A stretch of 64,000 bases of DNA, from the sequence record OZ346212.1; one strand, 5' to 3'. The notes under the pieces were generated by a model, which did not search any database, was not told the origin of the DNA, and worked only from the letters and a program-made list of their open reading frames with translations. The position numbers and the translations under genes were made by a program. How positions within the stretch are numbered: the first letter of the stretch is position 1; every line of letters starts with the position of its first letter. Shown here piece after piece: positions 1-64,000 of the stretch. This DNA is from a phage.

Positions 1-1
1 C

Positions 2-1462
2 TGTGGATGTGCAAACGCAGTAGATACTTTTGCAAACAATGAGAAATTTATCCGTAGCTACGGAACAGTGGTCCTTGCAATGGACAACGATGCGGCTAAC
101 GAGGTAGAGAAGCAAAAACACGTTATCAAAGGTGTTGAAGCCACACATAATATTGCAGCATTTTTGATGGCTGACAACGTTTACCACGTGGAATATCCTG
201 GCGAGGTAAACGACCCTGATGGTGTAAAAGATATCCGTGACATGCTGAAGGCTAAAAAGCTGGAAGATATTGTAAACATGTTCCGGCATCCTGTTAAGTA
301 TGTGCCTGATGCTGTGTCGGATTTAGAAGACTTCTCTATCGAATCTTTGCGGAAAAAGACTTCCAACGGGGTAGATATCAGCGCAGAGTTTCCAAAACTG
401 CAAAAAATGCTAAAAGGCTTGCACAAAGGGACACTCGTAATGCTTACAGGTCCATCAGGAGGTGGTAAAACAACTGTAGCCAAAAAACTGGAACACTGTA
501 TTGCAAGATACCTAATGGACCCGACATGTCCAAAGGCCGATGACTACGAAGAGGATGATCGTCTATGCATGATTCATCTTGAGGAGGACCCAGAGGAAGC
601 AATTAACTCCTTGTATGCAAACCAGTTAGGGTTTGATGTTAAAGAGTTTGTTGAAGATCCTAGCCAGTTTTTAACTGATCAAGAACATGCAGAGATTCAC
701 CAATCATGGGCAAAAGCTGGAAAAATCAAAGTGTTCAAACATTTCGGGTCTATTCCAGTGGACGAGTTGATTACCAAGCTTAAGCAAATGGTCTGCCTGT
801 ACCATTGTCGCTATATTGTGCTGGATCACCTGTCTATGGTAATTTCAGGGCTTAATGTTAAAGATGAGCGAAAAGAACTGGACATGGCTATGACTCAGCT
901 GGCTGCGTTTTGTAAGCAGTTTAACGTGTTTATCTTGGTGATCGCTCACCTCAAACGTACAGAGATTGTGCCTCCTAAGGACAAGGATGGTAACCCATTA
1001 CCTTTCTGGTATCCTGTGCGAAAAGAGAATTTGCGAGGATCGGCTGGGCTTGAACAGTTGAGTTGGGTAGTCATAGGTGTCGAGGCCGAAGAAATGGTGG
1101 ATCGTTCTCGTGGGCGTGTCCGTCTGGTAGGTCTTAAAAACCGTCCAGCAAAAACTTTAGGTATTGCTGACACTTTAGTTATGGACCCACATACAGGTAA
1201 GTTCCATGATGCCAGTAATTGGTACTGGGACAAAGAAATGCAGATGTTTACAGACGGAGAAGGTGGGGAGGTTGTTTGGAGACCTCAGGCCATGTTTGAG
1301 GACCAAGAGCATGCAGTTGTAGAAACACCTATGGGCAAGGTTGTAGCCGATAAGGTTGTAACTCCTACTATTAAGCCTGTTGACACGCAGGAAGACCTTC
1401 AGTACGATGATCCATCCTCTGATCCGGTCCCCGGTTTTGAGGATGATGAAACACCTTTTTAA
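2..1462 (+). CDS. DNA primase-helicase (T7 gp4-like), 5' end outside window
   Basis: Frame open to window edge; TOPRIM-like LAMDNDAANE; Walker A GPSGGGKTT; DnaB-type motifs IVLDHL, LVIAHLKR; acidic tail DDETPF. Confidence 0.85.
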   Translation, partial: CGCANAVDTFANNEKFIRSYGTVVLAMDNDAANEVEKQKHVIKGVEATHNIAAFLMADNVYHVEYPGEVNDPDGVKDIRDMLKAKKLEDIVNMFRHPVKYVPDAVSDLEDFSIESLRKKTSNGVDISAEFPKLQKMLKGLHKGTLVMLTGPSGGGKTTVAKKLEHCIARYLMDPTCPKADDYEEDDRLCMIHLEEDPEEAINSLYANQLGFDVKEFVEDPSQFLTDQEHAEIHQSWAKAGKIKVFKHFGSIPVDELITKLKQMVCLYHCRYIVLDHLSMVISGLNVKDERKELDMAMTQLAAFCKQFNVFILVIAHLKRTEIVPPKDKDGNPLPFWYPVRKENLRGSAGLEQLSWVVIGVEAEEMVDRSRGRVRLVGLKNRPAKTLGIADTLVMDPHTGKFHDASNWYWDKEMQMFTDGEGGEVVWRPQAMFEDQEHAVVETPMGKVVADKVVTPTIKPVDTQEDLQYDDPSSDPVPGFEDDETPF

Positions 1463-1520
1463 TGTTTAACAAAGAGTGGGAGGGGTAGTACAACCGCCTC
1501 CCCTTTAAGGAGAACTGTAT

Positions 1521-3944
1521 ATGAGCATGTGGTCGTTCGACTTTGAGTCATCCGGTTTGCTGGAAGACCCAGATCTTTATTATCACTGCGGCCTGTTTAA
1601 AGAGCTGAATAAGAACCGTTTTATGCTGTTCCTTCCTCTAAATGACCGCACACACTACTCCGAGGAGGATATAGAAAAGGCTAAGAACTTCATTCTGGCA
1701 AAGAAAACTCTTTATAAAGATTTTGAAGTTCGCATAGCAGATTTTTCAGAGTTGGAAGGTTGGCTTACAGGAAATTCTGACTGGTCACCAACAGCTTTGA
1801 ACTGCCATAACTGCTACAGTTATGACTTTATGCTGATGGAAAGATTATCTGGTATTCATTTTGATATGTTCCGTGATCCTAAGTGTATGGGGACTATCAA
1901 CGATCACCAGGTTAACCTGTTTGATACGTTGGCGATGAGCCGAATCTTGTGGCCTGATCGCCCTTTACCAAAAGGTTGTCCGGACTCTGTATTCAACCCG
2001 GTTACTAAGAAAATGCAGCCTGTTGGTCCTCACGGCCTTATGGCATGGGGCTACGCCCTTGGTAACCAGAAAGTTCAAATTGATGACTGGCGCGATCTTC
2101 CGTTATGGAAGTATGTGGATCGTGTATTTGAGGACGTTATCATCCAGGAGCTGCTCTGGAAAGAGCTGGTAGCGGAATCAAAAGGTGTATTCTACGGCAA
2201 ATCTGACATGCAGAACTTTATGTACGATCCTGCCAAAGAGAAGCCGAAAGGGTTCAAGAAGATCACCTGGAAGAACGCATTACGTCGAGGCATGTTGCAG
2301 CACTTCCTGATGGAGCTGCAGGCCCGTCAGGGTGTATACTTCGACATAGATGGGGCTATTGCTTTACGTGACCGCTGCGATGCGTGGATGAAAGAGATCG
2401 CTGATCGTGTTGAACCACAACTGCCTTTAAAAGAGCTGTCAATGTCTCAGCGGCCCAAGTTCCCTGAAAAGCCGTTTAACCAAGATGGGACAATCTCTAA
2501 TAATGGTTGGAAATGGTTAAAAGATAAGCTTGGCTATCCTGTGGACATGAGTGCTTTAGAGTTCAAAGCCCCACCTAAGCGAGCATTTACCTCTACAGGA
2601 GATGTCAGTAAGATGGGGATAAAATGGTGTGAAGAGATGGGCTGCAAAGACCACGATAAGATGGCTGATTTCTTGAGAGGTTATATTAAGGGCACCTCCA
2701 CACCACAACCTTTACCTAAAGAGCTGATGGATCAGGCAATAAGCGATCTGCAACAGAAGCGAATGCCTGACTGCAAGATACCTATGAAAATCAGCAATCA
2801 GGACGACATTAAGCGATACCTGATCAGTGCTGGTTGGCTTCCGACAATGTGGAGAACTAAGGATGTAACTAAGGACAGCAAGAAGAAAGCTCTACCTGAT
2901 GCAGATGTTGATGCACGAGTATATGCATACATGGACGAGCTTTTAGAGTCAGAGTATTGTGACCTAATTATCAACTTCTGGAACAAAACTGATGCTAAGT
3001 TTCAGACAACAGTGCACAAGTTCCGAAGCTTTCCTAACTCCGAAAGGATTAAAAAGGAAGTGTTCGGGAAAATACGCAGAAAAGCCAGGGCACTTATTAC
3101 TTCTCCGCAACTGAAAGATACGTTTGGACACCTATGTCCGAATCTTGAAAAATTGAACGGAGAGATGGCTAAAGATATCGTCTTGTGGTTATCATTGCGA
3201 AACCGCAGATCGGTCCTTGATCCAATCAAGGAGGATAAGGTTGATACTGGTCTTCTTAATCACCCACGTTTGAAGATTGACCATAAGCTTCCTGCTAAAA
3301 GCTCTGGATTAACAAACACTTCCCGACAGAAACACAGTATTTGTGCAAACATGCCTAAACCATCTCCTAAAGTGGTTATGGGTAAAGAGATGCGTAGCTT
3401 GTGGGGTGTTCCTCCTGGATACTTTGAGATCGGTATTGACGGGTCCAACTTAGAGCAGCTTATCGGGGCTTGGGGTGCCTTTGAGTTCGACAACGGCTTG
3501 TACTATGATGTTGTAAGTAACGGGGACGCACACCAAAACAATGCTGAGGCATATACAAAAGTAGCAGGCAGAGAGGTGTCTCGTAACGACGGTAAACCTA
3601 TCACGTATGGGGTTATGTACGGGGCACAAAAAGATAAAGTTGCAGATATGCTGGATATCTCCCCAGAGTTGGGGCAAAGGGTGATCGATGCACTTTGGGA
3701 TGCCAACCCAGGTCTTAAGGGGCGCAAAGAGGATCTGGAGAAATTCTGGGAAGCAACAGGTAAGAAGTTTATCTACTCTTTTGATGGTCATGCTATCTGG
3801 ACCCGATCTAAACACTCTTTACTTAATGCATACCAACAAAATGGCGGCGCATCGTTGTGTGACTTAGTTGGGATACTCATGCACCATCAAATGGTGAAGC
3901 GTGGGTGGTACGATGAAGGTGTTCGTCGTATTATCTATTACCAT
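1521..3944 (+). CDS. DNA polymerase family A, exon 1
   Basis: RBS AAGGAG before ATG 1521; Exo I FDFESSG; motif B KPITYGVMYGAQ; ORF ends at the His that should start motif C (HDE). Confidence 0.85.
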
Positions 3945-4786
3945 AAATAACATTGTGGCTTCGTGCAGTGATGCACGTCGAAAACCTCTTTAATTGACGG
4001 GAAGGCTAAGTTGACTTTTACACCTAAACATGGTAAAAGCTCAATATGCTAATCCGCAGCGAAGACTAAAGGGGTGTAGTTAAAATGGCTAGATCAGTTG
4101 AGTATCACGGATATACCGTGTTTGATGATGGAACAATACCTTTATCGAAACGTGATCATACAACAATGTTTTGTTTTGATAATGGTCGAGGTTACCTTTG
4201 CGTAACCATGTTCATCGAGGGGAAGCAGTGCACAAAAGGTGTCCACCACTTGGTTGCTGAATGCTTTGTATCAAACCCTGATCCTGAAAGGCTCACATGG
4301 GTGAACCATAAGGACGGAAACAAATACAACAATGCATACTGGAACCTTGAATGGACCACCCCTGGTGGAAATATCAAACACGCTTATGATAATGACCTCA
4401 GAGTAAGGCCAGTCGGTGAGTATAATGCCAACGCTGTACTGACCGAGGATGAGGTAACGGAGATTTGCGAACTGTTACAAAGTGGTTTACGACAATGCGA
4501 GATTAGGGATCTTGGGTATCCTTATGAGACGGTCAGAGCCATAAAGCAAAGAAGACAGTGGAAACATATCTCTAAAAACTACACCTGGTAGTAACGTTCA
4601 GAGACTATCGAAAGCATAGCGCCAACATAAATTGGTGCGAAGAAGCGAGTAGAGTAGACCAGCAAGTGCGGTCGAAATGGGAGGTGCCTTGGTAACAAGG
4701 TAGTGAGATAGTCCGATCCATACAGGAAACTGTATGGCTGTGCACGTAATGGTGCGGGGTAGCTTAACGACCTACCTGAACTATTG
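3945..4786 (+). mobile_element. group I intron interrupting DNA polymerase motif C
   Basis: Exon 1 ends in T3944, intron ends in G4786; P/Q/R/S-like elements at 3994, 4051-4060 (AATCCGCAGC), 4596-4610 (GTTCAGAGACTATCG), 4705-4714 (GAGATAGTCC); contains HNH ORF. Confidence 0.7.
4085..4591 (+). CDS. HNH homing endonuclease (intron-encoded)
   Basis: RBS AAAGGGG; HNH signature NHKDGNKYNNAYWNLEW; located inside intron. Confidence 0.8.
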   Translation: MARSVEYHGYTVFDDGTIPLSKRDHTTMFCFDNGRGYLCVTMFIEGKQCTKGVHHLVAECFVSNPDPERLTWVNHKDGNKYNNAYWNLEWTTPGGNIKHAYDNDLRVRPVGEYNANAVLTEDEVTEICELLQSGLRQCEIRDLGYPYETVRAIKQRRQWKHISKNYTW

Positions 4787-5140
4787 GATGAGTACCAACT
4801 TCAAGTCCCTGACACACCGAAGTATAAGACTGTGTACACCTTCGACACAATCGAAGAACTGGAAGCATTTAAGGCAGAGCAGGAGGCCAAACTTCATGTG
4901 TTCGACGGTCATAAGTACAAAAAGGCACGCAAGGATGAGGACGGAAACGAAGTGGTTGACAGAGACGGAAACACGGTGTACGATCCTATCCTGAACGATG
5001 ACGGAAAGCTTGAACTTATCTGGAGCCCTGTGGGTGAAATGGTGGTGCATTGCTTCTGGCAAGCTTCTAAAATGATGGGCGTCCCGTTCCAGATCACGGG
5101 TGAATACCTGTGTGGTCGTAATTGGGGTGATTGTCACTAA
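4787..5140 (+). CDS. DNA polymerase family A, exon 2
   Basis: Begins with DE completing motif C (IIYYH|DEYQLQV); C-terminus GRNWGDCH matches Pol I / T7 pol ends. Confidence 0.75.
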   Translation, partial: DEYQLQVPDTPKYKTVYTFDTIEELEAFKAEQEAKLHVFDGHKYKKARKDEDGNEVVDRDGNTVYDPILNDDGKLELIWSPVGEMVVHCFWQASKMMGVPFQITGEYLCGRNWGDCH

Positions 5141-5189
5141 TGTAAACTATCAACACATGGAAGTGTTGTTGAGCAAAGAGGAGACTTTT

Positions 5190-5474
5190 ATGGTAGTAGA
5201 ACCAACAAAAACATTTACATCCATGACTATCCCTGTTATTATGCAGGTGGAGTGTGTTCAGGTATCTCAAGTGTGGCCTGGCACCAAAATCCCGACAGGG
5301 CCTGATTTCTTTCAGGTTGGCAAAGTGTACAATGTCTGGAAGGCACCAGATTGTTACCCTTTCATCAAAGATGACCGTGGGATGCTGTGGTATCTTGGAA
5401 ATGATTTGACACTGCACCTTGGGAATGCTATTATTGCAGTATTCAGACTTAACAAGAAGGAGACTGATCAATGA
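5190..5474 (+). CDS. hypothetical protein
   Basis: ORF track; start moved to ATG 5190 with RBS AAGAGGAG. Confidence 0.45.
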   Translation: MVVEPTKTFTSMTIPVIMQVECVQVSQVWPGTKIPTGPDFFQVGKVYNVWKAPDCYPFIKDDRGMLWYLGNDLTLHLGNAIIAVFRLNKKETDQ

Positions 5475-5698
5475 CGACTTTGGTTAAAGCTACCTTTGTA
5501 GAAGAAAAGATGACAGACCTGTCATTCTTTAAAGAAGGAAAGACCTACGAGGTTTATTACGATAAAGCTCGTGCAAATAAAATGATTAAAGACGAGGAAG
5601 GGGTTGCCTGGTTTATCTCCCATCTGGCAAACGGTGAGTATCATATCTACGGAACCACCCTGCTTGCCAAGTTTGTAGCTGTTGAAGAGGACCTATGA
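5471..5698 (+). CDS. hypothetical protein
   Basis: ORF track; RBS AAGGAG; ATGA overlap with upstream gene. Confidence 0.5.
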   Translation: MTTLVKATFVEEKMTDLSFFKEGKTYEVYYDKARANKMIKDEEGVAWFISHLANGEYHIYGTTLLAKFVAVEEDL

Positions 5699-5889
5699 AA
5701 GTAAAGTATCTGGCTGAGGGTATGAGTAGGTATTTCACCCTTGGTGAAGAATATTGGCCATTTACAAGCAACGGCGATGTCTACGTGAAAGATAATTTCG
5801 GCACGCCATGGTTTTTGCACCCTAACGGGTTAGGGTATTCTATTTATCGCAGTGCAATGAGCGACACAACCCTTGCAGAGTTTGTATAG
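5695..5889 (+). CDS. hypothetical protein
   Basis: ORF track; RBS GAAGAGGA. Confidence 0.45.
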   Translation: MKVKYLAEGMSRYFTLGEEYWPFTSNGDVYVKDNFGTPWFLHPNGLGYSIYRSAMSDTTLAEFV

Positions 5890-5899
5890 AGGAGGTAGA

Positions 5900-6271
5900 A
5901 TGTTAGTAAAAGGTACTCACACAGTCAAACAACGTATCGAAGTTGAGATCGATGACTGCGAGCTGAAGCATATTTTACGGTCATGTTCCAACGTTTTGCT
6001 CCTTAGTATTCTCCAGGAGCGAGCGGAGAACGAGTTCTTAAATGCACTGGCAGGCCGCCCTGGTGATTTCTGTGTGCGTAAGCGTGGTGACAACAAGTCA
6101 TGGCTGTGGGAGATAGACGCAGAATGGGATTACCATAAAAATGAGGGTATAGATGAACCTATTCGTGAATTGACGGACAACGAGGTTCAGATGTACAATG
6201 AAGTTTGTCAGTGGGCAAAAAGTCAACAAACTTATCTTGATCCTTGGTGGATGATCGAAAATAGTCGTTGA
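5900..6271 (+). CDS. hypothetical protein
   Basis: ORF track; start moved to ATG 5900 after RBS AGAGGAGG. Confidence 0.5.
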   Translation: MLVKGTHTVKQRIEVEIDDCELKHILRSCSNVLLLSILQERAENEFLNALAGRPGDFCVRKRGDNKSWLWEIDAEWDYHKNEGIDEPIRELTDNEVQMYNEVCQWAKSQQTYLDPWWMIENSR

Positions 6272-6296
6272 CAGGAAGTAAGATTAGATATAAGAT
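6268..6296 (+). promoter_or_regulatory. sigma70-like promoter (TTGACA-N17-TAAGAT)
   Basis: Hexamers read directly from sequence. Confidence 0.5.
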
Positions 6297-6347
6297 GCTT
6301 CACACAAACAGAGCGTTGATTGTTTAACACTTAAGGAGACCGCTAAG

Positions 6348-6602
6348 ATGAAAATTACTCTGAAGCCAGAATGCGTTGAAAATGACCGAGCTTTTAAAGA
6401 TTGCACAATCGGTGCAATTTATGAAGCAGAGTTTTGTGAGAACCCTTTGGTAAAAGCCCTTCTGGAAGAAGGAGCTCCTCTATCACAGGAAGAGCTTGAT
6501 GAGTTGGAAAACTCAGCACAGTGCCTTACCTTTAAAGATGATGAAGGAGACTCTGTCTGGTGCACTGTTAATGAAGTAGTTTTTGTAAAACCTGAACATT
6601 AA
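6348..6602 (+). CDS. hypothetical protein (paralog of 6666..6938)
   Basis: RBS TAAGGAGA; shares KP-Y/CVE-D-AF-DCT pattern with next gene. Confidence 0.55.
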   Translation: MKITLKPECVENDRAFKDCTIGAIYEAEFCENPLVKALLEEGAPLSQEELDELENSAQCLTFKDDEGDSVWCTVNEVVFVKPEH

Positions 6603-6605
6603 TGC

Positions 6606-6634
6606 TTGACAACAGTCATAGGGCCTACTATAAT
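6606..6634 (+). promoter_or_regulatory. consensus sigma70 promoter (TTGACA-N17-TATAAT)
   Basis: Perfect -35 and -10 hexamers, 17-nt spacer. Confidence 0.65.
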
Positions 6635-6665
6635 GGCCCTATCAAAACGAAAGGGGACCACAGCA

Positions 6666-6938
6666 ATGACCAAACAATATCAACGAATTAAAGCCAAGGT
6701 TAAGCCAGACTATCTGGAGAAGGACTCTGCTTTTCGGGACTGCACAGCTGACAAAGTTTACACAGGGGCCGTCCTGTTGAACGATGAACTTGAAGTAGAT
6801 ATTCTGGGTAAAGAGGCCACTATTAAGGACGACCAAGGCGATTATGTTTGCTGCACCACACGTGAGCTAGAAATCTTAGAATACTTCGGTGAAATCTTCA
6901 CCTCTCTTGATGATTACTTAGATGATGAGGAAGCGTGA
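6666..6938 (+). CDS. hypothetical protein (paralog of 6348..6602)
   Basis: Track TTG start at 6606 is actually the promoter -35; ATG 6666 has RBS AAAGGGGA. Confidence 0.55.
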   Translation: MTKQYQRIKAKVKPDYLEKDSAFRDCTADKVYTGAVLLNDELEVDILGKEATIKDDQGDYVCCTTRELEILEYFGEIFTSLDDYLDDEEA

Positions 6939-7327
6939 TGAAAAATATTTGGGATATCGATATCTTTGAAGCCTCTAAGCTTGATGGTGCTGATGGAGTG
7001 ATTATGGTGTCTGATGGCAAAGCAACACTAACTTCCGGAGATATCATCTATGCCTTGGACGAGCTGGCGCTTCTGAAATCTACCGGTAACACTTTAGAGG
7101 AGCGTCTTCAAGGCTTCGCCTTCAAAGAAGGCACAAATACCGCCATGATGTGCACCACACGGACAGTTCAAGTTGGTAACGGTGTCTATATGATCATTGC
7201 TGTGTGTCCTAAATTCAGCAACGTCAACAAAGATGATGCTGACGCTGTCAACGATGTGGTTGTTCTCTTCGTGGGTGACGCTATGGCAGATCTGATGAAT
7301 GCAGGAGAAGCAGCAAATGAAGACTGA
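6938..7327 (+). CDS. hypothetical protein
   Basis: ORF track; ATG 6938 after RBS GAGGAAG. Confidence 0.5.
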   Translation: MKNIWDIDIFEASKLDGADGVIMVSDGKATLTSGDIIYALDELALLKSTGNTLEERLQGFAFKEGTNTAMMCTTRTVQVGNGVYMIIAVCPKFSNVNKDDADAVNDVVVLFVGDAMADLMNAGEAANED

Positions 7328-7619
7328 AAACATCACCCCCGCAGGGTTCTTAAAAGTATACCGTGAACTGCTATATACTACAGAGGACAGTGTTCTAGAG
7401 TATCCAGAATATCTTTTGCTGTATAAGTATCTGCAGGAGGCTGGTGAAAATCTGCCAGTTAGTGCAGAAGGTGGTCCGAACTGGATATACAGCGCATGGA
7501 GAAAGGTTGACATTCTCCCAGATCCGGGTAAAGATATGGTAGTTTGGCAGCTTATCAACAACATCGGGATTCCAATCTTTGATGAAGCTGTTAAAATCTA
7601 TTTTGAACTTGACGATTAA
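7317..7619 (+). CDS. hypothetical protein
   Basis: ORF track; internal ATG 7317 with RBS AGGAG chosen. Confidence 0.45.
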   Translation: MKTENITPAGFLKVYRELLYTTEDSVLEYPEYLLLYKYLQEAGENLPVSAEGGPNWIYSAWRKVDILPDPGKDMVVWQLINNIGIPIFDEAVKIYFELDD

Positions 7620-7636
7620 TATCAGGAGACCTTAAG

Positions 7637-7882
7637 ATGGCTGAAGTAGTTGCTCGCGCAGGACAGAAAGTACGTTGTGTGGAAGTAGGTTTTGGTGGCA
7701 AAGGGTGTCAAAACTTGACTCAAGGTAAGGAATACGCTGTTATTTCTGGTGGTGGCGACGAGAGTATTGTGTTCGAGGGCCACATCCTGGATGCTGAAAA
7801 CTTTGAAATCTTTGACGACGATGGAGATCCGATCACCTGCCTGCTGGACGGGAATTGGGGAACTTTCGAAGTGATTGGCTAA
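7637..7882 (+). CDS. hypothetical protein
   Basis: ORF track; RBS CAGGAGA. Confidence 0.5.
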   Translation: MAEVVARAGQKVRCVEVGFGGKGCQNLTQGKEYAVISGGGDESIVFEGHILDAENFEIFDDDGDPITCLLDGNWGTFEVIG

Positions 7883-7965
7883 CAAATACCTATTGTAATT
7901 TACAGAAGGGGATGCTAAAATAGTGTCTCCTTCTATGTTGTTCAAATAAAATCGGAGATTCCATA

Positions 7966-8331
7966 ATGGAACAAATGAACGATCAAGCGTCGGTTGCGAT
8001 GAACGAGCAAGAACAACCTCAAGAATTTTTCTTAGGGTTAAGTAAAGATCAAGTGTCTCTTCTGCTAGTGCTTTCTTCTTTCATGGGAAGACTTCAGGAG
8101 CTCACACAACAGCCAGAGGCTGAACAATTATTCCAAGCTTTGCGTGAAGAAGAAAAATATCGTCGTTTGGACTATGCCTTAGGTTGGGTAGCTCAACAAC
8201 GAGATATGCTGATGGCCCTCTCTGGGACCACAAGTTTTGCAATGGGGCTGTTGGCTCAAGTTCAGGACAAATTAATTCAAGCAGGGTTTGCACACACGGC
8301 AAACACTAACGAAGAACAAGGAGACAAATAA
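7966..8331 (+). CDS. hypothetical protein
   Basis: ORF track; RBS TCGGAGA. Confidence 0.5.
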   Translation: MEQMNDQASVAMNEQEQPQEFFLGLSKDQVSLLLVLSSFMGRLQELTQQPEAEQLFQALREEEKYRRLDYALGWVAQQRDMLMALSGTTSFAMGLLAQVQDKLIQAGFAHTANTNEEQGDK

Positions 8332-9557
8332 TGAGCGTTATTCAACAATTCGCTAACCCGATGAATCCGCGTGAAACTGTTTTACTGGCTCACGGCATGA
8401 TTAAACGTGTCAGCATCAAGCCTATCAAAGGTGCTGATCCTACAACAGGTATTAAAACCACTGTGTGGCAAGGTAAGAAAATTGAATCCAGCCACACCAT
8501 CTCTTTACTGATTTCTGAACTGGATTCCTCTGATAACCTGCTTCAAGGTGGTGAAGAAGTTTGGATCAGCATGGGTGATAAGCTGCTTAAACCTGGTCAT
8601 CAAGACTCTGTCTCTGTTAAAATTGATGACAAGTGGGAAACCGTAACGCCGGGATGGATCGTAAATATTCCTTTGAAGGCAAACGAGCATAACGGTAAGA
8701 CCTATTACAAAGGCTCACTGGCTAAGATGGTCAAGCTGGGTGCAGGAGAGGCTCCAGCAGCGACTCAGCAGCAAAAACAGCAACAAGGTGCACAATCACA
8801 AGGCCAGAAGCAGAAACCTCAGCAGAATGCCAATCAGGACGTTTTACGCATCTATGGTGATGTGACTCAGATTGTTGGCAACGTGGTTACTGTTAATGAC
8901 CACAAGATTGGCGAAGGTGCTATGGTTGTAACTGATGAGCAGCTTAAAGACCTGGTGGTAGGTGGTCGTGTTGCAGCCATTGTTGACAAAGACACCGGAA
9001 ACATTATCAGTGGTTTCAAGGCCTATCCTCCTAAGGCAGAGAACGGCACTCAAGGCTCTGGTGGCAAGCGTAAATCCTCTTACGACCCTATCGGTGTGGA
9101 AACGGGGCATAGCATCAATGCGTTGCAGATCATCCTGGATCGCGGGTTTAAGGTAGACGACCCACTGGGCGTGGCTAAAACACTGCACGTAGTCACCATT
9201 GAGCTTAAGAAAGAGTATGCTCAAGCCACCAACCGAGCTGAAGATGAAGTAGGTGCCAGTGTCGGTAATGCGGTGTTGAACGCTTGTCGCCGTATTGACA
9301 AGAAAACGAAAGTTGATGATTTTGCAGTGGCAATTACTGCAGAAGCAAAAGATGTCTTGACTAATCTAGCTGAGCCGTTGTACGATTGGATCAAGAACGG
9401 TGCTGAGTCCACTGACCATCAAGAACCTCAGGCTGCCAAACAGGAAGCAGCTCCACAGCAAAACACTGTAGACGCTCCTCCTGTAAATGATGCGGAAGAT
9501 GACCCAATGGATCAGAATCCAGCACAGTACGTCTTTGATGATGACATCCCATTTTAA
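8331..9557 (+). CDS. ssb: single-stranded DNA-binding protein
   Basis: C-terminal DDDIPF identical to the bacterial SSB acidic tip; Q/G-rich linker; RBS AAGGAGA. Confidence 0.75.
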   Translation: MSVIQQFANPMNPRETVLLAHGMIKRVSIKPIKGADPTTGIKTTVWQGKKIESSHTISLLISELDSSDNLLQGGEEVWISMGDKLLKPGHQDSVSVKIDDKWETVTPGWIVNIPLKANEHNGKTYYKGSLAKMVKLGAGEAPAATQQQKQQQGAQSQGQKQKPQQNANQDVLRIYGDVTQIVGNVVTVNDHKIGEGAMVVTDEQLKDLVVGGRVAAIVDKDTGNIISGFKAYPPKAENGTQGSGGKRKSSYDPIGVETGHSINALQIILDRGFKVDDPLGVAKTLHVVTIELKKEYAQATNRAEDEVGASVGNAVLNACRRIDKKTKVDDFAVAITAEAKDVLTNLAEPLYDWIKNGAESTDHQEPQAAKQEAAPQQNTVDAPPVNDAEDDPMDQNPAQYVFDDDIPF

Positions 9558-9619
9558 CATTTAGTTAACATAGCCCTGCCAGAAAGGGTGGGGTATTTTT
9601 GTATAAGGAGATCTAAAAA

Positions 9620-10036
9620 ATGACATTAGAAGATATCATTGTTAAACCTGAGAACTATGACCAATACAACCTGTCAACTCAATCTGTAGACCTTGGATGC
9701 GCCACGGTCAGTGCGTGGCTGGTTAACGGAAAAGAGCTGGATAAATGCTTAGAAGCTCACATGTCTATTAACAAGTTTCTGGATGAAAATACTCACTGGC
9801 TTGAGGGTGCAGGAGTATATGCTTCATGGTTGGAAAGTATGGGATTCGACTACCAATCTGAAGAAGGGTGGTGGAGCTATTTAGCTATCTGCCCAGAGAC
9901 GCTGCAATGCTTCATGAAATATTCTGAAGATTTGGAGTACCGGGCGGTGGTTGATAGTGCTATTGCCCGTTATAGCCGTAAACCTTTTTCCCACGACATT
10001 AAAACTGTGGAAGAGTTTGTTGAAGTTTTCTGTTGA
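9620..10036 (+). CDS. hypothetical protein
   Basis: ORF track; RBS TAAGGAGA. Confidence 0.5.
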   Translation: MTLEDIIVKPENYDQYNLSTQSVDLGCATVSAWLVNGKELDKCLEAHMSINKFLDENTHWLEGAGVYASWLESMGFDYQSEEGWWSYLAICPETLQCFMKYSEDLEYRAVVDSAIARYSRKPFSHDIKTVEEFVEVFC

Positions 10037-10132
10037 CACAGGTGGAAAGGTGTGCAATTATAACTTCATAGAACGGGAGGACGTGATGAACGAAGAAAAC
10101 TGGGATGTATAACTAACAGGAGGCCACTGCCC

Positions 10133-10330
10133 ATGATTTATCGAATCCGTGTAAGAGAAGATGCACCAGGCTGTTACTTTGACTGGCGTGGGTGGTGGTT
10201 TCTCCACCCAATGGATGGACTCACAGATAGAATGCTGGATGCTGCCCTTTATACAGATACCGACATAGAATATAATCTCTATCTGAAGGACGGTATAGAT
10301 AACGGCCTGTTTGAAGCAATTCCTGTGTAA
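10133..10330 (+). CDS. hypothetical protein
   Basis: ORF track; RBS ACAGGAGG. Confidence 0.45.
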   Translation: MIYRIRVREDAPGCYFDWRGWWFLHPMDGLTDRMLDAALYTDTDIEYNLYLKDGIDNGLFEAIPV

Positions 10331-10398
10331 GAGACTGTAATAGCTATGTTTTATGATCTTCCTGTAGCACCACCACCTGTTGAACCCGGAGAACTAAG

Positions 10399-10824
10399 AT
10401 GATCTATGAAATGCCAAAACTGATTCGTGACGATGCCCAAAACGCCCACACCTTTATCATGGGCAAGCGCATGGATATTATTTGTCATAAAGATTTCTGG
10501 GAAGGTAGTTACTTCACAGAATATTTTGGTAAACTGGATAATGGTCTGCTGATCCAGTTCTACACCGATGCGGAAAACAATATCTGCTGGGAGTTCGAAA
10601 CTGAAGATATCCATAAACTTTTCACCTTCCTAGGTATTAAGGTTGAGGCCAAGTTTGAAGAAGGCGAGTGCGACGATTGTGGATTCTACGAGGTAACAGA
10701 TTTCTATCTCCCAAGTGGTGAGAACCTTTACTATGAAAGCCACTTCGGCAACTCAAATATGCCACAAGGTTGGGATGAGTTTTTTGAAATTGCGGAAGAG
10801 GAGCTGACATACCGTGATTATTGA
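10399..10824 (+). CDS. hypothetical protein
   Basis: ORF track; RBS CCGGAGA. Confidence 0.5.
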   Translation: MIYEMPKLIRDDAQNAHTFIMGKRMDIICHKDFWEGSYFTEYFGKLDNGLLIQFYTDAENNICWEFETEDIHKLFTFLGIKVEAKFEEGECDDCGFYEVTDFYLPSGENLYYESHFGNSNMPQGWDEFFEIAEEELTYRDY

Positions 10825-11272
10825 TACTGTAGCGGGAGATTTAATCTCCCTTTTTAAGAGCGGTGCTGGTCACCTGATCCACGGTTGTAACTGCTTTCAT
10901 ACAATGGGTGCAGGCATAGCGAAAGATATTGCCCGTGAGTTCCCTCAAGCACTGGCAGCCGACAAAGAGACTGCCTATGGTAATCTGGACAAGCTGGGTA
11001 TGTTTTCTTGTTGGGAGCATTTTGCCAAGAACAGGGTCGTATATGGAATCAACCTGTATACCCAGTTCTACCCAGGGCCCAATGCTGAATACTTCTCAAT
11101 AATGAAAGGTTTTGAGCGAGTCAACGAGGTATTCAAAGGTGTGTCATTGCCGTTCTACATTCCTAAAATTGGATGCGGTATTGGCGGTCTAAAGTGGGAA
11201 CATGTAGAAGATGTAATTAATCTTGCAACCACAGATATTGATGTGGTTGTAGTAGAGTACAAAAAGTGTTGA
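10814..11272 (+). CDS. macrodomain (ADP-ribose binding/processing) protein
   Basis: HGCNCFHTMGAGIAKDI resembles the macro-domain N..N / GxG(V/I) ADP-ribose pocket; GTG start. Confidence 0.6.
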   Translation: MIIDTVAGDLISLFKSGAGHLIHGCNCFHTMGAGIAKDIAREFPQALAADKETAYGNLDKLGMFSCWEHFAKNRVVYGINLYTQFYPGPNAEYFSIMKGFERVNEVFKGVSLPFYIPKIGCGIGGLKWEHVEDVINLATTDIDVVVVEYKKC

Positions 11273-11296
11273 CGACCATCTTCTGAGGTGATATAG
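11268..11296 (+). promoter_or_regulatory. sigma70-like promoter (TTGACG-N17-TATAGT)
   Basis: Read from sequence. Confidence 0.5.
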
Positions 11297-11523
11297 TTTC
11301 CACAACAACTAAGAGAGGAGAGCACTGTGGAGACTAAAATCTTAATTCTTGCTGTGGTAGATACAACCGAAGGAGCTATATTCGAATCTGCAGGGGGGTA
11401 TTTCTACCTACCATACGGAAAAAGAACTTCCGAGCCAAGTAAAGATTCAATCCTCAAGGTGTTCCCGTGTGCTTTCTGGCTGGAGATTTTGGTATAAGAT
11501 TGCAGAGGATTTGGGAGAGAATT

Positions 11524-11718
11524 ATGAGAAACAAGAAAGAGCTTTACTCTGGTGAGTGGATCAACGATCAACAGGTGGGAGAGGTAACCTGCTTCCGATG
11601 TTTTACCAGGTACAATCTTAAAACTGCACCAAAAAGTGTTCCAAAGACTGACGGTTATTACATAAAAGAACCTCATTGCCCAAAATGTAAATGCCGATTA
11701 TACTGGAGTAACCTGTAA
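11524..11718 (+). CDS. zinc-ribbon protein
   Basis: CFRC...CPKC; start moved to ATG 11524 after RBS GGGAGAG. Confidence 0.45.
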   Translation: MRNKKELYSGEWINDQQVGEVTCFRCFTRYNLKTAPKSVPKTDGYYIKEPHCPKCKCRLYWSNL

Positions 11719-11723
11719 AAGAT

Positions 11724-11751
11724 TGACATCTGAAAACTGCAGTGTATAATA
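11724..11751 (+). promoter_or_regulatory. sigma70-like promoter (TTGACA-N16-TATAAT)
   Basis: Read from sequence. Confidence 0.55.
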
Positions 11752-11781
11752 TATGCATAAACTAACAGAGAGTGATGTATT

Positions 11782-11973
11782 ATGGTAATTTTTAACCGGG
11801 ATGGTATCATAGTTAGACAGCACCCGTTCCTTGAATACTATCAAATTGAGCAATGGTGCTACGGGGATTGCAGTCACTCCTATGGGCAAAGTTGGGGATA
11901 TCGTACAGTTTTTGAATCCACAGACCTTGACAAAGTAAAACAGAAAGTTTTAGAACTTCTTAACAACAAGTGA
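11782..11973 (+). CDS. hypothetical protein
   Basis: ORF track. Confidence 0.4.
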   Translation: MVIFNRDGIIVRQHPFLEYYQIEQWCYGDCSHSYGQSWGYRTVFESTDLDKVKQKVLELLNNK

Positions 11974-11983
11974 GTATCGTGCC

Positions 11984-12316
11984 ATGGTAACATTGGAAAG
12001 ACGTAAAGCTATTGCCGCCACACTGGCAGACATCTTTTGGGATTGTAATTTAAAATCTACCCGAAATTGTGGTGCATCTGTAGATGTATTATTCCCACGG
12101 CCTACTATTGTTGCAATGGGCAACCTGCTCGATGTGGTATATGGAGCATGGGACAAGGAAGGTGGATTCTATATCTGGCAACCTGACTACGGGACTTGGA
12201 AAGAGGTTAGTGGTTCTTCGGACTTCACTCCTGCAGTGGCTAAAATGGATGGCTGGAAAATCTATGTCGGTAACGACATGGAACTGAAAGGCGAAATTGT
12301 TTACTGGTTACCTTAA
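11984..12316 (+). CDS. hypothetical protein
   Basis: ORF track. Confidence 0.45.
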   Translation: MVTLERRKAIAATLADIFWDCNLKSTRNCGASVDVLFPRPTIVAMGNLLDVVYGAWDKEGGFYIWQPDYGTWKEVSGSSDFTPAVAKMDGWKIYVGNDMELKGEIVYWLP

Positions 12317-12337
12317 GAAAGTCCAGGAGATAAAGTT

Positions 12338-12583
12338 ATGAACAAAGGGTGGACATTTGTAGACGGCGTTAAAAACATGCCTCTAGGAAAGTATATTGTA
12401 GCCATGGCAGATGAGAATGGCAAGGTTGATTTCGGAGTTTGCGAGGTTGTTCTTGCAGGATCTGGTGACTATGCTCACAAAACTGGGATAATTAACGGTC
12501 ATTTCTACTTTGATTACAACCCTGTTGTGGCGTATATGGCTATGCCAGAGTTCGAGCTCCCAAAGGAAGGTGCAGATGTTTAA
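12338..12583 (+). CDS. hypothetical protein
   Basis: ORF track; RBS CAGGAGA. Confidence 0.45.
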   Translation: MNKGWTFVDGVKNMPLGKYIVAMADENGKVDFGVCEVVLAGSGDYAHKTGIINGHFYFDYNPVVAYMAMPEFELPKEGADV

Positions 12584-12773
12584 GCTTAAATCTGCATGGA
12601 ACATCGCTGTGGGGGACGAGATCCGTATCCCAGGTGGAAAGACCATTATGAAAATATCTCGTATCGAGTACGAAGGTGATCGTGTATTTCATATCTTTGC
12701 AGAAGATGGTCGAGAGATTTATATACAGGTAGGATCTCACATCTATATTCGTAAGAAAGGGGAGGACAAATGA
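12576..12773 (+). CDS. hypothetical protein
   Basis: Start moved to ATG 12576 after RBS AAGGAAGG. Confidence 0.4.
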   Translation: MFKLKSAWNIAVGDEIRIPGGKTIMKISRIEYEGDRVFHIFAEDGREIYIQVGSHIYIRKKGEDK

Positions 12774-13099
12774 CAGAGATCATCATTTCAACTGCAGGGT
12801 ATGTATTCCTGACAATCATTGCACTGGCTATTTTGGTGACAGTGTATGGGTTTGTTATCCTTCCTATCCTTGAGACATTTAGTTTGTGTCGGTGTTGGAG
12901 AAAAGCTTACGGTCCACAACCATGGAAGGACTGGCCCCACCTGGTGCGCTTAGCGTTCTCTTATGCTTACGATCACTCCAGTAGTGCATGCATAACCGGA
13001 TACCACGCCCACAACTGGAGCTGGGAAGGGTTGAGGAAATGGAATGTTACAAAGACCATACCTCTGCGCATGTACAAACCTAAAAACAAAGACAACTGA
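12770..13099 (+). CDS. membrane protein
   Basis: N-terminal hydrophobic helix; RBS GGGGAGGA. Confidence 0.45.
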   Translation: MTEIIISTAGYVFLTIIALAILVTVYGFVILPILETFSLCRCWRKAYGPQPWKDWPHLVRLAFSYAYDHSSSACITGYHAHNWSWEGLRKWNVTKTIPLRMYKPKNKDN

Positions 13100-13705
13100 T
13101 ACTTGAAAATTCCTGGCATATCAAGTATAAGGGGGATTTCTAAAATGGATTTCCTCCTTTTGATATTTCACCGGGCTGGATATTTTAAAATTCTTAGAAA
13201 ATCAGAAAATGGATCGAAAACTAAAATGGATTTTTCAGAGTAGGCGCGACAAGCTGAATAACTCATCCTATCGTTTGCACCATATTCCAGGCCACCATTA
13301 TAGATTTCCCACACATGCTAACCTCTCCCTACTAGAACTTCCTCCACTTACCCTTGACCTTCTATGGTAACAATCTAACCGCTATCTTGAAGTTGCGGTG
13401 CAGCTTTCCAGGTACTCGATCTACTTTTCATTTCAGGGCTTGGATTTTCTGAAAATTTTTCTCGATAAATTTCTCAGTACTCGATCTGTTTTTCGTTTTC
13501 TGAATCGGATTTTCTGGAAATCGTTCCGGCTCTCAACCTGAAATTTTTGGGGACGAAATCGATTTTTCGTTTTCAGAAATGGATTTTTAAAATTTCTATA
13601 TGGGAATATTTTAGTGGATACTGTTTTATAGGAAATTGTTACGGAGGGTAATTAGCATGCTAATTAAATTTATTAAATGCGAGGAGTTCTCATTTAGAAT
13701 TTTGA
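13100..13705. repeat. AT-rich non-coding region with reiterated TGGATTTT-type motifs and ~50-bp direct repeats
   Basis: No credible ORF; motif at ~13147, 13181, 13230, 13440, 13510, 13590; direct repeats at ~13407 and ~13475. Confidence 0.6.
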
Positions 13706-14280
13706 ATGATAATCATTCTCGTTTGCAGAATAACGGGCAGGCCCGGTGATTGTCTCCCGGCCCCTGTTGCCCCGGCTTGTTATTATAGTATCACACAGGA
13801 CAAAGAAAGCAAGGACTTTTTGCATAAATTTTTAAATGATAATGATAACCGTTCTCATTTTATGCAGCGCCCATCCCCGGTGGTTGTCTCCCCCGTCACC
13901 GGTGCCTGCCGTCCTTTCGATATGTATATTGTGCCACCTGGCGGGGCCGCTGTCAACACTTTTCAAAAAATTTTTCTAACCTGGTGCGCTAACCGTTGCA
14001 ACCTGGCGGGGCCAGCCTGGCAGGACCTAACTGACCAGGTAGGGGAGAATGAAGGCTTGTAAACCTGGTGGGCCTATGCTACAGGATAGGTAACAATTGA
14101 AGAGGAGGTACAAAAATGATATGATCCCCCTGGAAAATGTAGCTATTAATGACTCTGAGGCTATCGCCCTGGTTGAAAAGGCTATGGCGGGAGCGTTGGA
14201 ACATAAAGAAGAGTACGAAAATGGTGGTTAACCTGGCGGGGGCGGCAGGTGGATTCTATCATAAAAATAATTTAAAATAG
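13706..14280. repeat. GC-rich repeat family (AACCTGGCGGGGCC) and duplicated ~60-bp segments
   Basis: Motif at ~13936, 14000, 14229 (also 20056); segments 13700-13790 and 13830-13920 share TGATAAT...CCGGTG(A/G)TTGTCTCCC. Confidence 0.55.
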
Positions 14281-14283
14281 TAG

Positions 14284-14311
14284 TTGACAACAAGGTTAAT
14301 CATGGTATTAT
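14284..14311 (+). promoter_or_regulatory. sigma70-like promoter (TTGACA-N16-TATTAT)
   Basis: Read from sequence. Confidence 0.55.
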
Positions 14312-14361
14312 TACCCTACAAGGTGAACAACACCGCACTAACCAGTAAAGAGGATAAATTT

Positions 14362-14559
14362 ATGAACGCATACGGGATCAAAGTACGTCGCAACACTCGC
14401 CAGGTGGTCACCAATCAAGTGATTTGCCGGGTGGATGTAACCATCAACAACGGGCAAGGCCTTTATAAATTTCGTCGCGGTCATAGCTATACCCTGCAAC
14501 AGCTTAATCGTTGCGCCCTGACAAAAGGTCAGATCAACCACTGGTTTAATAAAAAATAA
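14362..14559 (+). CDS. hypothetical early protein
   Basis: ATG 14362 after RBS AAGAGGA. Confidence 0.5.
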   Translation: MNAYGIKVRRNTRQVVTNQVICRVDVTINNGQGLYKFRRGHSYTLQQLNRCALTKGQINHWFNKK

Positions 14560-14623
14560 GTATTGACATACAGTCAGACACCAAATACACTAAAAGCACA
14601 AAAGACACTAAGAGGATAAAATC

Positions 14624-14809
14624 ATGAAAACCACTACCTTTAATTTTGATAATGCAGACTTTTCTTTTTCTGATGTCAAGAACTGCCGCCGTGATCGTGG
14701 ATTTTACAAGGCTTATAATCTGGTGGGCCTGGACGATGACAATAATTTGCACGAAGTAGCTGAGATCCAGCTTGACAGATTGGACGGGAAAGTACTAAAA
14801 ACTTATTGA
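14624..14809 (+). CDS. hypothetical early protein
   Basis: RBS AAGAGGA; own promoter at 14563. Confidence 0.5.
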   Translation: MKTTTFNFDNADFSFSDVKNCRRDRGFYKAYNLVGLDDDNNLHEVAEIQLDRLDGKVLKTY

Positions 14810-14811
14810 GT

Positions 14812-14856
14812 TTATTTTTAGATGGCCTTGACACCAGGGCCATCAATAAAGTAAAC
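14812..14856 (+). repeat. conserved 45-bp promoter-associated element, copy 1
   Basis: TTATTTTTAGATGGCCTTGACACCAGGGCCATCAATAAAGTAAAC; TTGACA sits in the loop of the ATGGCC/GGCCAT inverted repeat. Confidence 0.6.
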
Positions 14857-14889
14857 TAACCACAGTTGAGCGGAAAAGGAGGCTTAAAG

Positions 14890-15012
14890 ATGAGCACTAC
14901 ACGCCAGCACACAAAGGTAACCATCATCGTTTGCATCATTGGGTACATCCTGGCGCAAATGTTGATGGGTAGCGCCAACGGTGTCGCAAAATTTTTCTTA
15001 AACTTTTAATTG
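14890..15012 (+). CDS. small hydrophobic peptide (40 aa)
   Basis: Not in ORF track (<60 aa); RBS AAAGGAGG; MSTTRQHTKVTIIVCIIGYILAQMLMGSANGVAKFFLTFN. Confidence 0.45.
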
Positions 15013-15036
15013 ACAAGCTAACTTAAATCGATATAA
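15009..15036 (+). promoter_or_regulatory. sigma70-like promoter (TTGACA-N16-TATAAT)
   Basis: Read from sequence. Confidence 0.6.
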
Positions 15037-15088
15037 TAAGCACATAAACGGGAAAACTTCCCAGAACACACAAAAGGAGAAAAACACC

Positions 15089-15430
15089 ATGACTACTATG
15101 ACCGCCTCAGAAAAAGCTATGCAGATCGCTGAACTGAAAAAACAGATCGCAGACCTTGAGAATAAGATCGATAACTTTGAAATCGACGAGGACAAGTACG
15201 ACGAAAACTATGATGAATGGTTAGACGAGATCTACGGCGAAATTATGATCGGAAACATTTCTTTTCTTCCGTCGCGTATCCTCAAGGAGCTAGATCCTAT
15301 CGCTTACCGCTGCGGATTTAGCGACTACATCGACAGCCTGGATATTGAGGACGATGAAGAATACCAGGAATTACAGACAGAGTTAGAAGAAGCAAAAGAA
15401 GAGCTTGCGGAGCTGGAAGAAAACGAGTAA
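15089..15430 (+). CDS. acidic coiled-coil protein
   Basis: RBS AAAGGAGA; E/D-rich. Confidence 0.55.
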   Translation: MTTMTASEKAMQIAELKKQIADLENKIDNFEIDEDKYDENYDEWLDEIYGEIMIGNISFLPSRILKELDPIAYRCGFSDYIDSLDIEDDEEYQELQTELEEAKEELAELEENE

Positions 15431-15432
15431 GC

Positions 15433-15477
15433 TTATTTTTAGATGGCCTTGACACCAGGGCCATCAATAAAGTAAAC
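15433..15477 (+). repeat. conserved 45-bp promoter-associated element, copy 2
   Basis: Identical to copy 1. Confidence 0.6.
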
Positions 15478-15519
15478 TTTATACTGTTAACACTGAACTA
15501 ATGCATAGGAGTTAAAACC

Positions 15520-15765
15520 ATGGCAGCACTAATCACCAAATATTATGCCCCTACCAACACCAAAAGCGCCCGTATCATGGTAAAAGGCTTCGGACGTAAA
15601 AAGGTGTACACCTGGGATTATGCCTTAGACACGGAAGACAACTACACCAACGCAATGACCGATTTTATTAATGAACTAAATAAGCAGATCTTGACAAGTT
15701 ATAAAGTGACCGATATTGCTTATATAGGTGAAGGCGGGATCTGTTTTGTAGGCATTGTGAAATAG
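15520..15765 (+). CDS. hypothetical early protein
   Basis: RBS TAGGAG. Confidence 0.5.
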   Translation: MAALITKYYAPTNTKSARIMVKGFGRKKVYTWDYALDTEDNYTNAMTDFINELNKQILTSYKVTDIAYIGEGGICFVGIVK

Positions 15766-15839
15766 TTATTTTTTCGGTGGTCCTGGTTGCAGGGCCATCT
15801 ATAAAGATAATTTATTAACACCATGAAAGGAGAAAGTAC

Positions 15840-16193
15840 ATGATCAGCGGGGCAAGTTTTATTATTGGCGCTATTGCTACGGCTTTAATTGTAAATAAGA
15901 TCCAGGATAAAAAGGAAAGAGGAAGTACCGCCCTTGCAGAATATCCATTTTGGGCATTCAACGATAACGAAGATTATATTATAAAGTATAAAAATAAAGA
16001 AGGTGACCAAGTAACACCGCGACCGATCCCGGCTTACAAAATGCAGGAAACACTATACCGCCTGGAGGCGGGTGGCGCAAAAATTGTAGACTTTTGGGGA
16101 TACGACCACACAGATCAGGAAGTTATAAAGCGCCGTATCCGGGCTATTCAGGCCAATATTGAAGTTAGCAAGGGGGGAATATATGAAAATTAA
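15840..16193 (+). CDS. membrane-anchored protein
   Basis: N-terminal TM helix; RBS AAAGGAGA. Confidence 0.5.
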   Translation: MISGASFIIGAIATALIVNKIQDKKERGSTALAEYPFWAFNDNEDYIIKYKNKEGDQVTPRPIPAYKMQETLYRLEAGGAKIVDFWGYDHTDQEVIKRRIRAIQANIEVSKGGIYEN

Positions 16194-16380
16194 TTTCGAG
16201 AAAATTGTAAAGCGCCCTCATGATTCCGAAGAGCTGCCAGAACGCCGCCAGCGTAACAATAAACTGAATAAGCCAAAAAGGTTTGGGAAGATCTGGCGTA
16301 ATCATTATGATCGTAAATTGCCCGGCCTACTTTTGGAACGTGAACGACAGGCAGAACGATACCGCCATAAAGACAAATAA
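16183..16380 (+). CDS. small basic protein
   Basis: Start moved to ATG 16183 after RBS AAGGGGGG; K/R-rich. Confidence 0.45.
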   Translation: MKINFEKIVKRPHDSEELPERRQRNNKLNKPKRFGKIWRNHYDRKLPGLLLERERQAERYRHKDK

Positions 16381-16388
16381 CAACCAAC

Positions 16389-16418
16389 GCCCCGCCATTG
16401 TGCGGGGCTTTTTATTTC
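16389..16418 (+). terminator. intrinsic terminator
   Basis: GCCCCGC-cattgt-GCGGGGC followed by TTTTTATTT. Confidence 0.75.
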
Positions 16419-16537
16419 TATCCTACGAATAGCGCCCCTGGTTGGCCCTGTAAGCGCCAAAAAGGCCCCCACCTATGCAATCGCCCCTTTAACCTGAAAA
16501 CATCGCCCAGGGCCGTTTCATGGCGTTAAAAATATCA

Positions 16538-16565
16538 TTGACATCGTCAACAGGTTAGCTATACT
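16538..16565 (+). promoter_or_regulatory. sigma70-like promoter (TTGACA-N16-TATACT)
   Basis: Read from sequence. Confidence 0.55.
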
Positions 16566-16597
16566 AACCACATCAAAGAGAGAAAGGAGTAAACGCC

Positions 16598-16858
16598 ATG
16601 CGTAAATTAAAAAATTTTGATAAAGTTGATGTTATCCTGAATAATTTTTACTACTGCAACAACAAGGCTATTTGGTGGCGTGATAGTTCCACCGATAAAG
16701 TCAGGGCGCGCTTTCTTCAGGGGCACTGGCAAGGCCGCCCAGTGATTAAAATCATGGGGCAATCGGTAGCGTTTAAAAATTGCCGCCGTGTTGATGACGT
16801 TGAGGAGATTTTAAACATTTTGCGCCACAATAATTTAAAAAATAGTGTTGACAAGTAA
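16598..16858 (+). CDS. hypothetical early protein
   Basis: RBS AAAGGAG. Confidence 0.5.
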   Translation: MRKLKNFDKVDVILNNFYYCNNKAIWWRDSSTDKVRARFLQGHWQGRPVIKIMGQSVAFKNCRRVDDVEEILNILRHNNLKNSVDK

Positions 16859-16875
16859 GCCTCAATAAGTATACT
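16848..16875 (+). promoter_or_regulatory. sigma70-like promoter (TTGACA-N16-TATACT)
   Basis: Read from sequence. Confidence 0.55.
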
Positions 16876-16932
16876 TAAACACACAGGCGGGAAAACTTCC
16901 CGCCACTAACAAAGAAAATAGGAGAAAATATC

Positions 16933-17556
16933 ATGACCACCGTTAACATTACCGCAGGTTACAATTTATCTTTCGACGTGCTGACCGACGAACAAAAAGA
17001 AAAAGCCGTTGAAATGGTCCGCGAAAGAGAAGAACACAGCGGGGATAACTTTTTTGCAGAAAGTGTAATTGAATACTATAAAGAATATGTTTTTCCAGAG
17101 TATGGCCTTGAAGATACCGAAGTACATTGGTCAGGCTTTTGGTGCCAGGGTGACGGCGCGTCAATCAGTGCTGAAAACGTGGATTTAGAAAAATTTTTAC
17201 GTAAAGTAAAGGCCCTGACCAAGTTCCGATCAATTCGTCACTTGTTCGGCACAATGCACGATGGCGAGTTATCAGCCAGTGTTGAACGCGACAAGTACAG
17301 CCATTACAGCCATGAAAACACTGTAAGCGGGTACATTGATACCACTTGGCTAGATCTGACCGCCAAACAAGAAAACAAAGTGGAAGACCTGGAAGAACTG
17401 ATCACCGAGACGGTACGGGAGCTATCCCGCAAGGTTTACGTAGACCTGGAGGAGGCCTATCTAGAACAGTTCACCGCAGAAAACCTGATCGGCCTTATCG
17501 AGGCCAATGATTGGCGGTTTGATGTCGATGAATATGGTGAGATGACTTTTTCATAA
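16933..17556 (+). CDS. hypothetical early protein (207 aa, acidic)
   Basis: RBS TAGGAGA; largest ORF of the early cluster. Confidence 0.6.
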   Translation: MTTVNITAGYNLSFDVLTDEQKEKAVEMVREREEHSGDNFFAESVIEYYKEYVFPEYGLEDTEVHWSGFWCQGDGASISAENVDLEKFLRKVKALTKFRSIRHLFGTMHDGELSASVERDKYSHYSHENTVSGYIDTTWLDLTAKQENKVEDLEELITETVRELSRKVYVDLEEAYLEQFTAENLIGLIEANDWRFDVDEYGEMTFS

Positions 17557-17564
17557 ATAAAGTG

Positions 17565-17592
17565 TTGCAATAACCTAAAAACCTGCTATATT
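17565..17592 (+). promoter_or_regulatory. sigma70-like promoter (TTGCAA-N16-TATATT)
   Basis: Read from sequence. Confidence 0.5.
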
Positions 17593-17646
17593 AAAACTCA
17601 AGGGGGCAAGACGTTTGCCCCAACACAAAACAAAGAGGATAACATC

Positions 17647-18027
17647 ATGAAAAACACTACCAAGGCTATTGACACCGTTATGTTTAACCTGGTTACATTC
17701 CGTGAAGATATGAAAGATCTTCCTCGTGAAACAGTGTGCGACCATATCGAAAACTATCGCAAACTAATCAAAGAGTTGCCTTTAAAACGTGATCAATATG
17801 CGGCTAACGCCATGCTTAATGCCATGATCAAAAAGATGATCCAGTGTGATTTAACCCTGGCCTATGATTATGCAGGCGGTCGTTTTGCAGTATACAATCA
17901 GCCCGTGCCCGGTATGAGCACCACCGAAGAATTGCACGCGCTCAATCTAAAACAAGACGTGTGGGATAGTATGCCTCGCGTGGTGGTATGGGTAGAAAGC
18001 GGAAAGATTTACGGCGATAATTTTTAA
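17647..18027 (+). CDS. hypothetical early protein
   Basis: RBS AAGAGGA. Confidence 0.55.
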   Translation: MKNTTKAIDTVMFNLVTFREDMKDLPRETVCDHIENYRKLIKELPLKRDQYAANAMLNAMIKKMIQCDLTLAYDYAGGRFAVYNQPVPGMSTTEELHALNLKQDVWDSMPRVVVWVESGKIYGDNF

Positions 18028-18037
18028 TCAGGTAGCA

Positions 18038-18063
18038 GGCGGCATATTTGCCGCCTTATTGTT
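18038..18063 (+). terminator. intrinsic terminator
   Basis: GGCGGCA-tattt-GCCGCC followed by TTATTGTT. Confidence 0.6.
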
Positions 18064-18091
18064 AATCAGAACTGTAAAAGAGGTACATAGA

Positions 18092-18463
18092 ATGGAATTT
18101 ATTATTTTGGCTGTATTGGTTGCCTTGTTTAACGCCTGGATCGCTGGCAAGATGGGAAGATCCGCCTTTTTATGGTTTATTATATCTATTTTCCTGGGGG
18201 TGGTTGCAACTATTGTATTGGTTATCCTTGCAATTGTTGACAAGGGGAATAATAGAAAGGGTAAAGTATTTTCAGACCTGTACGACGCTCAAACGTTTGT
18301 CAACGCCTATTATAGTGATCTTCCAGTCTCCCTACGTTGCAGCCTTGCACAACAGGTTTTCGATGAAGCTAAAACCAGAGATCACGCCCATGAGATTTGT
18401 TTAACTGAGGCGGATCGCCTATTTGAGAGGAATAGAAAATATGTGGACCAGCCGTTTAAATAA
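18092..18463 (+). CDS. membrane protein
   Basis: Start moved to ATG 18092 after RBS AAGAGG; two hydrophobic helices. Confidence 0.5.
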   Translation: MEFIILAVLVALFNAWIAGKMGRSAFLWFIISIFLGVVATIVLVILAIVDKGNNRKGKVFSDLYDAQTFVNAYYSDLPVSLRCSLAQQVFDEAKTRDHAHEICLTEADRLFERNRKYVDQPFK

Positions 18464-18682
18464 TGCCACGTTAATTAACCCCTTTAGTAAAGATTTGAAG
18501 CCAGCCGCCTGGCGGGATGGATTCAATAACGAACGCTTTATTTTCAGGCCTGATCTTGAGGAATTTTATAACAATGGATCGAACAACAGCGGAGATAATT
18601 TTTCTTGTGGTGTGTGTCGTGATAGGACTCCTGGGGGCCATTGTAGATCGCGTCACTACTACCAGAAGGAAAGGGGGAGACG

Positions 18683-18802
18683 ATGACAACCAAGGATAAG
18701 CCCCGCACCGATAAGGTGCGCCGTGTTATGGTATGGCTTGAGATCATCGCCCTTGAAATATTGTTAGGCGTAGGGATGTATTTTATCTCTGTAAGTAACT
18801 GA
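18683..18802 (+). CDS. small membrane peptide (39 aa)
   Basis: Not in ORF track; strong RBS AAGGGGGAGA; MTTKDKPRTDKVRRVMVWLEIIALEILLGVGMYFISVSN. Confidence 0.45.
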   Translation: MTTKDKPRTDKVRRVMVWLEIIALEILLGVGMYFISVSN

Positions 18803-18806
18803 TAAC

Positions 18807-18838
18807 GGCCCCCGATCCCTGGGGGGCCTAACTTTTTT
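18807..18838 (+). terminator. intrinsic terminator
   Basis: GGCCCCC...GGGGGGCC followed by TTTTTT. Confidence 0.7.
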
Positions 18839-18861
18839 CAAAAAATTTTTCTTCCGGGGTG

Positions 18862-18890
18862 TTGCAATCCGGTCCTGAATATGGATAATA
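18862..18890 (+). promoter_or_regulatory. sigma70-like promoter (TTGCAA-N17-ATAATA)
   Basis: Read from sequence. Confidence 0.5.
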
Positions 18891-18945
18891 ACAATCAACG
18901 GGGAAACATCCCCACCAACACAAAAACCAGAAAGGAGAAACAAAA

Positions 18946-19146
18946 ATGAGCAACAATATCCGCGTTATTAACTTCAAAAAAGAAGAAAAAATTGCCGTGC
19001 TGATTGACGGTCAAGAAATCTTCAAGGGCGACTATGAAGATCATCAAACGGCGATTAGTATCACTCGCGTGATTGGTTACCATAATTTTTACCCCCAAGG
19101 CGCTGAGGCGGCGGTTAAACGAATCAAAGAGATTGTAGGCCTGTAA
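18946..19146 (+). CDS. hypothetical early protein
   Basis: RBS AAAGGAGA. Confidence 0.5.
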   Translation: MSNNIRVINFKKEEKIAVLIDGQEIFKGDYEDHQTAISITRVIGYHNFYPQGAEAAVKRIKEIVGL

Positions 19147-19149
19147 AAT

Positions 19150-19194
19150 TTATTTTTAGATGGCCTTGACTCTAGGGCCATCAATAAAGTAAAT
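19150..19194 (+). repeat. conserved 45-bp promoter-associated element, copy 3
   Basis: Two substitutions relative to copies 1 and 2. Confidence 0.6.
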
Positions 19195-19233
19195 TTAAAC
19201 CCTGTTAAAATACCACGCAGTTAACAAGGAGTA

Positions 19234-19539
19234 ATGATCATGTTTATCCAGGCTAATAATCTTTATTTCTTTGATGGTCAGATCGTAGATGGTGTGGAAG
19301 TGGAGATCACTGGGTGCCCTGGTGGTCAGGCTATGACTTTTCGGAATAATGCCTTTGATGATTCTCATATCGTTATGAGAATGGAAGTTACAAAGCTGGA
19401 CGACAAGAAAACGCTCATTGACTATTCCGTGAAAGATCATCCAGACTACCACATGATCTATGGTGATTTGTGCATTGTTGACCGTGACAAGGTGGGCGGC
19501 ATTGTGATCGCTATTGTGAACGATGTTTTCTCTGTATAG
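19234..19539 (+). CDS. hypothetical early protein
   Basis: RBS CAAGGAG. Confidence 0.5.
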   Translation: MIMFIQANNLYFFDGQIVDGVEVEITGCPGGQAMTFRNNAFDDSHIVMRMEVTKLDDKKTLIDYSVKDHPDYHMIYGDLCIVDRDKVGGIVIAIVNDVFSV

Positions 19540-19600
19540 TTCCGGCAAATGATGCAAAATAAGGCCCCTAGCAGGGCCTACAGCGATATAATCACATAAA

Positions 19601-19630
19601 GGCCATGCAACCGCATGGCCTTTATTATTT
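19601..19630 (+). terminator. intrinsic terminator
   Basis: GGCCATGC-aacc-GCATGGCC followed by TTTATTATTT. Confidence 0.7.
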
Positions 19631-19678
19631 TGGCGTTACAGCGGCCCCAAGGCGCTTAAAAATTTTTTAAAGAAGTAC

Positions 19679-19706
19679 TTGCATCAAGCCCTACAATATG
19701 GATAAT
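19679..19706 (+). promoter_or_regulatory. sigma70-like promoter (TTGCAT-N16-GATAAT)
   Basis: Read from sequence. Confidence 0.5.
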
Positions 19707-19717
19707 AGGACGTGTCA

Positions 19718-19731
19718 GGGGGGGGGGGGGG
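19718..19731 (+). repeat. G14 homopolymeric tract in 5' leader
   Basis: 14 consecutive G between the -10 box and the RBS of gene 19771. Confidence 0.9.
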
Positions 19732-19770
19732 AGGCCCCAATCATTAACCGGATAGATAGGAGTTAAAACC

Positions 19771-20055
19771 ATGGCTATTGTTACCGCTGGCGATGTAGTA
19801 GAAATGGAAGCAAAATACTTAAAAGCGGGTATGCATATCCTACGCAACGATCTTGAACTGGTCCTGACAATGGTTGACTATAACCCAGGGCAAGATTATC
19901 CAAGTGTTGACTACTTTTTTGAGTATGTTGATGAAGAGTTGAAAGAGGATGAGGCCTATTGCGGTGAGTTCTGCAACTTCTTTTGTCCTGATGAGGTTGT
20001 AAAGGTTATCTATCAACCTGGCGTAGCTTTCCCGCTGCACGCTATCAATAAATAA
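19771..20055 (+). CDS. hypothetical early protein
   Basis: RBS TAGGAG. Confidence 0.5.
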   Translation: MAIVTAGDVVEMEAKYLKAGMHILRNDLELVLTMVDYNPGQDYPSVDYFFEYVDEELKEDEAYCGEFCNFFCPDEVVKVIYQPGVAFPLHAINK

Positions 20056-20117
20056 ACCTGGCGGGGCCGAAAAGGCCCCCGCCTGAAATTATGAAAAATA
20101 AAAAGAGGCAAACTATC

Positions 20118-20351
20118 ATGATGGAACAAATTAAACGCGCTGAGGCTATTAATGGCAATGTAATCTATTTTGTCAGCAAAAACGAAAAAGGCGTACCCTA
20201 TGCGGCGGTAATAGTACAGCCTGACGGCGATTATTGGTGCACTGTGTACGGCGCTTATTCTTTTGGGCGTCCAGTGCATGATAAAATTTTGAAAGTAGCG
20301 AACCCTACCGGGAAAAATATTACAGCAGAAAAATTTTTTGAAAAAAGTTGA
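20118..20351 (+). CDS. hypothetical early protein
   Basis: Start moved to ATG 20118 after RBS AAGAGG. Confidence 0.5.
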   Translation: MMEQIKRAEAINGNVIYFVSKNEKGVPYAAVIVQPDGDYWCTVYGAYSFGRPVHDKILKVANPTGKNITAEKFFEKS

Positions 20352-20375
20352 CATGACCATATAAAACTGTAGTAT
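20348..20375 (+). promoter_or_regulatory. sigma70-like promoter (TTGACA-N16-TAGTAT)
   Basis: Read from sequence. Confidence 0.5.
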
Positions 20376-20427
20376 ATAAATCAAAGGGGGCAACAAGCCC
20401 CACCAACCACAAAGAGGATAAAAAATC

Positions 20428-20607
20428 ATGGCTATTATTGCAAAGACCGAGATCGTAGGCTTAGATTCTATTCTCCTCGCATATGAGGAAGCTATAGAAA
20501 TGTATGTGGTTTCCTATGGTGAGTATATCCGTGAATATGAATCTATTGATCTAGCTTTTGAATGTTATATTCGCCAGGTTAATAAAGCGTACGATGATTA
20601 TCGTTAA
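20428..20607 (+). CDS. hypothetical early protein (59 aa)
   Basis: Not in ORF track; RBS AAGAGGA. Confidence 0.45.
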   Translation: MAIIAKTEIVGLDSILLAYEEAIEMYVVSYGEYIREYESIDLAFECYIRQVNKAYDDYR

Positions 20608-20698
20608 AATAGTTTGACAACAAACAACCATCTAACAAAGCATAATACATAAGGTGGTAGAATGATCCGCCACCCGGAACAAAGAAGAGGTAAACACC

Positions 20699-20944
20699 AT
20701 GAAAAGCAATAAAGGTTATAACGGTTACAAAAACAAAACTCATTGGAATGTAAGCCTTTGGATTAATAACGATGAGTCATTGTACCGGTTGGCCCAAGGA
20801 TTTATTAACGCTAATGCTAATCGTAATGATGCGGCGCGGGATATGATGCTTTTTCTGGAGCTAACCGGACAAGATAAGACCCCGGACGGCTTCAAGTACA
20901 GCACTACGGCGATCCGTGCCGCGATGGTTGGAATGAAACACTAA
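20699..20944 (+). CDS. hypothetical early protein
   Basis: RBS AGAAGAGG. Confidence 0.5.
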   Translation: MKSNKGYNGYKNKTHWNVSLWINNDESLYRLAQGFINANANRNDAARDMMLFLELTGQDKTPDGFKYSTTAIRAAMVGMKH

Positions 20945-21271
20945 AAGCACATAGCCGCCAGATCTCAGAATTTACGTACGCTCACCAGTCTATAGCCTGC
21001 TAAGTATTTATTCCAACCATAGAATAACGGAATAGTCAATACCTGCATAAAATAATTATTCGTGTAAACTGCATAACATAAATCGGCTAGGATGTCAACA
21101 TTTTTCGTAAACAGCTCGAAATTATAACGGTGAGTTATAATAAACAGAGAAATCTTTAGTCGTCTAATGTTTACTGTACATTACTATACTGACTGGAATC
21201 ATTAGATGACTAAGAGAAAGATAAGAAATCATTAACAATGCAATTGTTTTATTCGTAACAATAAGGCAACT

Positions 21272-21563
21272 ATGCAAACGGATGGCATGGCGCGACGGAG
21301 TCGCGACATAATATAAAAGCAGTAACCATCACCCCCGTGATAGTTTGTCTGCAAACTATTAATCAGATCATAGTTGCCTTGTATTTAGTTAATCATGACA
21401 TAACAAGCAAGGCAACTATAGATCTGCTAATAGTTGCCCTGCTTTTATATTATGTCATAGATTATTAGCCTGTTAATTGTTAGTCAGTCAAATCAACAAC
21501 GTTATCATTTCAGTCTTTATTGTTGTTGATCGTTATTGTTATCATGCAAACGAATGGCATGGC
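21272..21563. repeat. dyad-symmetry cluster bounded by 20-bp direct repeats
   Basis: ATGCAAACG(G/A)ATGGCATGGC at 21272 and 21544; between them AGGCAACTAT in both orientations, ATGACATAA/TTATGTCAT and CGCGAC/GTCGCG palindromes. Confidence 0.6.
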
Positions 21564-21936
21564 TTATCATTTTTGAGTAAACAATCTATACGTGAACAGT
21601 GAGGCAAGTTAGCAGCCGATAGATTAGATATTAACCTGCAGACTTCTGACCGTCTAGACGTCTAAACGCCCACACAACAAGGATTATACATACAATACTG
21701 AATGTAAACAGGGCCGCAAAAATGCTACCATACCACAGATTGTAAATTTTTCATGCAGCACTTGACAAAGAGGAGAACTTAATTTTATCAGGATAGGCAA
21801 GAATGTCAAGGCATGACTGCTCACTAAACAAGCAAACAGTCATGTGTGGGAGGTAAGTGATTGTGGTGGTAGGAAATTTAGTTGAAAGATGTGTTATAGG
21901 TGCTTCCAGCACTTTAGCCGGGCAGCTAATTGTGTG

Positions 21937-22152
21937 TCAGTCCAGCGGTTCATCCTCTACTTCACTGAAATCAATGTTCATGGTCTCTTCCCAACCATCG
22001 ATCTCAGCACAAGAGTGGAGTTCTTTAGGGTTTACTCCTAAAGCCTCAGCAACAGAGTCTATATTTAACACCTCTGGCAGGTATGATTCATCAAATTCAA
22101 GGTAAATCAGGCCACGAGTGTTGTCAGCTCCACCAAATATTTCTATCTTCAT
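21937..22152 (-). CDS. hypothetical acidic protein
   Basis: ORF track. Confidence 0.45.
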   Translation of the reverse strand: MKIEIFGGADNTRGLIYLEFDESYLPEVLNIDSVAEALGVNPKELHSCAEIDGWEETMNIDFSEVEDEPLD

Positions 22153-22273
22153 AAAATCTCCTCTGGAAATGAGAGTGTGAACAGGGTTTTATACGTCCCA
22201 ATGCACAGGAATTATGCACGTTTTCCTCTTCAGGCCATGCTTTAGCATGAGGAACCTGTGTGGGCTCGGTGCT

Positions 22274-22486
22274 TCATAGTCTACCACCTCTGAACTCTTC
22301 GTGCTCAGGCATAATAGAGAACCAGATATCTACGATGTCCTCCCACGTCAGGTCATCAGCCTCAGGATCTGTCTGGGACGAAGATGAAGAGTCCTCAGAA
22401 TCTAAGTTTTCCTCTTTAACTGGCTCATCCAAGGGACATATGGTCACTCCTTCGGATGTCTCTTCAGATGCATGTGTGTTGATCAT
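22274..22486 (-). CDS. hypothetical acidic protein
   Basis: ORF track. Confidence 0.45.
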   Translation of the reverse strand: MINTHASEETSEGVTICPLDEPVKEENLDSEDSSSSSQTDPEADDLTWEDIVDIWFSIMPEHEEFRGGRL

Positions 22487-22780
22487 GTTCCACCCGTGAG
22501 TATTCCGGCAACAGCTGCTATGGACGTAATGATCATCAGGATCACCACTAAAACTTCGGACAATGTTCTCATTGTGTACTCCATATTCTACAAACTATGT
22601 GTGGATACTATCACTGGATCGGTAATGTGTCAACAGAAACGCCGCGAGGGTTTGGTTAAAATCCGAGCGTATGGTGATTTGGGTCAAAACGGACGTGCGT
22701 TCTCGCTACGCTCGAAAGAGAGATTTGTTTGTAGGAAGCTCTTAAACGCTCTGTAATGAGATTATCTGTCCAAGGTATGC

Positions 22781-22812
22781 AATCGTGCACCAGATAAAGA
22801 AAAGGACGCCAC
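22781..22812 (-). terminator. intrinsic terminator (minus strand)
   Basis: AGGACGC-loop-GCGTCCT followed on minus strand by TTTCTTTAT. Confidence 0.55.
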
Positions 22813-22846
22813 AGAGCGTCCTAGGTGTCTTAAATTTGATATTTTG

Positions 22847-23158
22847 CTATACCCATGAGGGCTTATCAAGGTTGGAGTAGCTGAAAGGTGTCAAAAGGTG
22901 ACTGTCAAAATCTCTCAAACTATCTAAATCTTTTTCCTCGTCCTGACACCATCTGTGCCTACATTTATTGTTGTAGTGCATAGAATGCATAGCGTTCTGC
23001 AACTTAACAGGTACAAGTGATTCAGGAGTAGATAGTATTGTTGGGTATGCCAGAATCACCTCAAACAGTGGAAACACATCGAAACTAAAGTCTACCTCTG
23101 CAGAGGTTGATGGCATATAGGAGTATTTAGCCGCCTTTGTAGACATAATCCACCTCAC
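22847..23158 (-). CDS. hypothetical protein
   Basis: ORF track. Confidence 0.5.
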   Translation of the reverse strand: MRWIMSTKAAKYSYMPSTSAEVDFSFDVFPLFEVILAYPTILSTPESLVPVKLQNAMHSMHYNNKCRHRWCQDEEKDLDSLRDFDSHLLTPFSYSNLDKPSWV

Positions 23159-23481
23159 ACAGGTTTGATAATACCTTTACCGAATAATTCTTCGTATCTA
23201 ATCTTATCCGGATCCCACTCTTGGATAATTTCGAAGACAATATCCAACCCAGGGATAATCACTTCTCCAGTGTCAAGTTTGGCAAGAACAAAACCAGAAG
23301 GCTGAATGGTTTCCCAGTTGCGCCGATTGGAATAGAAGACCTCGAAAATATCGCCGACCTTTATCTGTTGATCAAGATGTTCAAGATTCTCTTTCATATA
23401 GACGCAGCGGATTTTTCGTGCAGGCCATAGACCACCTGCATCACGTTCATTTAGCTCTTTTACAGTAATCGGTATACCCAT
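23155..23481 (-). CDS. hypothetical protein
   Basis: ORF track; ATGA coupling. Confidence 0.5.
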   Translation of the reverse strand: MGIPITVKELNERDAGGLWPARKIRCVYMKENLEHLDQQIKVGDIFEVFYSNRRNWETIQPSGFVLAKLDTGEVIIPGLDIVFEIIQEWDPDKIRYEELFGKGIIKPV

Positions 23482-23534
23482 CTCAAATCTCCTTCATAGA
23501 TAGTAAAGAGGGGCCCAAGCCCCCCTCTTTGTCA

Positions 23535-23840
23535 TCATTCTACAGAGCGTTTGAACAGAATGTCTGCCTCAGACATGTGCTCAACCTCTTCTTCGATTTT
23601 AGCGCGACGTTTTTCAGCCTCATAGCGAATATCGAACTCGGTAGCCACCAGAGATTTGATGAATTTAGGAGAATACAGGTGATCCTGCTTCTCAACGAGA
23701 ATGATATCCTTAATGGCATCTTTCAGATCTTTAATCTGAAGTTGGAGTTCTACCAGTTCTTCGATTGTTTTGCGAAGGCGATCACGCTCTGCAGTGTCAG
23801 AAGGAAGAGAGGTGAACAGTTCAACTTTAGATTTAGCCAT
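23535..23840 (-). CDS. hypothetical protein
   Basis: ORF track. Confidence 0.5.
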   Translation of the reverse strand: MAKSKVELFTSLPSDTAERDRLRKTIEELVELQLQIKDLKDAIKDIILVEKQDHLYSPKFIKSLVATEFDIRYEAEKRRAKIEEEVEHMSEADILFKRSVE

Positions 23841-23868
23841 AGTAAGAGTCTCCTTATGTTGTTTTAAA

Positions 23869-24120
23869 TTAACGTTCTACAAAAATACCGTTCAGTTCAA
23901 TAACCAGGAATTTCTGGTCTTCACTATCGTCTCGTGCCAGCACCTCACAGACGTATCGGTCATCCCCATCATCATCGCAGTCAAATACAAGACTGAGGAC
24001 TTTATCATGGTAAACCTTCGCCACTACCGCCTCGTAAGTATTGCCGATTGTGAATCCAAGATAATCTCCGATGCATTTGACAACAACATGGTCTCCAGCA
24101 TTTAAGTCAATCTTCGTCAT
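23869..24120 (-). CDS. hypothetical protein
   Basis: Start moved to ATG at 24120 after RBS AAGGAG. Confidence 0.5.
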   Translation of the reverse strand: MTKIDLNAGDHVVVKCIGDYLGFTIGNTYEAVVAKVYHDKVLSLVFDCDDDGDDRYVCEVLARDDSEDQKFLVIELNGIFVER

Positions 24121-24247
24121 TACTGCGCTCCTTGGGTAATAATACTGTATGTAAAACTTTAACCAGAGATGTGAATAACGCCCCAAAACACACCGATAGC
24201 GCTAAAACAGACAAGGCCATCATTAAAGCTTCAGTAAAATCAGTCAT
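24107..24247 (-). CDS. small membrane protein (46 aa)
   Basis: Not in ORF track; RBS AGAGGTGAG; hydrophobic core. Confidence 0.4.
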   Translation of the reverse strand: MTDFTEALMMALSVLALSVCFGALFTSLVKVLHTVLLPKERSNDED

Positions 24248-24275
24248 TCCTCACCTCTTGTTAGCCACTATACTA

Positions 24276-24539
24276 TCATTTATCCTTTTCGTCAAGAACT
24301 TTTTTAAATCTTTCAGGGATATCTCCCGTTCTTAGATAGTTCATGACCTCGCAAGGTTCCCACTTGAATTTCTTACAGAGCAGGGCGGCTGAGATTGTTT
24401 CATTGCGAAAAGAAAGGATATTAATATCCCACTCTGAGAACCCCAACTTCCGAAGGGTAGCTACAGAAATCCTCACCGCAACCCAGCAGCAAAAACATGC
24501 AACAAACGCCACTGCTACAACCCACATCAGGATGTTCAT
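24276..24539 (-). CDS. membrane-anchored protein
   Basis: N-terminal TM helix. Confidence 0.5.
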   Translation of the reverse strand: MNILMWVVAVAFVACFCCWVAVRISVATLRKLGFSEWDINILSFRNETISAALLCKKFKWEPCEVMNYLRTGDIPERFKKVLDEKDK

Positions 24540-24628
24540 ATAAGCACCTTACTGAAATACAAGACACAGTGTTAAGGTTACTGACCAGCAAATAATTAGC
24601 AGGACCATTGCAACCTTGGCAAGATTTA

Positions 24629-24916
24629 TCATAGTGCCTCTAAGATTTCATATCCTTCAGGTCGAAATACAAGCCACTCCGTGGCTCCGTTTGGTCGATA
24701 CGCTTTATACAGAACAACCTGATCTCGGCACATGCACATGGCTACATAGTTTTCATCCACACCTGCAGCCTGCATTGCATCTTCTTCTCCGGCAACTGCT
24801 TTGCTTACAACTTCCTTGGTAGGTAGGTGTGCGATCAGCTCGTCACCATCATTAATTCCAAAATGACTGAGTTCTCCATTGGTATCTTTAATCTTAATCT
24901 TAACCAGATCTTTCAT
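24629..24916 (-). CDS. hypothetical protein (small acidic family)
   Basis: ORF track. Confidence 0.5.
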   Translation of the reverse strand: MKDLVKIKIKDTNGELSHFGINDGDELIAHLPTKEVVSKAVAGEEDAMQAAGVDENYVAMCMCRDQVVLYKAYRPNGATEWLVFRPEGYEILEAL

Positions 24917-25245
24917 TAGTCTTTCTCCAGGTTCAAAGGTCCTAAGATTTCATATGCCAGATTAGAAGTTACCAGAGGGTCTTCTGCATCTTTAGTATTG
25001 TACCACCCGTGAATAACCAGAGTCCCACTTTGTTTCATATCCAACTGGAACTGTTCTGCAGTTTCCTCATCCAGCTCCAAGATTTCCATAAGGTATTTGA
25101 TGTTAGGAAGGTATGCAGCTGTTACAGTTCCCTCCACCAAACCTTCGGGCCAACCTACATCCGGATGACAAGTAGGAACCAGGTTGGTCAACTTAATGGT
25201 GTACGCTTTTTCTGCACGAGCCTTCAGTAACGGGTCAATCTTCAT
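24916..25245 (-). CDS. hypothetical protein
   Basis: ORF track. Confidence 0.5.
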   Translation of the reverse strand: MKIDPLLKARAEKAYTIKLTNLVPTCHPDVGWPEGLVEGTVTAAYLPNIKYLMEILELDEETAEQFQLDMKQSGTLVIHGWYNTKDAEDPLVTSNLAYEILGPLNLEKD

Positions 25246-25595
25246 TATTCGTCCTCCTCTTCGGTGCCTGCTTCCAGTAATAAGTTAAGAATATCTTCTG
25301 CACAAGGCTCATAGAACTCTTGGCCTTCATTATCGATGATTTTGTAGTCATCTCCACGAATAATCAGGGGATCACTCTCAAAATTATCGAGACCTTTAAC
25401 AACGACAACACGATCGATTGCCATCATTGTAAGAACTTTATCGACATCTTCCTCTGCTACACCATACTGCAGCAGAATGTCTTTGGTAGGAGGAACAGCA
25501 TCCACCACAACGCCGTTACCAAAACCTTCTGGAAGTTTAGCTAAAATATCTTCCGGAACCACATTCACATCAAAACCGGTAATTTCTACTTTCAT
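25245..25595 (-). CDS. hypothetical protein (MK(V/I)(E/K)I family)
   Basis: ORF track. Confidence 0.5.
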   Translation of the reverse strand: MKVEITGFDVNVVPEDILAKLPEGFGNGVVVDAVPPTKDILLQYGVAEEDVDKVLTMMAIDRVVVVKGLDNFESDPLIIRGDDYKIIDNEGQEFYEPCAEDILNLLLEAGTEEEDE

Positions 25596-25856
25596 TTACA
25601 GCACCTCTTCGTCAACTACTTCATAAAAATGGCCTGGGATTGCAATAGCGTTCTCACCTTCACCTGCAAACACAGTTCCGTCAAGAATCAACATCATAAG
25701 AATTTCTGTAATATCCTCTTCCGGAACGTTGCCAAAACCTTTAATCAGCTCGTAGGTTGGAATATTTACATCTAAGATGTCACCATCTTTAGAACGGAAA
25801 TCAACACCGTCCTGAATCTCTGCCGTTTCAAGGTTTTTCAATTTAATCTTCATCAA
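25596..25856 (-). CDS. hypothetical protein (MK(V/I)K family)
   Basis: ORF track. Confidence 0.5.
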   Translation of the reverse strand: MMKIKLKNLETAEIQDGVDFRSKDGDILDVNIPTYELIKGFGNVPEEDITEILMMLILDGTVFAGEGENAIAIPGHFYEVVDEEVL

Positions 25857-25932
25857 TCGGTCTCCTGTCTTGTTAAGATGAAGGTATTATTTCACACAGG
25901 GTTGGCGTTGTCAACACCTGTGTGCAAGAAAA

Positions 25933-26328
25933 TTACTGAAACAGTGCGGATAAATTACCTTCTGGTGGGAACTTATCTGCCAAAAACGGTGTTAGCACAG
26001 TAGCCTTCTGAAGATCTGGGGTCCACTCGTTGTTCAGAACATCCCAGTAGTACGCAATGTTGCTGTGTGGGTGCCGCATTACGAACTTTTTCCCTTCGTA
26101 GTCGTCTGAAACCTCTACAGAAGAAATAACAACAGAATCTTCAAGGGTTTCTTCATAGAAAGATCCCCCTTCAAATTTCCAACGAGATGCAAGAGCCCCT
26201 GCCTTGAACGCTGCAGATAACGGACTGTCGGCAAGAACATACATTTCTTGCACTCTGTCGCTGCGATCTTTGCTTCTTACGTTGTATACAGTATCTGAGC
26301 TATACTCAACACGGTATAGGCTTACCAT
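25933..26328 (-). CDS. hypothetical protein, paralog of 28140..28538
   Basis: Shared FV(M/I)(R/V)HP.S...YW.....(E/T)WTP block. Confidence 0.55.
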   Translation of the reverse strand: MVSLYRVEYSSDTVYNVRSKDRSDRVQEMYVLADSPLSAAFKAGALASRWKFEGGSFYEETLEDSVVISSVEVSDDYEGKKFVMRHPHSNIAYYWDVLNNEWTPDLQKATVLTPFLADKFPPEGNLSALFQ

Positions 26329-26660
26329 TACCGCACCTCCTCAATAACTTCCACATCTGAACCTACCACAAATGCAAAAGGACAGGTTTCATGAAAGACA
26401 TCTGGATCGCCGCCAAGCTTGCTAACAATCTCTCCACCACTAATAAACACAAGCTCACCGATATTCATCAGATTGCTGAAATAGTAACCATAATGATTAA
26501 AGAATGCAGCAGGGTCAGGTAGACTGGTAGCCTCAAGCACTACATCGGTTGAGGTTACTTTCTTATCATAACCTCTCGCCTTTTGAGATGCAAGATCTGC
26601 AGAATCCTCAGGAGACCGGAGATGCACAGGAATTGTTTCACCAATAAAGCGTACTTTCAT
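26328..26660 (-). CDS. hypothetical protein
   Basis: ORF track; start uncertain (26660 or 26687). Confidence 0.45.
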   Translation of the reverse strand: MKVRFIGETIPVHLRSPEDSADLASQKARGYDKKVTSTDVVLEATSLPDPAAFFNHYGYYFSNLMNIGELVFISGGEIVSKLGGDPDVFHETCPFAFVVGSDVEVIEEVR

Positions 26661-26664
26661 ATTA

Positions 26665-26928
26665 TCACCCAACAACCATAGCTTCAAAAGGAGTCATGAA
26701 CGAATAAACGGCATCATCATCTGCTTCAGGGAATGCTCCCAAAGACTTCATATCTGAACCCTTGACAAATACAAGGTTTTGATCAAAGGCTTCTTGGGGG
26801 TCAATCCGATACATATTTCGTAGAATATCGCTTACCTCCTCATCAAGAGGTGAGTATGCTGTGCACGTTTTTCCGATCAAGCTTTGAGAATCAGGGTATC
26901 CACCTGAAGTTTTAAAATAAACAATCAT
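26665..26928 (-). CDS. hypothetical protein
   Basis: ORF track. Confidence 0.5.
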   Translation of the reverse strand: MIVYFKTSGGYPDSQSLIGKTCTAYSPLDEEVSDILRNMYRIDPQEAFDQNLVFVKGSDMKSLGAFPEADDDAVYSFMTPFEAMVVG

Positions 26929-27019
26929 ATAGTATCACCTCTGGTAAGAGATTGGGATTCCTTTCCCACAAATAATTACAAATCTTCCTTATCGAGGAAG
27001 TATGCTAATCCAAGCAGGA

Positions 27020-27289
27020 TTATTCCTCTACAATCTCATACACATCAGGAGTTACAATCAACTCTTCTCCGTTACCCGGTGCAACAAACACCACCAAACC
27101 TTCAGGTGTGTGCTTTTTAGCCATCTCGATAACATCTTCTCGCAGAGCTGGCTCCATCAGATCAAAACCTTCACCCAGGGCATCACGAACCACCTTCATA
27201 TAGTCAACTGGTTGTGCTTCAACAATCATGCCTTCAACCAGTCCACAGTTTTTGTCTGCCAGCTCAGTTTTGAATAATTTAATTTTCAT
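27020..27289 (-). CDS. hypothetical protein (MKIK family)
   Basis: ORF track. Confidence 0.5.
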   Translation of the reverse strand: MKIKLFKTELADKNCGLVEGMIVEAQPVDYMKVVRDALGEGFDLMEPALREDVIEMAKKHTPEGLVVFVAPGNGEELIVTPDVYEIVEE

Positions 27290-27315
27290 TTAGAGGTCTC
27301 CTCAATTATTTGATA

Positions 27316-27417
27316 TTAATAGCCGTAACCTAACACATTAACTACAACTGCGATTGCAAACATAATTTCAAAGCATGCAATCTCTACATTTGGGACTAAT
27401 TTCTTAATCACACCCAT
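27316..27417 (-). CDS. small membrane peptide (33 aa)
   Basis: Not in ORF track; RBS GGAGAATGAGG; hydrophobic. Confidence 0.4.
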   Translation of the reverse strand: MGVIKKLVPNVEIACFEIMFAIAVVVNVLGYGY

Positions 27418-27426
27418 TGTAGCACC

Positions 27427-27747
27427 TCATTCTCCAAAGTCAATCTTTACTTTGCCTTTCCCCTTACCTTTCTTTCCACCGCATTTAGCCAGCTGACGTG
27501 CTGCAACATCTACCATACGGTCAGTTGCCTCGTAAGCATCACTGCCTTTAGCCTTGGCAATAACTTCTTTTCCAGAATTGTCAAAAATGAACGCCATAAC
27601 TTCCTGGTGATCATTTTCAACTTTTACACTTACACGTGCATAGTTAACAGAGGGATGTAAACGCTCCAGCTTGGACATTTTGCGGGAAATAAAAGATACC
27701 ATACCTTCTGTGATTTCTACATTGTTGCCAGTGATTTCAATTTGCAT
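27427..27747 (-). CDS. hpf: ribosome hibernation promoting factor (HPF/RaiA family)
   Basis: MQIEITGNNVEITEGM...KLER...YEATDRMVDVAARQLAK aligns along its length with E. coli HPF as I recall it (MQLNITGNNVEITEAL...KLEQ...YAAIDGLIDKLARQLTK). Confidence 0.8.
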   Translation of the reverse strand: MQIEITGNNVEITEGMVSFISRKMSKLERLHPSVNYARVSVKVENDHQEVMAFIFDNSGKEVIAKAKGSDAYEATDRMVDVAARQLAKCGGKKGKGKGKVKIDFGE

Positions 27748-27796
27748 AACGTGTTCCTTTTAAGGAAGAGGGAATAACTATCTCTCTTTGAAAACA

Positions 27797-27825
27797 ATGA
27801 TACTAAATCTGAAGCGTTGTGTCAA
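27797..27825 (-). promoter_or_regulatory. sigma70-like promoter for hpf (TTGACA-N17-TATCAT)
   Basis: Read on minus strand. Confidence 0.5.
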
Positions 27826-27831
27826 CAGTTT

Positions 27832-28122
27832 TTACAGCTTGTTGTCGATAGTTTTTAAAATATCCACAGCAAGATCTGCCATTTTTCGAACATACTCTGC
27901 AAACTCAACAGGATCCTTGATCAAAGAATTCACAGGGTCGTACCCTAGAGCGTTTAAAATGGCTGCAGCATCTACAACCTTCTCATCATTTGCGAAGATC
28001 TCTCCGTCAAACTTGTAGGTCTATTTTGAGTCAACCTTAGCAGAGCAGGGTTTGTCCATGCTTGTTACACCATCGTCTTTAAACTCTCCTGCGTTATCAA
28101 TATTTAGAATTAAATCCATCAT
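27832..28122 (-). pseudogene. ORF interrupted by in-frame TAG (33 aa + amber + 62 aa)
   Basis: ATG 28122..28120; TAG at 28023..28021 in frame; same frame stays open to TAA at 27834..27832. Confidence 0.4.
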
Positions 28123-28139
28123 GGTGACACCTCACTGTT

Positions 28140-28538
28140 TCAGTTTAGCTTTTCTTCAACAACCCCATAACTTGGGGCAGAGTCAAGAGCTTTCTGGTTT
28201 AAAAGTGGCGTAGCAGAATCTGCAAACGGTGTCCAAGTTTTTGTTCTGGAATTCCAGTAATGCTTCACTCTGGAATCTGGATGCACTATAACAAAAACTT
28301 TTTCACTTGTCAACACATTAATTTCTTCTACACCCTTGCTGATAATTTCTCCGTCATAGCCCCCAGTCTGGTATCCTTCGTACCAGGTTCTTGCATAGGC
28401 ATAGCCAGCCTGCCAGCATGCAGCCTCCTCCGAGGTGGAGACTACGTAGAAGTCTTTCTCAAATTCCGGAATACGCCCTTGCTTTACGCTCCAAGCTCCG
28501 CGAATTTTCATTGTTACTTTGAAAAGCTTGTTCTTCAT
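28140..28538 (-). CDS. hypothetical protein, paralog of 25933..26328
   Basis: Shared motif block. Confidence 0.55.
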   Translation of the reverse strand: MKNKLFKVTMKIRGAWSVKQGRIPEFEKDFYVVSTSEEAACWQAGYAYARTWYEGYQTGGYDGEIISKGVEEINVLTSEKVFVIVHPDSRVKHYWNSRTKTWTPFADSATPLLNQKALDSAPSYGVVEEKLN

Positions 28539-28539
28539 A

Positions 28540-28794
28540 CTACCGCTCTACAATCTCTACGTCTGTTCCTACACCGAAGGCATAGTAATGTTCTTCCCCA
28601 AAGTAATACTTGGGGACACCCGCTTTGATCAGATCTAACCCGCGAATAAATACCACACCGTGTGATACAGTGGAATGCTTCTGACGCACAGGATCGTTGT
28701 CAGGCAACCATTCAAAGTACACCGCAGGTACAACCTTTCCCTTCAGGAAGGATTGTCCCAAGTAGACGTTAGAATCAAGAATTTTAACCTTCAT
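28540..28794 (-). CDS. hypothetical protein (MKVK family)
   Basis: Paralog of 28784..29011 and 32434..32667. Confidence 0.5.
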   Translation of the reverse strand: MKVKILDSNVYLGQSFLKGKVVPAVYFEWLPDNDPVRQKHSTVSHGVVFIRGLDLIKAGVPKYYFGEEHYYAFGVGTDVEIVER

Positions 28795-29011
28795 TCTCGT
28801 CCTCCACTATCTCTGCATCCTCACCAAGGGCAAAGTTGTAGGTCCACTGGCTGTCAAAGCAGTCCTGAGATGCACCAGCGGCAATAAGATCTGCACCTTT
28901 TATTTTTAAAAGGTCAGGATAATCTTCGTTAGGGATAGCGGTAAACACTTTCCCCACTAAGGGCTCCTGACCAATATAGAAGCTTGAATCTAAAACTTTA
29001 ACTTTCATCAA
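28784..29011 (-). CDS. hypothetical protein (MKVK family)
   Basis: ORF track. Confidence 0.5.
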   Translation of the reverse strand: MMKVKVLDSSFYIGQEPLVGKVFTAIPNEDYPDLLKIKGADLIAAGASQDCFDSQWTYNFALGEDAEIVEDENEG

Positions 29012-29295
29012 CGGTCTCCCTCAGGCGGTTGTGGGACGTAAACACTGTTACGAATATCGTCAGCAGTGTAGTAATAAGTGGTTCCAACCCTATCTCGGGC
29101 TGCAATGTACTCTGCTATACCAACAAGTGCCATTGATTTGGTGGCGTATCTTCCCCACTCGTTAGCTCCCCAGTAGAATTTAGACCAGTAGGGAATAAGA
29201 CCGAACAAATATACCTTTTGACGAACTTCCCAGTAAGTGCCTTTTCCGACAAGTTTAAACTCTACTTCACTACTGTTAATCTTTTTCATTATCAA
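29008..29295 (-). CDS. hypothetical protein
   Basis: ORF track; ATGA coupling. Confidence 0.5.
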   Translation of the reverse strand: MIMKKINSSEVEFKLVGKGTYWEVRQKVYLFGLIPYWSKFYWGANEWGRYATKSMALVGIAEYIAARDRVGTTYYYTADDIRNSVYVPQPPEGDR

Positions 29296-29588
29296 TCTCC
29301 CTCTACCGTGGTCGGATTGTCAGTAAGAAATTGAGCATTGGCTGGAGGCACGCCTGACATTTTCCACACAACCATAAGTTTATAACCAGGCACTCTATTA
29401 AGTGCAGATCGAGTAGAGTTTGTGCACGTATACTTTCGCTTTCCAAACCCGTTCTCCATCATAATCCAGTACCCAGTATCTTTGTCACCAGGTATCGGTA
29501 GACCACCTTCATCAACCCACTGAATTGACCACGGCACGATGGCTACAGCTTTATATTTAAACTTTTTAAACCACTCAAAAAGTTTCAT
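29292..29588 (-). CDS. hypothetical protein
   Basis: ORF track. Confidence 0.5.
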   Translation of the reverse strand: MKLFEWFKKFKYKAVAIVPWSIQWVDEGGLPIPGDKDTGYWIMMENGFGKRKYTCTNSTRSALNRVPGYKLMVVWKMSGVPPANAQFLTDNPTTVEGD

Positions 29589-29888
29589 AATTCAGCCCCG
29601 CATAGACATAATCACTATAAATAGGCAAACAATGAATCCGAATGCCACGCCACCCATAAACGTTAATATTGATGCAATCATAGTCAATCAGCCTCGCCTG
29701 GCAACTCTTCTACCTTAACATGCCGAAAAGTGTTACCGTAATGGTTGATCCATGACATCAGCTCACTTTCTTGCTCTTCCTCTGGGATGAACTCTCGAAT
29801 ACTGACAAGTTTTAAGAAAACCTAATCACAATCTGCACCCATTCTACCAGACAGACAATAGTGCTTCATAAAAACCCTCCCGCCCGGT

Positions 29889-30083
29889 TTAGAATATTGC
29901 TTCTTCCATTGCGCCTGAGAGCAACAAAGAGGTGATCTGGCTAACATTCATCTCAGACTCTACTTCCTCCCCTTTGAAAGGTTCGCGGCAGAATAGGACT
30001 GTTTCAGGACTTTTACTTCGAACAATATAATACAAATCATTCAATGTGTTGTAGTAATAAGTGTTAAAACGTAAGTTTTTCAT
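29889..30083 (-). CDS. hypothetical protein
   Basis: ORF track. Confidence 0.45.
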   Translation of the reverse strand: MKNLRFNTYYYNTLNDLYYIVRSKSPETVLFCREPFKGEEVESEMNVSQITSLLLSGAMEEAIF

Positions 30084-30367
30084 TTTCTAGTCCTCTTCTT
30101 AGATTTTTGGGGAGAAACGCTTTCTGCAATACGAGACAGACGTTCTTCTGAAGCCTTACCTACTCCAGGTTTTTTGAGTGGATTATCTTTATGACCACAA
30201 TCCAACTGGATATTGGATACCTCTCCAACTTTGTAAGTCAATTCTAGCAAAAGGTTGTCGTCCTTGTCAAATGTTTTTACGATAAATTTTTTATCGTTCT
30301 CCTGAACTTCATATCTGGTACCTGCAGTATACAGCATGGTGCCATCAGCATAGGATATCCAGATCAT
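30080..30367 (-). CDS. hypothetical protein
   Basis: ORF track. Confidence 0.5.
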   Translation of the reverse strand: MIWISYADGTMLYTAGTRYEVQENDKKFIVKTFDKDDNLLLELTYKVGEVSNIQLDCGHKDNPLKKPGVGKASEERLSRIAESVSPQKSKKRTRK

Positions 30368-30711
30368 TGAGCCTCCTTTTGCTGCAACAGCATTAACTCT
30401 TTGTTAGAGATCTTTACTGCTGTTTTTATTGTTCCATCTTCACGAAACCACGACCAGAACTCTACAGTGTCACCACTATCAAGTAAAGCATGCCCATGGT
30501 AAAAATCTTTGTCCTTAGACAGTTTCTCATCTATATCTGCATCAACACATTCGTGATCCAGAGCATTTTGCCTGAACGCATCGGTTATGCCAATGCACGC
30601 CTTGCTCTCAAGACTGGTATATCCGATATCTTTTAATTCAGTTTCCCAAGTCCAGTACCCTATAAAAGCTAAAACAGCTACCCACAGTAATAACGTTTTA
30701 ATCTTTGGCAT
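30364..30711 (-). CDS. secreted/membrane-anchored protein
   Basis: N-terminal signal-like hydrophobic segment. Confidence 0.5.
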   Translation of the reverse strand: MPKIKTLLLWVAVLAFIGYWTWETELKDIGYTSLESKACIGITDAFRQNALDHECVDADIDEKLSKDKDFYHGHALLDSGDTVEFWSWFREDGTIKTAVKISNKELMLLQQKEAQ

Positions 30712-30773
30712 TCTCTCTACCTCTTTCTTAGTTTATTTCACTATGGCACATCCTTTGTGCCATATCTCAACTA

Positions 30774-31244
30774 CTACTTAAATAGTAGTTCAAAATAGTG
30801 CAAAATTAACAGAAGTTGAACTACACCTAGTGCAACGGCGAGTATGTTAATCTTAGAATCGAAAAACTTCTTAACTTTTACTCTAAAAGGTTCCTTAATG
30901 TCCTTTACGATCCTATCTATAGATGACCTCATATCTCTGATTACCATCCTGAACATTAAAGACGGATGCTCCCCCATCTCCGTAACGGAATCGAAAACAT
31001 ACTCTCTTCGGTCATAAGGGCCGCCAGCTCTGCGTATTAACCTCTCCACAGAGACCTCGAACGTCACACCTGTAACGTAATCATCTATAACAAGTCGTGA
31101 CGGGTCTTTACCTTTACTATCAAGAGGTATCAAAGTTATCTTTCCAGATTTTGTTAAAATTTCCCCTTTTTCAAGCAAGGTGTACCAATGCTCTCTGCCA
31201 AGACTGTTGAGGCACGTTTTTACATATTTAACAAACATCGTCAC
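30774..31244 (-). CDS. hypothetical protein with C-terminal TM helix
   Basis: ORF track. Confidence 0.5.
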   Translation of the reverse strand: MTMFVKYVKTCLNSLGREHWYTLLEKGEILTKSGKITLIPLDSKGKDPSRLVIDDYVTGVTFEVSVERLIRRAGGPYDRREYVFDSVTEMGEHPSLMFRMVIRDMRSSIDRIVKDIKEPFRVKVKKFFDSKINILAVALGVVQLLLILHYFELLFK

Positions 31245-31444
31245 CCCTCATCGCACGTCTGATATAACCACTCTATAAAATCTTGATACCATTCGCCCTC
31301 TGAGCGCTCCGTAGGCCAATAATCTTCACCCTCTCGTGCATTAAAATCTGAGTATTCAACTTTCCACTCCTTTACCAGCTCGTGGAGAAGGTTTTCAGCC
31401 TGCTCTAAAGATTTATTTTTTACCATTGCTGTCTCCTTTTTCAA
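31241..31444 (-). CDS. hypothetical protein
   Basis: ORF track. Confidence 0.5.
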   Translation of the reverse strand: MKKETAMVKNKSLEQAENLLHELVKEWKVEYSDFNAREGEDYWPTERSEGEWYQDFIEWLYQTCDEG

Positions 31445-31509
31445 GATAGTTATACATCAGAACTGCACCACCTAAGATGGCTACCAGTAACAATATCCCA
31501 GATAGCATC

Positions 31510-31662
31510 TCAATAAACATGGCTTGAAACACTGGAAGGTCTCCCTAAATTAACGCACCATTTTAAATACATGCTCTTTTCCCATAAAGGTGCCTGGCTA
31601 AGATCTGCGTAGAACGCAATCTCTTTAAGAACAGTATAGATAGTTTTAGGTGCGGTCTCCAT
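31510..31662 (-). CDS. hypothetical protein
   Basis: Start moved to ATG at 31662 after RBS AGGAAGGAGA. Confidence 0.35.
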   Translation of the reverse strand: METAPKTIYTVLKEIAFYADLSQAPLWEKSMYLKWCVNLGRPSSVSSHVY

Positions 31663-31873
31663 CCCTACTCTCCTTCCTGATATTCTTGTAGTAATCAACT
31701 AGGCACATTATTACGATGAAGATAACAACAGGCCAAAAAGGTGCAGCAGTGATGATGGTGATAAAATCATCAAACTTCACCCTTCGTCTGGACACGATGC
31801 ATACACCTGTCAAGAATACCGCTGTTATAACGGACATTACCAGGTAACCTATTAGCACAACATTTATACTCAT
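31646..31873 (-). CDS. two-TM membrane protein
   Basis: Two hydrophobic helices, charged C-terminus; holin-like topology but no adjacent lysin. Confidence 0.5.
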   Translation of the reverse strand: MSINVVLIGYLVMSVITAVFLTGVCIVSRRRVKFDDFITIITAAPFWPVVIFIVIMCLVDYYKNIRKESRDGDRT

Positions 31874-31903
31874 TGGTCCTCCCTTTGTAGGTTAAATTGT
31901 ATA

Positions 31904-32437
31904 CTACAAATGGTCGCTGAGGGTGTCAAGAAAATTATCCCGTTCTTTCTCAGAGTTTTCATGTGTGTAGCTGAAAAACATATCGAGAATAACCTTATTG
32001 ATATATTCCAGCTCCTCTGTGTTCAGATGCTTAGCAGGATCTACAATGACATCCCAAATATCATACAGACCGCACTCATGATACCCATAACGCCACTCAA
32101 TTGTCAAGCTGAGCGGCAAATCTTTACCTTCACAAACAACCTTCCATCTACATATGTTGGTATCTGGTCGTACCTGTGCACGGTACACCTGCACAAAATC
32201 CAATTTGAATTTGAGGTACTCGTCATACAATTTAAGCACAAAGCTCTCGATTTGTGGAGACACTTTTGCAGCAAACTGTGCGTATTCGTACTTGCACTGG
32301 ATGATCTTTCTGCGTTTTGCAGTTAAATTTTTTGCCGCCAGTTGTTCTTCAGTGTATCTCCACCTACGATCAACAAACGCAACAGGGTCTTTGTCCCCAT
32401 AGAGGTCTTCCCAGTTAATCAGAAGCATACCTGTCAC
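31904..32437 (-). CDS. hypothetical protein
   Basis: ORF track. Confidence 0.55.
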   Translation of the reverse strand: MTGMLLINWEDLYGDKDPVAFVDRRWRYTEEQLAAKNLTAKRRKIIQCKYEYAQFAAKVSPQIESFVLKLYDEYLKFKLDFVQVYRAQVRPDTNICRWKVVCEGKDLPLSLTIEWRYGYHECGLYDIWDVIVDPAKHLNTEELEYINKVILDMFFSYTHENSEKERDNFLDTLSDHL

Positions 32438-32667
32438 TCCTCCACAACTTCAAGGCCTTTACCGCCTCGCTCTGGCAGATTACTTAAAGATAGGTAATAC
32501 ATATAATCAGGAGAGATCCTGCCAGACTCTGCACCTGCAGCTAGTAAATCCTTCCCTTTAACCAGGACAACATTCTCGTTTGCAGATAGCCGTTTTGCTT
32601 CCACAATTTTACCAACACAGTCAACCAAGGAAGGGTACCCTAAATCTGTAAGAAATTTAACTTTCAT
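32434..32667 (-). CDS. hypothetical protein (MKVK family)
   Basis: ORF track. Confidence 0.5.
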   Translation of the reverse strand: MKVKFLTDLGYPSLVDCVGKIVEAKRLSANENVVLVKGKDLLAAGAESGRISPDYMYYLSLSNLPERGGKGLEVVEE

Positions 32668-32704
32668 GCTACCTCCTACCTACCGTCCCTGGTAAGATAA
32701 ATTA

Positions 32705-33103
32705 TTACTGAACAGAGCGCGGTGCTGGGAAGGATAACTCTTCTAAAGAGAAGATTTCATTTCCTACCACCCAAGTTGCTGGGTCATCTGGATCAACAGG
32801 TTGGATAATCATTACCTCATCCGCCTCGCACACACGTTTCCCACCCATAGTAGCGTCAGCCACTAACATACGCGGCTCTTCAGAAATGCACAGGTAGCCA
32901 CCTCGGCCCACTGTTCCTTCCACGGGATCCTGCCCTTTGACCACAATGAATACCTTCTCTCCTGTGGCGATATTACTTTTCACACTAACAGTTTGACCAA
33001 CTTTAGATGTACCGATCTTGGTGGCTTCAAACATTAAATCCCGAATTACTGTTGCATAGTTGCCGGACACTTTCTTACCTTCTTTAGTAATCTCAATCTT
33101 CAT
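32705..33103 (-). CDS. hypothetical protein
   Basis: ORF track. Confidence 0.5.
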   Translation of the reverse strand: MKIEITKEGKKVSGNYATVIRDLMFEATKIGTSKVGQTVSVKSNIATGEKVFIVVKGQDPVEGTVGRGGYLCISEEPRMLVADATMGGKRVCEADEVMIIQPVDPDDPATWVVGNEIFSLEELSFPAPRSVQ

Positions 33104-33339
33104 AACCTAGGCTCCTTAAATGAATCTATGTAATCAATTAAATCCCAAGCATCGCGATGGGCTGTCAGAGGGTATACTTCTCCGAGAGGGATCATAGCAA
33201 TAAGTCTATCAAAAACCCAGTCTGGACGCAACATTTTATGGTGATATTCCCACTCACCTTCCACAGATTTTTTCTGAGTGATCAGGATCTCTGTGTAGTG
33301 TTTCGCCTGTCTTGAGTAGATTGAAAATGACTTGTACAT
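33100..33339 (-). CDS. hypothetical protein
   Basis: Start moved to ATG at 33339. Confidence 0.45.
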   Translation of the reverse strand: MYKSFSIYSRQAKHYTEILITQKKSVEGEWEYHHKMLRPDWVFDRLIAMIPLGEVYPLTAHRDAWDLIDYIDSFKEPRL

Positions 33340-33374
33340 AAAGACCCCCTCTTGTTGAAAACAACAATACACAA

Positions 33375-33659
33375 CTACCAGGTTACTGTCAAGTAGGCAA
33401 CCGTATTATTTTTCTCTGGGGAGATGCCAACAACATCTACCTGCAGACCTCCTGCCCTTAAATCTCCAACAATGTGCGGGAAGTAATCTGAGAGATGCGA
33501 GGGTAGATTTATCGAAAATCCGCACCCCAGAAAGCCTGCTAACGCTTTATTTTGTATCTCCCCTACAATCGCATCATAAATGGAGTTAAGCTCGTCAGGG
33601 AGCGTTACAGGACGTTTTAGCGCTAACTGGTGTAATTTGTCCTTAGCACTCATTTTCAT
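33375..33659 (-). CDS. hypothetical protein
   Basis: Start ATG 33659 overlaps upstream TGA (ATGA). Confidence 0.5.
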   Translation of the reverse strand: MKMSAKDKLHQLALKRPVTLPDELNSIYDAIVGEIQNKALAGFLGCGFSINLPSHLSDYFPHIVGDLRAGGLQVDVVGISPEKNNTVAYLTVTW

Positions 33660-34189
33660 TTCAGGTCTACCTCTGGTGGTGCCAACCACATAAATGGCGG
33701 CAAGCCTAAACGGTTTTTCTTATCCCACACAAAATATGCATATGCTTGCCCGTCAGTTCTGCCATTTGATTGAAAAGATGGACGCTTAGATATTGTGATC
33801 ACAGTGGTAGGTGCATTATCAAGCCACCATTCAAATCTGGCTTTGCTTTCCAGAAAATTAAGACGCAAAAGCATAATAACTACGTCAGCATCTTTCAACG
33901 CCTTGTCTACAAACTCACGAGCCAAACTGTATGGTGGGTTGGTGATAATACAGTCAACATGGTTGTATTCTGTATTCAGATAGTCAACACCTTCTTGGAT
34001 TTCTCCCCATGCAGATCCTAACGGCATACGGGAGTAGAACACACCTGAGGCACTATTCCTGCAAGGCTCTAAGTAGGTCCAGTCTTCTGGGAACGGAATA
34101 AGGTCATACAGCCCTTCTGCACACCACTCCGGTGTCACATACTCATCGTAGGCGTTACGTTGTTCATCAGGTTTTCGAGCACAAGTCAT
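33656..34189 (-). CDS. DNA N6-adenine (or N4-cytosine) methyltransferase, small phage type
   Basis: Catalytic motif IV in VDCIITNPPYSLA. Confidence 0.6.
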   Translation of the reverse strand: MTCARKPDEQRNAYDEYVTPEWCAEGLYDLIPFPEDWTYLEPCRNSASGVFYSRMPLGSAWGEIQEGVDYLNTEYNHVDCIITNPPYSLAREFVDKALKDADVVIMLLRLNFLESKARFEWWLDNAPTTVITISKRPSFQSNGRTDGQAYAYFVWDKKNRLGLPPFMWLAPPEVDLK

Positions 34190-34240
34190 GCAAATCTCCA
34201 GATCATAAAAGCCCTCCGAAGAGGGCTTTAGAATTAATGT

Positions 34241-35290
34241 TTAAGCTTCTTCGACAATTCCTGCACCCAGGATTTTTTCATTGAGCTCTTTTGCTGTTTT
34301 AATAATATTGTCCACCAGACGCTTGCGAGTCTTATCTTTTACCTTAACCTCTTCACCGCCGTTCAGGGTTGTCTTCAATTGGGACAGAATGTCTTGAAGT
34401 TCAACGACAGAGAATCGCTGCAGATCTTCTGAGGTAATCTCGCCTAAGGCAATCTTAACGGTCTCACCACTTTCCATCTGCAGGTTCAGGAACACAGTGT
34501 GAACATCACCTTTCGAACCACCCGCTTTTGCAGATTCAACAGCATGAACTAGCTCATCTAAAGAGGTGCACTGGTGAATCTCCGGAAGACCTGCTTCACC
34601 TAGCACACCTTCTTCATCACCTTTTGCCAAAAGCTTTTTAGGTTTTTGTCCGTTCTGGATGCGTTGTATGTTGCCTTCATCCAGAATGATAGCTCCAGTT
34701 CGAGCTGCCAGCTCCTCTCCGTCCAACCACACTTCGCCACCCGCTGTGATGGATGCGATCTCATCTTCTGTCAGCACCCAACCGTAGTATTTTTCGATCA
34801 GGCGTTCGAAACGTTTTTTCCAGTAGCTGACCTGAGTATTCATGTTCACACCATTGCCATAAGTGCCGCCTTGATAGTAGTGGAACATAAACTCTGTGTC
34901 CGGAGCCACAGTGCGTTCTTTGCAACCCAGCCATAGGATTGTTCCAGCAGAGCAGCACATCCCTTCAGCATGTGCAACAACGCTTGCCTGAGACTCGCGG
35001 AATGCCTGTAGATAAGCCATTGCAATGTGCACGCAACCCCCAGGGCTATTGATGATCACACGAATGCTTTCTTCCGGCTGAGCCATACGGATCGTCTGCA
35101 GACGAGACATATGATCCTGCAGGTCCTCCAAATCGTCGATATAAAGAACGTGGTCAACAACAGGTGTTGGGTAGCTGTATGTTTCCATAATACCACCCGG
35201 CATACCAAACATTTTATTACTCATAGGTTCGAAACCGTTCTGTTTTTCTTTCATGCCGTGTACCATGGTTCTGCGAGGTGTTAAATTCAT
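34241..35290 (-). CDS. ClpP-family serine peptidase with C-terminal extension
   Basis: IINSPGG, GMCCSAG (Ser), MFHYYQGG (His) parallel ClpP INSPGG / GQAASMG / MIHQPLGG; ~130 extra C-terminal residues. Confidence 0.7.
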   Translation of the reverse strand: MNLTPRRTMVHGMKEKQNGFEPMSNKMFGMPGGIMETYSYPTPVVDHVLYIDDLEDLQDHMSRLQTIRMAQPEESIRVIINSPGGCVHIAMAYLQAFRESQASVVAHAEGMCCSAGTILWLGCKERTVAPDTEFMFHYYQGGTYGNGVNMNTQVSYWKKRFERLIEKYYGWVLTEDEIASITAGGEVWLDGEELAARTGAIILDEGNIQRIQNGQKPKKLLAKGDEEGVLGEAGLPEIHQCTSLDELVHAVESAKAGGSKGDVHTVFLNLQMESGETVKIALGEITSEDLQRFSVVELQDILSQLKTTLNGGEEVKVKDKTRKRLVDNIIKTAKELNEKILGAGIVEEA

Positions 35291-35350
35291 GAGAAATCCT
35301 TAATATTGGAAGTTGAAAGCTATTTATTTAAACCTGATTCACATTTACCT

Positions 35351-35662
35351 TTATTTAGCAATCACTATGGAATACTTACGATTGTCAGAAGCATCACAAC
35401 TCAATGATTGCCAGTCTACCACATACCACGTATCATTGTCAACAATTACTTTATCGCCTGTTCTGTAGCAAGTGCTGCTTTCAATAATTCGAGACTCGAT
35501 AAAGAATCTGTGTCGGCGCTCACGTAGCAACGCTAAGTTAATTATATTACCACCGCTGTCCTTGGTCCACACATTCTTGGATCCCTTATTTGCCAAAATT
35601 GTCTCGCCGTTATAGACAAACAGGCAGTATATTTTATTCAGTTTCTCTTGTATTGTAGCCAT
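35351..35662 (-). CDS. hypothetical protein
   Basis: ORF track. Confidence 0.5.
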   Translation of the reverse strand: MATIQEKLNKIYCLFVYNGETILANKGSKNVWTKDSGGNIINLALLRERRHRFFIESRIIESSTCYRTGDKVIVDNDTWYVVDWQSLSCDASDNRKYSIVIAK

Positions 35663-35763
35663 ACTGTCCTTCTCTCTGTTTTGTCCGATAATAATATCTA
35701 AAGCTTACCTATTTGTCAACAACTGTTTTAGATATTTAAGGGTGGAATAACCACCCTTCTGTA

Positions 35764-36552
35764 TTACTCGGAAACAGGGGTCCAAATATGATTTGCACGA
35801 TCCTCAATAAGATTGAGTGCGATCTGACGACCCAACCCAGAACGAACGACATCGTCTGGACTATCAAAGCTGATCATTCCAACCTCAGGATCTGGATGAC
35901 GAGTAAAGAAATCCGTCACCCATGCAAGGCCAGATTTACCAGGGATGTCACGTTGGCTATTATCACCCATAATTACAAGGGTGGCTTGATCAGAGATCCT
36001 TGTGATAATTGACAACATTTCTTCAGGGTTAGTTTGCTGTGCCTCGTCAATCAGGACAAAGCATCGCTCATCGAAACTACGACCACGAATGCTTTCAACT
36101 TCACAAATCTCGATACGGCTGTTCTGACCGTCTCCCAGCATTGCGGCAAAAGCACCTTTGCCAACACGACGACAAATCGTGTCCATCATGCTTCGAAGAT
36201 AGGGCCACAGTTTCTGCATTGCATTTCCAGGTTTAAATCCTGAAGTCTTTCCTGTCTGAACGTAAGGACGTGCAACAATAATCTTATCAATCTCGTTCTT
36301 ACGCAGAAGATCACCTGCATATGCAGATGCCATGAATGTCTTACCGGATCCAAACACACCGTTTACAATAATAATCTTACGTGACCCTAGATAATCAAGA
36401 TACTTTTGCTGCTTCTTATTCATTGGTCTGAGAGCTGGAGCGGTGTGCTCTCTTTCGTCAGCAAATTTCTCAGCAGCCTTACGCAGGCGATCAGATTTGC
36501 GAGCCTCTCTAGCTTCATCACGCATGCGTTTTGTTTCTTTAGCTCGACCCAT
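35764..36552 (-). CDS. phoH: PhoH-like ATPase
   Basis: Walker A GVFGSGKTFMA; Walker B VLIDEAQ; basic N-terminus. Confidence 0.75.
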   Translation of the reverse strand: MGRAKETKRMRDEAREARKSDRLRKAAEKFADEREHTAPALRPMNKKQQKYLDYLGSRKIIIVNGVFGSGKTFMASAYAGDLLRKNEIDKIIVARPYVQTGKTSGFKPGNAMQKLWPYLRSMMDTICRRVGKGAFAAMLGDGQNSRIEICEVESIRGRSFDERCFVLIDEAQQTNPEEMLSIITRISDQATLVIMGDNSQRDIPGKSGLAWVTDFFTRHPDPEVGMISFDSPDDVVRSGLGRQIALNLIEDRANHIWTPVSE

Positions 36553-36590
36553 GTTGGGACTCCTTTCAGATTGAGATGTGCCAAGTACTT

Positions 36591-36941
36591 TTACTGCAAC
36601 AGTTTTTCAATAGCCGCTTCCATGCTGCTTGCAACAGCCTGAACTCGGATATTCATCTCTTCTTGGTGGATCAGCTCCTTAAGCTCTTTAATGGTAAATT
36701 CTTTAGAGAAACCTTCCACCATAATCTTGTGCAAGGCTTCTTGCGTGTCTACTTGCAAGAACTTTTCCAGTTTGTTGGCAGAGGCTTCTAAATCAGCCCG
36801 AATACGAGGGTCATCTGTGCGATTCAGCATTAGGCGTAAGCCATCAAGATTAGTAGAAATAGCATCTGCATGTTGAGTAACTAACCGTGGCAAAATGAGA
36901 TCTACAAACTTATTAGCCAAATCGATACGTTCTTGTGTCAC
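36591..36941 (-). CDS. hypothetical protein
   Basis: ORF track; GTG start. Confidence 0.5.
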   Translation of the reverse strand: MTQERIDLANKFVDLILPRLVTQHADAISTNLDGLRLMLNRTDDPRIRADLEASANKLEKFLQVDTQEALHKIMVEGFSKEFTIKELKELIHQEEMNIRVQAVASSMEAAIEKLLQ

Positions 36942-37051
36942 TGTTGCACCCCCTCTTCATCTTCATGATGTTTCTTTTCACGCTTGTGTTTTTTCTTAAG
37001 CTCAAGCGCAATCTCTTTCTTGTACGCCTTCTTCAAGGCTTTTTTAGCCAT
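36938..37051 (-). CDS. small basic protein (37 aa)
   Basis: Not in ORF track; strong RBS AGAGGAGG; MAKKALKKAYKKEIALELKKKHKREKKHHEDEEGVQQ. Confidence 0.45.
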   Translation of the reverse strand: MAKKALKKAYKKEIALELKKKHKREKKHHEDEEGVQQ

Positions 37052-37113
37052 TTGGCACCTCCTCTGCTTTCATTACGGCAATTATAACCAACTCAACAAA
37101 GCTTTGTCAACAA

Positions 37114-37587
37114 CTAGTCTACCTGAACCCAACCGCCTGATACTTTTTTAAACATTCTTTGGTTATCACTGCCTCGGAACGGTTTCTTGGTTGGTAAATC
37201 TTTTACATACTTACCGTCAATGATGATATCAGCCAGTTTAATAACATCACTAGAGATATGGTCAAATGTGAACCCAGTATATACAAGAATAGTTTTCTTG
37301 TCACCAAATTTTTCCTTAATTTTCTCCATCAGGCTAATAATATCTGGCTCATTATAGTATGCTAAGGGTTCTCCACCCAGTAGAGAGATACCGCACACAG
37401 ACGGGTTATCTAAATCTGACAAGATTTTTTGCAAGTCTTCTTCAGTGAACTTCCTCCCCTTATCTTTTGACCAAAATGCCTGATTAAAGCAACCAGGGCA
37501 AGCGTGTGGGCACCCAGATACCCACAAGGCAGTTCTAATACCTGGTCCTTCGGTGTAAGATATTTCTGTGTATCCAGCAATGTTCAT
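37114..37587 (-). CDS. nrdG: anaerobic ribonucleotide reductase activating protein
   Basis: Radical-SAM cluster motif CPHACPGC. Confidence 0.8.
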   Translation of the reverse strand: MNIAGYTEISYTEGPGIRTALWVSGCPHACPGCFNQAFWSKDKGRKFTEEDLQKILSDLDNPSVCGISLLGGEPLAYYNEPDIISLMEKIKEKFGDKKTILVYTGFTFDHISSDVIKLADIIIDGKYVKDLPTKKPFRGSDNQRMFKKVSGGWVQVD

Positions 37588-37700
37588 AGATACTCCGCAT
37601 CACATTTAGGGCAATGCCAAATAAAATCGTCTAGTGCCTTGCACCAACGAAGATTACAACTACAGCCGCACTTGCAAATTTTATAAATACCTGATGACAT
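37584..37700 (-). CDS. small Cys-rich zinc-ribbon protein (38 aa)
   Basis: Not in ORF track; RBS AGGAGG; CxCxCxC...CxxC; stop overlaps nrdG start (ATGA). Confidence 0.5.
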   Translation of the reverse strand: MSSGIYKICKCGCSCNLRWCKALDDFIWHCPKCDAEYL

Positions 37701-37763
37701 ACTGCACCTCCTAGCTCACTGTGTGTCAATAATATGCCACATCCTTGTGGCTTTTGTCAAGAA

Positions 37764-39035
37764 TCAGCAACCACAACTTCCGTAGTGCTTAACTCGCTCG
37801 ATAACTTCCGCTTGCTTACCTTTATTGTAAGGACGGGAGTTAGGACTGGAAAGGTATCCAGACACACGTCGAATTACACTGATCGTTCCCTCTTCATGGT
37901 TTCCACACTCTGGGCATACAAAGCCTTTAGCTGTTGCACTGAACTCACCAGAGAAACCACACTTGAGACATTTATCCACAGGTTGGTTAATACCAAAATA
38001 CATAATGTGTTTATACCCGAAGTCAACAAGAGCCTCTAAAGCATCCAGGTTGTTTTTCAGGTTAGGTGTTTCTACGTATCCGATGTTGCCACCAGAGGAT
38101 ATCATAGCAAAACCTTCTTCATACTCCCACTTATCAAAAGGAGAGCTATTGATCCATACTGGCTGATGGAAACTGTTGGTGAGATATTCATGCTCGTGCT
38201 TCAACACTTCAGGATATTCACGATCCAGACAGGTTGCAGCTTTATAGCATAGACTCTCAGAAGGGGTGCCGTACAAACTAAACGCTAGTCTACTTTTCTT
38301 CTTGTATCGCTCACAAGCATCTCTCATGTGCTGAAGTATTCCAAGAGCTAAAGCCTTGTCACCCTCTCTGCCCAAAATCTGACAGGTTTCATACACACCA
38401 ATATACCCAATACTGATGGAAGCGTACCCGTCATAGAAGAGTTTATCAATACTCTCTTCAGGATCCAGGCGAGCAAGAGCGCCTTCACACCACATGATAG
38501 GGTTCTGCCCTGCCTTAGTGCCTTTCAGACGGTTAACCCTTACAAGGTGAGCTTCATATGCCAAATCCAGATACTCGTCAAGAACGGAAAAGAAATCAAC
38601 ACCTTCCGTCTTAGCTTTTGCCGCAATCATTGGCAGGTTAAGACTAACAACACCCAAGTTGAATCTGCCGAGGTATTTCTCCTCACCTGTTTCCAAGTCA
38701 TTGTATTTGCTAAGAAAACTCCGGCAACCCATGCTCGTTACTTTACCATCTGTCGAGCCTGTCACTTTACGATTTAGTGGAACAGAAACAAAGTCAGGAT
38801 AAATCCGCTCTGCAGAGCATTCCAGAGCTAATCGTTTCAAATCATAGTTAGGATCTCCAGGGTTCATGTTGACACCCTCTTCTAGGAAGAACAACACTTT
38901 AGGGAACACAGGTGTGATACGTTCTTCACCAAGACCCATTTTGTGGACTTTCAAGTAGTTTTTGGTAATCATTCTACCAAAGACTGAGGTGTCCAGACCT
39001 AAACTTAATGTGATGAATGGAGTCTGCTGTCTCCT
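37764..39035 (-). CDS. nrdD: anaerobic ribonucleotide reductase NrdD, exon 2
   Basis: Glycyl-radical motif RRVSGYL near C-terminus; frame open upstream of the track start to 39065. Confidence 0.8.
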   Translation of the reverse strand, partial: RRQQTPFITLSLGLDTSVFGRMITKNYLKVHKMGLGEERITPVFPKVLFFLEEGVNMNPGDPNYDLKRLALECSAERIYPDFVSVPLNRKVTGSTDGKVTSMGCRSFLSKYNDLETGEEKYLGRFNLGVVSLNLPMIAAKAKTEGVDFFSVLDEYLDLAYEAHLVRVNRLKGTKAGQNPIMWCEGALARLDPEESIDKLFYDGYASISIGYIGVYETCQILGREGDKALALGILQHMRDACERYKKKSRLAFSLYGTPSESLCYKAATCLDREYPEVLKHEHEYLTNSFHQPVWINSSPFDKWEYEEGFAMISSGGNIGYVETPNLKNNLDALEALVDFGYKHIMYFGINQPVDKCLKCGFSGEFSATAKGFVCPECGNHEEGTISVIRRVSGYLSSPNSRPYNKGKQAEVIERVKHYGSCGC

Positions 39036-39832
39036 CCCTGTGTTTCCACAGGGCCAGACTATCTCTTACTCTACTTCAATAAGATAATAACCCTTTATTG
39101 TGAGATGCTTACCTTCGGCATTTCCTTCGATAGCCCTATGAACGTTACCTACGTTCAAATTTAAGGCTTTTGCACAGGCATAGAGTGAAGGATATTCACC
39201 CACCAAGGTTTTACCTTTGTATGCCTGCACTTTCCTATAGCACTTACCTGGACAAAGTCCTGTTCGGAAAGCATGTCTCTTATTATCTTCCGGCAAAACC
39301 CACTCTAGGTTAGACGGATGATCATTCAATGTATTGCCATCTTTATGATTCACTTCCCAGTTTTCAGGGTCTTCTGGGACATCCGGCAAACAATACAAGG
39401 CAACAATCCTTGAGGTTTGGATTCGAATCTTTTTACCTTTGTGGTTGAAAGAGTACATATAACGGCGTTTAACATGCTTGTTACCTTTTCCATAACCTCC
39501 CCACAATATTGGGTGTAGCATTCCACGTTTTCCGTATACGTTTCCAACCTCATCAATCACATAGTTTGATTCTTCACCATTAAGAATGATCTTTTTCATA
39601 GAGCCTCTCCATTTCGAAGTTAGTATTTCAACTAACCCCTACACTACTTGGTTCAGAAATGTTTGTCAAGCATTTCTGCCTTTCGTTAGTCGTTACAACC
39701 GTTCCAACTCCTGTAAGAACTAGTCACGGGATTGGCATAGCTTTCGCCTTAGCGTTCCCCGTTAGCCGGATTTACCGACCCCTCTTATGAGGTTAGGAGA
39801 GTTTTACAACGGCCAGTTTGTTAACCGTTGAC
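39036..39832 (-). mobile_element. group I intron in nrdD
   Basis: 5' intron core contains ACGGGGAAC...CAATCCCGTG as in T4 td/nrdB/nrdD introns; ends in G before exon 2; HNH ORF inside. Confidence 0.7.
39066..39599 (-). CDS. HNH homing endonuclease (intron-encoded)
   Basis: NHKDGNTLNDHPSNLEWV; paralog of the HNH at 4085..4591. Confidence 0.8.
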   Translation of the reverse strand: MKKIILNGEESNYVIDEVGNVYGKRGMLHPILWGGYGKGNKHVKRRYMYSFNHKGKKIRIQTSRIVALYCLPDVPEDPENWEVNHKDGNTLNDHPSNLEWVLPEDNKRHAFRTGLCPGKCYRKVQAYKGKTLVGEYPSLYACAKALNLNVGNVHRAIEGNAEGKHLTIKGYYLIEVE

Positions 39833-40684
39833 AGAAGTTAACGTGTTGATTTGATAGAGCAAAGTCTGCATGCTGTCAAATACGTCTTTATCTGTCATTT
39901 GCATTGCAACAGTTTCAGCATCCGGCAACCAATGTTCCTGGCAAAATTTAAGGTTCTTCTCATAGGTTGCTTCAGCATACTGTGCCAGATAATGATCAAT
40001 ATGGCTCATAGTCTGACCACCATATTGAGCACTAGCTACCGCACTAGAGATTTGGCTAAGGATTGTTGTTGCAACCCCTATTGACTTCGGCTTACTGACA
40101 TGGGCGTTACCAATGTTGAATCCGTTTTCCAACATATCTGGATAATTTACCAAACAACAGTTTGTTAACGGACTGATCAAGTAGTCAAGATCATGCACAT
40201 GGATGAATCCTTTATTGTGCTCTTCGGAGACACGGTCTGGCAGGATCTGTGTTGATGCAAGGTGTTTGCTAAGAATACCTGCAAGCAGGTCGCGATGAGT
40301 GTGTACATGATTAGTAGGCTTATTTGCGTTTTCTTTTGTAAATTCATCACAAGTTCGATCCAAGAAGCCACTAATATCTGCAAGCAGTTTTCCACCTGCC
40401 TCTCTGTTATTATCTCTTGTCTGTCTATACTGGATGTATTCTCTGGCTGCACATTTTAAACCCATATCCATAAGAGCATCTTCAACAAGGATATGGATAT
40501 TTTTTACAGAGATCGTGCACTGGTCGGTTGGTAGATTGTTAGCAACAACTTCATTAACCGCGCAGGCGATCCGGTAAGCTTCTTCTTCAGTATGTCCAGA
40601 CTCAAGTAAGGCGGACTCTGCCGCCTTGATCACCTTAATTCCGTTATAGAACTCTTCTCTACCGTCCCGTTTTACAACTTTCAC
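39833..40684 (-). CDS. nrdD: anaerobic ribonucleotide reductase NrdD, exon 1
   Basis: N-terminal ATP-cone MKVVKRDGREEFYNGIKVIKA; exon end placed at TCT (Ser), boundary +/- a few codons. Confidence 0.8.
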
Positions 40685-40959
40685 TTTTTCTCTCCAAAAC
40701 CATTCTTAACAAAAGAGATGAAATCGTCGGCACCGCCTATATGGACACTGTCAAGATCGCTTTCTAAGAAGATCTGCGGCAACGTTCTGGGGACAATTGG
40801 ACTGCACTTCTCAATAAGCTCTTCTTTTGTGTAGCCCTCGCCAAGTGTCTTATATACAAAAGGCAGACCTTTGCTGATTGCAAATTCTTTTGCTCTGACA
40901 CAATGTGGGCAGTTATCATTACCGTAAATGATGATGAAAAAAGATTTTTCGCAGCTCAT
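40681..40959 (-). CDS. glutaredoxin / NrdH-like redoxin
   Basis: CPHC active site and TLPQIF motif. Confidence 0.65.
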   Translation of the reverse strand: MSCEKSFFIIIYGNDNCPHCVRAKEFAISKGLPFVYKTLGEGYTKEELIEKCSPIVPRTLPQIFLESDLDSVHIGGADDFISFVKNGFGEKK

Positions 40960-40962
40960 ATA

Positions 40963-42051
40963 TTAAAACTCCCAAATTTCTTCTTCAGCGTCGTTAACAG
41001 TTGTGTTGACGCGGTAGTCAGTGTTCGACATTTCTTGGTTCGCCGTCTGTTGTAATGAAGGTTTCATCCACACCTGCATAAACGGTAGCGGGTCCTTTGT
41101 TGGCGGCACAAAGTCTTTGTCGATGTCGTAGTAATCATAAATCGGTGAGCAGTTATAGTCAACCCACTCTTTAAGCAACGGTGAGTTAAGACCTATAATC
41201 GCTCTTCCTTCGCTGAAAATATAGTCACTCCAACCGTACTCTTTGGTTCGTACTTCATCAAGAATCTCTTTTAACTCCCCCTTTATCTCAAGGAAGCTTT
41301 TCTCCCATGCGGGATCATTAAGCAAGATATCAATGATGGCAAAATCACCTTTCGAATGTAGCATTTCGTCAAGCATGATTTTTTGAACAAGCTGCGCCAC
41401 CTGAACAAAGATACCCTGTTCAGCTACTGCGAAAGTGCATGCAAAACTTGCAATAAACTCAATACTTTCCAGAGCTAAAAGTGCAAAAAGCGCTCTAAGA
41501 ATGCATTTCCGCACAACATCTTCTTCAACACTAGAAGGATCCAGTCGGTATTTTGCACCAATAACCTCAAGCTCTTGCATGTATTTGACAATAACGCCAG
41601 ATCTGCTCAGAACGTTTTGGTTTTCCTGAATCTCTTCTATAATCTCACGGGCATTGGGGAGGCATTGTCTAACAATCTCTGAGTAAGTTAGTGCGTGAAG
41701 AACTTCAATCTCTGACTGTTTCATCAATAGAGTGAAAAGCTCACTATTAGTGATGAATGGTGAAAAGAGGCAGATGATCGATCTTGCCGCAACGCTATCA
41801 GCCTCCCATTGCCACATCAAGGTCTGCACCATCACGTCATAAGTTGACTTTGAGCATGTTACAAAATCTGAAATAGATTGCGACAAATCCACTTCATCCT
41901 CTGCCCAATCTTGCTCTTTTTGTTTTTTGTATAGTTCAAACAGTTGTGGATATTTTTTGTTGATAGAGTCGTACATACCCATTTGCTGTCCCAGAAACAG
42001 CGGATAGTCACCAGTTTTATGAGCGGTGTTCTCAGCATTAAATACAGCCAT
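40963..42051 (-). CDS. nrdB: ribonucleotide reductase small subunit
   Basis: Ferritin-like diiron residues; start moved to ATG at 42051 after RBS GAGGTAG. Confidence 0.85.
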   Translation of the reverse strand: MAVFNAENTAHKTGDYPLFLGQQMGMYDSINKKYPQLFELYKKQKEQDWAEDEVDLSQSISDFVTCSKSTYDVMVQTLMWQWEADSVAARSIICLFSPFITNSELFTLLMKQSEIEVLHALTYSEIVRQCLPNAREIIEEIQENQNVLSRSGVIVKYMQELEVIGAKYRLDPSSVEEDVVRKCILRALFALLALESIEFIASFACTFAVAEQGIFVQVAQLVQKIMLDEMLHSKGDFAIIDILLNDPAWEKSFLEIKGELKEILDEVRTKEYGWSDYIFSEGRAIIGLNSPLLKEWVDYNCSPIYDYYDIDKDFVPPTKDPLPFMQVWMKPSLQQTANQEMSNTDYRVNTTVNDAEEEIWEF

Positions 42052-42089
42052 TATTCTACCTCTAAAATGGGGCCGAAGCCCCTTTAAAA

Positions 42090-44405
42090 TTATAGTGCAC
42101 AGCTTTCGCAATACGGATCTTCAACTGAACTATCTGCAATCAAAGGATAGTTCTTTCTGGTTTCATCTTCAGCCTGTTTCTTGGCATGGAGTTCCTCTGC
42201 CAAGGAGTCACCAGCACCAACCCTAGAGTTTAAATAATACCATGTCTTCATCCCGAATTTAGTGGCACGGATAAGGTACCCTAGCTGCTCCTTCATTGAA
42301 ATTTTACCATCTTTCAACTTGGTGTAGTCTATGTATAAATCCGCGCTGATTGCCTGACCTGTGAATTTTTGAATCACAGCATACATATCGATCATGTCGT
42401 TAGTATCAACGTCCCAAGCCGAAGTGTAATACTCTTTCAACTCATCGTATTCAGGAACGATAAACAGCACCTGCCCTTGTGGCGACTTTTTAAAGATAAT
42501 GTGCTCACGGACAGGATAAACCCCGTTAGTGGTGTTTGTTGCCAGCGAAGAGCTTTCATTAGGCATATATGCTTCAAGAACGCTATTACGTAGCCCACCA
42601 TTTTCAATGATTTCTTTACGTAACCCTTCCCAATCCTGTTTAAGAGAAGGATCTTTCACCACACTATCGACCTCTTTGTTATAAGTGTCGATTGGTAACC
42701 AACCTTCTGGATATTTTGTTTTATACATCCACTCGCAGACACCACGCTCTTTTGCCAACCGTAAACTTGCCTTATGCAAGCTGTAGCTGTGAAGTTCTGC
42801 AAGATCGTGAACAAGCTGTTTACTTTCAGGAGATCCGTAAGTAACCTTGTGGCTGGCAATAAAATGTGCAACATTGGTAAGGCCAACCCCGATGGATCTG
42901 CGTTTTTTAACAGTACTCTCCATGTTTTCATACGGATATGCCATGATTTCCATAACATTGTCAATCATAAGCACCGTGTAGTATGCAACATCCTCATACT
43001 CCTCTGGGGTAACCCTTCCAGCTACAAGAGATGACAGGAAGCACAATGCAACCTCACCATCATCAACATCGTACTTGAAGATATTACGCATATCTGAATA
43101 GCCTTTTGTCGGGAGGGCTATTTCTGCACACAGGTTGCTTGAATAGATCACATCTTTAAAAGGTGTATGTCTATTCATCTCATCTGTCCAGTATACGTAC
43201 AGCCTTCCCACCTCAGTACGCTGCGTGATCAGCTCAACAGCAAGATCTCTAGCCCGGATCCATGTCTTAGGAATACTGTCATCTTTAGCAATACGCTCAA
43301 CCTCTGCATCGAACTCCTCCATAGACATGGTGAAGATACCCTCATACAGTTGAGGAGCGTGCTTATAAGAAACAAGCATCCAATCTAAATTCTTAGCCAC
43401 ACGGTTGATAAACGACCTATTAATACCGATGGAGTAGTCCATGGTGTTGATTCTTTTTGAAGCAACAGTCATAGGGTTTCTCAAACGGATTAGCTCATCA
43501 ATCTGCGGGTCCAGTGCAAGGAATGATACTGTTGCAGAACCGCCACGTGATTGTTGTCTGTTCTCCTTAACACCAGCATCAATACCTCGATAATATGGAA
43601 TCTTACCCATGTGTTTAATAGTGTTACCGCGAACACCATCACCTGCAGATCTTGATGATAAATAGTAGCCGATACCTGCTTGGTTAACCGTCATTGTGTA
43701 CGCAACTTCACGTGCCACACCAATAGATTTTGCTGTATCGTCAGCTTTTATTACACAACAAGATGCATACCCTGTCTTACCTGTGCGCAGCCCGTTTAAG
43801 TACGGTGTCGGGGCATTGATCTTTAAGTCGGACAGATAAGTGTATAATTTTACAACATCGTTGATACGACGTTCTTTCGGCATATTCTTCATGACAGCCA
43901 TTGCTATCCCCATAAACATCATCTGGGGAGATTCAAACAAGGTGTCTTTAAGAGTATCCTTGATCCCGTATTTGTCGCGAAACTGTTTAAGGACTGCATA
44001 GCCATAGCCGAGATCTTTACTGTGGTCAATAACAGCGTCTAAAGTGTTTAGCTCGGTAAAGCTATATCCCATATCCTCCCAATACCCTTTCTCAACCATG
44101 TCGTTGTAAAATGATGGTAAGGAAGGGATCTTTGTAAACCCTCCAAAAGCCTCTTTATAAATCTGACCAATAAGAACACGACCAGCCATACGGGAATGTG
44201 CTTCGTCTTTACGGCTAACACAGGAGTCTATGATAGCTTGGTTAACTTCTTTGGTTGTACATCCATCATACAGTCGTTTGTATGCATCCAGTGCAATATG
44301 TGACCAATTGCCGTTACCGTCGTCACCGAAAATAGCTGCCTTATTTAAACGTTCTGGATCGAATGCCACTTCACATCCGTTGCTTTTAATTACCTTGGTG
44401 ATCAA
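42090..44405 (-). CDS. nrdA: ribonucleotide reductase large subunit
   Basis: 771 aa; ATP-cone VIKSNGCEVAFDPERL; class I RNR catalytic region. Confidence 0.9.
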   Translation of the reverse strand: MITKVIKSNGCEVAFDPERLNKAAIFGDDGNGNWSHIALDAYKRLYDGCTTKEVNQAIIDSCVSRKDEAHSRMAGRVLIGQIYKEAFGGFTKIPSLPSFYNDMVEKGYWEDMGYSFTELNTLDAVIDHSKDLGYGYAVLKQFRDKYGIKDTLKDTLFESPQMMFMGIAMAVMKNMPKERRINDVVKLYTYLSDLKINAPTPYLNGLRTGKTGYASCCVIKADDTAKSIGVAREVAYTMTVNQAGIGYYLSSRSAGDGVRGNTIKHMGKIPYYRGIDAGVKENRQQSRGGSATVSFLALDPQIDELIRLRNPMTVASKRINTMDYSIGINRSFINRVAKNLDWMLVSYKHAPQLYEGIFTMSMEEFDAEVERIAKDDSIPKTWIRARDLAVELITQRTEVGRLYVYWTDEMNRHTPFKDVIYSSNLCAEIALPTKGYSDMRNIFKYDVDDGEVALCFLSSLVAGRVTPEEYEDVAYYTVLMIDNVMEIMAYPYENMESTVKKRRSIGVGLTNVAHFIASHKVTYGSPESKQLVHDLAELHSYSLHKASLRLAKERGVCEWMYKTKYPEGWLPIDTYNKEVDSVVKDPSLKQDWEGLRKEIIENGGLRNSVLEAYMPNESSSLATNTTNGVYPVREHIIFKKSPQGQVLFIVPEYDELKEYYTSAWDVDTNDMIDMYAVIQKFTGQAISADLYIDYTKLKDGKISMKEQLGYLIRATKFGMKTWYYLNSRVGAGDSLAEELHAKKQAEDETRKNYPLIADSSVEDPYCESCAL

Positions 44406-44632
44406 TTTGCTTCCTCCACTTCATCAACGTATTTATCAAGGCAGGTATCAGTATCTTGCTGGATAAAGGTATCCTCTTCTACAGAGATATTTATAATTTT
44501 GCCTGTATACTCGTCATAATAAACATCATCATACATTTTAATATCGTTTGTCAGGCCGTTGAACCAAAGCCAACCAACATACTCTGACCGACTTGCAAAA
44601 CCAAGATCCTTCCACTTGGAGTTATGACTCAT
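44402..44632 (-). CDS. hypothetical protein
   Basis: Start moved to ATG at 44632 after RBS AAGGTGG. Confidence 0.45.
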   Translation of the reverse strand: MSHNSKWKDLGFASRSEYVGWLWFNGLTNDIKMYDDVYYDEYTGKIINISVEEDTFIQQDTDTCLDKYVDEVEEAN

Positions 44633-44642
44633 CTTCACCACC

Positions 44643-45143
44643 TTAGCTTTCAATACCGAATAATTTTTCCAGGCGATGCAGATCTTCAAAATTGAAAGGT
44701 TCATCAACAATATGAATATCTTCAGCCTTTTCAGATTGTTTTGTATACTTTCTTACATTAACACGATCCTCTACAGGAATATCATACGGAAGATCTTGAA
44801 CAAGCATTGCCTCACCAGGTGCTTTATCCACATCTAAAATATCTACACCGTTATACATTTGCGGGTATCTAAAGTCTGCACGCATGACACCAGCAAATAC
44901 ATCTGCCTTTCGATAATGTGTTGGCTTATTTTTGCATCGAACGTTTTTTCCACGAAGAACATCAATACTTTTTAAATCAAACCCTACGGCAAAGAGTGCA
45001 GCTCGGAGACCGTTTCGTGTGCGAACGTTAAACCCGGGAACGGTAGATAGGAAATCCAAAGTAACTGAAATAAATGTCTTTTTAGGAATCATAACATTAC
45101 TCATATCTGTCTCCATTTCTGGCTCACCAACAAAGTGAGCCAT
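44643..45143 (-). CDS. hypothetical protein
   Basis: ORF track; start uncertain. Confidence 0.5.
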   Translation of the reverse strand: MAHFVGEPEMETDMSNVMIPKKTFISVTLDFLSTVPGFNVRTRNGLRAALFAVGFDLKSIDVLRGKNVRCKNKPTHYRKADVFAGVMRADFRYPQMYNGVDILDVDKAPGEAMLVQDLPYDIPVEDRVNVRKYTKQSEKAEDIHIVDEPFNFEDLHRLEKLFGIES

Positions 45144-45202
45144 TATTATAGATTATCTAATACTATTAGTCAACACAAAAGTTACCTATCGCTGTGATAG
45201 GA

Positions 45203-46186
45203 TTAACCTTTCACGAAGTGGTTATTAAGCAGTTGTCTGTGCTGAACCCACCCACAAAAGTTGGCAGACCAGAATTTACCATCACGGTCTTGATGGGTTA
45301 CACCTTCCTGCCAAGTACTGATGTCTTGTGTGATTTCACATGAAGACAGGTAGTAGTTTAAACGTTCCATTGCGTTATCGTGATCCATAGGTGTTGCCTG
45401 GTGCTCGTAAGGGCTTGCATGAATACGATCCCCACCAATCAATTTTTTAGCCACACTGTCTGCCTTTTCAAACGTGCTGTCAATATTTCGATAAGATACT
45501 TGTGCACAGCAACTAGCACTGATAGACAGAGCTTCTTTAGTATCGAGAATGCAGAGCTTTCCTTCTGTGTCACGTACAGCGTAGTTAAACTCCCCGTCCA
45601 AATAAACGTGCTCTACATATGGAGTGTGCCATTGACCCGGTTTAAGGATTTCAGGAGTGCTATTCACAAGAGCCTCCCACATACAATTAGCTAACATCTG
45701 AATCGTAGGATCCGCATCGTGCCAGCAACGGAGGTGGAAAAAATTATTCCACTCGGTGCTTGTTACAACTGTTTTCATGCGCTGAAAAGGCTCCACTAAG
45801 CGGTTACATACTTGCTTATGGTAACCAGCAAGGGCAAACTTCTCTGCATGCCAAGCGGCGTTTTTTGCAGCTTCTTTCCAAAACTCTTCCGGAGTTAGCT
45901 CCATATCAGTGTACTCTACACGGATCTTTTGATCGTGTTCCCCACCATCTTCCATTCCTCGCTTATTTACACCGAAGCGAACTGGCATTGCCGGATTCTC
46001 CACAATCTGTTGCAGCATCTTTCCGACAGGCACTGCACGGGAAGACATGGCGTTTCGGCTGAACACTCGGTGCGTCATAAGCTCTGAGTGAATAATTCGA
46101 GGATACTCTAGCTCAAAAGTGGTGATGCGCTTACCTTTCTCGGAAATGCTGTCAGCAATGATCTTTGCAGTGCACAGTTTTAGCAT
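45203..46186 (-). CDS. thyX: flavin-dependent thymidylate synthase
   Basis: ThyX-type motif THRVFSRNAMSSR (H-R-X7-S). Confidence 0.65.
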   Translation of the reverse strand: MLKLCTAKIIADSISEKGKRITTFELEYPRIIHSELMTHRVFSRNAMSSRAVPVGKMLQQIVENPAMPVRFGVNKRGMEDGGEHDQKIRVEYTDMELTPEEFWKEAAKNAAWHAEKFALAGYHKQVCNRLVEPFQRMKTVVTSTEWNNFFHLRCWHDADPTIQMLANCMWEALVNSTPEILKPGQWHTPYVEHVYLDGEFNYAVRDTEGKLCILDTKEALSISASCCAQVSYRNIDSTFEKADSVAKKLIGGDRIHASPYEHQATPMDHDNAMERLNYYLSSCEITQDISTWQEGVTHQDRDGKFWSANFCGWVQHRQLLNNHFVKG

Positions 46187-46386
46187 TATTTAGCTCTCCT
46201 TGTTTTAATTTTGGAAATTTCGTCTGGGTTTATGTTGGCCTTAAATGCAAGGTATCTGTTGAACATATCGGAGCACATGTCTTGGGTGATCCTGGAGGCA
46301 TACACCAGCTTACCTCCCAGATCATACACCTCTAGCCAGTCACCGTATCTGACTACAGGATCGCCACCTTTAGAACATCTGCCCAT
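46186..46386 (-). CDS. hypothetical protein
   Basis: ORF track. Confidence 0.45.
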   Translation of the reverse strand: MGRCSKGGDPVVRYGDWLEVYDLGGKLVYASRITQDMCSDMFNRYLAFKANINPDEISKIKTRRAK

Positions 46387-46387
46387 T

Positions 46388-46981
46388 TCAAATACCTTCT
46401 AAAAACTTTCCTATTTTATACCAGCTATTAGCGGTATAGTCAACACTGACCTTTAACTCCTCAAATTGCTCATAAGGCGTATCTTTTAGGATTTTAATAA
46501 CTTCAGGGCGTGAAGCGAATTGGTTCAGGTATTCATGCCTGTCGTCAATTATAACATCTACAGCCACATTTCCCTTGAAATGCGTGGCGTAGAAGCCGTG
46601 ACCCTGGGTGTGATCGTCCAGATCCATAAAATCACTAGTCCAACGCTTTAAGAACCTTGATTTAGATGCAAGGTGACCTTTCTTGCATACCGAGATAAAT
46701 GCAAGCTTGTGACCACGAGCCACCAAATCTTTCATAACCTCAATAGCCCCCTCTTCAGGCTTAAGAAAGTCGTAGAGGAACGGGTCACTCCAGAAATCAA
46801 AAGGCCCTATGATGTTTTCTTTGGGGCGATCAGGCCAATACTTTGACAGATCGTAATACATTAACCCATTAGAAGGTTTAGTGACTGTCTTACTGGCTGG
46901 ACCATATAAACGCTCCAACCACTCCCACCATGCTGTTCCTGAATCTACCAGTGTCAAATCTACATCAATACCGATTAACAT
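46388..46981 (-). CDS. HAD-family 5'-nucleotidase / deoxyribonucleotidase
   Basis: HAD motif I DVDLT at N-terminus. Confidence 0.55.
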   Translation of the reverse strand: MLIGIDVDLTLVDSGTAWWEWLERLYGPASKTVTKPSNGLMYYDLSKYWPDRPKENIIGPFDFWSDPFLYDFLKPEEGAIEVMKDLVARGHKLAFISVCKKGHLASKSRFLKRWTSDFMDLDDHTQGHGFYATHFKGNVAVDVIIDDRHEYLNQFASRPEVIKILKDTPYEQFEELKVSVDYTANSWYKIGKFLEGI

Positions 46982-47592
46982 TCTTCTTGGGCCTCTTTAG
47001 CATCAATATACTTGCACACAATCTCCGATGCACATTCCCAAGGTGCACCTTCAGGGTTTACAACATCGAACTCAATTCCTTTTATTCCGTTCTTTTCCAG
47101 ACTTAGATAGGTTCTGGAATCATTTCCCCAGTCATATCCGACACGGTGAATACGGAACAACAACAGATCTCCACCTGTGCTGTACGCGTACTCGCTAAGG
47201 CATGCCAGCTCCTCTTTGAATCCACCATCGGAGTAAACAACAACCCCTTTACCTTTAGGGAAATCTTTCTTCAAAGATGCGACTGCGGCTTTACCGAAAG
47301 CATCTTCACCAAAGATAGGTTTAATCAGATTTTCACTACAATGGATCATCCATTCTCGCGGAGAAACATGCTTGCCGTCTATCATTAAGAAAGGGCAAGG
47401 CTCTTCTTTGTAGTGGCGGTCATAAAGTGCATTCCAGAGTTGAGGAGTTACACCAGCTGCCTTAATTGCCACACTGAAGAGCATCTCCTTAACCTCACGG
47501 TGGTGTGAGTTAGGAATAGCTTCCAACAAGAGATCTGCAATGTGATCCTTACCACTGCTGGGTGGGGCGTTAAGAACAATAATATCCATCAA
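46975..47592 (-). CDS. deoxynucleoside monophosphate kinase
   Basis: P-loop NAPPSSGKD like T4 gp1 SGKD. Confidence 0.6.
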   Translation of the reverse strand: MMDIIVLNAPPSSGKDHIADLLLEAIPNSHHREVKEMLFSVAIKAAGVTPQLWNALYDRHYKEEPCPFLMIDGKHVSPREWMIHCSENLIKPIFGEDAFGKAAVASLKKDFPKGKGVVVYSDGGFKEELACLSEYAYSTGGDLLLFRIHRVGYDWGNDSRTYLSLEKNGIKGIEFDVVNPEGAPWECASEIVCKYIDAKEAQEEC

Positions 47593-47792
47593 AAACCTCC
47601 GTGGTATTCTTCAACTGCATCAATAATACTTTTACACTTATCTACCAGCTCGTTAGCCACTACAGCATCGTCTTCCCAAACAGCTTCCTCGATCTGATCA
47701 AGCAATGATCGCATCTTACCCATCATTTCTGGGATAAAGTCTTCTGAAAAGCTGTCTGGAATTGTTAACTTTAGTGTCATTGCGTTCTCCAA
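47589..47792 (-). CDS. hypothetical protein
   Basis: ORF track. Confidence 0.45.
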   Translation of the reverse strand: MENAMTLKLTIPDSFSEDFIPEMMGKMRSLLDQIEEAVWEDDAVVANELVDKCKSIIDAVEEYHGGF

Positions 47793-47807
47793 TCATACTA
47801 TGCGTTA

Positions 47808-48266
47808 TTAGAAGTTTGTTTTTACACGTCCCTTTTCATCAACCTCGTTGTTGGCTAGAAGCGTTACAAAGTCTGTGAAACGGACATGAAGAACTCTTTT
47901 CTTATCAAGGTATCCTAAAGCCACCCCTGAGAAATTTAGCATCAAAGGGGCTAAAGAAGCTCTGGCACTGAAATGCTGTTGTTCTACCCTTCCAACACCC
48001 TTAGTGTAGGATGGGTTAAGATTGTAAGTTCTGAATCCCAGTTTTGTTGGAGCTTTAGAATTAAAAACAACTTTATAGCGTTTCTTACTCAACTTATGCT
48101 CCAGGATAAGCATTCCCTTATCACCCTTGATAAGTTGAAAATCTGTAAAGTGCTCTTTTAATACGAAAGGTAGTGCCAGTCCCATCGCCTGCCCCCTTTG
48201 TACCGCTGTCTCACCAAAAGCTTTTGCATCAGTAAGTTCTTTGGTCAAGTCTATGCTTTTGATCAT
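47808..48266 (-). CDS. hypothetical protein; possible 2H-phosphoesterase fold
   Basis: Two H-x-T/S motifs (EHFTDF near residue 39, QHFSAR near residue 98); weak. Confidence 0.5.
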   Translation of the reverse strand: MIKSIDLTKELTDAKAFGETAVQRGQAMGLALPFVLKEHFTDFQLIKGDKGMLILEHKLSKKRYKVVFNSKAPTKLGFRTYNLNPSYTKGVGRVEQQHFSARASLAPLMLNFSGVALGYLDKKRVLHVRFTDFVTLLANNEVDEKGRVKTNF

Positions 48267-49047
48267 ACCTAGTCTCCAAAATGTATTGTAGTTCTTTCTT
48301 ACCTATACTCTTCATTCCGGCAGTCTTACCTGCTTCTTCTTGAAAAGAAGAATAGCATTCAGCAAACACTCTGTCAACACCGTCAACTAAAGATTTTATG
48401 AAATATGTTGATTCTTCAGATTTTGGGTCATCCTCCCCCAATACTTTTCCAGCATTATACCCAACACGTCTTACACAGAAGTCGTAGTCATCTGGAGTGC
48501 TAAAAGAAAATAACTTATTCTCCCCAATCTCTACAGGATCCCTGTTGCACGCCTTTTTCTCCCAAATTTGGAAAACACACGGCACGTCATAAGGTTTGCC
48601 ATTAAGTAGAAACGAGTTCTTAGGGCACCTTTCACTGTAGACAAGGTGCATCGACATGTCCAGTTTGTTTGCAAAAAATATTTTTTCAAATGTCCGTGGC
48701 AAGATGAAGGCTATAGCCCCTCCAAGCTCTAGCAATGATGCACAATGGTTAAAGAATTTGCAAGCTAAAGATGAATTCTTGCCAAATGGTGGGTTACCTA
48801 TGAAGACATCTGCCTTGGGATGCACCTCCAAGAAGTTTGCCTGAATGCACGGTGTTGGTCCTTCAAATTCAGGATCTGGTACTAGATCGTAAGACAGTAT
48901 CTCTGAAAATAGTTTTGAAAAAGAACCCCTTCCAGCAGAAGGCTCAACGTATGCACAATTTCCATACTTATCTTTTACTTTACCAACAAGATATTCTGCA
49001 TACTCAGGGTTTGTGTAATATTTGTCGTTGGACTCTTTCTTGCTCAA
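48229..49047 (-). CDS. DNA N6-adenine methyltransferase
   Basis: Motif I VEPSAGRGSF, motif IV FIGNPPFG; TTG start after RBS GGAGG. Confidence 0.7.
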   Translation of the reverse strand: MSKKESNDKYYTNPEYAEYLVGKVKDKYGNCAYVEPSAGRGSFSKLFSEILSYDLVPDPEFEGPTPCIQANFLEVHPKADVFIGNPPFGKNSSLACKFFNHCASLLELGGAIAFILPRTFEKIFFANKLDMSMHLVYSERCPKNSFLLNGKPYDVPCVFQIWEKKACNRDPVEIGENKLFSFSTPDDYDFCVRRVGYNAGKVLGEDDPKSEESTYFIKSLVDGVDRVFAECYSSFQEEAGKTAGMKSIGKKELQYILETRYDQKHRLDQRTY

Positions 49048-49056
49048 AGTGCCTCC

Positions 49057-49084
49057 AAAAGGAAAAGGGAGGCGCAAGCCTCCC
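49057..49084 (-). terminator. intrinsic terminator (minus strand)
   Basis: GGGAGGC-loop-GCCTCCC followed on minus strand by TTTTCCTTTT. Confidence 0.55.
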
Positions 49085-49093
49085 TATACTTGA

Positions 49094-50083
49094 TTAGATT
49101 ATCTGAATCAGGGTGTTTTTCATTTCTTCTCTGGTACGGATGTTGTTACGGTCACGAACAACAGATCCACAACCTTCGCAGCGATATGTTTTAAATGCAC
49201 TCAGTTGAGTATACGCCAAAGCTTCTTCCTCGTGAAGGTGTTCTCCACCGCAGCGTGGGCAACGAACTTTTGGCTCCTCATCCTGGTAGTACAATGACAT
49301 ATTGGGGTGCTGCTTAGCAAACGGGCGTGCCAGCAAATACAGGCCTTCCAGAGATAGGATATCACCAACATTGTACTCCCGCATCTGTTTAAACGCCTCA
49401 AGATCACCATGAACACACTTGATCCACATTTCAAATGTGTGGTCAATCAGTTTCTGTCGGGCAAGTTGGAAGTATTTGCATGCATACTCCAAAGTGTTTG
49501 CATTCAAACGGAATGCCTTCTTGATCATTTTAAGGGTGTCAACCTCTTTGTATGGGCTTGTTGGAGGCAACCCGTGAAATGCAAATCGTTGGTTTGCCCA
49601 CCCACAGTCAAAACCTGAATTGTGGGCTACTGCGACATCACATTTATCCAGATAATACCACAAGTCCTGAATCAATTCGAGGTCATTGTGAATATCCTCA
49701 TCCCACATTTTGTAATCGGGAAGAGCGCAGTCAACCACACTAGGACTGTCTAACCACTTACCTGCGAAAGTTAGCATATAGGGCATAATTTCAATACCGC
49801 AGGTTTGAATGTTGGTCTTATAGTGCCCAAAGAACCAGCCGTTTGTTGGTGATGTTTCTGTATCATACACCCAAACTTTAGCTCCTTTGTGTTCTTCAAG
49901 GAAGCGCTCAGTTGCTTCTCCTACAATCTCTGACATATTCTCTTGTGCACGTTTAAGCTGTAGTCGGATCCAACTCTCACGTGACTCACGGCCTAAAAAT
50001 TCACGAGCAATTTGTCTATTAGTGTATCCCTGCTGCTTTAGTGTTAAAATTTGCTCAAGAGTTAACTTTGTCATCATCGTCAA
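49094..50083 (-). CDS. DEDD-type 3'-5' exonuclease with N-terminal HTH and C-terminal zinc ribbon
   Basis: Exo I VYDTETS; Exo III VAHNSGFD; CPRCGG...CEGCG. Confidence 0.7.
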   Translation of the reverse strand: MTMMTKLTLEQILTLKQQGYTNRQIAREFLGRESRESWIRLQLKRAQENMSEIVGEATERFLEEHKGAKVWVYDTETSPTNGWFFGHYKTNIQTCGIEIMPYMLTFAGKWLDSPSVVDCALPDYKMWDEDIHNDLELIQDLWYYLDKCDVAVAHNSGFDCGWANQRFAFHGLPPTSPYKEVDTLKMIKKAFRLNANTLEYACKYFQLARQKLIDHTFEMWIKCVHGDLEAFKQMREYNVGDILSLEGLYLLARPFAKQHPNMSLYYQDEEPKVRCPRCGGEHLHEEEALAYTQLSAFKTYRCEGCGSVVRDRNNIRTREEMKNTLIQII

Positions 50084-50089
50084 AATTCC

Positions 50090-50311
50090 TTAGTAAAACT
50101 GAAGAATGTCTTTTAAAGCGAAGTCACGATATTCGCCCTTGTCTACATCAAAGGCATGCATCAACCACTGCTCTTCTTTATGATACTCTGTAGAGCCAAA
50201 CCATAAATTAGGCTCAGTAACGCAGCGATCTGCAACAACACCTTTCCAGTTACGGTATTTCATCCTGATCAGGACTGAGTCGCAAGGATTGAATACCTTT
50301 TTCATCCCCAT
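50090..50311 (-). CDS. hypothetical protein
   Basis: ORF track. Confidence 0.4.
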   Translation of the reverse strand: MGMKKVFNPCDSVLIRMKYRNWKGVVADRCVTEPNLWFGSTEYHKEEQWLMHAFDVDKGEYRDFALKDILQFY

Positions 50312-50855
50312 AGAAATCTCTCTCCTCAGTTTTCTTTATAAACTCCTGCATGTAGGACTCAATAGCCTCATGCTTGGTGCACTCTGGATTAATGACAAGA
50401 TTGAGATCTGATTCTGCTCGTGCAATAATCGTAGCTTTAGAGCATCTCCTCAAGAACTTTGTCATATCATCTCTGTAGTTTTTGTGGAGCGGGAAGTCGC
50501 TGTAGTCTTTCTCCAGATAGTCAGCCATCCGGCGCAACGCCTCTGATAAACTGCAATCTGTATACTCGTTACAGTATTTCATCCAGTATTTAAGCACATA
50601 CCCCTCAAAGGTATTAGTGCACTGAGACAAAACACCCCTGCAACGACCAGTCAGATGATCATGATCTAAACAAGGCTTACGAAGTGGCTCGCACAAGATC
50701 GGATCAAGACCATCCTGCTCCTCTGACAATTCTTTTCGAAAGTTGGCTATGTCCTTAGAATCTTTTAGCCACCCGCTATGAACGGGGGCTTTGACAGCTT
50801 TCTTTCTTATTTTACGCTTTGCGATAACCCCTCCAGATGCGCCCTGCCTATCCAA
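50250..50855 (-). CDS. HNH endonuclease (free-standing)
   Basis: CLDHDHLTGRCRGVLSQCTN; overlaps both neighbours, start uncertain. Confidence 0.6.
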   Translation of the reverse strand: MDRQGASGGVIAKRKIRKKAVKAPVHSGWLKDSKDIANFRKELSEEQDGLDPILCEPLRKPCLDHDHLTGRCRGVLSQCTNTFEGYVLKYWMKYCNEYTDCSLSEALRRMADYLEKDYSDFPLHKNYRDDMTKFLRRCSKATIIARAESDLNLVINPECTKHEAIESYMQEFIKKTEERDFYGDEKGIQSLRLSPDQDEIP

Positions 50856-51436
50856 TAAGCATCTGCGAGATCGGCCTTACCTTGTACCAAATTGATCCCA
50901 TCTAGGAACCCAGGTTCAGATACTTCGCAGGCCTTAACCATCAACTTTTTATCCATCGTAACAGGTTTCTTCACAGTATGCTCTTTACCTGTCTTTTTGT
51001 CAAGCTTTTTCTTCTCCTCAAAAGCAAGTTCCTCAGGAAGATGACTACGAGCAAACTTTTTGGCAGTTGTTGGTGTCACAGTGTGGACCTTAAACAGGCC
51101 GTCATTTTCACAATCAGCTAAAGCATCCCAAAGCATAACTTCAAGACCGTAAAACAACCCAGCCAGTTCGCGTGTGGCATCCCCGCGTGATCCAAAGGAA
51201 AGCCCTTCCATAACCACGGTGTCAACGCCGTGCGTGTGGATGTAATATCTGACCTGTTTGCAGATCCAGTCAATACGCTCAGCAGCTGTTGCAAAAGAAA
51301 CCGTCCCTGGTTTCTTCTCTTTTGCAGATGAGCTTTGAGTTCGTAACACAACCTTATGAACAGGCTTTCCATCGTCCCATACAACGCAAGCTGTGTGTGT
51401 CAACGACTGGTCTATGGATAATAGACGCTCTCTCAT
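50807..51436 (-). CDS. RuvC-like Holliday junction resolvase
   Basis: LSIDQSLTHTACVV (cf. RuvC GIDPG), VVMEG, DLADAYWIG. Confidence 0.65.
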   Translation of the reverse strand: MRERLLSIDQSLTHTACVVWDDGKPVHKVVLRTQSSSAKEKKPGTVSFATAAERIDWICKQVRYYIHTHGVDTVVMEGLSFGSRGDATRELAGLFYGLEVMLWDALADCENDGLFKVHTVTPTTAKKFARSHLPEELAFEEKKKLDKKTGKEHTVKKPVTMDKKLMVKACEVSEPGFLDGINLVQGKADLADAYWIGRAHLEGLSQSVK

Positions 51437-51765
51437 GCTTCCTCGTCCTCCTCTCCTTCATCAGGAGCATAAGCCTTATCTTTGAACAAGACGAGAGAGC
51501 AAAGCTTAACATCTGTTTCCACACTGGTGAACATGCATAACCGCTCGCCCTCAATCAGCTCACAATCCTCTTTTAAAACAGCAGACCATACACGGTCATC
51601 TGCGTAATCATCCGTGTACAGGATGTATGAAATGGTGTCATCTTCATACAACCGCCACATACCTGTGGCAACAACGAATGTATTTTTTGTTTTAAGTGTC
51701 CCTGTTGTGTGATCATCCTCAAAAACAGCTTCCATAATTGCGTTATCTACAGCATTTTTAGTCAT
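51433..51765 (-). CDS. hypothetical protein
   Basis: ORF track. Confidence 0.5.
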   Translation of the reverse strand: MTKNAVDNAIMEAVFEDDHTTGTLKTKNTFVVATGMWRLYEDDTISYILYTDDYADDRVWSAVLKEDCELIEGERLCMFTSVETDVKLCSLVLFKDKAYAPDEGEEDEEA

Positions 51766-52904
51766 CAGATTGCTCCAACATTTCTAAGAACGTTAACAAG
51801 TTTTGTCTGGTCATTAAATGTCCGCTTCATATACAAACAGTCAAAAATTATACTCATCCATTGACCTACGGAAATTCTACGATCAATACCATTGAAGTCA
51901 GTATACTTAACAACACCTTTCGGGAACCACTTCTTGTACTGATCAATAATAGCCACCCACATCTCCTTTGGAGTGCTGCACTGAGACAGTAGGTAGAATG
52001 CTGAGGCATCCCCGAACTTACCCTTACCGATAAGTCCTTGATACGGCTTGATGTTGTCAGCAGAGTCACCACACAGCATTTGGTATCCGAAGAACAGCAT
52101 CCCGTAACCGCCAACCTCTCCATTGGGCTTCATGAAGATGTTCCCCATACCGTTATCGATCAGCATAGGGGTTTCCCTTACAAAATCTCCCTTATCGTTT
52201 CGCATGGGATCGAACACAAGCCCCGGTAGTGTTCTTTGGTCCTTATCAATAGAGATAATAAACTTGTTGAACTTACCTGTTTTTTGGTAGTGGTTCCAAC
52301 CTTCAAATTGCTGGATAGCTAACCAGTCGTCAGCCTCGATACCGTTGATCACTTGAGCATTATACTGCTTTTGGAGATACTGTCTTGCATCTCCAAGCAG
52401 CAGTGGTCGAAGAGTATTGTTACGGTTGGCTTTATATCTTTCCGGCATGGGAAGATCTAGTCTGAAATTACCTGTGCCTCCAAGTACCCCCACGCACCGA
52501 TCTTCCGGAATACCGAGATAATTAAGGACTGCATTAGCTTTACACTTAATTGTGTGCAAGCAGTTCTCTACAGGATCAGGGGTTTGGATATCCAAGACAT
52601 CGAAATCTTCTCGTGTCCACGGAATAAACTCCTTGCCAGCCTTTTTACATGCAGCTTCACGGTTGGTATTCTCAGCTTTTAACCAACCACCAACGGTGTT
52701 CTTCTGCCGCCCCCAGAACTCTGTTCGTGTTTTAAACATCTTCTTACGTCCGGAGGCTTTGTGTGTTACCTCAATTGTCCTTTTTTCACAACTTGCTGCA
52801 GCTTGATATGCAACCTGATCGAAGTCATAATAAACTATAGCGTCAGGTTCAAGAAGATCAGCCAGACAATCTATGGACTCAATAAGTGGATATTCTCTAC
52901 TCAA
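51765..52904 (-). CDS. 5'-3' exonuclease / flap endonuclease
   Basis: GIEADDWLA and LCGDSADNIKPYQGLIGKGK match the Pol I 5'-nuclease / T4 RNase H family. Confidence 0.7.
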   Translation of the reverse strand: MSREYPLIESIDCLADLLEPDAIVYYDFDQVAYQAAASCEKRTIEVTHKASGRKKMFKTRTEFWGRQKNTVGGWLKAENTNREAACKKAGKEFIPWTREDFDVLDIQTPDPVENCLHTIKCKANAVLNYLGIPEDRCVGVLGGTGNFRLDLPMPERYKANRNNTLRPLLLGDARQYLQKQYNAQVINGIEADDWLAIQQFEGWNHYQKTGKFNKFIISIDKDQRTLPGLVFDPMRNDKGDFVRETPMLIDNGMGNIFMKPNGEVGGYGMLFFGYQMLCGDSADNIKPYQGLIGKGKFGDASAFYLLSQCSTPKEMWVAIIDQYKKWFPKGVVKYTDFNGIDRRISVGQWMSIIFDCLYMKRTFNDQTKLVNVLRNVGAI

Positions 52905-53205
52905 AGACCCTCCTGTTAGTTATTCTGCAAGATGGTTGGATGCTGTAATGGAATGCATCATCACTCTCTGCAATAAGTGACTCAACATCCCAATACTTTT
53001 CAAAAAGGAACGGATTAGACCCCCAGTGGTGGGTTATTTTCATCAAGGAGTCTGGTATCATATAACCACAGATCTTAATTACATCGCCAGGTTGAATTGT
53101 GTTTTCATGAAGGTTGCTTGCCTTCTTCAGAATCATACCTTTATGATTCTCGTTTGCATACAACTGGACAATATCTTTATCTTCAACAATAAAAATTTTA
53201 AGCAT
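52897..53205 (-). CDS. hypothetical protein
   Basis: ORF track. Confidence 0.5.
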   Translation of the reverse strand: MLKIFIVEDKDIVQLYANENHKGMILKKASNLHENTIQPGDVIKICGYMIPDSLMKITHHWGSNPFLFEKYWDVESLIAESDDAFHYSIQPSCRITNRRVFE

Positions 53206-53264
53206 ATCTAGTTCTCCTAGTTTATAGATATCTGACCGATAATATCAGATTAATAACACTTTTG

Positions 53265-53558
53265 TCAAGACTTTTTAGTCTTTCTTGGAGAGCTTTTTGT
53301 TGATCTTTTCCTTTTGTGGTAGATTCCAAGTGCAGCGTTTTCTTGGGCGCACGTTTTAACAGTTCTCAGAGAAGAACTTTCAGCTTTAGGCAGGTTTAAC
53401 TCCCACCAACCGAGCCAGTAAAGTTCTGATTCCGACAGCTGCTCAGATTCAGCCTTCCGATACAATGATTGCATACCTCTAATGATGTCGTCCAGAGGTG
53501 TATCGAATACAAAAGCTGTCTTATCGAATTTCTCTTTTACAGGTCTCTTAGCCATCAA
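53265..53558 (-). CDS. hypothetical protein with basic C-terminus
   Basis: ORF track. Confidence 0.45.
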   Translation of the reverse strand: MMAKRPVKEKFDKTAFVFDTPLDDIIRGMQSLYRKAESEQLSESELYWLGWWELNLPKAESSSLRTVKTCAQENAALGIYHKRKRSTKSSPRKTKKS

Positions 53559-54063
53559 GGTAACCCTCTATCCACGAAAAGTCAGTCTTCCATTCTGGAA
53601 CTTTACTAAGCTCACGCCACTCTGCAAAGCAGTCTCGGTAATACGCCTCTGCCATACTCTTGGTGATCTTATTCACCTTAGCCAACTGATTAACTGCCTG
53701 AGCATACTTTCCACGGATATTTGCTAACCCAGGATGCACCGATGTGTGACAATCCGGGCACAGTGCTATCAGTCCGACAAGCCGGATCACTCCCTCTTCG
53801 AAAGTGTAAAGTTCATGACACTCCACTGGGTGTTTGCTGCCTTTACCGCCGCACACCTCACAAGTGTAGTTGGCTTCTCTATAGCACTTCTTACGTATCT
53901 TATCCCACTCACTCTTCTTCACAGCGTTTCGGAGGTTATTATACCAAGCTGTTTCTGGGATCAGTTGCACAATAAGCCTGCGTTCAGACTTCATTAAACG
54001 TCCGTCTTCCACGTGTTCTCCCTCATTCAAAGAAATGGGTGCGAGGGCAGGAACCTGCCTCAC
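53548..54063 (-). CDS. zinc-finger protein, possible HNH-like nuclease
   Basis: CEVCGG...ECHELY...CPDCH. Confidence 0.4.
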   Translation of the reverse strand: MRQVPALAPISLNEGEHVEDGRLMKSERRLIVQLIPETAWYNNLRNAVKKSEWDKIRKKCYREANYTCEVCGGKGSKHPVECHELYTFEEGVIRLVGLIALCPDCHTSVHPGLANIRGKYAQAVNQLAKVNKITKSMAEAYYRDCFAEWRELSKVPEWKTDFSWIEGYLDG

Positions 54064-54229
54064 CTTGTTTCACAAGCTCGTAGAGCTCACCTTGACTTGT
54101 CTCATAAAGGCAAATACGTTTACCATTGTCCCGATATACATCGACAAGATACGCTGTTTCACCTGCAAACACGACACCACAGGCCAGACATGCTACCATG
54201 AACAAAATTGCCAATAGAAAATCTTTCAT
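54023..54229 (-). CDS. small signal-peptide protein, possible lipoprotein
   Basis: MKDFLLAILFMVACLACG; directly downstream of endolysin. Confidence 0.45.
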   Translation of the reverse strand: MKDFLLAILFMVACLACGVVFAGETAYLVDVYRDNGKRICLYETSQGELYELVKQGEAGSCPRTHFFE

Positions 54230-54292
54230 GGTTAAGCCCTCCTAAACATTTTATGAGGTAACAATACCACGTCCGTGTGGTTATGTCAATGA

Positions 54293-54763
54293 TCAATCAA
54301 GGACAACACCGCCTGCCTTTTTAAACACCTCGATCAACTTCTCGATCTTCTGTTCATGCTGACCATATCCAGCACCAGGTAACGAAGCCCAGCGGGAACG
54401 GCATTTATGGATAGCCTCGTGGATACGCCCTTCGTCAATGTCGGCGAGAGCCTTGCACTCACGGATCAGTTGCAACGCAATCTTGTCCTGACTGGCGGGG
54501 CCAAAATCTGGCAATCCTAACTGTTCCATGTAGTGTTTAGCAAACTTCTCCAAAACCTGGTAACGACCAGCAGCGGAGGAGGTAAGTTTAGCATTTAGCT
54601 TAACGTACACACCTGGATGCTTGCTGTAATCGCTAAACAGCTTGCCACCAACTATGACATCGTATCCCCGATCCTTAGTGGGTTGCCTACCATTATCTGT
54701 GCCTTCCGAATATGCGATCATGTCCAAGAAAGCTTTTCGTTGAACATTTTTATCAAGTTTCAT
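54293..54763 (-). CDS. endolysin (lambda R-type lytic transglycosylase)
   Basis: NVQRKAFLDMIAYSEGTDNGRQ...DVIVGG...SAAGRYQ...WASLPGAGYGQ closely parallels lambda R as I recall it. Confidence 0.9.
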   Translation of the reverse strand: MKLDKNVQRKAFLDMIAYSEGTDNGRQPTKDRGYDVIVGGKLFSDYSKHPGVYVKLNAKLTSSAAGRYQVLEKFAKHYMEQLGLPDFGPASQDKIALQLIRECKALADIDEGRIHEAIHKCRSRWASLPGAGYGQHEQKIEKLIEVFKKAGGVVLD

Positions 54764-54886
54764 TTTTCATACTCTCCAGTTTACTCATAACTAACACGAT
54801 CAACAACACTACACAGTGTGGTTATGTAGGTGCCGATTGAAAACCATCATTCAATTGGCTACCGTTACCTACTGAACCTTCCTACA

Positions 54887-56170
54887 TCATTCAAGCACCT
54901 CCCAAGTGTCTGGGTTAACATTTCGGACGCAGATACCGACAGGGAATTGGTAATTGTTGTCTTCTGTCCTTGCTTGGTATTTGAAGGTGACAAACTTGCC
55001 GATCATTTCCTGCATCCTGTCATAGCTACGCTCCTCGTGCGTGCCTTTCATCTTCATTTTAACAACAACACCTTCCTTGTCAACACAGATAAGAACACCT
55101 TCATCATTCTTATCTTTCTCAACGTCAATAACTTTCACCTCTGCGTCGTTGAACTTTTTCCATTTCAATGCTTCAGATGTTCGCTGACCATACTCATATT
55201 TACCGCAGAAATTACGCATGATAGTACCTTCATATCCTTCGGACATGAATATACCAACAGATTCTTCGCAATGATCAACTGTGTACGCAAGCTCTGCGTC
55301 AACAACCTTGATATGATCAAGCATCAGAGTGGTAACGGTATCCTCTGCATCCATAAGATCCTTGCAGCGTCCAGACTCTGTTTCTGGATCCCACCACACC
55401 TTGTCGCTAGGAATATCAAAAATGTGATACTCCAGATCGTAGCTACAGTATCCACCGTAACGCAAATCATCACGAACAGGCTCAACATCGACAGGAATAT
55501 CTACCTTGTTGAAGTTTTTGTATGTTGATAAGCCTGCCTTAATTGCTGCATGACGGCGTTTTTTATCTGCCTCATAGTCTTTATCGATCTCGGCCTGAAT
55601 CTCTTCCTGTGTGCGCCACCGTTTAGCAAGAGACACTATTTTCTGCAAAGGAAGACCATGAATGTATAGTTCCCCATCAAGTTGTTTAATCCCAGTGGTA
55701 GAATGGAAAGAACGAAGTTGCTCTAAAAGCTTTCCTTGAATAGGGTAGGACTTATTACCACGGGAAATAAATTTAGGCTCACCATTTTGGAAAACAACAA
55801 GCAGACGAAGGCCATCTAACTTACGCAAGATCCAGCAAGGTAATTTAAGTGCCTTGCCACGCTTCAGGTAGTCATGCACCAGCATAGGTAAAAGATCAAC
55901 ACCCTGCTCGCAATCTTCCATGTTTTCAACATACCCCAGACGGACTTGTTTTTCCCACTTGCTGATAGCCTCAAGCTCGGCCTGTTGCTCAGCTGTAGTC
56001 TCGTTGGCACGACCTACGTTTTTAGGTGTACATACCGTCTCTTTGTACTGCAATTTACCGTCAAGCTTGCCAAACTCTACGATAACCTTTTCGCCATCAG
56101 TGAATACTTTCCACTGTTGGTAGCTGCCATCTTTGTTCAGTGCGTACAGTGTTGTTTTGATTTGATGCAT
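54887..56170 (-). CDS. ATP-dependent DNA ligase
   Basis: Motif I RKLDGLR, motif IV EGTIMR, motif V LKWKKF. Confidence 0.8.
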   Translation of the reverse strand: MHQIKTTLYALNKDGSYQQWKVFTDGEKVIVEFGKLDGKLQYKETVCTPKNVGRANETTAEQQAELEAISKWEKQVRLGYVENMEDCEQGVDLLPMLVHDYLKRGKALKLPCWILRKLDGLRLLVVFQNGEPKFISRGNKSYPIQGKLLEQLRSFHSTTGIKQLDGELYIHGLPLQKIVSLAKRWRTQEEIQAEIDKDYEADKKRRHAAIKAGLSTYKNFNKVDIPVDVEPVRDDLRYGGYCSYDLEYHIFDIPSDKVWWDPETESGRCKDLMDAEDTVTTLMLDHIKVVDAELAYTVDHCEESVGIFMSEGYEGTIMRNFCGKYEYGQRTSEALKWKKFNDAEVKVIDVEKDKNDEGVLICVDKEGVVVKMKMKGTHEERSYDRMQEMIGKFVTFKYQARTEDNNYQFPVGICVRNVNPDTWEVLE

Positions 56171-56439
56171 TACTCGGCCTCTTCCTTAAAAATTTTAAAC
56201 ATCTCTTCTTTACTCATTACCAACCAGTCTCCCATAAAGTCAACTAACCAATCTCCCTGGTACAAAACCAAGTTGCCAAACGGCTCAACAAGCTCACACA
56301 TGCGACGAATATCTCTGGTCCGAACAGGTGACGATGTAAACACACCTGTATCAATCCACCGTTGCAGATCAGATACTGATGAAGAGCTTCCATCAAACTG
56401 GTGTGCTTCTACAGGTTTAGCAAGATTAAATAACGGCAT
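56170..56439 (-). CDS. hypothetical protein
   Basis: ORF track. Confidence 0.45.
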   Translation of the reverse strand: MPLFNLAKPVEAHQFDGSSSSVSDLQRWIDTGVFTSSPVRTRDIRRMCELVEPFGNLVLYQGDWLVDFMGDWLVMSKEEMFKIFKEEAE

Positions 56440-56734
56440 TGCAGTCCTCCTTCTGTAGTAGGTCTTTTATAGGATAAACAAGTAAGTGTGGATCGGAATA
56501 ACGTATAGTCCTATTCTGCCACACTATGAACTTTATTACAACCAAATTTACAATATCTTTATCACCATGTAGCCCAACACACACATTTGTCCATATTTTG
56601 TGGTTGAAGATCTTGCTATCGATGTAGATTTTAGTGTCAAACTTATCTTCCATTCTACCTATAAGTTTGATCAGCTCCTTCATCTGGTCGCCAAACACAG
56701 CATCTTTTTCAAGATCTCTGGAATGCTTGTACAT
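56426..56734 (-). CDS. hypothetical protein
   Basis: ORF track. Confidence 0.45.
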   Translation of the reverse strand: MYKHSRDLEKDAVFGDQMKELIKLIGRMEDKFDTKIYIDSKIFNHKIWTNVCVGLHGDKDIVNLVVIKFIVWQNRTIRYSDPHLLVYPIKDLLQKEDCNAVI

Positions 56735-56796
56735 AACTAACTACCTCACTGCATACTTTCCATAATAAGTAAAGCCGGGTAATCCCGGCTATGTTG

Positions 56797-57510
56797 TTAA
56801 ATATACTCTGTTACATCCTTGAAGCTCGAAGGCTTCATAATCTTACCTTTACTGTCAAGGAATATAATAACTTTATTACCGTTGTAGAACTCCTCTTTAG
56901 CAACGAAACCTTCGTAGCGACCACCAAAACGACGCTCAAGATCTTCAATCTCTAACTCTATGAGCAATTCAGTAGACATATCTGCACTGGCACCGTGAGA
57001 ATATCGTAGATGGTTGATCCGTGCAAACTTGCTGTCATTAGATTTGAGAACCTTCCGCATCATCCCACACACATCGCCGCGAAGCTGGAACAGCAAAGCT
57101 GTTGACAACTCCGCTAAGCGGTAAGCTGACGCTCTTTGCTTGGATGTGTTTTTCGCAGCGATCAGTGTATCATAGAACTCACCGATCTTGAACTTAAGAC
57201 CTCGTGGATTATCAAACAGGTTTGACCACTTTTCGTGATTATCATTAACAAGATAAGCGGCATAACTTGTGACAACGTGAAGATCGCAGGCCTCTTTTAG
57301 CAGGTGATCTCCACCATCACCTTTCTCCAGCTCTTCCAAAACCTCATTGAACTCTTCCTCAATGAAGCTAAGCTGTAATTCGAATGGTGTGTATGATTTT
57401 TTCACTTTAGCTGCCACACGGTTCCAGTTTTCCACCCAGTTGGCAGACCAAAGGTAGTTTTCAGGCTGAGACAGTTTTTCCAGGTTGTCGATCAGTTTAG
57501 TATTCAGCAT
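56797..57510 (-). CDS. hypothetical protein, possible MazG-like NTP pyrophosphohydrolase
   Basis: EEEFNEVLEELEKGD...LLKEACD; weak. Confidence 0.5.
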   Translation of the reverse strand: MLNTKLIDNLEKLSQPENYLWSANWVENWNRVAAKVKKSYTPFELQLSFIEEEFNEVLEELEKGDGGDHLLKEACDLHVVTSYAAYLVNDNHEKWSNLFDNPRGLKFKIGEFYDTLIAAKNTSKQRASAYRLAELSTALLFQLRGDVCGMMRKVLKSNDSKFARINHLRYSHGASADMSTELLIELEIEDLERRFGGRYEGFVAKEEFYNGNKVIIFLDSKGKIMKPSSFKDVTEYI

Positions 57511-57523
57511 TAAAGGTCTCCTT

Positions 57524-58285
57524 TTAAAGTTCCATAAAGTTTTCTACAGTTTCAATAAATGCTTTATCAGAGAAAGCGTCAACAGCACCGTTAAACCATA
57601 CAGGGATCCCGCGATCCTCATATTGATAAAGGTCGCTACGTGAAATGCCACTCCCATCTGCACTCTGCGAGTCATACTTGTTTACAATCAGCAGTTTTGT
57701 GCCTTTACAAGTAGCAGGAAACAATTCCCAGTTAAAATTAATAACTGTGTTAGAACAACCTACTAGGATCACCATATCATTGCTTGTGAGAGATGTCAAC
57801 AGGTCATACATGTCTGTATACTTAGGAGCAACCTCACCGAAGAACACTACATTGGGCTTAACCCAGGTATACTTGCCTGTATCTACCTCCGTGTATCCGA
57901 TATTTTTAATTACATCATTACCTTCAGCATCTTCGTAGGTGATTTCAGGCAAATACCCGTGGACATGTAAAATATCTTCATGTTTTACACCAGCACGCTC
58001 CAGCAAATCATCTACATTGGTGGTAAGGTTGATCACACGACCAGACCAGCGGGAATACCACTCAGCGATCCGAAGATGTGCAAGGTTAGGATCAACACTG
58101 CCCAGAGCTACACGACGTGCATTGTAAAAGTCATGCACCTTATAGTAGTTCTTGGCAAAGGTGTGGATGTTGCACACCTCATCGATGCTGAAATTCTCCC
58201 ACATTGCAGTGCTACCAGATCGGAAAGTGGGAATACCAGATTCAGCGCTCAAACCAGCACCGGAGATAATAATCAGTCGTCGCAT
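57524..58285 (-). CDS. Sir2-family (sirtuin-like) NAD-dependent protein
   Basis: N-terminal GAGLSAESGIPTFRSGSTAMW matches sirtuin GAGIS..SGIP.FR. Confidence 0.75.
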   Translation of the reverse strand: MRRLIIISGAGLSAESGIPTFRSGSTAMWENFSIDEVCNIHTFAKNYYKVHDFYNARRVALGSVDPNLAHLRIAEWYSRWSGRVINLTTNVDDLLERAGVKHEDILHVHGYLPEITYEDAEGNDVIKNIGYTEVDTGKYTWVKPNVVFFGEVAPKYTDMYDLLTSLTSNDMVILVGCSNTVINFNWELFPATCKGTKLLIVNKYDSQSADGSGISRSDLYQYEDRGIPVWFNGAVDAFSDKAFIETVENFMEL

Positions 58286-58293
58286 AAGTGTCC

Positions 58294-58644
58294 TCAGTAG
58301 ATGTTTTGTTTAATCTCTATTCCAAACTTCTTGAATGAGTCAGCAGCAAGCATAAATTTACGAGCTGCCGATGGATTAGAAGTATGCACGAAAATAATCA
58401 CGTTGTCAATAAGTGGTGGCTTTCCGAATACAAGTTTCTCCTCTAGCGCAGAGAAGCAGTCGTACCCTTCAAGCACTTCACCTAGATCATTGTCAAAATA
58501 CCACTCAGATACGCGTCTGTAGAGCTTTCTCTTATCATTAAGAAAATCCATAAACTCAGAAGAATTCTTTAGCCACAGAGCGTCTGGGAGTCCATAATCT
58601 GACGGATCTCTAAAATCATCAAGCCACACAATCCACTTCTTCAT
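58294..58644 (-). CDS. hypothetical protein
   Basis: ORF track. Confidence 0.5.
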   Translation of the reverse strand: MKKWIVWLDDFRDPSDYGLPDALWLKNSSEFMDFLNDKRKLYRRVSEWYFDNDLGEVLEGYDCFSALEEKLVFGKPPLIDNVIIFVHTSNPSAARKFMLAADSFKKFGIEIKQNIY

Positions 58645-59576
58645 TGCATATAGTCCTCGTTGTGGAAATAGTAGTCCAGTATCTCACGACGCTCCTGCTC
58701 TAATAAGCAATTCCACACATCTTCTGTATAGTTGCTACGAATAAATTTTACCATACCGTAAAACTCTTCGTCAACACGTTTAAAGATATCATCATCCCAA
58801 ATCTTCCAAGCTTTACCCCTCATTACTGCCTTCCGTGCCAGATAGTATGGAGACTTGATCTTCAGCTGCAGATCATAAGGGTAGTAAGGCTTACGAATCA
58901 TATACCCTTCACCTCTTGTTTCTGCAGCTAATTCTTTTGCATAGCTGAACGGAATTTCACGCACAGTGTTAGGACGTTTTGCACCAAGGTATTTGGCAAT
59001 CCCATCTAAAGCTGCTTCTGGTAGCATTATTCCAGAATCATTATATCTGCAACCTATCAAATATGCGCCATGGTCTTCTTGAACAATATGCGGATCTGAA
59101 GGGTGACAAATTTCAAACATGAATGTCATGTTTTCATTGCCCATAACCTTCTTGATAAGATCTAAATTACCACATTGCTCTTGGATGGTTTCCTTTGCAA
59201 GGTTACAATATGGAGAATCAAGAGACCCGGTTGTTGAGAACAATAGGTCACCTTTATGAGATGATACCACACCAAGGAATCCGTTCTTTTTCTCTACCGC
59301 AGTCACAAGCTTATTGTCAGGCAGGTTGGTGGAGTTTTCTCCCAAGTTAAACACTTTTGTGAAGGGCCATGCCACAACATTTCCTTCATTACCTACAACA
59401 ATGCCTCGGCACTCCAGTAAACGAGGGGACAAATGCCATAAATTGTTGTAAAATACTTTTCTAGCATATTTATAGATCTTTAACCCGAGATCTGGGTAAT
59501 ACCTACTGGTTACAAGACCTTTGTCAACTAGGTCGTCTGCATTAAAATACTTCATTATATGTTCCTCATTTGTCAT
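58641..59576 (-). CDS. RNA ligase (nucleotidyltransferase superfamily)
   Basis: Motif I VEKKNGF (KxNG), motif IV EGYMIRK, motif V LKIKSPYY; alternative start at 59555 has the better RBS. Confidence 0.6.
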   Translation of the reverse strand: MTNEEHIMKYFNADDLVDKGLVTSRYYPDLGLKIYKYARKVFYNNLWHLSPRLLECRGIVVGNEGNVVAWPFTKVFNLGENSTNLPDNKLVTAVEKKNGFLGVVSSHKGDLLFSTTGSLDSPYCNLAKETIQEQCGNLDLIKKVMGNENMTFMFEICHPSDPHIVQEDHGAYLIGCRYNDSGIMLPEAALDGIAKYLGAKRPNTVREIPFSYAKELAAETRGEGYMIRKPYYPYDLQLKIKSPYYLARKAVMRGKAWKIWDDDIFKRVDEEFYGMVKFIRSNYTEDVWNCLLEQERREILDYYFHNEDYMQ

Positions 59577-59619
59577 TTTGTCAGTCTATCCTGCCACACA
59601 AATAACCTAGTGTCAACAC

Positions 59620-59648
59620 TTGAAATTAACAAAACAGTTAGGTATACT
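59620..59648 (+). promoter_or_regulatory. sigma70-like promoter (TTGAAA-N17-TATACT)
   Basis: In the divergent intergenic region. Confidence 0.5.
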
Positions 59649-59676
59649 ACCGTTGAAATTAAAACGGAGGGTCGCT

Positions 59677-60087
59677 ATGTCTAAAATGCTATATATCGTG
59701 CGTGGTCTACCAGGGTCTGGCAAATCAACACTGGCAAATGAGCTATCTTTAGAGGGTCTGTATCCACATTTTGAGAACGACATGTTCTGGTATGACGATG
59801 ACGGCAATTACAACTGGGATGCAAGTAAAGTAACACTCGCAGCAAAATGGTGCAAAGATAACGTAGAAGATATGATGCGTATGGGATACGACCGTATCGT
59901 GGTAAGTAATACGTTTACAAAAGAAAAACATGTGCAGGAATATGTTGACATGGCAATCACTCACGGGTATAGTTATACCGTGATCGTGGTTGAAAACCGC
60001 CACGGTAATAAAAGCATTCATGATGTTCCAGACAAGGTTGTGGATCGTATGGAACGCCAGCTTAAAAACTGCATTAAACTTAAATGA
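59677..60087 (+). CDS. polynucleotide kinase-like P-loop kinase
   Basis: MLYIVRGLPGSGKSTLA (cf. T4 Pnk GCPGSGKST); start moved to ATG 59677 after RBS ACGGAGGG. Confidence 0.65.
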   Translation: MSKMLYIVRGLPGSGKSTLANELSLEGLYPHFENDMFWYDDDGNYNWDASKVTLAAKWCKDNVEDMMRMGYDRIVVSNTFTKEKHVQEYVDMAITHGYSYTVIVVENRHGNKSIHDVPDKVVDRMERQLKNCIKLK

Positions 60088-60094
60088 GGAATGT

Positions 60095-60649
60095 ATGAAA
60101 TACTTTGTAACAAGCGACACACACTTTCTCCACCAGCGGGTCATGGAGTTTGATTCATGTCAAAAACACAGATCTCAGTATGATCACAATCTTGACAGTA
60201 TGAATGCAGGAATCATCGCCGAGTGGAACTCTGTTGTGTCACCTGCAGACACTGTGTTCCACTTGGGAGATATTGCGTGCACTAATGATAAGAATATCAA
60301 CAACTTACTTCCAGATATTCTAAATATGTTGAACGGACATATTATTCTTGTTCGTGGCAACCATGACACAAGGACGACTGTCAGAATTATGAAAGAGTTC
60401 GGTCATGAGGTTGTAGATTATTACGAGCTTCGCCACAACAAGAATTTGATCTGTATGAGCCATTACCAGTTTGCAAAGTGGAACAGAAAGCCTCACGGAT
60501 CAGTCCAACTGTTCGGTCATGCTCACGGAACCACACAACAGTTGTTTGGCAGGCAGCTTGATGTCGGTTGGGATGTGTGGGGGAGACTCTTACCATTAGA
60601 AGAGGCATACCGTATTGCAATGAGTTTTGATATTGACAGCAGGGAGTAA
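60095..60649 (+). CDS. calcineurin-like metallophosphoesterase
   Basis: DTHF, GDIACT, VRGNHD, GHAHG motifs; start moved to ATG 60095. Confidence 0.8.
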   Translation: MKYFVTSDTHFLHQRVMEFDSCQKHRSQYDHNLDSMNAGIIAEWNSVVSPADTVFHLGDIACTNDKNINNLLPDILNMLNGHIILVRGNHDTRTTVRIMKEFGHEVVDYYELRHNKNLICMSHYQFAKWNRKPHGSVQLFGHAHGTTQQLFGRQLDVGWDVWGRLLPLEEAYRIAMSFDIDSRE

Positions 60650-60696
60650 TCCCTGCTATTTTAAAGAAAATTGCCACACAAGGAGAATCAGGAGAT

Positions 60697-61047
60697 ATGA
60701 AAGATGGGGATAAGCTGCTATATCTTAAAGTCCCCCTTGAAATACTATCTATGTCAAAAGTTTTGAATGACACAACTGGGGAGGTTGTTGTTCTTGACTT
60801 GTATGACAAGATCGTATACTGCTACCTGCACAACTGGTATAAGCTTGGAGGAAATTCACGCTTCACACCAAGCACAAGGAAAATTGCAGCAGATGTTGGG
60901 ATAAAGAAAACAAAAGCAGCAGCGTGCGTTAAAACTTTAGAATGTGCAGGAGTGGTTGAAACATCCACACAAGGGAGAGGTAAAAGATGCACATTTTCCA
61001 AAGTTTTGCCACCAGAAGAAGTTATTCGGATGTCAACAACTGGTTAG
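60697..61047 (+). CDS. HTH DNA-binding protein (possible initiator/regulator)
   Basis: RBS AAGGAGA; helix-turn-helix-like STRKIAADVGIKKTKAAACVKTLECAGVVE. Confidence 0.5.
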   Translation: MKDGDKLLYLKVPLEILSMSKVLNDTTGEVVVLDLYDKIVYCYLHNWYKLGGNSRFTPSTRKIAADVGIKKTKAAACVKTLECAGVVETSTQGRGKRCTFSKVLPPEEVIRMSTTG

Positions 61048-61122
61048 ACCAGTAAAAACTTAAATATCTGTACTATAAGGATTCGTATGTTTTATGTTCG
61101 CCATGGAACGGATACTATTAAC

Positions 61123-61203
61123 TGTCCGTGATACGGACACTACTGTCCGTCACGCGGACACATCTGCCCGTAATACGGACACTAACTGTCCGTGATACGG
61201 ACA
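61123..61203. promoter_or_regulatory. array of four 17-bp palindromic sites (TGTCCGTgatACGGACA) at 21-22 bp phasing
   Basis: Sites at 61123, 61144, 61165, 61187; followed by a ~120-bp AT-rich tract. Confidence 0.65.
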
Positions 61204-61329
61204 CATAAAGAATATAACTAAAATAACTAAATAATAAAAAATAAAAGATCTAGTACTTATGGTACTAAGTACATATACTTAACTTATGTAGAATATACTA
61301 GATCCTAAGTACCATGTTTTAAATTTATT

Positions 61330-61600
61330 ACTTACTATGGGCAGTGTCGGCCCTTCATTGGCACTCGCCTACGAGGGGGCGAGATGCCGGGCCTCCTTGG
61401 CGCACACAATAACAGAAGTTCATACATGCAGGTCTGTTAACATGTGTGGGAGCGAAGCGATAGCGCAGGCCAAAGGCCGAGCACTGATGTGGACCACCGA
61501 CGAAAGCTTGCCAGCGCCGTAAGGAGTCGGTTGAGAGTCTCCCGCGCGAGCTTGGATGAAGTTTATGTGTGGAAACTGACAAGAAGGCCCCTAAATCGCT
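61330..61600. ncRNA. GC-rich island, candidate structured RNA
   Basis: Local GC jump; only overlapping both-strand ORFs without RBS; several short hairpins. Confidence 0.25.
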
Positions 61601-61708
61601 CCACAGCTATATAAACTATACCAGGTAATGCAATCGCACCAGTTTGATAGAAAAGCTCGTTACAAAGCGATACAGTGAGTTTTTCTATAACTTGAAGAGG
61701 AGGCAGCT

Positions 61709-62287
61709 ATGGGTTCACGCAAAGATGACCGTGAAAAGATTGCAAAACGTTATCAGAATGAAGAACAGATGGAGAAAACTTTCAAGTGGAAGCCAGGTTT
61801 CCAGCGTAATCATTCTAACGCTCGTGATCGTAAGCATCCGGATAAGTGGCTAACACCGCCAAATGATGGCATGCAGGTTGGGGATGAGAAGGAGATGTCG
61901 CCTGGAAAAGATGGCAACTACATTCGCACTAAGGACGCTGGTCCAAAGGATGACAGCTATCTTGTAGATAAGGTTCTTGATGGTATCAATGTAGATGTTG
62001 ACACTGCACGAAACCTTTTTCTTGGGTGGTATCGCACAGGTTTTTTCGACATCAAGGCTATTCGTCGTGTTTGTGATATTAAAAAGTCTGCATATGATGA
62101 CGACTCGTTACATCGCACCCTGAGACAATATTCAGAAAGATATGGTCATCCGGTTATCACTCTTGACGATGTTAACGAAGTGATGTATCATGCAGAGGTT
62201 GTTGCAGGAAGATTCGGTGATGCATATCTTGATATCCTTTCTGCAAAGGATGAGGTAATGTTAAATAAGATTTACTATGAACGCTGA
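61709..62287 (+). CDS. hypothetical protein
   Basis: Strong RBS AGAGGAGG. Confidence 0.55.
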   Translation: MGSRKDDREKIAKRYQNEEQMEKTFKWKPGFQRNHSNARDRKHPDKWLTPPNDGMQVGDEKEMSPGKDGNYIRTKDAGPKDDSYLVDKVLDGINVDVDTARNLFLGWYRTGFFDIKAIRRVCDIKKSAYDDDSLHRTLRQYSERYGHPVITLDDVNEVMYHAEVVAGRFGDAYLDILSAKDEVMLNKIYYER

Positions 62288-62297
62288 GGAGCGCTTA

Positions 62298-62486
62298 ATG
62301 AACAACCCGGTAGCAAAGAACTGTAATAAGTTCAACAAGTCTGCAATTCACACTGACAGGAAAAAGAGCTGGTCTCCTGACATTGACGAGGAGCTTGAGA
62401 GTTACTTTGAAGACCTGGTCACTAATGCAGATGAGGTTGCGATTAAAGAATACGCAGACAGGAAGGATAAGGCCGGAATCTGTTGA
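62298..62486 (+). CDS. hypothetical protein
   Basis: Start moved to ATG 62298 after RBS GAGGAG. Confidence 0.45.
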   Translation: MNNPVAKNCNKFNKSAIHTDRKKSWSPDIDEELESYFEDLVTNADEVAIKEYADRKDKAGIC

Positions 62487-62511
62487 CAAAAATAGTGTTA
62501 CCTGATAAGAT
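62483..62511 (+). promoter_or_regulatory. sigma70-like promoter (TTGACA-N17-TAAGAT)
   Basis: Read from sequence. Confidence 0.5.
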
Positions 62512-62562
62512 CTGCAATATGATGTGATGCAATTTTAACTTACGAGGTCTACAGGTAATGCT

Positions 62563-62805
62563 ATGTTTAAGGTTAAGCTCGTTTTTCGTTCCATGAATGA
62601 GGATTATTTAGAAGATGAAGGTGAATTTCGTGCACTGGATGATGCAATAGATTTTGCCAACGACTTAGCTTGTATGAATACGGGTTATGGGCTATGCTGT
62701 TGGGATGGTGGTGTTCAGATCGGTGATAGCAAGATCTTCTACTTCTACCCTGAGCCTGATAACAAACAAATTAAGTATGTTTTATTTATTTGTGCTTTAC
62801 AATGA
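62563..62805 (+). CDS. hypothetical protein
   Basis: ORF track. Confidence 0.45.
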   Translation: MFKVKLVFRSMNEDYLEDEGEFRALDDAIDFANDLACMNTGYGLCCWDGGVQIGDSKIFYFYPEPDNKQIKYVLFICALQ

Positions 62806-62829
62806 GGTTGTTTTCGTGTATCATGATGA

Positions 62830-63092
62830 ATATCCAATTTAAAGATGAATTTGATGGCTTTATCTCCGGATGCTTTGAAACAGGGTTCGGAGAAGGCTGA
62901 GTTCCCCTTAGAGGGCTTGATAGTGCACCACACTTAAAATGGTAGGGGCAGCCAGCACATGACGATGTGACCCCAGCCAACCTGTAATAAGGTCGAGCCA
63001 AAGTGCGGTAATGGGCTCTGGTAACCCACTTGTTGGGTCTTGCTGGTCCAGGACGCTGGACAAGTCGCAGGGAATACCACCCTGCGGCGAAC
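62830..63092. ncRNA. GC-rich island, candidate structured RNA
   Basis: GC-rich, overlapping short ORFs on both strands, no RBS. Confidence 0.2.
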
Positions 63093-63121
63093 TTGACAAT
63101 CAGTATTTGCTATGATAAAAT
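63093..63121 (+). promoter_or_regulatory. sigma70-like promoter (TTGACA-N17-TAAAAT)
   Basis: Read from sequence. Confidence 0.55.
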
Positions 63122-63149
63122 CCACCTATCACGTGATAATGGAGGAAAC

Positions 63150-63488
63150 ATGGCGGATACAACTAAAAAGCGTCGCCGTAGAGGCAGACCTCTGAAAGAG
63201 GAGTCCAACGCCATTCAGCTAGAGAAGAACATCCTTGATATGAAGGAATCTTTTATAGCGATGGTTCCAGAAGCTCACAAAGTTTTAAGAGAGCTGATGT
63301 TGGACCCGAAAACCAAACAAAATATTCGTCAAAGCATTGCAGAGTATGTTCTTGATAAGGCAGACCGAATGCAGGAAGAATATGATGAGATGTTTGGTGA
63401 AGAGGAAGAGGTGGTAGTAGAAGAGGCTGAAAAACCAGCACCTTTTATGCCATTCACCACAGAAATACAGCCTGTTGGCAATAGTTAA
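63150..63488 (+). CDS. hypothetical protein with basic N-terminus
   Basis: Start moved to ATG 63150 after RBS GGAGGA; KKRRRRGRP then acidic tail. Confidence 0.5.
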   Translation: MADTTKKRRRRGRPLKEESNAIQLEKNILDMKESFIAMVPEAHKVLRELMLDPKTKQNIRQSIAEYVLDKADRMQEEYDEMFGEEEEVVVEEAEKPAPFMPFTTEIQPVGNS

Positions 63489-63497
63489 AATATTTTC

Positions 63498-63526
63498 TTG
63501 ACAAACTTTGCTTAACAGTGTAATAT
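63498..63526 (+). promoter_or_regulatory. sigma70-like promoter for tRNA cluster (TTGACA-N17-TAATAT)
   Basis: Read from sequence. Confidence 0.55.
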
Positions 63527-63584
63527 TGTAAACATGGTCTCCCACCTTTTCTGGCGGCTAAGGTGTAAAAGAAAGCCACCCAGT

Positions 63585-63659
63585 GCCCTGTTAGCTTAGT
63601 GGATAAAGCAGCGGCCTTCTAAGCCGTTGACACTGGTTCGAGTCCAGTACGGGGTGCCA
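63585..63659 (+). tRNA. tRNA-Arg (anticodon TCT)
   Basis: Cloverleaf folded by hand: acceptor GCCCTGT/ACGGGGT, D-stem GCTT/AAGC, anticodon loop CTTCTAA, T-loop TTCGAGT, encoded CCA. Confidence 0.8.
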
Positions 63660-63663
63660 AATT

Positions 63664-63750
63664 GGGGAGTTATCCCGTAGAGGTAGCGGTGTAGACTGTA
63701 AATCTATTGTCATTGCGACTCGGGTGGTTCGACTCCACCACTCCCCACCA
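63664..63750 (+). tRNA. tRNA-Tyr (anticodon GTA)
   Basis: Acceptor GGGGAGT/ACTCCCC, anticodon loop CTGTAAA, long variable arm, T-loop TTCGACT, encoded CCA. Confidence 0.8.
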
Positions 63751-63864
63751 AATTTATATTTTTAGATGCATAAATAATACAGATAATGGCATTGATATTT
63801 ATCGTCGTTTATACTAGTCACTAACTGCTCGAAAATCAGTGTCATTATCAGTATTATTTATAAA

Positions 63865-63955
63865 GGAGGGTAGGGAGCAATGGTGCTCAATCGGTCTTGA
63901 AAACCGTCCCGTTGAGGATGACTCGATGATGGTTCGATTCCATTACTCTCCGCCA
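63865..63955 (+). tRNA. tRNA-Ser (anticodon TGA)
   Basis: Acceptor GGAGGGT/ACTCTCC, anticodon loop CTTGAAA, long variable arm, T-loop TTCGATT, encoded CCA. Confidence 0.7.
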
Positions 63956-64000
63956 CATTGTTGACCTTGTAATTAAGCGAAAGTCGGAAGCAGAACCGGA

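Follow-up and report, generated by a model that had tools for sequence, protein, structure and literature searches.

The segment from 13675 to 14283 of this virulent rV5-like phage may well be a non-coding region for the control of transcription, rather than a gene or a family of RNA hairpins. Putative operators for the host regulator Fur lie beside predicted promoters in this region, which suggests that a lytic phage reads or disturbs the iron status of its host. The DNA analysed is a stretch of 64,000 nucleotides (the window) from a genome 99% identical to that of Escherichia phage EdH4, of the genus Vequintavirus (rV5-like). An earlier, sequence-only reading had described a GC-rich motif family in an otherwise AT-rich genome. 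The description of the genome does not hold: GC makes up ~43% of the window, with 37-48% in individual kb, and just 51-55% of the motif cluster itself. The region is bordered on the left by AT-rich tandem repeats, similar to repeats that precede Fur boxes in other genera, and on the right by an early promoter that is annotated as P195B in the rV5 record (Table 1).

Table 1. Positions of the features in and around the putative control region, with the strand where one applies.
Feature	Position	Strand	Remarks
Related repeats, 81-bp spacing	13098-13233		Kin of the tandem repeats at 13402..13587
Three AT-rich tandem repeats, ~65-74 bp each	13402..13587	.	Repeat families D1, D2, D8, D9; immediately left of the control region
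Perfect 18-bp palindrome TAATTAGCATGCTAATTA	13649..13666	.	Conserved genus-wide, changes at the centre only
Degenerate Fur-like box A AAATGCGAGGAGTTCTCATTT	13675..13695	.	5 mismatches to phage palindrome AATGAGAATCATTCTCATT
Predicted Fur box B, 19-mer TTGAATGATAATCATTCTC, palindrome AATGATAATCATTCTCGTT	13702..13723	.	4 mismatches to GATAATGATAATCATTATC; opens duplicated segment 1
Weak promoter-like site TTGAAT-18-CAGAAT	13702..13731	+	Fur box B fills the spacer; 8/12; uncertain
13-mer copy 1 GGTGATTGTCTCC (GGAGACAATCACC on the - strand)	13745..13757	.	In GC-rich imperfect hairpin 13733-13776
Predicted sigma-70 promoter P(-)1, TTGCTT (13812>13807), 16-nt spacer, TACTAT (13790>13785)	13785..13812	-	AT-rich tract upstream
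Predicted Fur box C GATAATGATAACCGTTCTC	13838..13856	.	3 mismatches to GATAATGATAATCATTATC; opens duplicated segment 2; conserved in the genus
13-mer copy 2 GGTGGTTGTCTCC	13879..13891	.	Repeat family D13, segment alignment
Predicted sigma-70 promoter P(-)2, TTGACA (13956>13951), 17-nt spacer, CACAAT (13933>13928) after TG	13928..13956	-	10/12
AT tract ACTTTTCAAAAAATTTTTC	13957..13977	.	Directly upstream of the P(-)2 -35, UP-element position
Motif copies 13978 (weak) and 14000 (perfect)	13978..14013	+	Flank -35-like TTGCAA (13995-14000)
Short inverted repeat CCTGG...CCAGG	14016..14039	.	Within 50-nt segment 14013-14062, missing from four relatives
Motif copy 14062 in weak promoter-like TTGTAA-17-TACAGG	14057..14086	+	Upstream of small gene; uncertain
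Small-gene remnant, homologue of EdH4_00028 (57 aa, phrog_21957)	14103..14280	+	RBS GAGGAGG 14103-14109
Ordinary early promoter TTGACA-16-TATTAT for the next gene	14284..14311	+	Right edge of the control region
Isolated motif copy, stem-loop GGCGGGGCC-GAAAA-GGCCCCCGCC	20055..20083	+	Right after the stop of ORF 19771-20055

Predicted Fur boxes and leftward promoters in a duplicated module

The two duplicated segments pointed out by the sequence-only reading are true paralogues. The local alignment of 13690-13815 with 13826-13960 scores 36, against 14.8 +/- 2.3 (maximum 26) for 500 shuffles, and the repeat families D4, D6 and D13 reflect the same relationship. That reading overlooked that the shared start of both segments (TGATAATGATAA...ATTCTC) is a Fur-box palindrome. 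Each copy comprises a Fur box, the 13-mer GGTG(A/G)TTGTCTCC ~25 bp to its right, and a leftward sigma-70 promoter 40-70 bp further on. From the match to the consensus we infer that Fur would bind these boxes; the activity of the promoters and the direction of regulation are likewise predictions.

A scan with GATAATGATAATCATTATC returned boxes C (13838) and B (13702) as its two best matches in the 64 kb, C being the best, whereas base-shuffled controls gave 0.03 sites at ≤3 mismatches and 0.33 at ≤4. In the other ~72 kb of the genome, for which the sequence of the 99%-identical EdH4 was used, there are 0 sites with ≤3 mismatches and one with 4 (L148 31610). As a positive control, 20 kb of the E. 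coli ent/fep region was scanned in the same way; sites with ≤4 mismatches were found only in the fepD-entS and fepB-entC control regions, where they score 3-4 mismatches, and boxes B and C equal them. The palindrome of box B has the dyad symmetry expected of Fur sites (7-1-7 or 9-1-9 inverted repeats), and the perfect 9-1-9 form AATGAGAATCATTCTCATT occurs in PVP-SE1, a Hena1-like phage and locus L113. Box B is invariant within the genus and kept in other genera too, and box A stands where GAP31, KpS8 and 4MG have a good second Fur box. Elsewhere, the same Fur-box palindrome directly follows a consensus promoter, TTGACA-17-TG-TAAAAT, in 13 of 120 IMG/VR loci, an operator-like position. No description of Fur boxes in these phages, or of the module, was found in the literature, and a search for a transcriptome of an rV5-like phage returned none.

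At 8 distant loci and 3 Vequintavirus sites the predicted leftward promoter scores 9-11/12 and lies at an offset of ~+100 from the Fur box; the hexamers and their spacing are kept while the spacer sequence turns over between lineages (TTGCAA-17-TATATT, TTGATC-16-TATTAT, TTGACC-17-GATAAT, TTGACT-17-CATAAT, TTGACA-17-CACAAT). P(-)1 itself scores 8/12, counted by eye. Its homologs in PVP-SE1, GAP31, KpS8, F1M1E, POP15, the Hena1-like phage, L113 and L052 reach 9-11/12 with unrelated spacers, counterparts were read by eye in loci L160 and L250, and anhysbys has TTGCTT-16-TATTCT, again by eye and under the scan threshold, at the same position. In KpS8, PVP-SE1 and GAP31, the same design serves to drive a real leftward gene. 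P(-)2 is conserved in rV5, and L135 carries TTGACA-16-TATTAT at its position. The P(-)2 spacer GCGGCCCCGCCAGGTGG is the GC-rich motif copy 13935-13948 on the opposite strand, with a GC fraction of 0.88 against 0.3-0.5 in other early promoters. The AT tract upstream of P(-)2 recurs at 18832-18853, after a terminator and before a promoter. A sigma-54 reading of TGGC...TTGCA strings, made by eye, was rejected since the spacing is off by 2 nt.

The rightward site is less convincing. Of the 12 loci scanned, 7 have it at an unchanged offset, and it scores only 8/12; the key A at position 2 of its -10 element is lost in KpS8 and L113, and no rightward promoter was detectable in the second copy, at box C. 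Because the site is weak, degraded in these two and absent at box C, classic promoter occlusion by Fur may not apply. The predicted boxes also lie ~55-110 nt downstream of the leftward start sites, an unusual place for a repressor.

The conservation of the first segment reaches well beyond the genus and includes several genera of Vequintavirinae, which the sequence-only reading did not notice. Positions 13664-13813 align at 71-88% identity with DNA that carries no annotation in Phapecoctavirus, Mydovirus, Seunavirus, Certrevirus, the Hena1-like phage and others, in which the flanking non-coding DNA does not align. Phages that share this copy carry 1-4 adjacent Fur boxes, and the 13-mer is strongly conserved. 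A host origin of the module was considered and discarded: a scan of 185,579 species genomes of bacteria and archaea did not find it, and the 7 pattern matches obtained were all chance matches in unrelated coding DNA. Searching E. coli genomes by blastn with the box region gave no useful information. A metagenome scan with an over-degenerate pattern gave mostly chance matches and just two new true variants, L160 and L250. The 13-mer has a candidate pairing partner at the RBS of ORF 15089 (GGAGAAAAACACC, 15076-15088). The count of pairing targets, 7 against 2.7 expected and attained by 2 of 100 shuffles, is marginal, and the equivalent loci in other genera showed no such pairing. No reading frame is conserved between genera on either strand, and for this reason a leaderless ORF or small peptide encoded by the module was rejected.

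The GC-rich motif as repeated DNA

The copies of the GC-rich motif are real and non-random, as had been proposed. With ≤2 mismatches, AACCTGGYGSGGCC occurs on the + strand at 13935 (1 mismatch), 14000 (0), 14062 (2), 14230 (1) and 20055 (0), and on the - strand at 12933. These 6 matches in the window compare with 0.59 +/- 0.78 expected, and 0 of 100 shuffles reached 6. The copy that the sequence-only reading placed at ~13979 is weaker, with 3 mismatches (AACCTGGTGCGCTA). The family is a local cluster at 13935-14243 plus the copy at 20055, and is not dispersed genome-wide: the remaining ~72 kb from EdH4 adds a single match with 2 mismatches, inside a structural gene. Copies 14000 and 20055 are identical (14/14).

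All 7 occurrences of the core CCTGG[CT][GA]GG are on the + strand and 0 on the other. Copies so alike and on one strand are also expected of a binding-site array for some protein. The copies might be same-orientation operators or iterons for a phage DNA-binding protein such as an early-promoter repressor or a replication initiator, a reading we hold to be unlikely. Clustering of the copies, with 9 CCWGG sites per 300 bp, would fit such an array. The spacing of the first three copies by 43-44 and 22 bp, ~4 and 2 helical turns, would fit as well; this spacing is kept in most relatives where all three copies were detected. There are AT-rich tandem repeats 350 bp leftward, and similar CC(A/T)GG strings with G/C runs recur in promoter spacers of other genera. 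However, the other spacings (14, 19, 29 and 168-177 bp) vary with indels so that helical phasing is lost, relatives lose copies freely, the GC-rich string stands in either orientation relative to the promoter in other genera, and no candidate binding protein was identified. As in an iteron origin, direct repeats in one orientation lie beside an AT-rich region, but their phasing is not conserved and 12500-14500 holds no DnaA or IHF consensus sites, and a replication origin was rejected on these grounds. In such an origin the neighboring AT-rich tandem repeats would be the unwinding region.

Within the control region favored here, the motif copies would be repeated DNA belonging to the promoter elements. 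One forms the spacer of the predicted P(-)2, two flank -35-like hexamers (TTGCAA, TTGTAA) of putative decayed or weak promoter copies, and another is in the 3' end of a small frameshifted gene. On the - strand, 13978..14013 reads TTGCAA-17-TAGAAA, promoter-like with a defective -10, and the same order, TTGCAA or TTGCAT and then CCTGG with a G-rich run, makes up the real promoter of the leftward gene in PVP-SE1 and P(-)1 in KpS8. The -10 of the site at 14057..14086 has no T at position 6; in relatives this hexamer reads TATAGG or TATAAA. Copy 14230 lies within the 3' part of the small-gene remnant, whose frame is broken by the loss of 7 nt after ATG 14116 and by a 1-nt change in an A-run.

Indels of relatives fall between the motif copies, and a 14-nt deletion in Alma takes out exactly one copy. 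The copies may thus act as points of slippage or recombination that produce the indels between relatives. A stronger version of this idea, that the cluster is functionless debris of GC-rich direct repeats reshuffled by replication slippage or illegitimate recombination, appears improbable to us. The stretch would then be a non-coding one from which the leftward gene and the conserved block of other genera were lost. Deletions of 14 and 50 nt in relatives do end within motif copies, the small gene at 14116 is frameshifted, and the cluster carries no RNA stability signal. The window also contains no homolog of the leftward small gene of PVP-SE1 and KpS8, nor the ~95-nt block conserved in other genera; gene and block are features of PVP-SE1, KpS8, GAP31 and anhysbys. 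On the other side, copies 13935 and 14000 with their flanks are near-invariant among relatives that differ by 10-18% elsewhere in the region, and the position of copy 13935 is exactly that of the spacer in a well-formed promoter.

Three further roles were tried and rejected. The only exact Chi site in the window, GCTGGTGG, lies far off on the - strand at 60137, and the region shows no enrichment of near-matches of the CCTGGTGG type. Motif strings that end in ...GCCA or ...ACCA on the - strand resemble 3' ends of tRNAs, and the only tRNAs located by ARAGORN are at 63.6 kb. In the related KPP-1, the terminal repeat of 514 bp maps elsewhere, at a convergent gene junction, which argues against a genome terminus.

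Hairpins and reading frames

The GC-rich motif is DNA-level repeat material and not an RNA-structure family. A family of hairpins or processing sites, as implied by the sequence-only reading, is not supported by the folding energies of the cluster, whose z-scores are ~0 on both strands; only the copy at 20055 and a short stem at 14231-14250 fold better than shuffles (z ~ -3.3). Hairpin 13733-13776, which contains the first 13-mer, has no excess stability on the + strand (z -0.35) and a weak one on the - strand (z -1.95). Readings of the region as a source of structured small RNAs or sites of RNA processing, in which the motif copies would serve as arms of stems, are very unlikely, even though those two stems are stable and any transcript from P(-)1 or P(-)2 would include the 13-mer. 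In several genera, too, a nested hairpin can be formed by the GC-rich DNA that separates the Fur box from P(-)1, with stems that differ between genera (CCGG/CCGG, GCG/CGC, CGG/CCG). Against this, most single-sequence z-scores are between -0.5 and +0.5, Rfam gave no match at E ≤10 in 13000-14500 and none in the homologous loci, and RNAalifold found no conserved structure (4 pairs, 0 compensatory, -0.86 kcal/mol). Relatives of the rV5 type do not retain the 14231 stem. A tRNA scan gave nothing relevant in the region.

The copy at 20055 is a separate intergenic stem-loop. The hairpin at 20057-20083 has a folding energy of -19.7 kcal/mol (z -3.34). It resembles intrinsic terminators and other GC-rich stem-loops of the early region in its 9-bp GC stem with a 5-nt loop after a stop codon. 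It differs from intrinsic terminators in that no U-tract follows on the + strand, as already observed in the sequence-only reading: UGAAAUUAUGAAAAA follows the stem, and a T-rich tail exists on the - strand only. It was not among the matches of a terminator scan, and the curators of HdK5 did not mark it as one. The stem core GGGGCC/GGCCCC is invariant in 4 phages, but changes in the outer pairs are not compensated, which also speaks against a conserved RNA.

ORF 13706-14062 is not a conserved gene, in agreement with the earlier doubt about it. No Shine-Dalgarno sequence precedes its ATG, which falls within the palindrome of the Fur box. Frame length varies from 118 aa here to 40 in EdH4, 14 in Alma, 7 in L133 and 92 in rV5, and close relatives together give 118, 40, 14, 92, 109, 7, 132 and 95 aa. 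A real protein-coding gene (rV5 ORF198; phrog_14993) is hardly credible. Its 92-codon version is open in rV5 and several relatives, and phrog_14993 is matched at E = 2e-64. That group is a propagated annotation, however; single-base changes shorten the frame to 40 codons in EdH4, 14 in Alma and 7 in L133, it closes after 6-7 codons in KpS8 and anhysbys, and no Pfam match was found.

A possible iron-dependent switch and comparison with known systems

The arrangement of the region could form a switch. When iron is present, Fur-Fe2+ would occupy the 2-3 boxes and would block the rightward promoter, stall the leftward transcripts, or both. When iron is scarce, Fur would leave and the balance of the two opposing transcripts would shift, so that expression around this early-gene junction would be coupled to the iron status of the host. 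In both copies the leftward promoter would fire back towards the 13-mer and the Fur box. In copy 1, where the box would sit in the rightward spacer, the two promoters would form a face-to-face pair with start sites ~40 bp apart. EdH4 encodes NrdA/NrdB and NrdD/NrdG, which gives the phage a plausible stake in iron.

Alternatively, the Fur boxes might mainly be decoys: a replicating genome, at hundreds of copies with 2-3 strong boxes each, would titrate Fur and derepress iron uptake. We consider this rather improbable as the main role. The boxes match bona fide E. coli sites in quality, they are multiple and conserved across subfamilies without a conserved downstream gene, and the phage encodes NrdAB and NrdDG. 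Multicopy Fur boxes reportedly titrate Fur in the FURTA assay of Stojiljkovic and colleagues from 1994. On the other hand, the 13-mer and the leftward promoter always accompany the boxes at fixed offsets, a close linkage that a pure decoy would not need. Were the boxes decoys, the iron uptake released would supply the iron-dependent ribonucleotide reductases of the phage, and the GC-rich repeats would be incidental.

Taken more widely, the conserved boxes raise the tentative idea that large virulent enterobacterial phages carry operators for host Fur in non-coding modules, with which they might sense iron or titrate Fur. This would span Vequintavirinae and Phapecoctavirus and, by the shared palindrome, possibly T5-like and many uncultured phages. 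Such modules could act either by switching opposing early transcripts or by opening host iron uptake for iron-dependent ribonucleotide reductases. If the boxes are functional, widespread lytic coliphages of broad host range, which are candidates for therapy, would tie part of their early program to host iron. Since iron is scarce in the gut and during infection, the efficacy of the phage in vivo could be affected. It would then stand as a clear example of how a virulent phage co-opts a global regulator of its host, not with a gene but with a conserved module of non-coding DNA. Modules of this kind are invisible to gene-based annotation; here they are unannotated or mis-annotated (rV5 ORF198, phrog_14993). 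In practice, the analysis disposes of a spurious ORF, accounts for local hot spots of indels, and supplies exact coordinates for mutagenesis.

The phage boxes are reminiscent of enterobacterial Fur operators such as fepB-entC and fepD-entS. The 19-bp palindrome matches GATAATGATAATCATTATC equally well, several boxes are adjacent, and one box fills a promoter-like spacer. On temperate phages, Fur controls cargo, as at the stx1 promoter. The sitABCD genes on lambdoid phages are likewise Fur-controlled cargo of temperate phages (PMC6969025). Unlike in these systems, the phage studied here is virulent and has no iron cargo gene downstream, its boxes lie between opposing promoters in a non-coding region, and the 13-mer module is phage-specific.

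In P2/186-type switches, face-to-face promoters decide between lysis and lysogeny through pR-pL transcriptional interference and phage repressors. The present region likewise has opposing predicted sigma-70 promoters, with starts a few tens of bp apart and a putative repressor operator at one of them. It differs in that the phage is virulent, the presumed repressor is host Fur and the rightward promoter is weak.

A further comparison is offered by the iss region of T5 (bioRxiv 10.1101/866236). This untranslated region, part of the terminal repeat, has palindromes and direct repeats as well as DnaA boxes, and it is linked to these boxes and to two-step injection. In contrast to T5, there are no DnaA boxes here, and the terminal repeat of the related KPP-1 is at a different locus. 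Like the T5 region, the region described here is more conserved than the adjacent small ORFs, and T5-like contigs share the palindrome AATGAGAATCATTCTCATTT with the phage module.

Duplicated segments, Fur-type boxes and promoters

The region 13000-15000 shares 99% identity with Escherichia phage EdH4, with which the window is collinear across the studied region (12501-14768 aligns at 99%). It matches 124 phage records at ≥80% identity, nearly all of them rV5-like myoviruses of the genus Vequintavirus, and is surrounded by a block of small rightward early-type genes with many consensus sigma-70 promoters. The sequence-only reading had noted repeated copies of a GC-rich motif and a duplicated segment here, and both observations hold overall. 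An alignment of the duplicated segments spans ~55 nt and scores 36, against 14.8 ± 2.3 for shuffles. At its start each segment matches the classical Fur-box consensus GATAATGATAATCATTATC, with 4 mismatches at 13702 (box B, module 1) and 3 at 13838 (box C, module 2); no other site in the 64-kb window matches as well. Base-shuffled controls gave 0.03 sites at ≤3 mismatches and 0.33 at ≤4; the rest of the genome holds none with ≤3 and one with 4. A positive control, 20 kb of the enterobactin cluster of E. coli K-12, had sites with ≤4 mismatches in the control regions of fepD-entS and fepB-entC and nowhere else. Since these also carry 3-4 mismatches, the putative phage boxes equal established Fur operators in consensus match.

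Each module includes a predicted leftward sigma-70 promoter. In every distant lineage scanned that passed threshold, this promoter matches at 9-11 of 12 positions, with hexamers at the same offset and unrelated spacers. Kept hexamers, spacer turnover and an AT-rich tract upstream of the -35 are the signature expected of a working promoter. Box B also forms the spacer of a weak rightward promoter, TTGAAT-18-CAGAAT, present in 7 of 12 loci; KpS8 and the viral locus L113 have a damaged -10, and module 2 has no counterpart.

Features of the module, its counterparts in related phages and its surroundings
Feature	Position	Strand	Sequence or remarks
Perfect 18-bp palindrome	13649-13666		TAATTAGCATGCTAATTA; just left of Fur boxes
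Third, degenerate Fur-like box	13675-13695		
Module-1 leftward promoter	13812>13785	-	TTGCTT-16-TACTAT
Module-2 leftward promoter	13956>13928	-	TTGACA-17-CACAAT, TG upstream
Leftward promoter, KpS8			TTGCAA-17-TATATT
Leftward promoter, F1M1E and POP15			TTGCAA-17-TATATT
Leftward promoter, PVP-SE1 and GAP31			TTGATC-16-TATTAT
Leftward promoter, Hena1-like			TTGACC-17-GATAAT
Leftward promoter, locus L113			TTGACC-17-GATACT
Leftward promoter, locus L052			TTGACT-17-CATAAT
Leftward promoter, anhysbys			TTGCTT-16-TATTCT; read by eye, below scan threshold
Site complementary to 13-mer	15076-15088		GGAGAAAAACACC; directly before ATG 15089 (RBS of ORF 15089); 11-12/13 positions
~95-nt block in other loci	L005 2640-2740, L006 2670-2765, L004 2700-2775, L136-L140, L250		
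PVP-SE1 gp201 promoter, -35 + CC(A/T)GG + G/C run			TTGCAT-CCTGGCGGGGATCGTG-TACTAT
KpS8 module-1 leftward promoter, same layout			TTGCAA-CCTGGGGCC...
POP15 promoter, same layout			TTGACA-TCCAGGCCGGGCC...-CACAAT
Three repeated window promoters, same layout	14828, 15449; 19166		TTGACA-CCAGGGCC...; TTGACT-CTAGGGCC...
Second leftward promoter-like site with GC-rich spacer	16052-16080	-	TTGCGC-17-TATAGT; spacer 82% GC, contains CCAGG
Small gene homologous to EdH4_00028 (57 aa, phrog_21957)	14103-14280		Frameshifted in window
AT-rich tandem repeats	13098-13233 (81 bp), 13402-13587 (65-74 bp)		Core ...CTCGATCT.TTTTC.TTTC...GGATTTTCTG.AAA
Terminator, AT tract, TTGCAA promoter	18807-18890		Canonical terminator GGCCCCC-GATCCCT-GGGGGGCC + T-run, then AT tract TTTTTTCAAAAAATTTTTC

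The ORF starting at ATG 13706 had been described as lacking a ribosome-binding site, and no Shine-Dalgarno sequence precedes it. Its ATG belongs to the conserved Fur-box palindrome. The frame spans 118 codons in the window, 40 in EdH4, 14 in Alma, 7 in the phage locus L133, 92 in rV5 and others and 132 in slur12, and closes after 6-7 codons in KpS8 and anhysbys. It matches phrog_14993, which is built from annotations of ORFs like this one, and a Pfam search gave no match. ORF 13706 is not a gene. Coding calls over ~13371-14100 differ among EdH4, Alma, rV5, CM1, BP9, slur12, WM and naam, which carry different small ORFs or none. The EdH4_00028 homologue is broken by a 7-nt deletion right after its ATG and a 1-nt deletion in an A-run, whose length differs among relatives and shifts the C-terminal frame.

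Conservation and possible function of the module

Sensitive blastn of 13371-14320 returned 248 phage records. Outside Vequintavirus, only 13664-13813 aligns (71-88% identity), with matches in Phapecoctavirus (subfamily Stephanstirmvirinae), in the Vequintavirinae genera Mydovirus, Seunavirus and Certrevirus, and in Erwinia phage Hena1; these loci are almost all unannotated. Their layout is constant: one to four Fur-type palindromes, often perfect (AATGAGAATCATTCTCATT), are followed by TTTGCAGAAT(g/a)(a/g)C(g/a)GGCA, by a GC-rich stretch containing the conserved CGGTG(A/T)TTGTCTC, and by a leftward sigma-70 promoter ~100 nt from the Fur box. A search of 185,579 species genomes of bacteria and archaea did not find the module. 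The most fitting description is a duplicated promoter module that contains Fur boxes and is accompanied by GC-rich repeat DNA. Our confidence is high for this anatomy and moderate for the predicted binding of Fur. As a Fur-operated promoter, the module would be a known kind of element in an unexpected setting: the non-coding DNA of a virulent phage, with conservation across two subfamilies.

In Seunavirus, Mydovirus, Certrevirus and Phapecoctavirus, a ~95-nt conserved non-coding block (CTACCGGCGATCCACCTTCC...GCCCCGCCTTTTCGCCGTGGGGTGGCG) lies between two leftward promoters. Transcription through it is predicted to run leftward; the block lacks a conserved reading frame and an Rfam match, and contains a stem with some covariation (ACCAGG/CCUGGU versus ACCGGG/CCUGGU; CG..CG versus CA..TG). 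The block is absent from the window's genus, where the second Fur module takes its place.

The perfect Fur-type palindrome (AATGAGAATCATTCTCATTT; exact form AATGA(G/T)AATCATTCTC(A/G)TTT) occurs in at least 120 viral contigs of very different kinds (IMG/VR loci L007-L126). Among the matches listed, 8 have a context taken as T5-like and 5 an rV5-like one, about half of the loci have at least three box-like sites, and some contigs (L046, L053, L100) carry the palindrome beside DnaA boxes. In 13 unrelated contigs among those listed, it lies directly 3' of the consensus promoter TTGACA-17-TG-TAAAAT(-CGGCGCC), the classic position of an operator. The conserved untranslated repeat regions of T5 have been described with DnaA boxes, not with Fur boxes. 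Full-text literature searches for Fur boxes in Vequintavirinae or virulent phages yielded only Fur-controlled cargo operons on temperate phages.

The predicted starts of the opposing transcripts are ~40 nt apart (~13737 rightward, ~13778 leftward). Fur-Fe2+ would bind the boxes, occluding the weak rightward promoter in module 1 and, in both modules, forming a protein block ~55-110 nt downstream of the leftward starts; at low iron, loss of Fur would change the balance of the two transcripts. Our confidence in this regulatory logic is low, and a literature search found no transcriptome of an rV5-like phage. A serious alternative is that the boxes act as decoys, replicating phage genomes titrating Fur; in its favor, the phage encodes iron-dependent NrdAB and NrdDG.

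The GC-rich segment between the opposing promoters forms no convincing conserved hairpin. Within the module, the 13-mer (13745-13757 and 13879-13891) is conserved as sequence, suggesting that a protein or a base-pairing partner recognizes it. The complementary site at 15076-15088 could be its base-pairing target, a statistically marginal match for which no counterpart was found in other genera.

The GC-rich motif

The motif AACCTGGYGSGGCC has 6 matches with ≤2 mismatches in the window against 0.59 expected, a number reached in 0 of 100 shuffles, so the copies are non-random. The positions proposed from sequence are correct to 1 nt, and the proposed copy at ~13979 is a weak one (3 mismatches). 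The core CCTGG[CT][GA]GG occurs 7 times on the + strand and never on the - strand, and 13937-14232 holds 9 CCWGG sites against ≤3 in every other 500-nt bin. The remaining genome, taken from EdH4, adds a single 2-mismatch match, inside a structural gene; the motif therefore forms a local cluster, plus an outlier at 20055, rather than a family spread across the genome. Copy spacings in the window (43, 22, 62 and 168 bp) are suggestive of helical phasing, which is kept across relatives for the first three copies only.

Several copies are associated with promoters. Read on the other strand, copy 13935 is the 17-nt spacer of the module-2 leftward promoter (88% GC, versus 30-50% in ordinary early promoters nearby), and copy 13978 is that of a leftward TTGCAA-17-TAGAAA whose -10 is defective. 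Copies 14000 and 14062 lie directly 3' of -35-like hexamers on the + strand (TTGCAA and TTGTAA, respectively), and the order -35 hexamer, CC(A/T)GG, G/C run is also seen in real promoters of related phages. The site at 16052-16080 falls within the rightward ORF 15840-16193 and resembles the promoter of a KpS8 leftward gene. Copy 14230 falls in the 3' part of the EdH4_00028 homologue. Among relatives, indels end within the copies: precisely one 14-nt copy is missing from Alma, and four phages are without the 50 nt that separate copies 14000 and 14062. The copies thus resemble duplicated DNA associated with promoters, which also drives slippage.

The implied reading of the copies as an RNA-structure family is unsupported: on both strands the folding stability of the cluster is matched by shuffles (z -0.55 to +0.35). 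Within the cluster, a short stem at 14231-14250 is the sole exception (z -3.3), and rV5-type relatives do not preserve it. The 20055 copy forms a stable stem-loop (-19.7 kcal/mol, z -3.34) directly 3' of the stop codon of ORF 19771-20055. As had been noted, it has no U-tract on the + strand; a T-rich tail occurs on the - strand only. Its 6-bp core is invariant in four phages and the outer pairs vary without compensation. This intergenic stem-loop perhaps stabilizes a transcript or blocks antisense transcription; it is linked to the cluster by sequence only and is otherwise unconnected.

Genomic surroundings

The genome had been called otherwise AT-rich, an overstatement at ~43% GC. The AT-rich tandem repeats take up the non-coding DNA to the left of the Fur boxes, with comparable repeats at the equivalent place in other genera, and the palindrome at 13649-13666 is kept in the genus, variation being confined to its central GCATGC. 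The AT tract of 18807-18890 is identical to that at 13957-13977, and the former region shows the normal intergenic layout of this phage: terminator, AT tract, promoter. At ~14768, 685 bp of EdH4 are missing; nearby 49-nt repeats (14809-14857 and 15430-15478) contain identical promoters (TTGACACCAGGGCCATCAATAAAGTAAACT at 14828 and 15449, with a variant at 19166), and recombination between such promoters may therefore add or remove gene cassettes.

Rightward and leftward gene blocks converge at a gene-free, AT-rich junction (21000-21700, 37% GC) with the repeats ATGCAAACG(G/A)ATGGCATGGC at 21273 and 21546 and several GGCAACTAT/ATAGTTGCC. The 514-bp direct terminal repeat of the related Klebsiella phage KPP-1 maps to the equivalent junction and carries Fur-like boxes of its own, and 21000-21700 may therefore be the physical genome end. 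Finally, over matched regions ~17-21 "Campylobacter phage" records (MG0656xx, host C. jejuni) share 93-98% identity with rV5-like phages of E. coli, and their host label looks doubtful.

Follow-up and report, generated by a model that had tools for sequence, protein, structure and literature searches.

A repeated two-tier hairpin in an early ORFan cluster of an rV5-like coliphage that may act as a promoter/stem-loop cassette

Given that a stretch of about 50 bases recurs, nearly unchanged, in the intergenic gaps among small early genes of an rV5-like (Vequintavirus) coliphage, we sought to determine what such an element might do for the genes around it. The window, by which we mean the whole 64-kb stretch of DNA analyzed, had been described in a first-pass annotation as carrying three near-identical repeats and a degenerate one near 15775, for which three roles were offered: a promoter (regulated or phage-specific), a binding site for a factor, or an RNA element. 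The repeats themselves are as described. The 45-mers begin at 14812, 15433, and 19150 (copies 1, 2, and 3, respectively); the first two are identical, copy 3 has three mismatches, and the degenerate repeat is located at 15768-15812 (copy 4). The motif GATGGCCTTGACWCYAGGGCCATC matches the + strand at 14821, 15442, and 19159, with an expectation of 0 in shuffled sequence. A covariance-model scan of the 64-kb window revealed no copies beyond these four, all of which lie on the + strand within one 4.4-kb ORFan cluster. The features of this cluster are the following.

14624-14809, + strand: ORF 5' of copy 1; its stop codon TGA (14807-14809) adjoins copy 1
14809-14857, + strand: copy 1, two-tier hairpin with nested promoter-like hexamers (dG -25.1 kcal/mol, z -7.7; promoter match 10/12; 81.4 bits)
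14812-15432, + strand: 621-bp cassette from copy 1 to copy 2, holding a 39-aa ORF, a sigma-70 promoter, and a 113-aa ORF
14890-15009, + strand: the 39-aa ORF between copies 1 and 2
15010-15037, + strand: the consensus sigma-70 promoter between copies 1 and 2
15089-15430, + strand: the 113-aa ORF between copies 1 and 2
15430-15478, + strand: copy 2, hairpin as in copy 1 (dG -20.7 kcal/mol; promoter match 10/12; 80.5 bits)
15520-15765, + strand: 81-aa ORFan between copy 2 and copy 4
15765-15811, + strand: copy 4, conserved paralogue, hairpin without a -35 hexamer (dG -22.0 kcal/mol; 67.7 bits)
18946-19146, + strand: 66-aa ORFan whose stop codon adjoins copy 3; the next gene starts at 19240
19147-19195, + strand: copy 3, hairpin as in copy 1 with a G-U pair closing the loop (dG -21.2 kcal/mol; promoter match 9/12; 78.9 bits)

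The position of the element relative to its neighboring genes is the same in each case. All four 45-mers begin 2-3 nt past the upstream stop codon, and the lower stem of the copy 1 hairpin opens with the last A of the upstream TGA (14809). From the 3' end of the element it is 28-45 nt to the next start codon (14890, 15520, 15840, and 19240), where a Shine-Dalgarno (SD) sequence and an ATG are found; the distance of 40-90 bp given earlier is correct when counted from the start of the element. The flanking proteins yielded no known function in comparisons with PHROGs and Pfam, with the exception of one T7 gp1.1-like protein. The operons that hold the copies each already have a strong consensus sigma-70 promoter, and several indels occur in the cluster stretch across 13 genomes. 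As for existing records, the rV5 GenBank record has no feature annotated at the element sites, and the record of phage Murica (KT001917) labels copies 4 and 3 'terminator'.

Sequence comparison indicates that the element is limited to the genus Vequintavirus. Searches of 5,426 E. coli genomes and of other phages revealed no copy. The first-pass annotation had named confinement to this cluster as a finding that would refute its proposal, and confinement is what we observed: no further copy was seen in the window, nor in the other 77 kb of a genome nearly identical to it. Because the copies are restricted to one cluster, they do not constitute a genome-wide promoter class.

The copies fold into a hairpin of two tiers: an A/U lower stem of 10 bp, then a 2x3 internal loop, then a GC upper stem of 10 bp capped by a tetraloop. 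In copy 1, positions 14809-14818 pair with 14848-14857 to form the lower stem, the internal loop consists of 14819-14820 and 14845-14847, and the upper stem (14821-14830 paired with 14835-14844) carries the loop ACAC at 14831-14834. The folding energies of the copies range from -21 to -25 kcal/mol, with z between -5.3 and -7.7, and the fold survives in longer sequence contexts. U-G pairs are present at columns 10-46 and 23-32, and the covariance score of the + strand is approximately twice that of the - strand (81.4 versus 41.5 bits for copy 1). The TTGACA had been placed in the loop of an ATGGCC/GGCCAT inverted repeat. Only part of it is there: TTG pairs with CAG (U-G, U-A, and G-C), so that the stem has 10 bp and the loop 4 nt. 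The inverted repeat is likewise present and longer than described, since it extends via the 2x3 internal loop into the 10-bp A/U stem, which takes in the T-tract and a -10-like hexamer. Folding leaves the downstream SD sequence and start codon free. An Rfam search of 12000-22000 at E<=1 produced no match at the elements.

Evidence that this pairing is under selection comes from an alignment of 37 distinct copies drawn from 14 genomes and contigs. Pairing is kept in 98.1% of 740 cells, as compared with 34-55% in a control in which the partners were slid. Compensatory two-sided changes are observed at four lower-stem pairs (U-A/C-G; U-A/A-U/G-U/G-C; A-U/U-A; G-C/A-U), and in the upper stem all four variable pairs change one-sidedly to G-U. 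Since G-U pairs work only in the + strand RNA and would turn into C-A mismatches in the opposite strand, these changes point to selection on the + strand RNA. The covariation reflects few independent events, chiefly the divergence of copy 4 from copies 1-3 together with changes inside the copy 4 lineage, among genomes that are 93-100% identical.

Copy 4 presents the hairpin alone. Its 10-bp upper stem, GGUGGUCCUG/CAGGGCCAUC, contains two G-U pairs and is capped by a GUUG loop above a 9-bp lower stem, and it folds at -22.0 kcal/mol on the + strand versus -8.1 kcal/mol on the - strand. Where copies 1-3 have TTGACA, copy 4 has no -35 hexamer; the letters there are CTGGTT in the window and CTGGYW among relatives. 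Nevertheless, copy 4 is kept in all 14 genomes and contigs examined, with GUUG, GCUG, GUAG, or GUAA as its loop. Loop positions 1-2 (AC) are near-invariant in copies 1-3.

With respect to promoter function, a good -10 hexamer had been described as absent at 16-18 bp. A consensus scan contradicts this, in that a -10-like TAAACT or TAAATT follows with an 18-bp spacer in copies 1-3. The hexamers are TTGACA (14828-14833) and TAAACT (14852-14857) in copy 1 and TTGACA (15449-15454) and TAAACT (15473-15478) in copy 2, each matching the sigma-70 consensus at 10 of 12 positions, and TTGACT (19166-19171) and TAAATT (19190-19195) in copy 3, matching at 9 of 12. The key -11A and -7T are both present in all three, and a T-rich tract, TTTATTTTTA, precedes the -35. 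A match of at least 10/12 arises by chance in a random 59-mer of the same composition with a probability of approximately 0.02. TTGAC is near-invariant in copies 1-3 while the following three positions vary freely. The weak points of the candidate promoter are its 18-bp spacer, a -10 that matches at only 4 of 6 positions, and the existence of the -35 variants TTTACT, TTGATT, and TTGATA. By consensus, the T-rich tract, TTGACN, 18-bp spacer, and TAAAYT of copies 1-3 would make up a plausible, moderate sigma-70 promoter, one of the ordinary type and not of a phage-specific class.

The copies also mark the ends of a deletion. In phages ime and ECP32 and in the metagenomic IMG/VR contig L002, exactly 14812-15432 is missing. 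The one chimeric copy that is left takes its left flank from copy 1 and its right flank from copy 2. Copies in the same genome have loop variants in common more often than in permutations (17 of 30 versus 11.2, P about 0.01). Comparative genomics shows that the copies double as crossover points, being direct repeats of at least 45 bp, and that recombination of copy 1 with copy 2 removes the ORFan cassette between them.

Our preferred reading, to which we assign a probability of roughly 0.55, is that the element is a composite intercistronic cassette of rV5-like phages resembling the promoter-early stem-loops (PeSLs) of the T4-type phages RB49/phi1, PST, and nt-1 (Arbiol et al. 2010, PMC2839356; Comeau et al. 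2014, PMC4122927). PeSLs have been proposed as drivers of modular ORFan shuffling in T4-like phages. As in a PeSL, a stop codon in an AT-rich tract is followed by sigma-70 -35 and -10 hexamers and then by a downstream SD sequence and ATG, and a stable stem-loop with G-T pairs overlaps the promoter, here covering the -35 with its upper stem and loop and the -10 with its lower stem. Likewise, the cassettes are repeated in a hyperplastic ORFan region (four copies in 4.4 kb), and recombination of two copies drops the ORFan or ORFans between them and leaves one chimeric copy. Promoter hexamers of the PeSL kind are present in copies 1-3 and absent from copy 4 with its CTGGTT. There are also differences. 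The hairpin described here, two-tiered and of about 22 bp, encloses the whole promoter, whereas that of a PeSL is a short polyG/polyC stem; the promoter here matches at only 10/12 with an 18-bp spacer, and one copy is promoterless. For PeSLs, reporter fusions and inverse PCR have demonstrated promoter and terminator or attenuator activity as well as mini-circles (PMC2839356). A similarity search against T4-type phages detected no sequence similarity. Because PeSLs are known only from T4-like myoviruses and the host phage here is a Vequintavirus, the term PeSL-like denotes a functional analogue and not common descent. The element is real yet fairly ordinary, much like these T4-type promoter/stem-loop cassettes.

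In the PeSL-like reading, the conserved core of the element, as comparative analysis shows, is a hairpin of about 49 nt that forms when the strong sigma-70 promoters upstream are read through into + strand early mRNA. Its geometry suggests that on the mRNA it most probably serves as an RNase III-type processing and 3'-end-stabilizing signal; alternatively, it may attenuate read-through. A single cut would be expected at about U^A (14847^14848, 15468^15469, 15802^15803, and 19185^19186), leaving the upstream ORFan message with a 3' hairpin cap and freeing the downstream message. In copies 1-3, transcription could then restart approximately 5-9 nt past the hairpin; copy 4 would contribute the hairpin only. 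The literature searched contained no transcript data for any rV5-like phage.

The ideal E. coli RNase III substrate is a mostly regular helix of 22 bp, or two turns, with a central target about 11 bp from the distal box, 11 bp being roughly the minimum from the distal end (PMC3867540), and an internal loop at the target results in a single-strand cut that leaves a stabilizing 3' hairpin (PMC3867540; PMC1540722). The element has a comparable length, with 10 bp in each stem and a central 2x3 internal loop that begins at position 11 from the tetraloop on both strands. Applied to the element, the 28-nt product of R1.1[WC], consisting of 11 bp, a 4-nt loop, and a 2-nt overhang (PMC1540722), puts the predicted cuts at the internal loop, one at U14^A15 and one at U42^A43. 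In the register that we infer, the distal-box-equivalent pairs of copies 1-3 agree with R1.1 (U-A/U-G), whereas copy 4 has U-A/C-G. The proximal-box-equivalent pairs are U-A, A-U, G-C, and A.A, a partial match to the R1.1 optimum of G-C, A-U, A-U, and A-U/U-A; pb2 and pb4 are without GC, and pb1 and pb3 are non-canonical. The early sites of T7, when folded, have upper stems of 9-13 bp and loops of 3-5 nt. Like T7 R0.3, R0.5, R1, R1.1, and R1.3, the copies form a family of hairpins in the gaps of a polycistronic early transcript made by the host RNA polymerase, with an internal loop about 11 positions from the loop and then an A/U-rich lower stem, and copies 1-3 share with R1.1 the U-A/U-G at loop-side pairs 2-3. 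They differ in that there is no sequence homology, in that T7 has promoters beside its signals whereas a sigma-70 promoter would be nested here, and in that cleavage here is only predicted. As a point against an RNase III role, a Keio screen with the rV5-like phage LL12 identified only LPS genes and not rnc (PMC7229145). This shows no more than that RNase III is dispensable for plating. Nor is RNase III known to be essential for T7.

Among the roles first offered, the RNA element is the best supported, given the G-U pairs, the compensation, and a copy 4 without a -35; a promoter is plausible, and a DNA operator is unsupported. One could still envision an intrinsic terminator or attenuator that curbs read-through between ORFan cassettes. 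A GC-rich stem-loop directly 3' of a stop codon is what a rho-independent terminator looks like, copies 4 and 3 are so annotated in Murica, UUUAU, UUUAA, or UUUAUU follows the full hairpin in copies 2-4, and one PeSL stem-loop, PeSL211/210, lowered lacZ as did rrnB T1 (PMC2839356). This explanation is nonetheless unlikely. The GC stem is followed by AAUAAAG and not by an adjoining U-tract (at least 5 U within about 8 nt), no more than 3 U come after the complete hairpin (copy 1 has UAACC), and a hairpin base rich in A-U and G-U is unfavorable for intrinsic termination. Moreover, the consensus scan that called canonical terminators at 16389, 18037, 18807, and 19596 called none of the four copies, and termination does not need the lower stem that compensation has preserved. 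Somewhat less probable again is an internal sigma-70 promoter only, with the palindrome as a DNA operator for a dimeric phage or host regulator. The hexamer matches (10/12 and 9/12, chance about 0.02), the T-rich upstream tract, and the near-invariance of TTGAC beside three variable positions would fit such a site. However, copy 4 keeps its hairpin without a -35 in every genome and contig examined, the substitutions keep RNA pairing and not sequence, with each G-U a C-A mismatch on the other strand, and the compensatory double changes fall in the lower stem, which holds the -10. Confinement to one cluster whose operons already have consensus promoters also argues against it, and with some 17 bp between their centres, the operator half-sites would not lie on one face of the helix.

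We consider it quite improbable that the element lacks a regulatory role and is a MITE- or REP-like repeat, selfish or neutral, whose hairpin reflects its mode of spread or is a by-product of recombination. The REP/BIME sequences of E. coli are repeated extragenic palindromes within operons, and their mRNA hairpins can stabilize the cistron upstream. The element resembles them as a repeated extragenic palindrome within operons that forms an mRNA hairpin, and its copies bound an indel and bear signs of gene conversion. Yet it lacks sequence similarity to them, and there are just four phage-borne copies in one orientation, with promoter-like hexamers, each at a stop codon and at the same distance before an SD sequence. 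Target-site duplications are absent, as are copies in the E. coli genomes and other phages searched, and the strand-specific compensatory evolution implies selection on RNA. The least probable of these explanations is that the hairpin serves as RNA operator for a protein recognizing a specific RNA sequence, for instance a repressor of translation or a phage-encoded endoribonuclease distinct from RNase III. A conserved mRNA hairpin with a near-invariant AC in the loop of copies 1-3 would be suited to this, but the loops of copy 4 and of phage Av-05 are entirely different, the downstream SD sequence and start codon are neither overlapped nor sequestered, and no candidate binding protein was identified.

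Av-05, of the sister genus Avunavirus, bears on a further aspect of the PeSL-like reading. It has two copies of an analogous two-tier hairpin with a 10-bp upper stem, a 1x1 mismatch at position 11, and a 12-bp lower stem. The loop differs wholly from that of copies 1-3 and the register is different, in that the loop holds an extended -10 (TG-n-TAGAAT) and the lower stem holds the -35. Since Vequintavirus and Avunavirus have the geometry in common (10-bp upper stem, break at position 11, about 22 bp overall) but the hexamers have shifted register, it is conceivable, though we suggest this tentatively, that the approximately 49 bases are dual-coded as a sigma-70 promoter in DNA and an RNase III-type hairpin in RNA, with selection for the pairing of both functions.

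Were dual coding to hold, the element would be a 'cut-and-restart' module that severs an ORFan cassette from upstream read-through and gives it its own start, and thus autonomous expression; being cut off upstream and having its own start, the cassette would work wherever recombination moves it. The PeSL-like reading, if true, would extend PeSL-type cassettes beyond T4-like phages to the rV5-like phages, which find wide use in E. coli phage therapy and in typing collections, and would provide a compact natural case of a promoter, an mRNA-processing hairpin, and a recombination site in one sequence. The existing annotation, empty here in the rV5 record and 'terminator' at two copies in Murica, is corrected, and recombination between the repeats accounts for the recurrent 621-639-bp deletion polymorphism in Vequintavirus genomes.

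The window phage is an rV5-like coliphage of the genus Vequintavirus, and the region under study is 93-95% identical to more than 110 GenBank records. A 45-mer is present on the + strand at the three positions reported by the first-pass annotation, and its 24-nt core gives three matches where 0 are expected. The degenerate copy reported nearby is likewise present as a diverged element. The four copies are as follows.

14812, + strand: start of copy 1
15433, + strand: start of copy 2
15768-15812, + strand: copy 4, the diverged element
19150, + strand: start of copy 3

An upstream stop codon lies 2-3 nt before each copy, and the next start codon lies 28-45 nt past the copy end. We trained a covariance model on 37 distinct copies; besides the window, these come from 12 GenBank genomes and two IMG/VR contigs. 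The four window copies score 68-81 bits, and the model finds no copy beyond these four in the 64-kb window and no further copy in the 77-kb remainder of a near-identical phage, JLBYU08. BLAST with a 57-mer matched Vequintavirus only (121 records, ~3 places per genome), and the element is absent from the E. coli genomes searched. A scan of IMG/VR, anchored solely on the lower stem of the hairpin, returned nothing but the two known Vequintavirus contigs and unrelated AT-rich DNA without the fold, and a locus search through an 81-aa neighbour gene returned only two loci. By tblastn, the neighbour proteins are accessory genes common to unrelated phages, and so they offer no route to homologous intergenic DNA. 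The family thus consists of four copies per genome in a single orientation, in one 4.4-kb cluster and one genus. By the criterion that the first-pass annotation itself set, confinement to this cluster rules out a genome-wide, phage-specific promoter class.

Rfam yielded no family match to the element (12000-22000, E<=1). The element is missing from the promoter/terminator table of the rV5 paper, and neither the rV5 record nor the paper annotates anything at these sites. A 'repeat_region' under the BLAST match in phage isim is a separate feature within coding sequence. The literature searched, in part with a loosely framed query, contained no transcript maps of rV5-like phages. The same element is also present in 17 GenBank records (MG0656xx) titled 'UNVERIFIED: Campylobacter phage', with C. 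jejuni as the listed host, that share 93-95% identity with Vequintavirus genomes of E. coli; their host assignment or sample may be mislabelled.

The inverted repeat described in the first-pass annotation is present, but its extent was understated, as the actual repeat is longer and folds in two tiers. In the + strand RNA, a 10-bp A/U lower stem, in which a T-tract pairs with AAAGUAAAC(U), is separated by a 2x3 internal loop from a 10-bp upper stem (GAUGGCCUUG/CAGGGCCAUC) capped by a 4-nt loop. Free energies lie between -21 and -25 kcal/mol, and z-scores between -5.3 and -7.7. The hairpin is retained as an independent domain in 110-128-nt contexts and leaves the downstream SD untouched, which rules out sequestration of the ribosome binding site. 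The + strand folds more stably than the - strand for both copy 1 (-25.1 vs -16.8 kcal/mol) and copy 4 (-22.0 vs -8.1 kcal/mol).

Across the 37 copies, standard pairs occupy 98.1% of 740 pair-cells; shifting the 3' partners by 1-3 columns lowers this to 34-55%. Two-sided changes occur at four lower-stem pairs (U-A/C-G; U-A/A-U/G-U/G-C; A-U/U-A; G-C/A-U), although the genomes are closely related and few events are independent, the covariation arising mostly from the divergence of copy 4 from copies 1-3, with a few further changes inside the copy-4 lineage. The four variable upper-stem pairs show one-sided changes only, and these always yield G-U or U-G. Because a G-U pair is a C-A mismatch on the opposite strand, this pattern indicates constraint on a single-stranded molecule of the + strand, and since the operons run rightward, that molecule is the mRNA. 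An mRNA hairpin is thus supported by comparative evidence.

Copy 4 occurs in every genome and contig examined, where its upper stem is still 10 bp long and its lower stem is compensated, with CTGGYW at the site of TTGACN in the other copies. Copy 4 is conserved, not decayed. Given that it keeps the hairpin without TTGACN, the hairpin is what all copies share, and the promoter would be an addition found in copies 1-3.

The first-pass annotation saw no good -10 hexamer after the TTGACA in the loop. This is wrong: a sigma-70 consensus scan reads copies 1 and 2 as TTGACA-18-TAAACT (10/12) and copy 3 as TTGACT-18-TAAATT (9/12), and the called -10 hexamers of all three contain both -11A and -7T. By chance, ~2% of random 59-mers with matching composition would score at least 10/12. 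Copies 1-3 therefore probably contain a nested sigma-70 promoter of moderate strength. Their TTGAC is nearly invariant, while the following three positions occur in all possible states; this pattern suits a -35 and a 'stem conserved, loop free' arrangement equally and cannot discriminate between them. The variants TTTACT, TTGATT and TTGATA also occur.

Av-05, of the sister genus Avunavirus, has an analogous element (family D3) in two copies, both directly past stop codons. This is the best covariance-model match in the Av-05 locus, albeit a marginal one (17 bits, E ~0.4). Its + strand also folds in two tiers, with a 1x1 mismatch between an upper stem of 10 bp and a lower stem of 12 bp (-24.6 and -17.5 kcal/mol for the two copies), and it matches sigma-70 as TTGTCT/TTGACT-16-TAGAAT with an extended-10 TG. 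Here the -10 lies inside the hairpin loop and the -35 inside the lower stem. The retained hairpin geometry together with the shifted promoter register speaks for two real, superimposed features, with neither likely to be a by-product of the other. Elsewhere in the same locus, at 17421-17625, three tandem ~63-70-nt repeats of a separate family, D1 (CTCGGTTCTCGATCG...ATCGTATTTG...), occupy a non-coding gap adjoining a divergent promoter region.

An mRNA hairpin past a stop codon could be an intrinsic terminator, and the annotation of phage Murica labels copies 4 and 3 'terminator'. This reading is unlikely, because neither the + nor the - strand has a U-tract and a terminator scan called four canonical terminators nearby and none of the element copies. 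The geometry, ~22 bp with a break at 11, instead points to RNase III by analogy. The ideal E. coli RNase III substrate is ~22 bp long with a central target ~11 bp from the distal box, and an internal loop at the target leads to a single-strand cut that leaves a stabilising 3' hairpin (PMC3867540). The 28-nt product of R1.1[WC], derived from one of the T7 early-region signals, comprises 11 bp, a 4-nt loop and a 2-nt overhang (PMC1540722). In the element, both strands of the helix are interrupted at the 11th position counted from the loop, and the second and third pairs below the loop are U-A and U-G in copies 1-3, matching T7 R1.1. Its presumed proximal box has no GC pair at positions 2 and 4, but positions 1 and 3 are non-canonical. 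When folded, the five T7 early signals have upper stems of 9-13 bp and loops of 3-5 nt. A Keio screen with the rV5-like phage LL12 scored LPS genes only (PMC7229145), so an rV5-like phage can do without RNase III; such dispensability is uninformative, for or against, on whether non-essential ORFan messages are processed. Anti-CRISPR repeat mimics, ToxI-like repeats, N4-type hairpin promoters and ssDNA promoters (Frpo) were dismissed on anatomy: the element is not tandem, is unlike E. coli CRISPR repeats and does not reconstitute the hexamers in its stem. Within the cluster, the 65-aa protein encoded at 16183-16380 matches the Pfam family 'Bacteriophage 1.1 protein' (PF08200) at 44 bits, where the cut-off is 21. 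T7 gene 1.1 belongs to this family and, in the T7 genome, immediately follows the RNase III site R1.1.

The copies also mark sites of gene loss. Phages ime and ECP32 and the IMG/VR contig L002 carry a single element in place of two, and the segment they lack is exactly window 14812-15432, a cassette that holds a consensus promoter between ORFs of 39 and 113 aa. Their surviving element joins the left flank of copy 1 to the right flank of copy 2. Comparative genomics shows that the repeats serve as the crossover points for this cassette loss. Loop variants are shared between copies within a genome in 17 of 30 cases vs 11.2 under permutation (P ~0.01), a figure possibly inflated by shared ancestry. 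Other indels of the cluster terminate at promoters. An extra ~570-bp cassette in the IMG/VR contig L003 (IMGVR_UViG_3300010279_000001), aligned to window 16537, lies exactly between two TTGACA -35 hexamers, so that indels of the cluster end at ordinary promoters too, beyond the hairpin element. We also noted a 125-bp insertion at window 16836 (locus L008) and a 345-bp indel at 19551. With its junction near 14767, the window lacks ~705 bp present in every genome of the comparison, and the 61-aa ORF that results (14624-14809) is a fusion in which residues 1-50 match the phrog_7028 N-terminus and residues 17-61 the phrog_13245 C-terminus.

Near-consensus sigma-70 promoters occupy the other intergenic gaps of the cluster (15010-15065, 16538-16570, 16848-16905, 17565-17622 and 18862-18920), for example TTGACA-16-TATAAT at 15010. 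Those at 15010, 16848, 17565 and 18862 are followed after 10-20 nt by a short G-run/C-run hairpin (ACGGGAAAACTTCCCAG, GGCGGGAAAACTTCCCGCC, GGGGCAAGACGTTTGCCCC and CGGGGAAACATCCCCAC), a layout also seen in Av-05 family D10 (GACGGGGGATCGCTCCCCGTC). The arrangement resembles a subclass of the promoter-early stem-loops (PeSLs) of T4-type phages, with a polyG/polyC stem-loop past the -10, or possibly a 5'-end stabiliser. Between a terminator (16389-16408) and the promoter at 16538, ~130 nt of GC-rich non-coding DNA (16409-16537) contain several CGCCC/GGCCC motifs; folding and repeat scanning of this segment gave no significant fold (z -1.3) and no repeat family, and the rV5 record places small ORFs at the equivalent region. 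The 207-aa protein encoded at 16933-17556 has homologues 58-63% identical in ~350-kb jumbo coliphages and remoter ones in jumbo phages of Klebsiella, Salmonella, Serratia, Cronobacter, Erwinia and Caulobacter; some homologues are annotated 'YeeU-like antitoxin', and some lie within terminal repeats.

Taken as a whole, we favour, at a probability of roughly 0.55, an mRNA hairpin that most likely directs RNase III-type processing or 3'-end stabilisation of read-through early transcripts, combined with a probable moderate sigma-70 promoter in three of the four copies and with crossover repeats. The anatomy of the element is that of the PeSLs, in which an AT-rich tract containing a stop codon leads into sigma-70 hexamers and a stem-loop and then SD and ATG, the stem-loop has G-T pairs and may overlap the -35 or -10, and copies are repeated in ORFan-rich hyperplastic regions where recombination between them yields a chimeric PeSL (PMC2839356; PMC4122927). 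Of the seven defining features listed, the element was tested for and shows five. However, PeSLs belong to T4-type phages. Since the host phage is not T4-like and any PeSL-type activity is putative, we call the element PeSL-like and not a PeSL member. The element is real and conserved, and it is not exotic, being of a kind already known.

Follow-up and report, generated by a model that had tools for sequence, protein, structure and literature searches.

Promoter–hairpin cassettes of early genes in a rV5-like coliphage as a candidate variant of the PeSL cassettes of T4-type phages

The phage DNA of sequence record OZ346212.1 that was analysed here (64,000 nucleotides, the window) carries a recurrent promoter–hairpin pattern which is genuine and well above chance expectation. 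We consider it an even chance that these elements form a family of compact and exchangeable cassettes for early-gene expression, giving long-lived, heavily translated early transcripts. The window is 93–97% identical to Vequintavirus genomes, and on these sequence grounds the phage is assigned to the genus Vequintavirus as a rV5-like coliphage.

A cassette of the main type opens with a UP-like tract rich in A/T, followed by a host sigma70 promoter whose spacer measures 16 bp. The initial transcribed sequence, about 10 nt long and A-rich, has a CA start and leads into a G-run/C-run hairpin without U-tract; behind the hairpin come a leader of about 11 nt that is rich in A and C but holds little U or G, a strong SD and finally the ATG. 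The G-then-C polarity of the hairpins is identical when read on either strand. The modular order of promoter, leader hairpin, CA-rich spacer and SD had been described correctly in an earlier note for at least six early genes. All six hairpins listed there are present, displaced by at most 1 nt, and with two members that had been overlooked, at 14284 and 19679, the window contains eight.

All eight lie on the plus strand. The cassette at 14284–14364 has the promoter TTGACA-16-TATTAT (14284–14311), a weak hairpin GGTG-aacaa-CACC (14322–14334; a U·G wobble variant, CGCC, in relative L002), an A/C-rich leader, the SD GAGGA and the ATG at 14362. At 15010–15091 a promoter with 12 of 12 consensus positions (TTGACA-16-TATAAT, 15010–15037), whose orthologue is annotated in rV5 as P192, is followed by the hairpin GGGAA-aac-TTCCC (15050–15062), the leader AGAACACACAAA, AGGAG (15075–15079) and the ATG at 15089. 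The next cassette (16848–16935) combines TTGACA-16-TATACT (16848–16875) with the hairpin GGCGGGAA-aac-TTCCCGCC (16886–16904, −14.6 kcal/mol), AGGAG (16920–16924) and an ATG at 16933; the hairpin reads GGTGGGAA with a U·G pair in L002 and has an inverted loop (gtt) in L016. At 17565–17649 we find TTGCAA-16-TATATT with a TG (17565–17592), the hairpin GGGGCAA-gacgt-TTGCCCC (17603–17621), the leader AACACAAAACAAA, GAGGA (17635–17639) and an ATG at 17647; here L015 carries an inverted loop, and a G·U pair and a new G-C pair occur in L014. The cassette at 18862–18948, with a distinct terminator upstream (18807–18828), consists of TTGCAA-16-GATAAT (18862–18889), GGGGA-aaca-TCCCC (18900–18913), ACCAACACAAAAACCAGAA, AGGAG (18933–18937) and an ATG at 18946. 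At 19679–19773, TTGCAT-16-GATAAT (19679–19706) precedes a run of about 14 G and AGGCCCC (19718–19738), AGGAG (19758–19762) and an ATG at 19771. The G-run is expanded in this copy, and relatives have clean hairpins (GGGGG-gcgg-CCCCC or GGAGGT-gat-GCCTCC). The cassette at 20348–20430 is made up of TTGACA-16-TAGTAT (20348–20375), GGGGC-aacaa-GCCCC (20387–20401), ACCAACCACAAA, GAGGA (20414–20418) and an ATG at 20428.

The last member (20614–20701) differs at its promoter. An orphan −35 TTGACA (20614–20619) stands 21 nt from CATAAT (20641–20646), and a promoter scan of the window detected no canonical promoter here; the hairpin GGTGGTAGAATGATCCGCCACC (20653–20674), the leader CGGAACAAAGAA, the SD GAGG (20687–20690) and the ATG at 20699 follow, and the homologue of the hairpin in phage BF17 sits behind TTGCAA-16-TATAAT. 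Thus, the near-consensus promoter which the earlier note had given to all six of its elements stands for five (15010, 16848, 17565, 18862 and 20348; 9–12 of 12 positions, 16-bp spacer in all) and fails for the sixth. In these five the hairpin starts 10–12 nt past the −10.

The hairpins of the six elements first listed have RNA folding energies between −5.5 and −14.6 kcal/mol; relative to dinucleotide shuffles, their z-scores range from −1.7 to −4.5. Counting a hairpin when it starts 10–12 nt after the −10, six of the seven spacer-16 promoters between 14,000 and 20,500 have one, whereas 2000 shuffles gave 0.31 on average and never more than 3. In the whole window a hairpin accompanies 7/13 spacer-16 promoters versus 1/45 with other spacers (Fisher p = 4e-5), and across all loci it is found in 68 of 99 distinct spacer-16 leaders versus 15 of 123 leaders behind other spacers (p = 1e-18). 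The spacer-16 promoters are followed by 31 distinct hairpins, 25 of which start 10–12 nt after the −10, with a median distance of 11 nt to the SD. The stretch between hairpin and SD contains 55% A, 23% C, 13% T and 9% G versus 35% A, 21% C, 25% T and 19% G in the other leaders of the window, which bears out the CA-rich tract; the strong SD is confirmed as well.

A second type of cassette, type A, is a repeat whose hairpin encloses the −35. Its first copy (14810–14857, plus strand) reads TTATTTTTAGATGGCCTTGACACCAGGGCCATCAATAAAGTAAACT and has the hairpin at 14821–14844 with the −35 TTGACA in the loop, an 18-bp spacer and TAAACT; plus-strand copies 2 (15431–15478; hairpin 15442–15465, promoter 15449–15478) and 3 (19148–19195; hairpin 19159–19182, promoter 19166–19195) follow, as does a degenerate plus-strand element (15767–15810) with the hairpin GGTGGTCC..GGGCCATC (15776–15799) and without an intact −35. 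This second type had escaped the earlier note, as had the lack of a canonical promoter in the element at 20614. In addition, a plus-strand intercistronic hairpin of cassette style, GGCGGGGCC-gaaaa-GGCCCCCGCC (20060–20083), has neither promoter nor U-tract. As hairpins of this style thus occur without a promoter and also on the element at 20614, they may have a role within read-through transcripts, which counts against a purely 5′-terminal function.

The region also contains ordinary intrinsic terminators, for example at 16389–16408 on the plus strand, with 7 T in the 8 nt past the stem, and at 18037–18056, 18807–18828 and 19596–19625. The cassettes have the same stems, and GGCGGGAA-N3-TTCCCGCC occurs in 115 IMG/VR contigs, mostly with a T-run after it (92/232 orientations). 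The leader hairpins, in contrast, are placed after a promoter and not after a gene, and the 8 nt 3′ of the stem hold on average 0.9 T on the sense strand versus 5–7 for the local terminators. Thus, the rU:dA hybrid that intrinsic termination requires is missing, and a promoter of maximal strength would be defeated by a terminator in the leader that it transcribes; for both reasons the leader hairpins do not appear to be sense-direction terminators. The original interpretation of PeSL (promoter-early stem–loop) cassettes was that the hairpin attenuates read-through, so that upstream transcription is damped and each small gene is driven mainly by its own promoter. A PeSL stem–loop of phage RB49, likewise without a long U-run, lowered downstream lacZ as strongly as rrnB T1 (PMC2839356); moreover, most upstream genes in the window stop inside the next promoter or immediately ahead of it, with no terminator separating the two, and the hairpin at 20060–20083 is intergenic and promoterless. 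Nevertheless, this function is rather unlikely here, since besides the missing U's an efficient terminator inside the transcript would also kill the expression of the cassette itself, canonical terminators already exist upstream of the cassettes at 18862 and 19679, and the role does not need a fixed distance to the −10, the position of the RB49 stem–loop being variable.

On the minus strand, the sequence past the same hairpins is T-rich, being complementary to the A-rich start region and the −10, and the hairpins might stop antisense transcription from the convergent block to the right. In fact, a terminator scan called six of them on this strand, the 8 nt past the stem contain on average 3.9 T there (at least 5 in 11/31), and a minus-strand gene block starts near 22,000. 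We regard antisense termination as highly unlikely, because the U's are interspersed (UGUGUGUUUA, CUAUGUGAUAC) and do not form proper U-tracts, at least eight such terminators in series would be redundant, the point of convergence already has strong hairpins, and the tie to the SD and the A/C leader would be left unexplained.

Among up to 10 orthologues the differences per site are 0.000 for the −35, 0.013 and 0.044 for the stems and 0.026 for the SD, compared with 0.168 for the loops and 0.145 for the promoter spacer; conservation of the stems exceeds that of loops and promoter spacers about sixfold (p = 3e-11 for stems versus loops). The relatives display loop inversions as well as compensatory and wobble changes, for example a compensatory G-C to A-U change in the stem of the cassette at 19679 with G·U intermediates in L012–L014. 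Wobble asymmetry between the strands, which could demonstrate RNA pairing on the sense strand, amounts to 2 versus 0 in a strict count and about 6–7 versus 3 by eye. As the stems are conserved while the loops vary and invert, selection appears to act on the structure of the hairpin and not on its sequence. The architecture is also common to phi92-like, phAPEC8-like and jumbo Asteriusvirus coliphages, with differing hairpin sequences and in front of orthologous as well as unrelated small genes. Orthologues of the genes at 17647 and 20699 in phi92/KKE7M, ZCKP1/phAPEC8 and the jumbo phage BF17 retain it with quite different hairpins.

This variability bears on the idea that the hairpin is a specific RNA or DNA recognition site for a phage or host factor, for example that of a shut-off repressor or an operator at +4 to +22, an N/boxB-type antitermination site or the target of a processing nuclease. 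Being a palindrome just past the start site, the hairpin has the classical position of an operator, and the sub-family GCGGGAA-N3-TTCCCGC is found in four phage lineages. But the stems are very diverse (GGGGC/GCCCC, GGCGGCA/TGCCGCC, GGTGG/CCACC, GGGGA/TCCCC), the loops vary in sequence and length (3–11 nt) and even invert, the hairpins match no Rfam family, stems of 4–9 bp fall short of what E. coli RNase III requires, and a boxA-like CUCUUU is missing from the leader, making such a site improbable. Of the functions suggested in the earlier note, recognition is weakened by the free variation of loops and stems and mRNA stabilisation ranks highest.

We suggest that the likeliest role of the hairpin is that of a 5′-terminal stabiliser on a U-poor, RNase E-resistant leader, because it is locked 9–12 nt after the −10, has no U-tract on its 3′ side, conserves its stem while the loop varies freely and even inverts, and stands on a U-poor leader. 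The 5′-terminal placement follows from the usual distance between −10 and start: host RNA polymerase would start about 7–8 nt past the −10, and only 2–6 nt would therefore separate the hairpin from the mRNA 5′ end. RppH and RNase E require single-stranded 5′ ends, which is why 5′ structures stabilise mRNA (PMC3997798). A hairpin at this place would hinder RppH and the 5′-end-dependent entry of RNase E, and the U-poor unstructured leader would offer few RNase E sites and leave the SD free for the loading of the ribosome and S1, yielding long-lived and heavily translated early transcripts. Some cassettes (at 15010 and of the phi92 type) would have 5–8 unpaired 5′ nucleotides with a start 6–8 nt past the −10, perhaps more than protection allows. 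The G-then-C polarity shared by both strands and the strong drop in downstream lacZ caused by one PeSL stem–loop (PMC2839356) also count against this reading. Literature searches on this phage group found neither mapped transcription starts nor half-lives or reporter measurements.

Nascent RNA structure is known to limit backtracking of the polymerase, and the hairpin could thus aid promoter clearance at very strong promoters, where it would keep the polymerase from backtracking and from sigma-dependent proximal pausing; the 16-bp spacer would similarly weaken an otherwise over-tight consensus promoter. Its strict association with this spacer and its fixed distance from the −10 would fit; however, it forms only after about 35 nt have been made, that is, past promoter escape, and other strong promoters of the phage (spacer 17–18) have no hairpin. 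We therefore hold this to be quite unlikely.

As models for a 5′-terminal stabiliser, the ompA and papA leaders and that of T7 gene 10, which carries a 5′-terminal stabilising stem–loop, share the short GC stem a few nucleotides from the 5′ end, the unstructured leader and the strong SD. They are single, experimentally mapped cases, whereas here an exchangeable module with inferred 5′ ends is repeated before many genes and some copies possibly have 5–8 unpaired nucleotides. The early operons of the host-takeover module of the Bacillus phages SPO1 and SP82 have strong early promoters, conserved stem–loops between promoter and RBS cut by Bs-RNase III, and very strong SDs. Both systems place a strong host-type promoter, a leader stem–loop and a strong SD before each of many small early genes, but the stem–loops of SPO1/SP82 are long RNase III substrates of conserved sequence, while those of the cassettes have sequence-variable stems of 4–9 bp, too short for the E. 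coli enzyme.

The closest counterparts appear to be the PeSL cassettes of the T4-type phages RB49/phi1, PST and nt-1 (Arbiol et al. 2010, PMC2839356; Comeau et al. 2014, PMC4122927). Shared features are an A/T-rich tract, an early sigma70 promoter of consensus type, a poly-G/poly-C stem–loop, an A/C-rich leader and a 3′ SD with ATG; both kinds of cassette cluster where small orphan genes make up a hyperplastic region, and both are located at indels or replacements between close relatives. The definition of PeSL includes a sub-class with the hairpin downstream of the −10 (PMC2839356); the stem–loop of RB49 ORF207 lies past the −10, RB49 ORF192 has the same AACACAAAACAAAAGGAG leader, and the leaders of both ORFs are of the style found here. 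Usually, however, the RB49 stem–loop is found between −35 and −10 or over the −10, and hence outside the cassette's own transcript, with a 17-bp spacer, whereas that of the main type here is fixed 9–12 nt past the −10, within the transcript, with a 16-bp spacer. The cassettes here also belong to another phage lineage, as they occur in Vequintavirinae and in addition in Stephanstirmvirinae and Asteriusvirus. For PeSL, terminator activity (a strong drop in downstream lacZ was measured for one stem–loop, PMC2839356) and mini-circles have been shown, while the Vequintavirus cassettes are known here from sequence. The PeSL counterpart, the recombination joints and the spread over several coliphage lineages had been overlooked in the earlier note.

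The relatives are mosaics whose parts are joined at the −35, the hairpin and the SD/ATG. Homology with FV3 stops at 20353, within the −35 of the cassette at 20348, and further breakpoints lie at 20622/3, directly past a −35, and at 20713, directly past an ATG. A recombination joint is found immediately 3′ of the TTGACA of the element at 20614, and 3′ of TTGACAACA in this element the relatives split into at least four different combinations of promoter, hairpin and gene. L016 equals L011 as far as the 5′ arm of the hairpin and L001 from its 3′ end onward. Copies 1 and 2 of type A are direct repeats flanking a 621-bp segment, and L001 has a single repeat and lacks the segment. One might hence assume purely DNA-level elements, palindromes that are hot spots of recombination or template switching and hitch-hike with promoters without any role in RNA. 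The joints at the hairpin edges, the loop inversions and the length variation of the G- and C-runs, which are DNA-level events, point in this direction; against it, the stems are far more conserved than loops and promoter spacers, and the position relative to −10 and SD is kept across lineages despite sequence turnover, so that the absence of an RNA role is very unlikely.

Comparison of the relatives shows the conserved promoter and hairpin blocks as DNA-level joints for the exchange, deletion and insertion of promoter/hairpin/gene modules between phages, much as in the PeSL cassettes of T4-type phages. Thus, judging from their sequence, we suggest that the cassettes are the counterpart of PeSL cassettes in a new variant, in which the hairpin would occupy a fixed site within the transcript and lacks a U-tract.

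Between 15,000 and 21,000 the window is 93–97% identical to many genomes of Vequintavirus (rV5-like) coliphages. This part carries a plus-strand series of small genes, annotated as hypothetical in the relatives, which gives way to a long block on the minus strand near 21,000, and the cassettes sit within this series. The earlier note had proposed that at least six early genes share one 5′ architecture: a near-consensus sigma70 promoter, a short GC hairpin, a CA-rich tract and a strong Shine–Dalgarno sequence (SD). We could recover all six hairpins (15049–15061, 16886–16904, 17602–17621, 18900–18913, 20386–20401, and 20653–20674), at these coordinates or at most 1 nt away, and as RNA they fold with −5.5 to −14.6 kcal/mol and z-scores of −1.7 to −4.5 against dinucleotide shuffles. 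The proposed promoter is found before five of them, at 15010, 16848, 17565, 18862, and 20348 (scores of 9–12 out of 12); in all five the spacer is 16 bp long and the stem begins 10–12 nt past the −10. Before the sixth hairpin (20653–20674, element 6) there is no such promoter, as TTGACA (20614) lies 21 nt from CATAAT. The shared architecture holds, but two members had been overlooked: c14284, with a weak stem at 14322–14334, and c19679, with a G-run/CCCC element which is a clean hairpin in relatives. The CA-rich tract was confirmed, as the sequence between hairpin and SD consists of 55% A, 23% C, 13% T, and 9% G compared with 35% A, 21% C, 25% T, and 19% G in the other leaders of the window. 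In the leader of gene 19771 we observed a homopolymer of ∼14 G (19718–19731), where relatives have 6–7 G and a clean hairpin. The length variation of G- and C-runs, seen here and among relatives in the hairpins at 17603 and 18900, points to slippage.

The association of promoter and hairpin is beyond chance. Between 14,000 and 20,500 a stem is found 8–13 nt behind six of the seven promoters with a 16-bp spacer, whereas shuffled sequences gave 0.31 on average and 3 at most (n = 2000). In the whole window a hairpin is present at 7 of 13 promoters with this spacer and at 1 of 45 others (p = 4e-5), and over all loci the numbers are 68 of 99 and 15 of 123 leaders, respectively (p = 1e-18). The G-arm comes first and the C-arm second in 30 of the 31 distinct hairpins; this polarity was dropped as evidence for the strand as it reads identically on both strands.

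For the elements of six cassettes the sequence divergence was calculated from up to 10 orthologues. The −35 shows 0.000 differences per site, the promoter spacer 0.145, the −10 0.080, and the start region 0.084; for the hairpin the values are 0.013 in the 5′ stem, 0.168 in the loop, and 0.044 in the 3′ stem, followed by 0.100 in the A/C spacer and 0.026 in the SD. The difference between stem and loop is highly significant (p = 3e-11). Among the relatives loops are inverted (AAC to GTT, GACGT to ACGTC), in the stem of c19679 a G-C pair is changed to A-U with G·U intermediates present, and further stem changes lead from A-U to G·U and from G·U to G-C, with varying lengths of the G- and C-runs. 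These individual changes fit an upkeep of the hairpin as a structure. An alignment of the cross-genus leaders with MAFFT and RNAalifold failed to bring the hairpins into register and was uninformative; instead, each sequence was folded individually and the counts were anchored. A strict unbiased count of G·U versus A·C gave 2 versus 0, which is too few to prove pairing on the sense strand, and the count by eye (∼6–7 versus 3) is not significant. A role of the hairpin in the DNA only is regarded as very unlikely.

The hairpin is not a canonical intrinsic terminator, because in the sense direction the U-tract is missing: the 8 nt past the stem contain on average 0.9 T, with at most one T in 24 of 31 cases, compared with 5–7 in local terminators. 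In addition, the hairpin is predicted to be part of the cassette's own transcript, and cassettes 4 (promoter at 18862) and c19679 have separate upstream terminators. Still, in a lacZ assay one stem–loop of the PeSL (promoter-early stem–loop) cassettes of T4-type phages acted like a terminator (PMC2839356), and an attenuation of read-through is conceivable for the hairpins of the window, albeit unlikely. The missing U-tract concerns the sense direction; that the hairpins terminate antisense transcription appears hardly probable. A scan of 12,000–22,000 against Rfam (E ≤ 1) yielded a single chance match and no family that fits the hairpins. Antitermination of the boxA/boxB type, as at a lambda-type nut site or in an rrn leader, was rejected, as the loops are unconserved and boxA (CGCUCUUA / UGCUCUUUAACAA) is absent; the leaders are U-poor and do not contain CUCUU. 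Likewise, both stems and loops are too variable for a protein reading the loop in the manner of N at boxB, and the stems of 4–9 bp are too short for processing by E. coli RNase III. The same variability weakens the case for a specific binding site, which we hold to be improbable.

The position of the stem might give a hint how the module acts. RNase E prefers U, and a U-poor leader would offer few sites for this enzyme. The hairpin starts 8–13 nt behind the −10, and transcription starting at 6–8 nt would leave 2–6 unpaired nucleotides, depending on the cassette. In stabilising stem–loops of the ompA type ∼0–4 nucleotides before the stem are unpaired, and loss of the stem reduces the mRNA half-life in dependence on RNase E and RppH. 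We suggest that initiation would take place ∼7–8 nt past the −10, at the conserved CA, which would put the stem 2–6 nt from the 5′ end. Single-stranded 5′ ends are required by RppH and RNase E, which is the accepted reason why 5′ structures stabilise mRNA (PMC3997798). Of the mechanisms considered, we rank this one as the most likely, and a putative role of the module at the RNA level is plausible. A stem so close to the promoter could instead aid promoter clearance; we consider this improbable. Mapped start sites or transcriptomes were not found in literature searches for Vequintavirinae and phi92-like phages.

The known system most similar to these cassettes are the PeSL cassettes, which are composed of an A/T tract, a consensus sigma70 promoter, a poly-G/poly-C stem–loop, and SD plus ATG, and which cluster before orphan genes in hyperplastic regions, where they mediate shuffling and mini-circle formation (PMC2839356; PMC4122927). 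Every PeSL feature which can be tested on the sequence is found in the window cassettes. All of them stand before small ORFs (59–207 aa) that are hypothetical in the relatives. Tracts of the A/T-rich type, which we read from the sequence, such as ttcttaaacttttaa, atttaaaaaatagtg, attttttgaaaaaag, and aaattttttaaagaag, precede the −35. Apart from element 6, the promoter scores are 9–12 out of 12 in the seven main-type cassettes as well as in three copies of a second repeat (type A). The adjacent stem–loop has two placements, past the −10 in the main type and around the −35 in type A. In RB49, the stem–loop of the PeSL cassette of ORF207 lies past the −10 as in our main type, and the ORF192 cassette has the same leader AACACAAAACAAAAGGAG as cassettes of the window. 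In contrast to PeSL cassettes, those described here belong to other phage lineages, have a 16-bp spacer, and carry the stem at a fixed position that would be transcribed. We conclude that they constitute a statistically strong, evolutionarily maintained regulatory module, a variant of PeSL in other coliphage lineages. The genome paper on rV5 covers sigma70 promoters as well as terminators but makes no mention of the cassette architecture; in the cassette region of the rV5 record only the promoters P192, P186, and P195A/B are annotated and the hairpins are unmarked.

As with PeSL cassettes, indels and crossovers are associated with the module. Homology to the related phage FV3 is lost within the −35 of cassette 5 (at 20353), homology to three phages breaks at 20622/3, directly past the −35 of element 6, and homology to phage 203 at 20713, directly past the ATG. 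Downstream of the common ...TAAAATAGTTTGACAACA spacer, hairpin, and gene are combined in at least four different ways among the relatives. The orphan −35 of element 6 is explained by this exchange of modules directly past it. Promoter, hairpin, and gene form a mosaic among the window and the related loci L001, L002, L011, L014, and L016; L016 has the sequence of L011 as far as the 5′ hairpin arm and that of L001 from the 3′ hairpin end onwards. These comparisons support a role of the cassettes in recombination. The indels at 14761–8 and 20951–9 are microhomology events away from the cassettes. At 14761–14768 ∼690 bp present in all compared relatives are missing from the window (junction overlap 7–8 bp), whereby two ORFs were fused to a 61-aa ORF (14624–14809) and one cassette of the GGCGGGAA-tgt-TTCCCGCC type was lost. 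At 20945–21600 the window lacks ∼2.8 kb with ∼8 small genes; JES2013, navn, phage 203, and FV3 all have this segment. The overlap at the junction (20951–20959) is 9 bp, and the AT-rich stretch from 20945 to ∼21200 looks non-coding. Two further observations concern this part of the genome. Between two genes, at 20060–20083, there is a G-arm/C-arm hairpin GGCGGGGCC-gaaaa-GGCCCCCGCC in the style of the leader hairpins, with neither promoter nor U-tract. Between the terminator at 16389–16408 and the promoter at 16538 lies a GC-richer, apparently non-coding region of ∼130 nt (16409–16537) with a 23-nt indel among relatives adjoining the −35.

The type-A repeat TTATTTTTAGATGGCCTTGACACCAGGGCCATCAATAAAGTAAACT is 45–48 bp long and occurs in near-identical copies at 14810–14857, 15431–15478, and 19148–19195, with a decayed copy at 15767–15810. 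Its hairpin (GATGGCC..GGCCATC) encloses the −35 TTGACA in the loop; TAAACT comes after a spacer of 18 bp. In the record of phage Murica these repeats are labelled terminators, yet a U-tract is absent on both strands. Where L001 has a single repeat the window has two, which flank 621 bp with two ORFs; this difference is the product to be expected from a putative recombination between direct repeats.

One complete Vequintavirus genome has its main-type cassettes grouped within ∼7 kb, homologous to 14.2–20.7 kb of the window, with two more ∼17 kb upstream. The architecture also occurs in phi92/KKE7M (Justusliebigvirus), ZCKP1/phAPEC8 (Phapecoctavirus), and the jumbo phage BF17 (Asteriusvirus), always in the order TTGACA or TTGCAA, 16-bp spacer, −10, 10–14 nt with CA, G-arm/C-arm stem, A-rich leader, and SD. 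Orthologues of genes 17647 and 20699, picked by protein orthology and not by presence of a hairpin, carry the cassette in all phi92-, phAPEC8-, and BF17-type lineages, with stem sequences that are all different. The 383-kb genome of Escherichia phage BF17 contains at 1757–4809 of L021 homologues of 17647 and, in two copies, of 20699 with ∼70% DNA identity. Each of these homologues stands behind a cassette of the main-type kind, which indicates that gene and cassette moved together between unrelated coliphages. In the cassette region of rV5 one gene carries an annotation that notes its similarity to an RB49 protein, consistent with an exchange of genes between the rV5 and RB49 groups. The cassette is not tied to the gene of the 207-aa protein, because distant homologues in environmental phages from IMG/VR (L003–L008) are without cassette. 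Elsewhere the stem GGCGGGAA-N3-TTCCCGCC is mostly part of an ordinary terminator with a T-run, and only rV5- or phi92-like contigs use it as a leader hairpin.

A more far-reaching idea is that the position-locked 5′ hairpin and the U-poor leader could be a shared "self" mark, which would spare phage early mRNAs from a phage-accelerated decay of host mRNA, for example by Srd-like stimulation of RNase E, and which would spread horizontally with orphan genes across unrelated families of coliphages (Vequintavirinae, Stephanstirmvirinae, Asteriusvirus, and Krischvirus) as a plug-and-play module for expression and protection. We regard this as unlikely. The Srd protein of phage T4 stimulates the action of RNase E on the mRNA of the host, as cited in PMC4980113, and rV5 gp11 (L142 3788–4720, outside the window) was called Srd-like in the rV5 genome paper. 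However, the match of gp11 to the anti-sigma family Srd of PHROG is weak (E = 6e-9); its best match is to a family of HNH endonucleases (E = 9e-108), and Pfam gave none. As its likeness to Srd is only weakly supported, the idea of a self mark stays speculative.

Annotation would gain from the module, as in the rV5 reference most of these promoters and all of the hairpins are unmarked, and one record calls the type-A repeat a terminator. If our interpretation is true, the cassettes would further provide a compact natural list of parts with which genes could be expressed very strongly in E. coli: UP tract, consensus promoter with 16-bp spacer, 5′ hairpin, A/C leader, and SD. They would also tie the design of the leader to the evasion of RNase E during host takeover, a connection open to test. 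Likewise, mobile cassettes of the PeSL type, so far known from T4-type phages alone, would occur in three or more further groups of large coliphages, which suggests that they may be a common currency for the movement of orphan early genes between unrelated phages.
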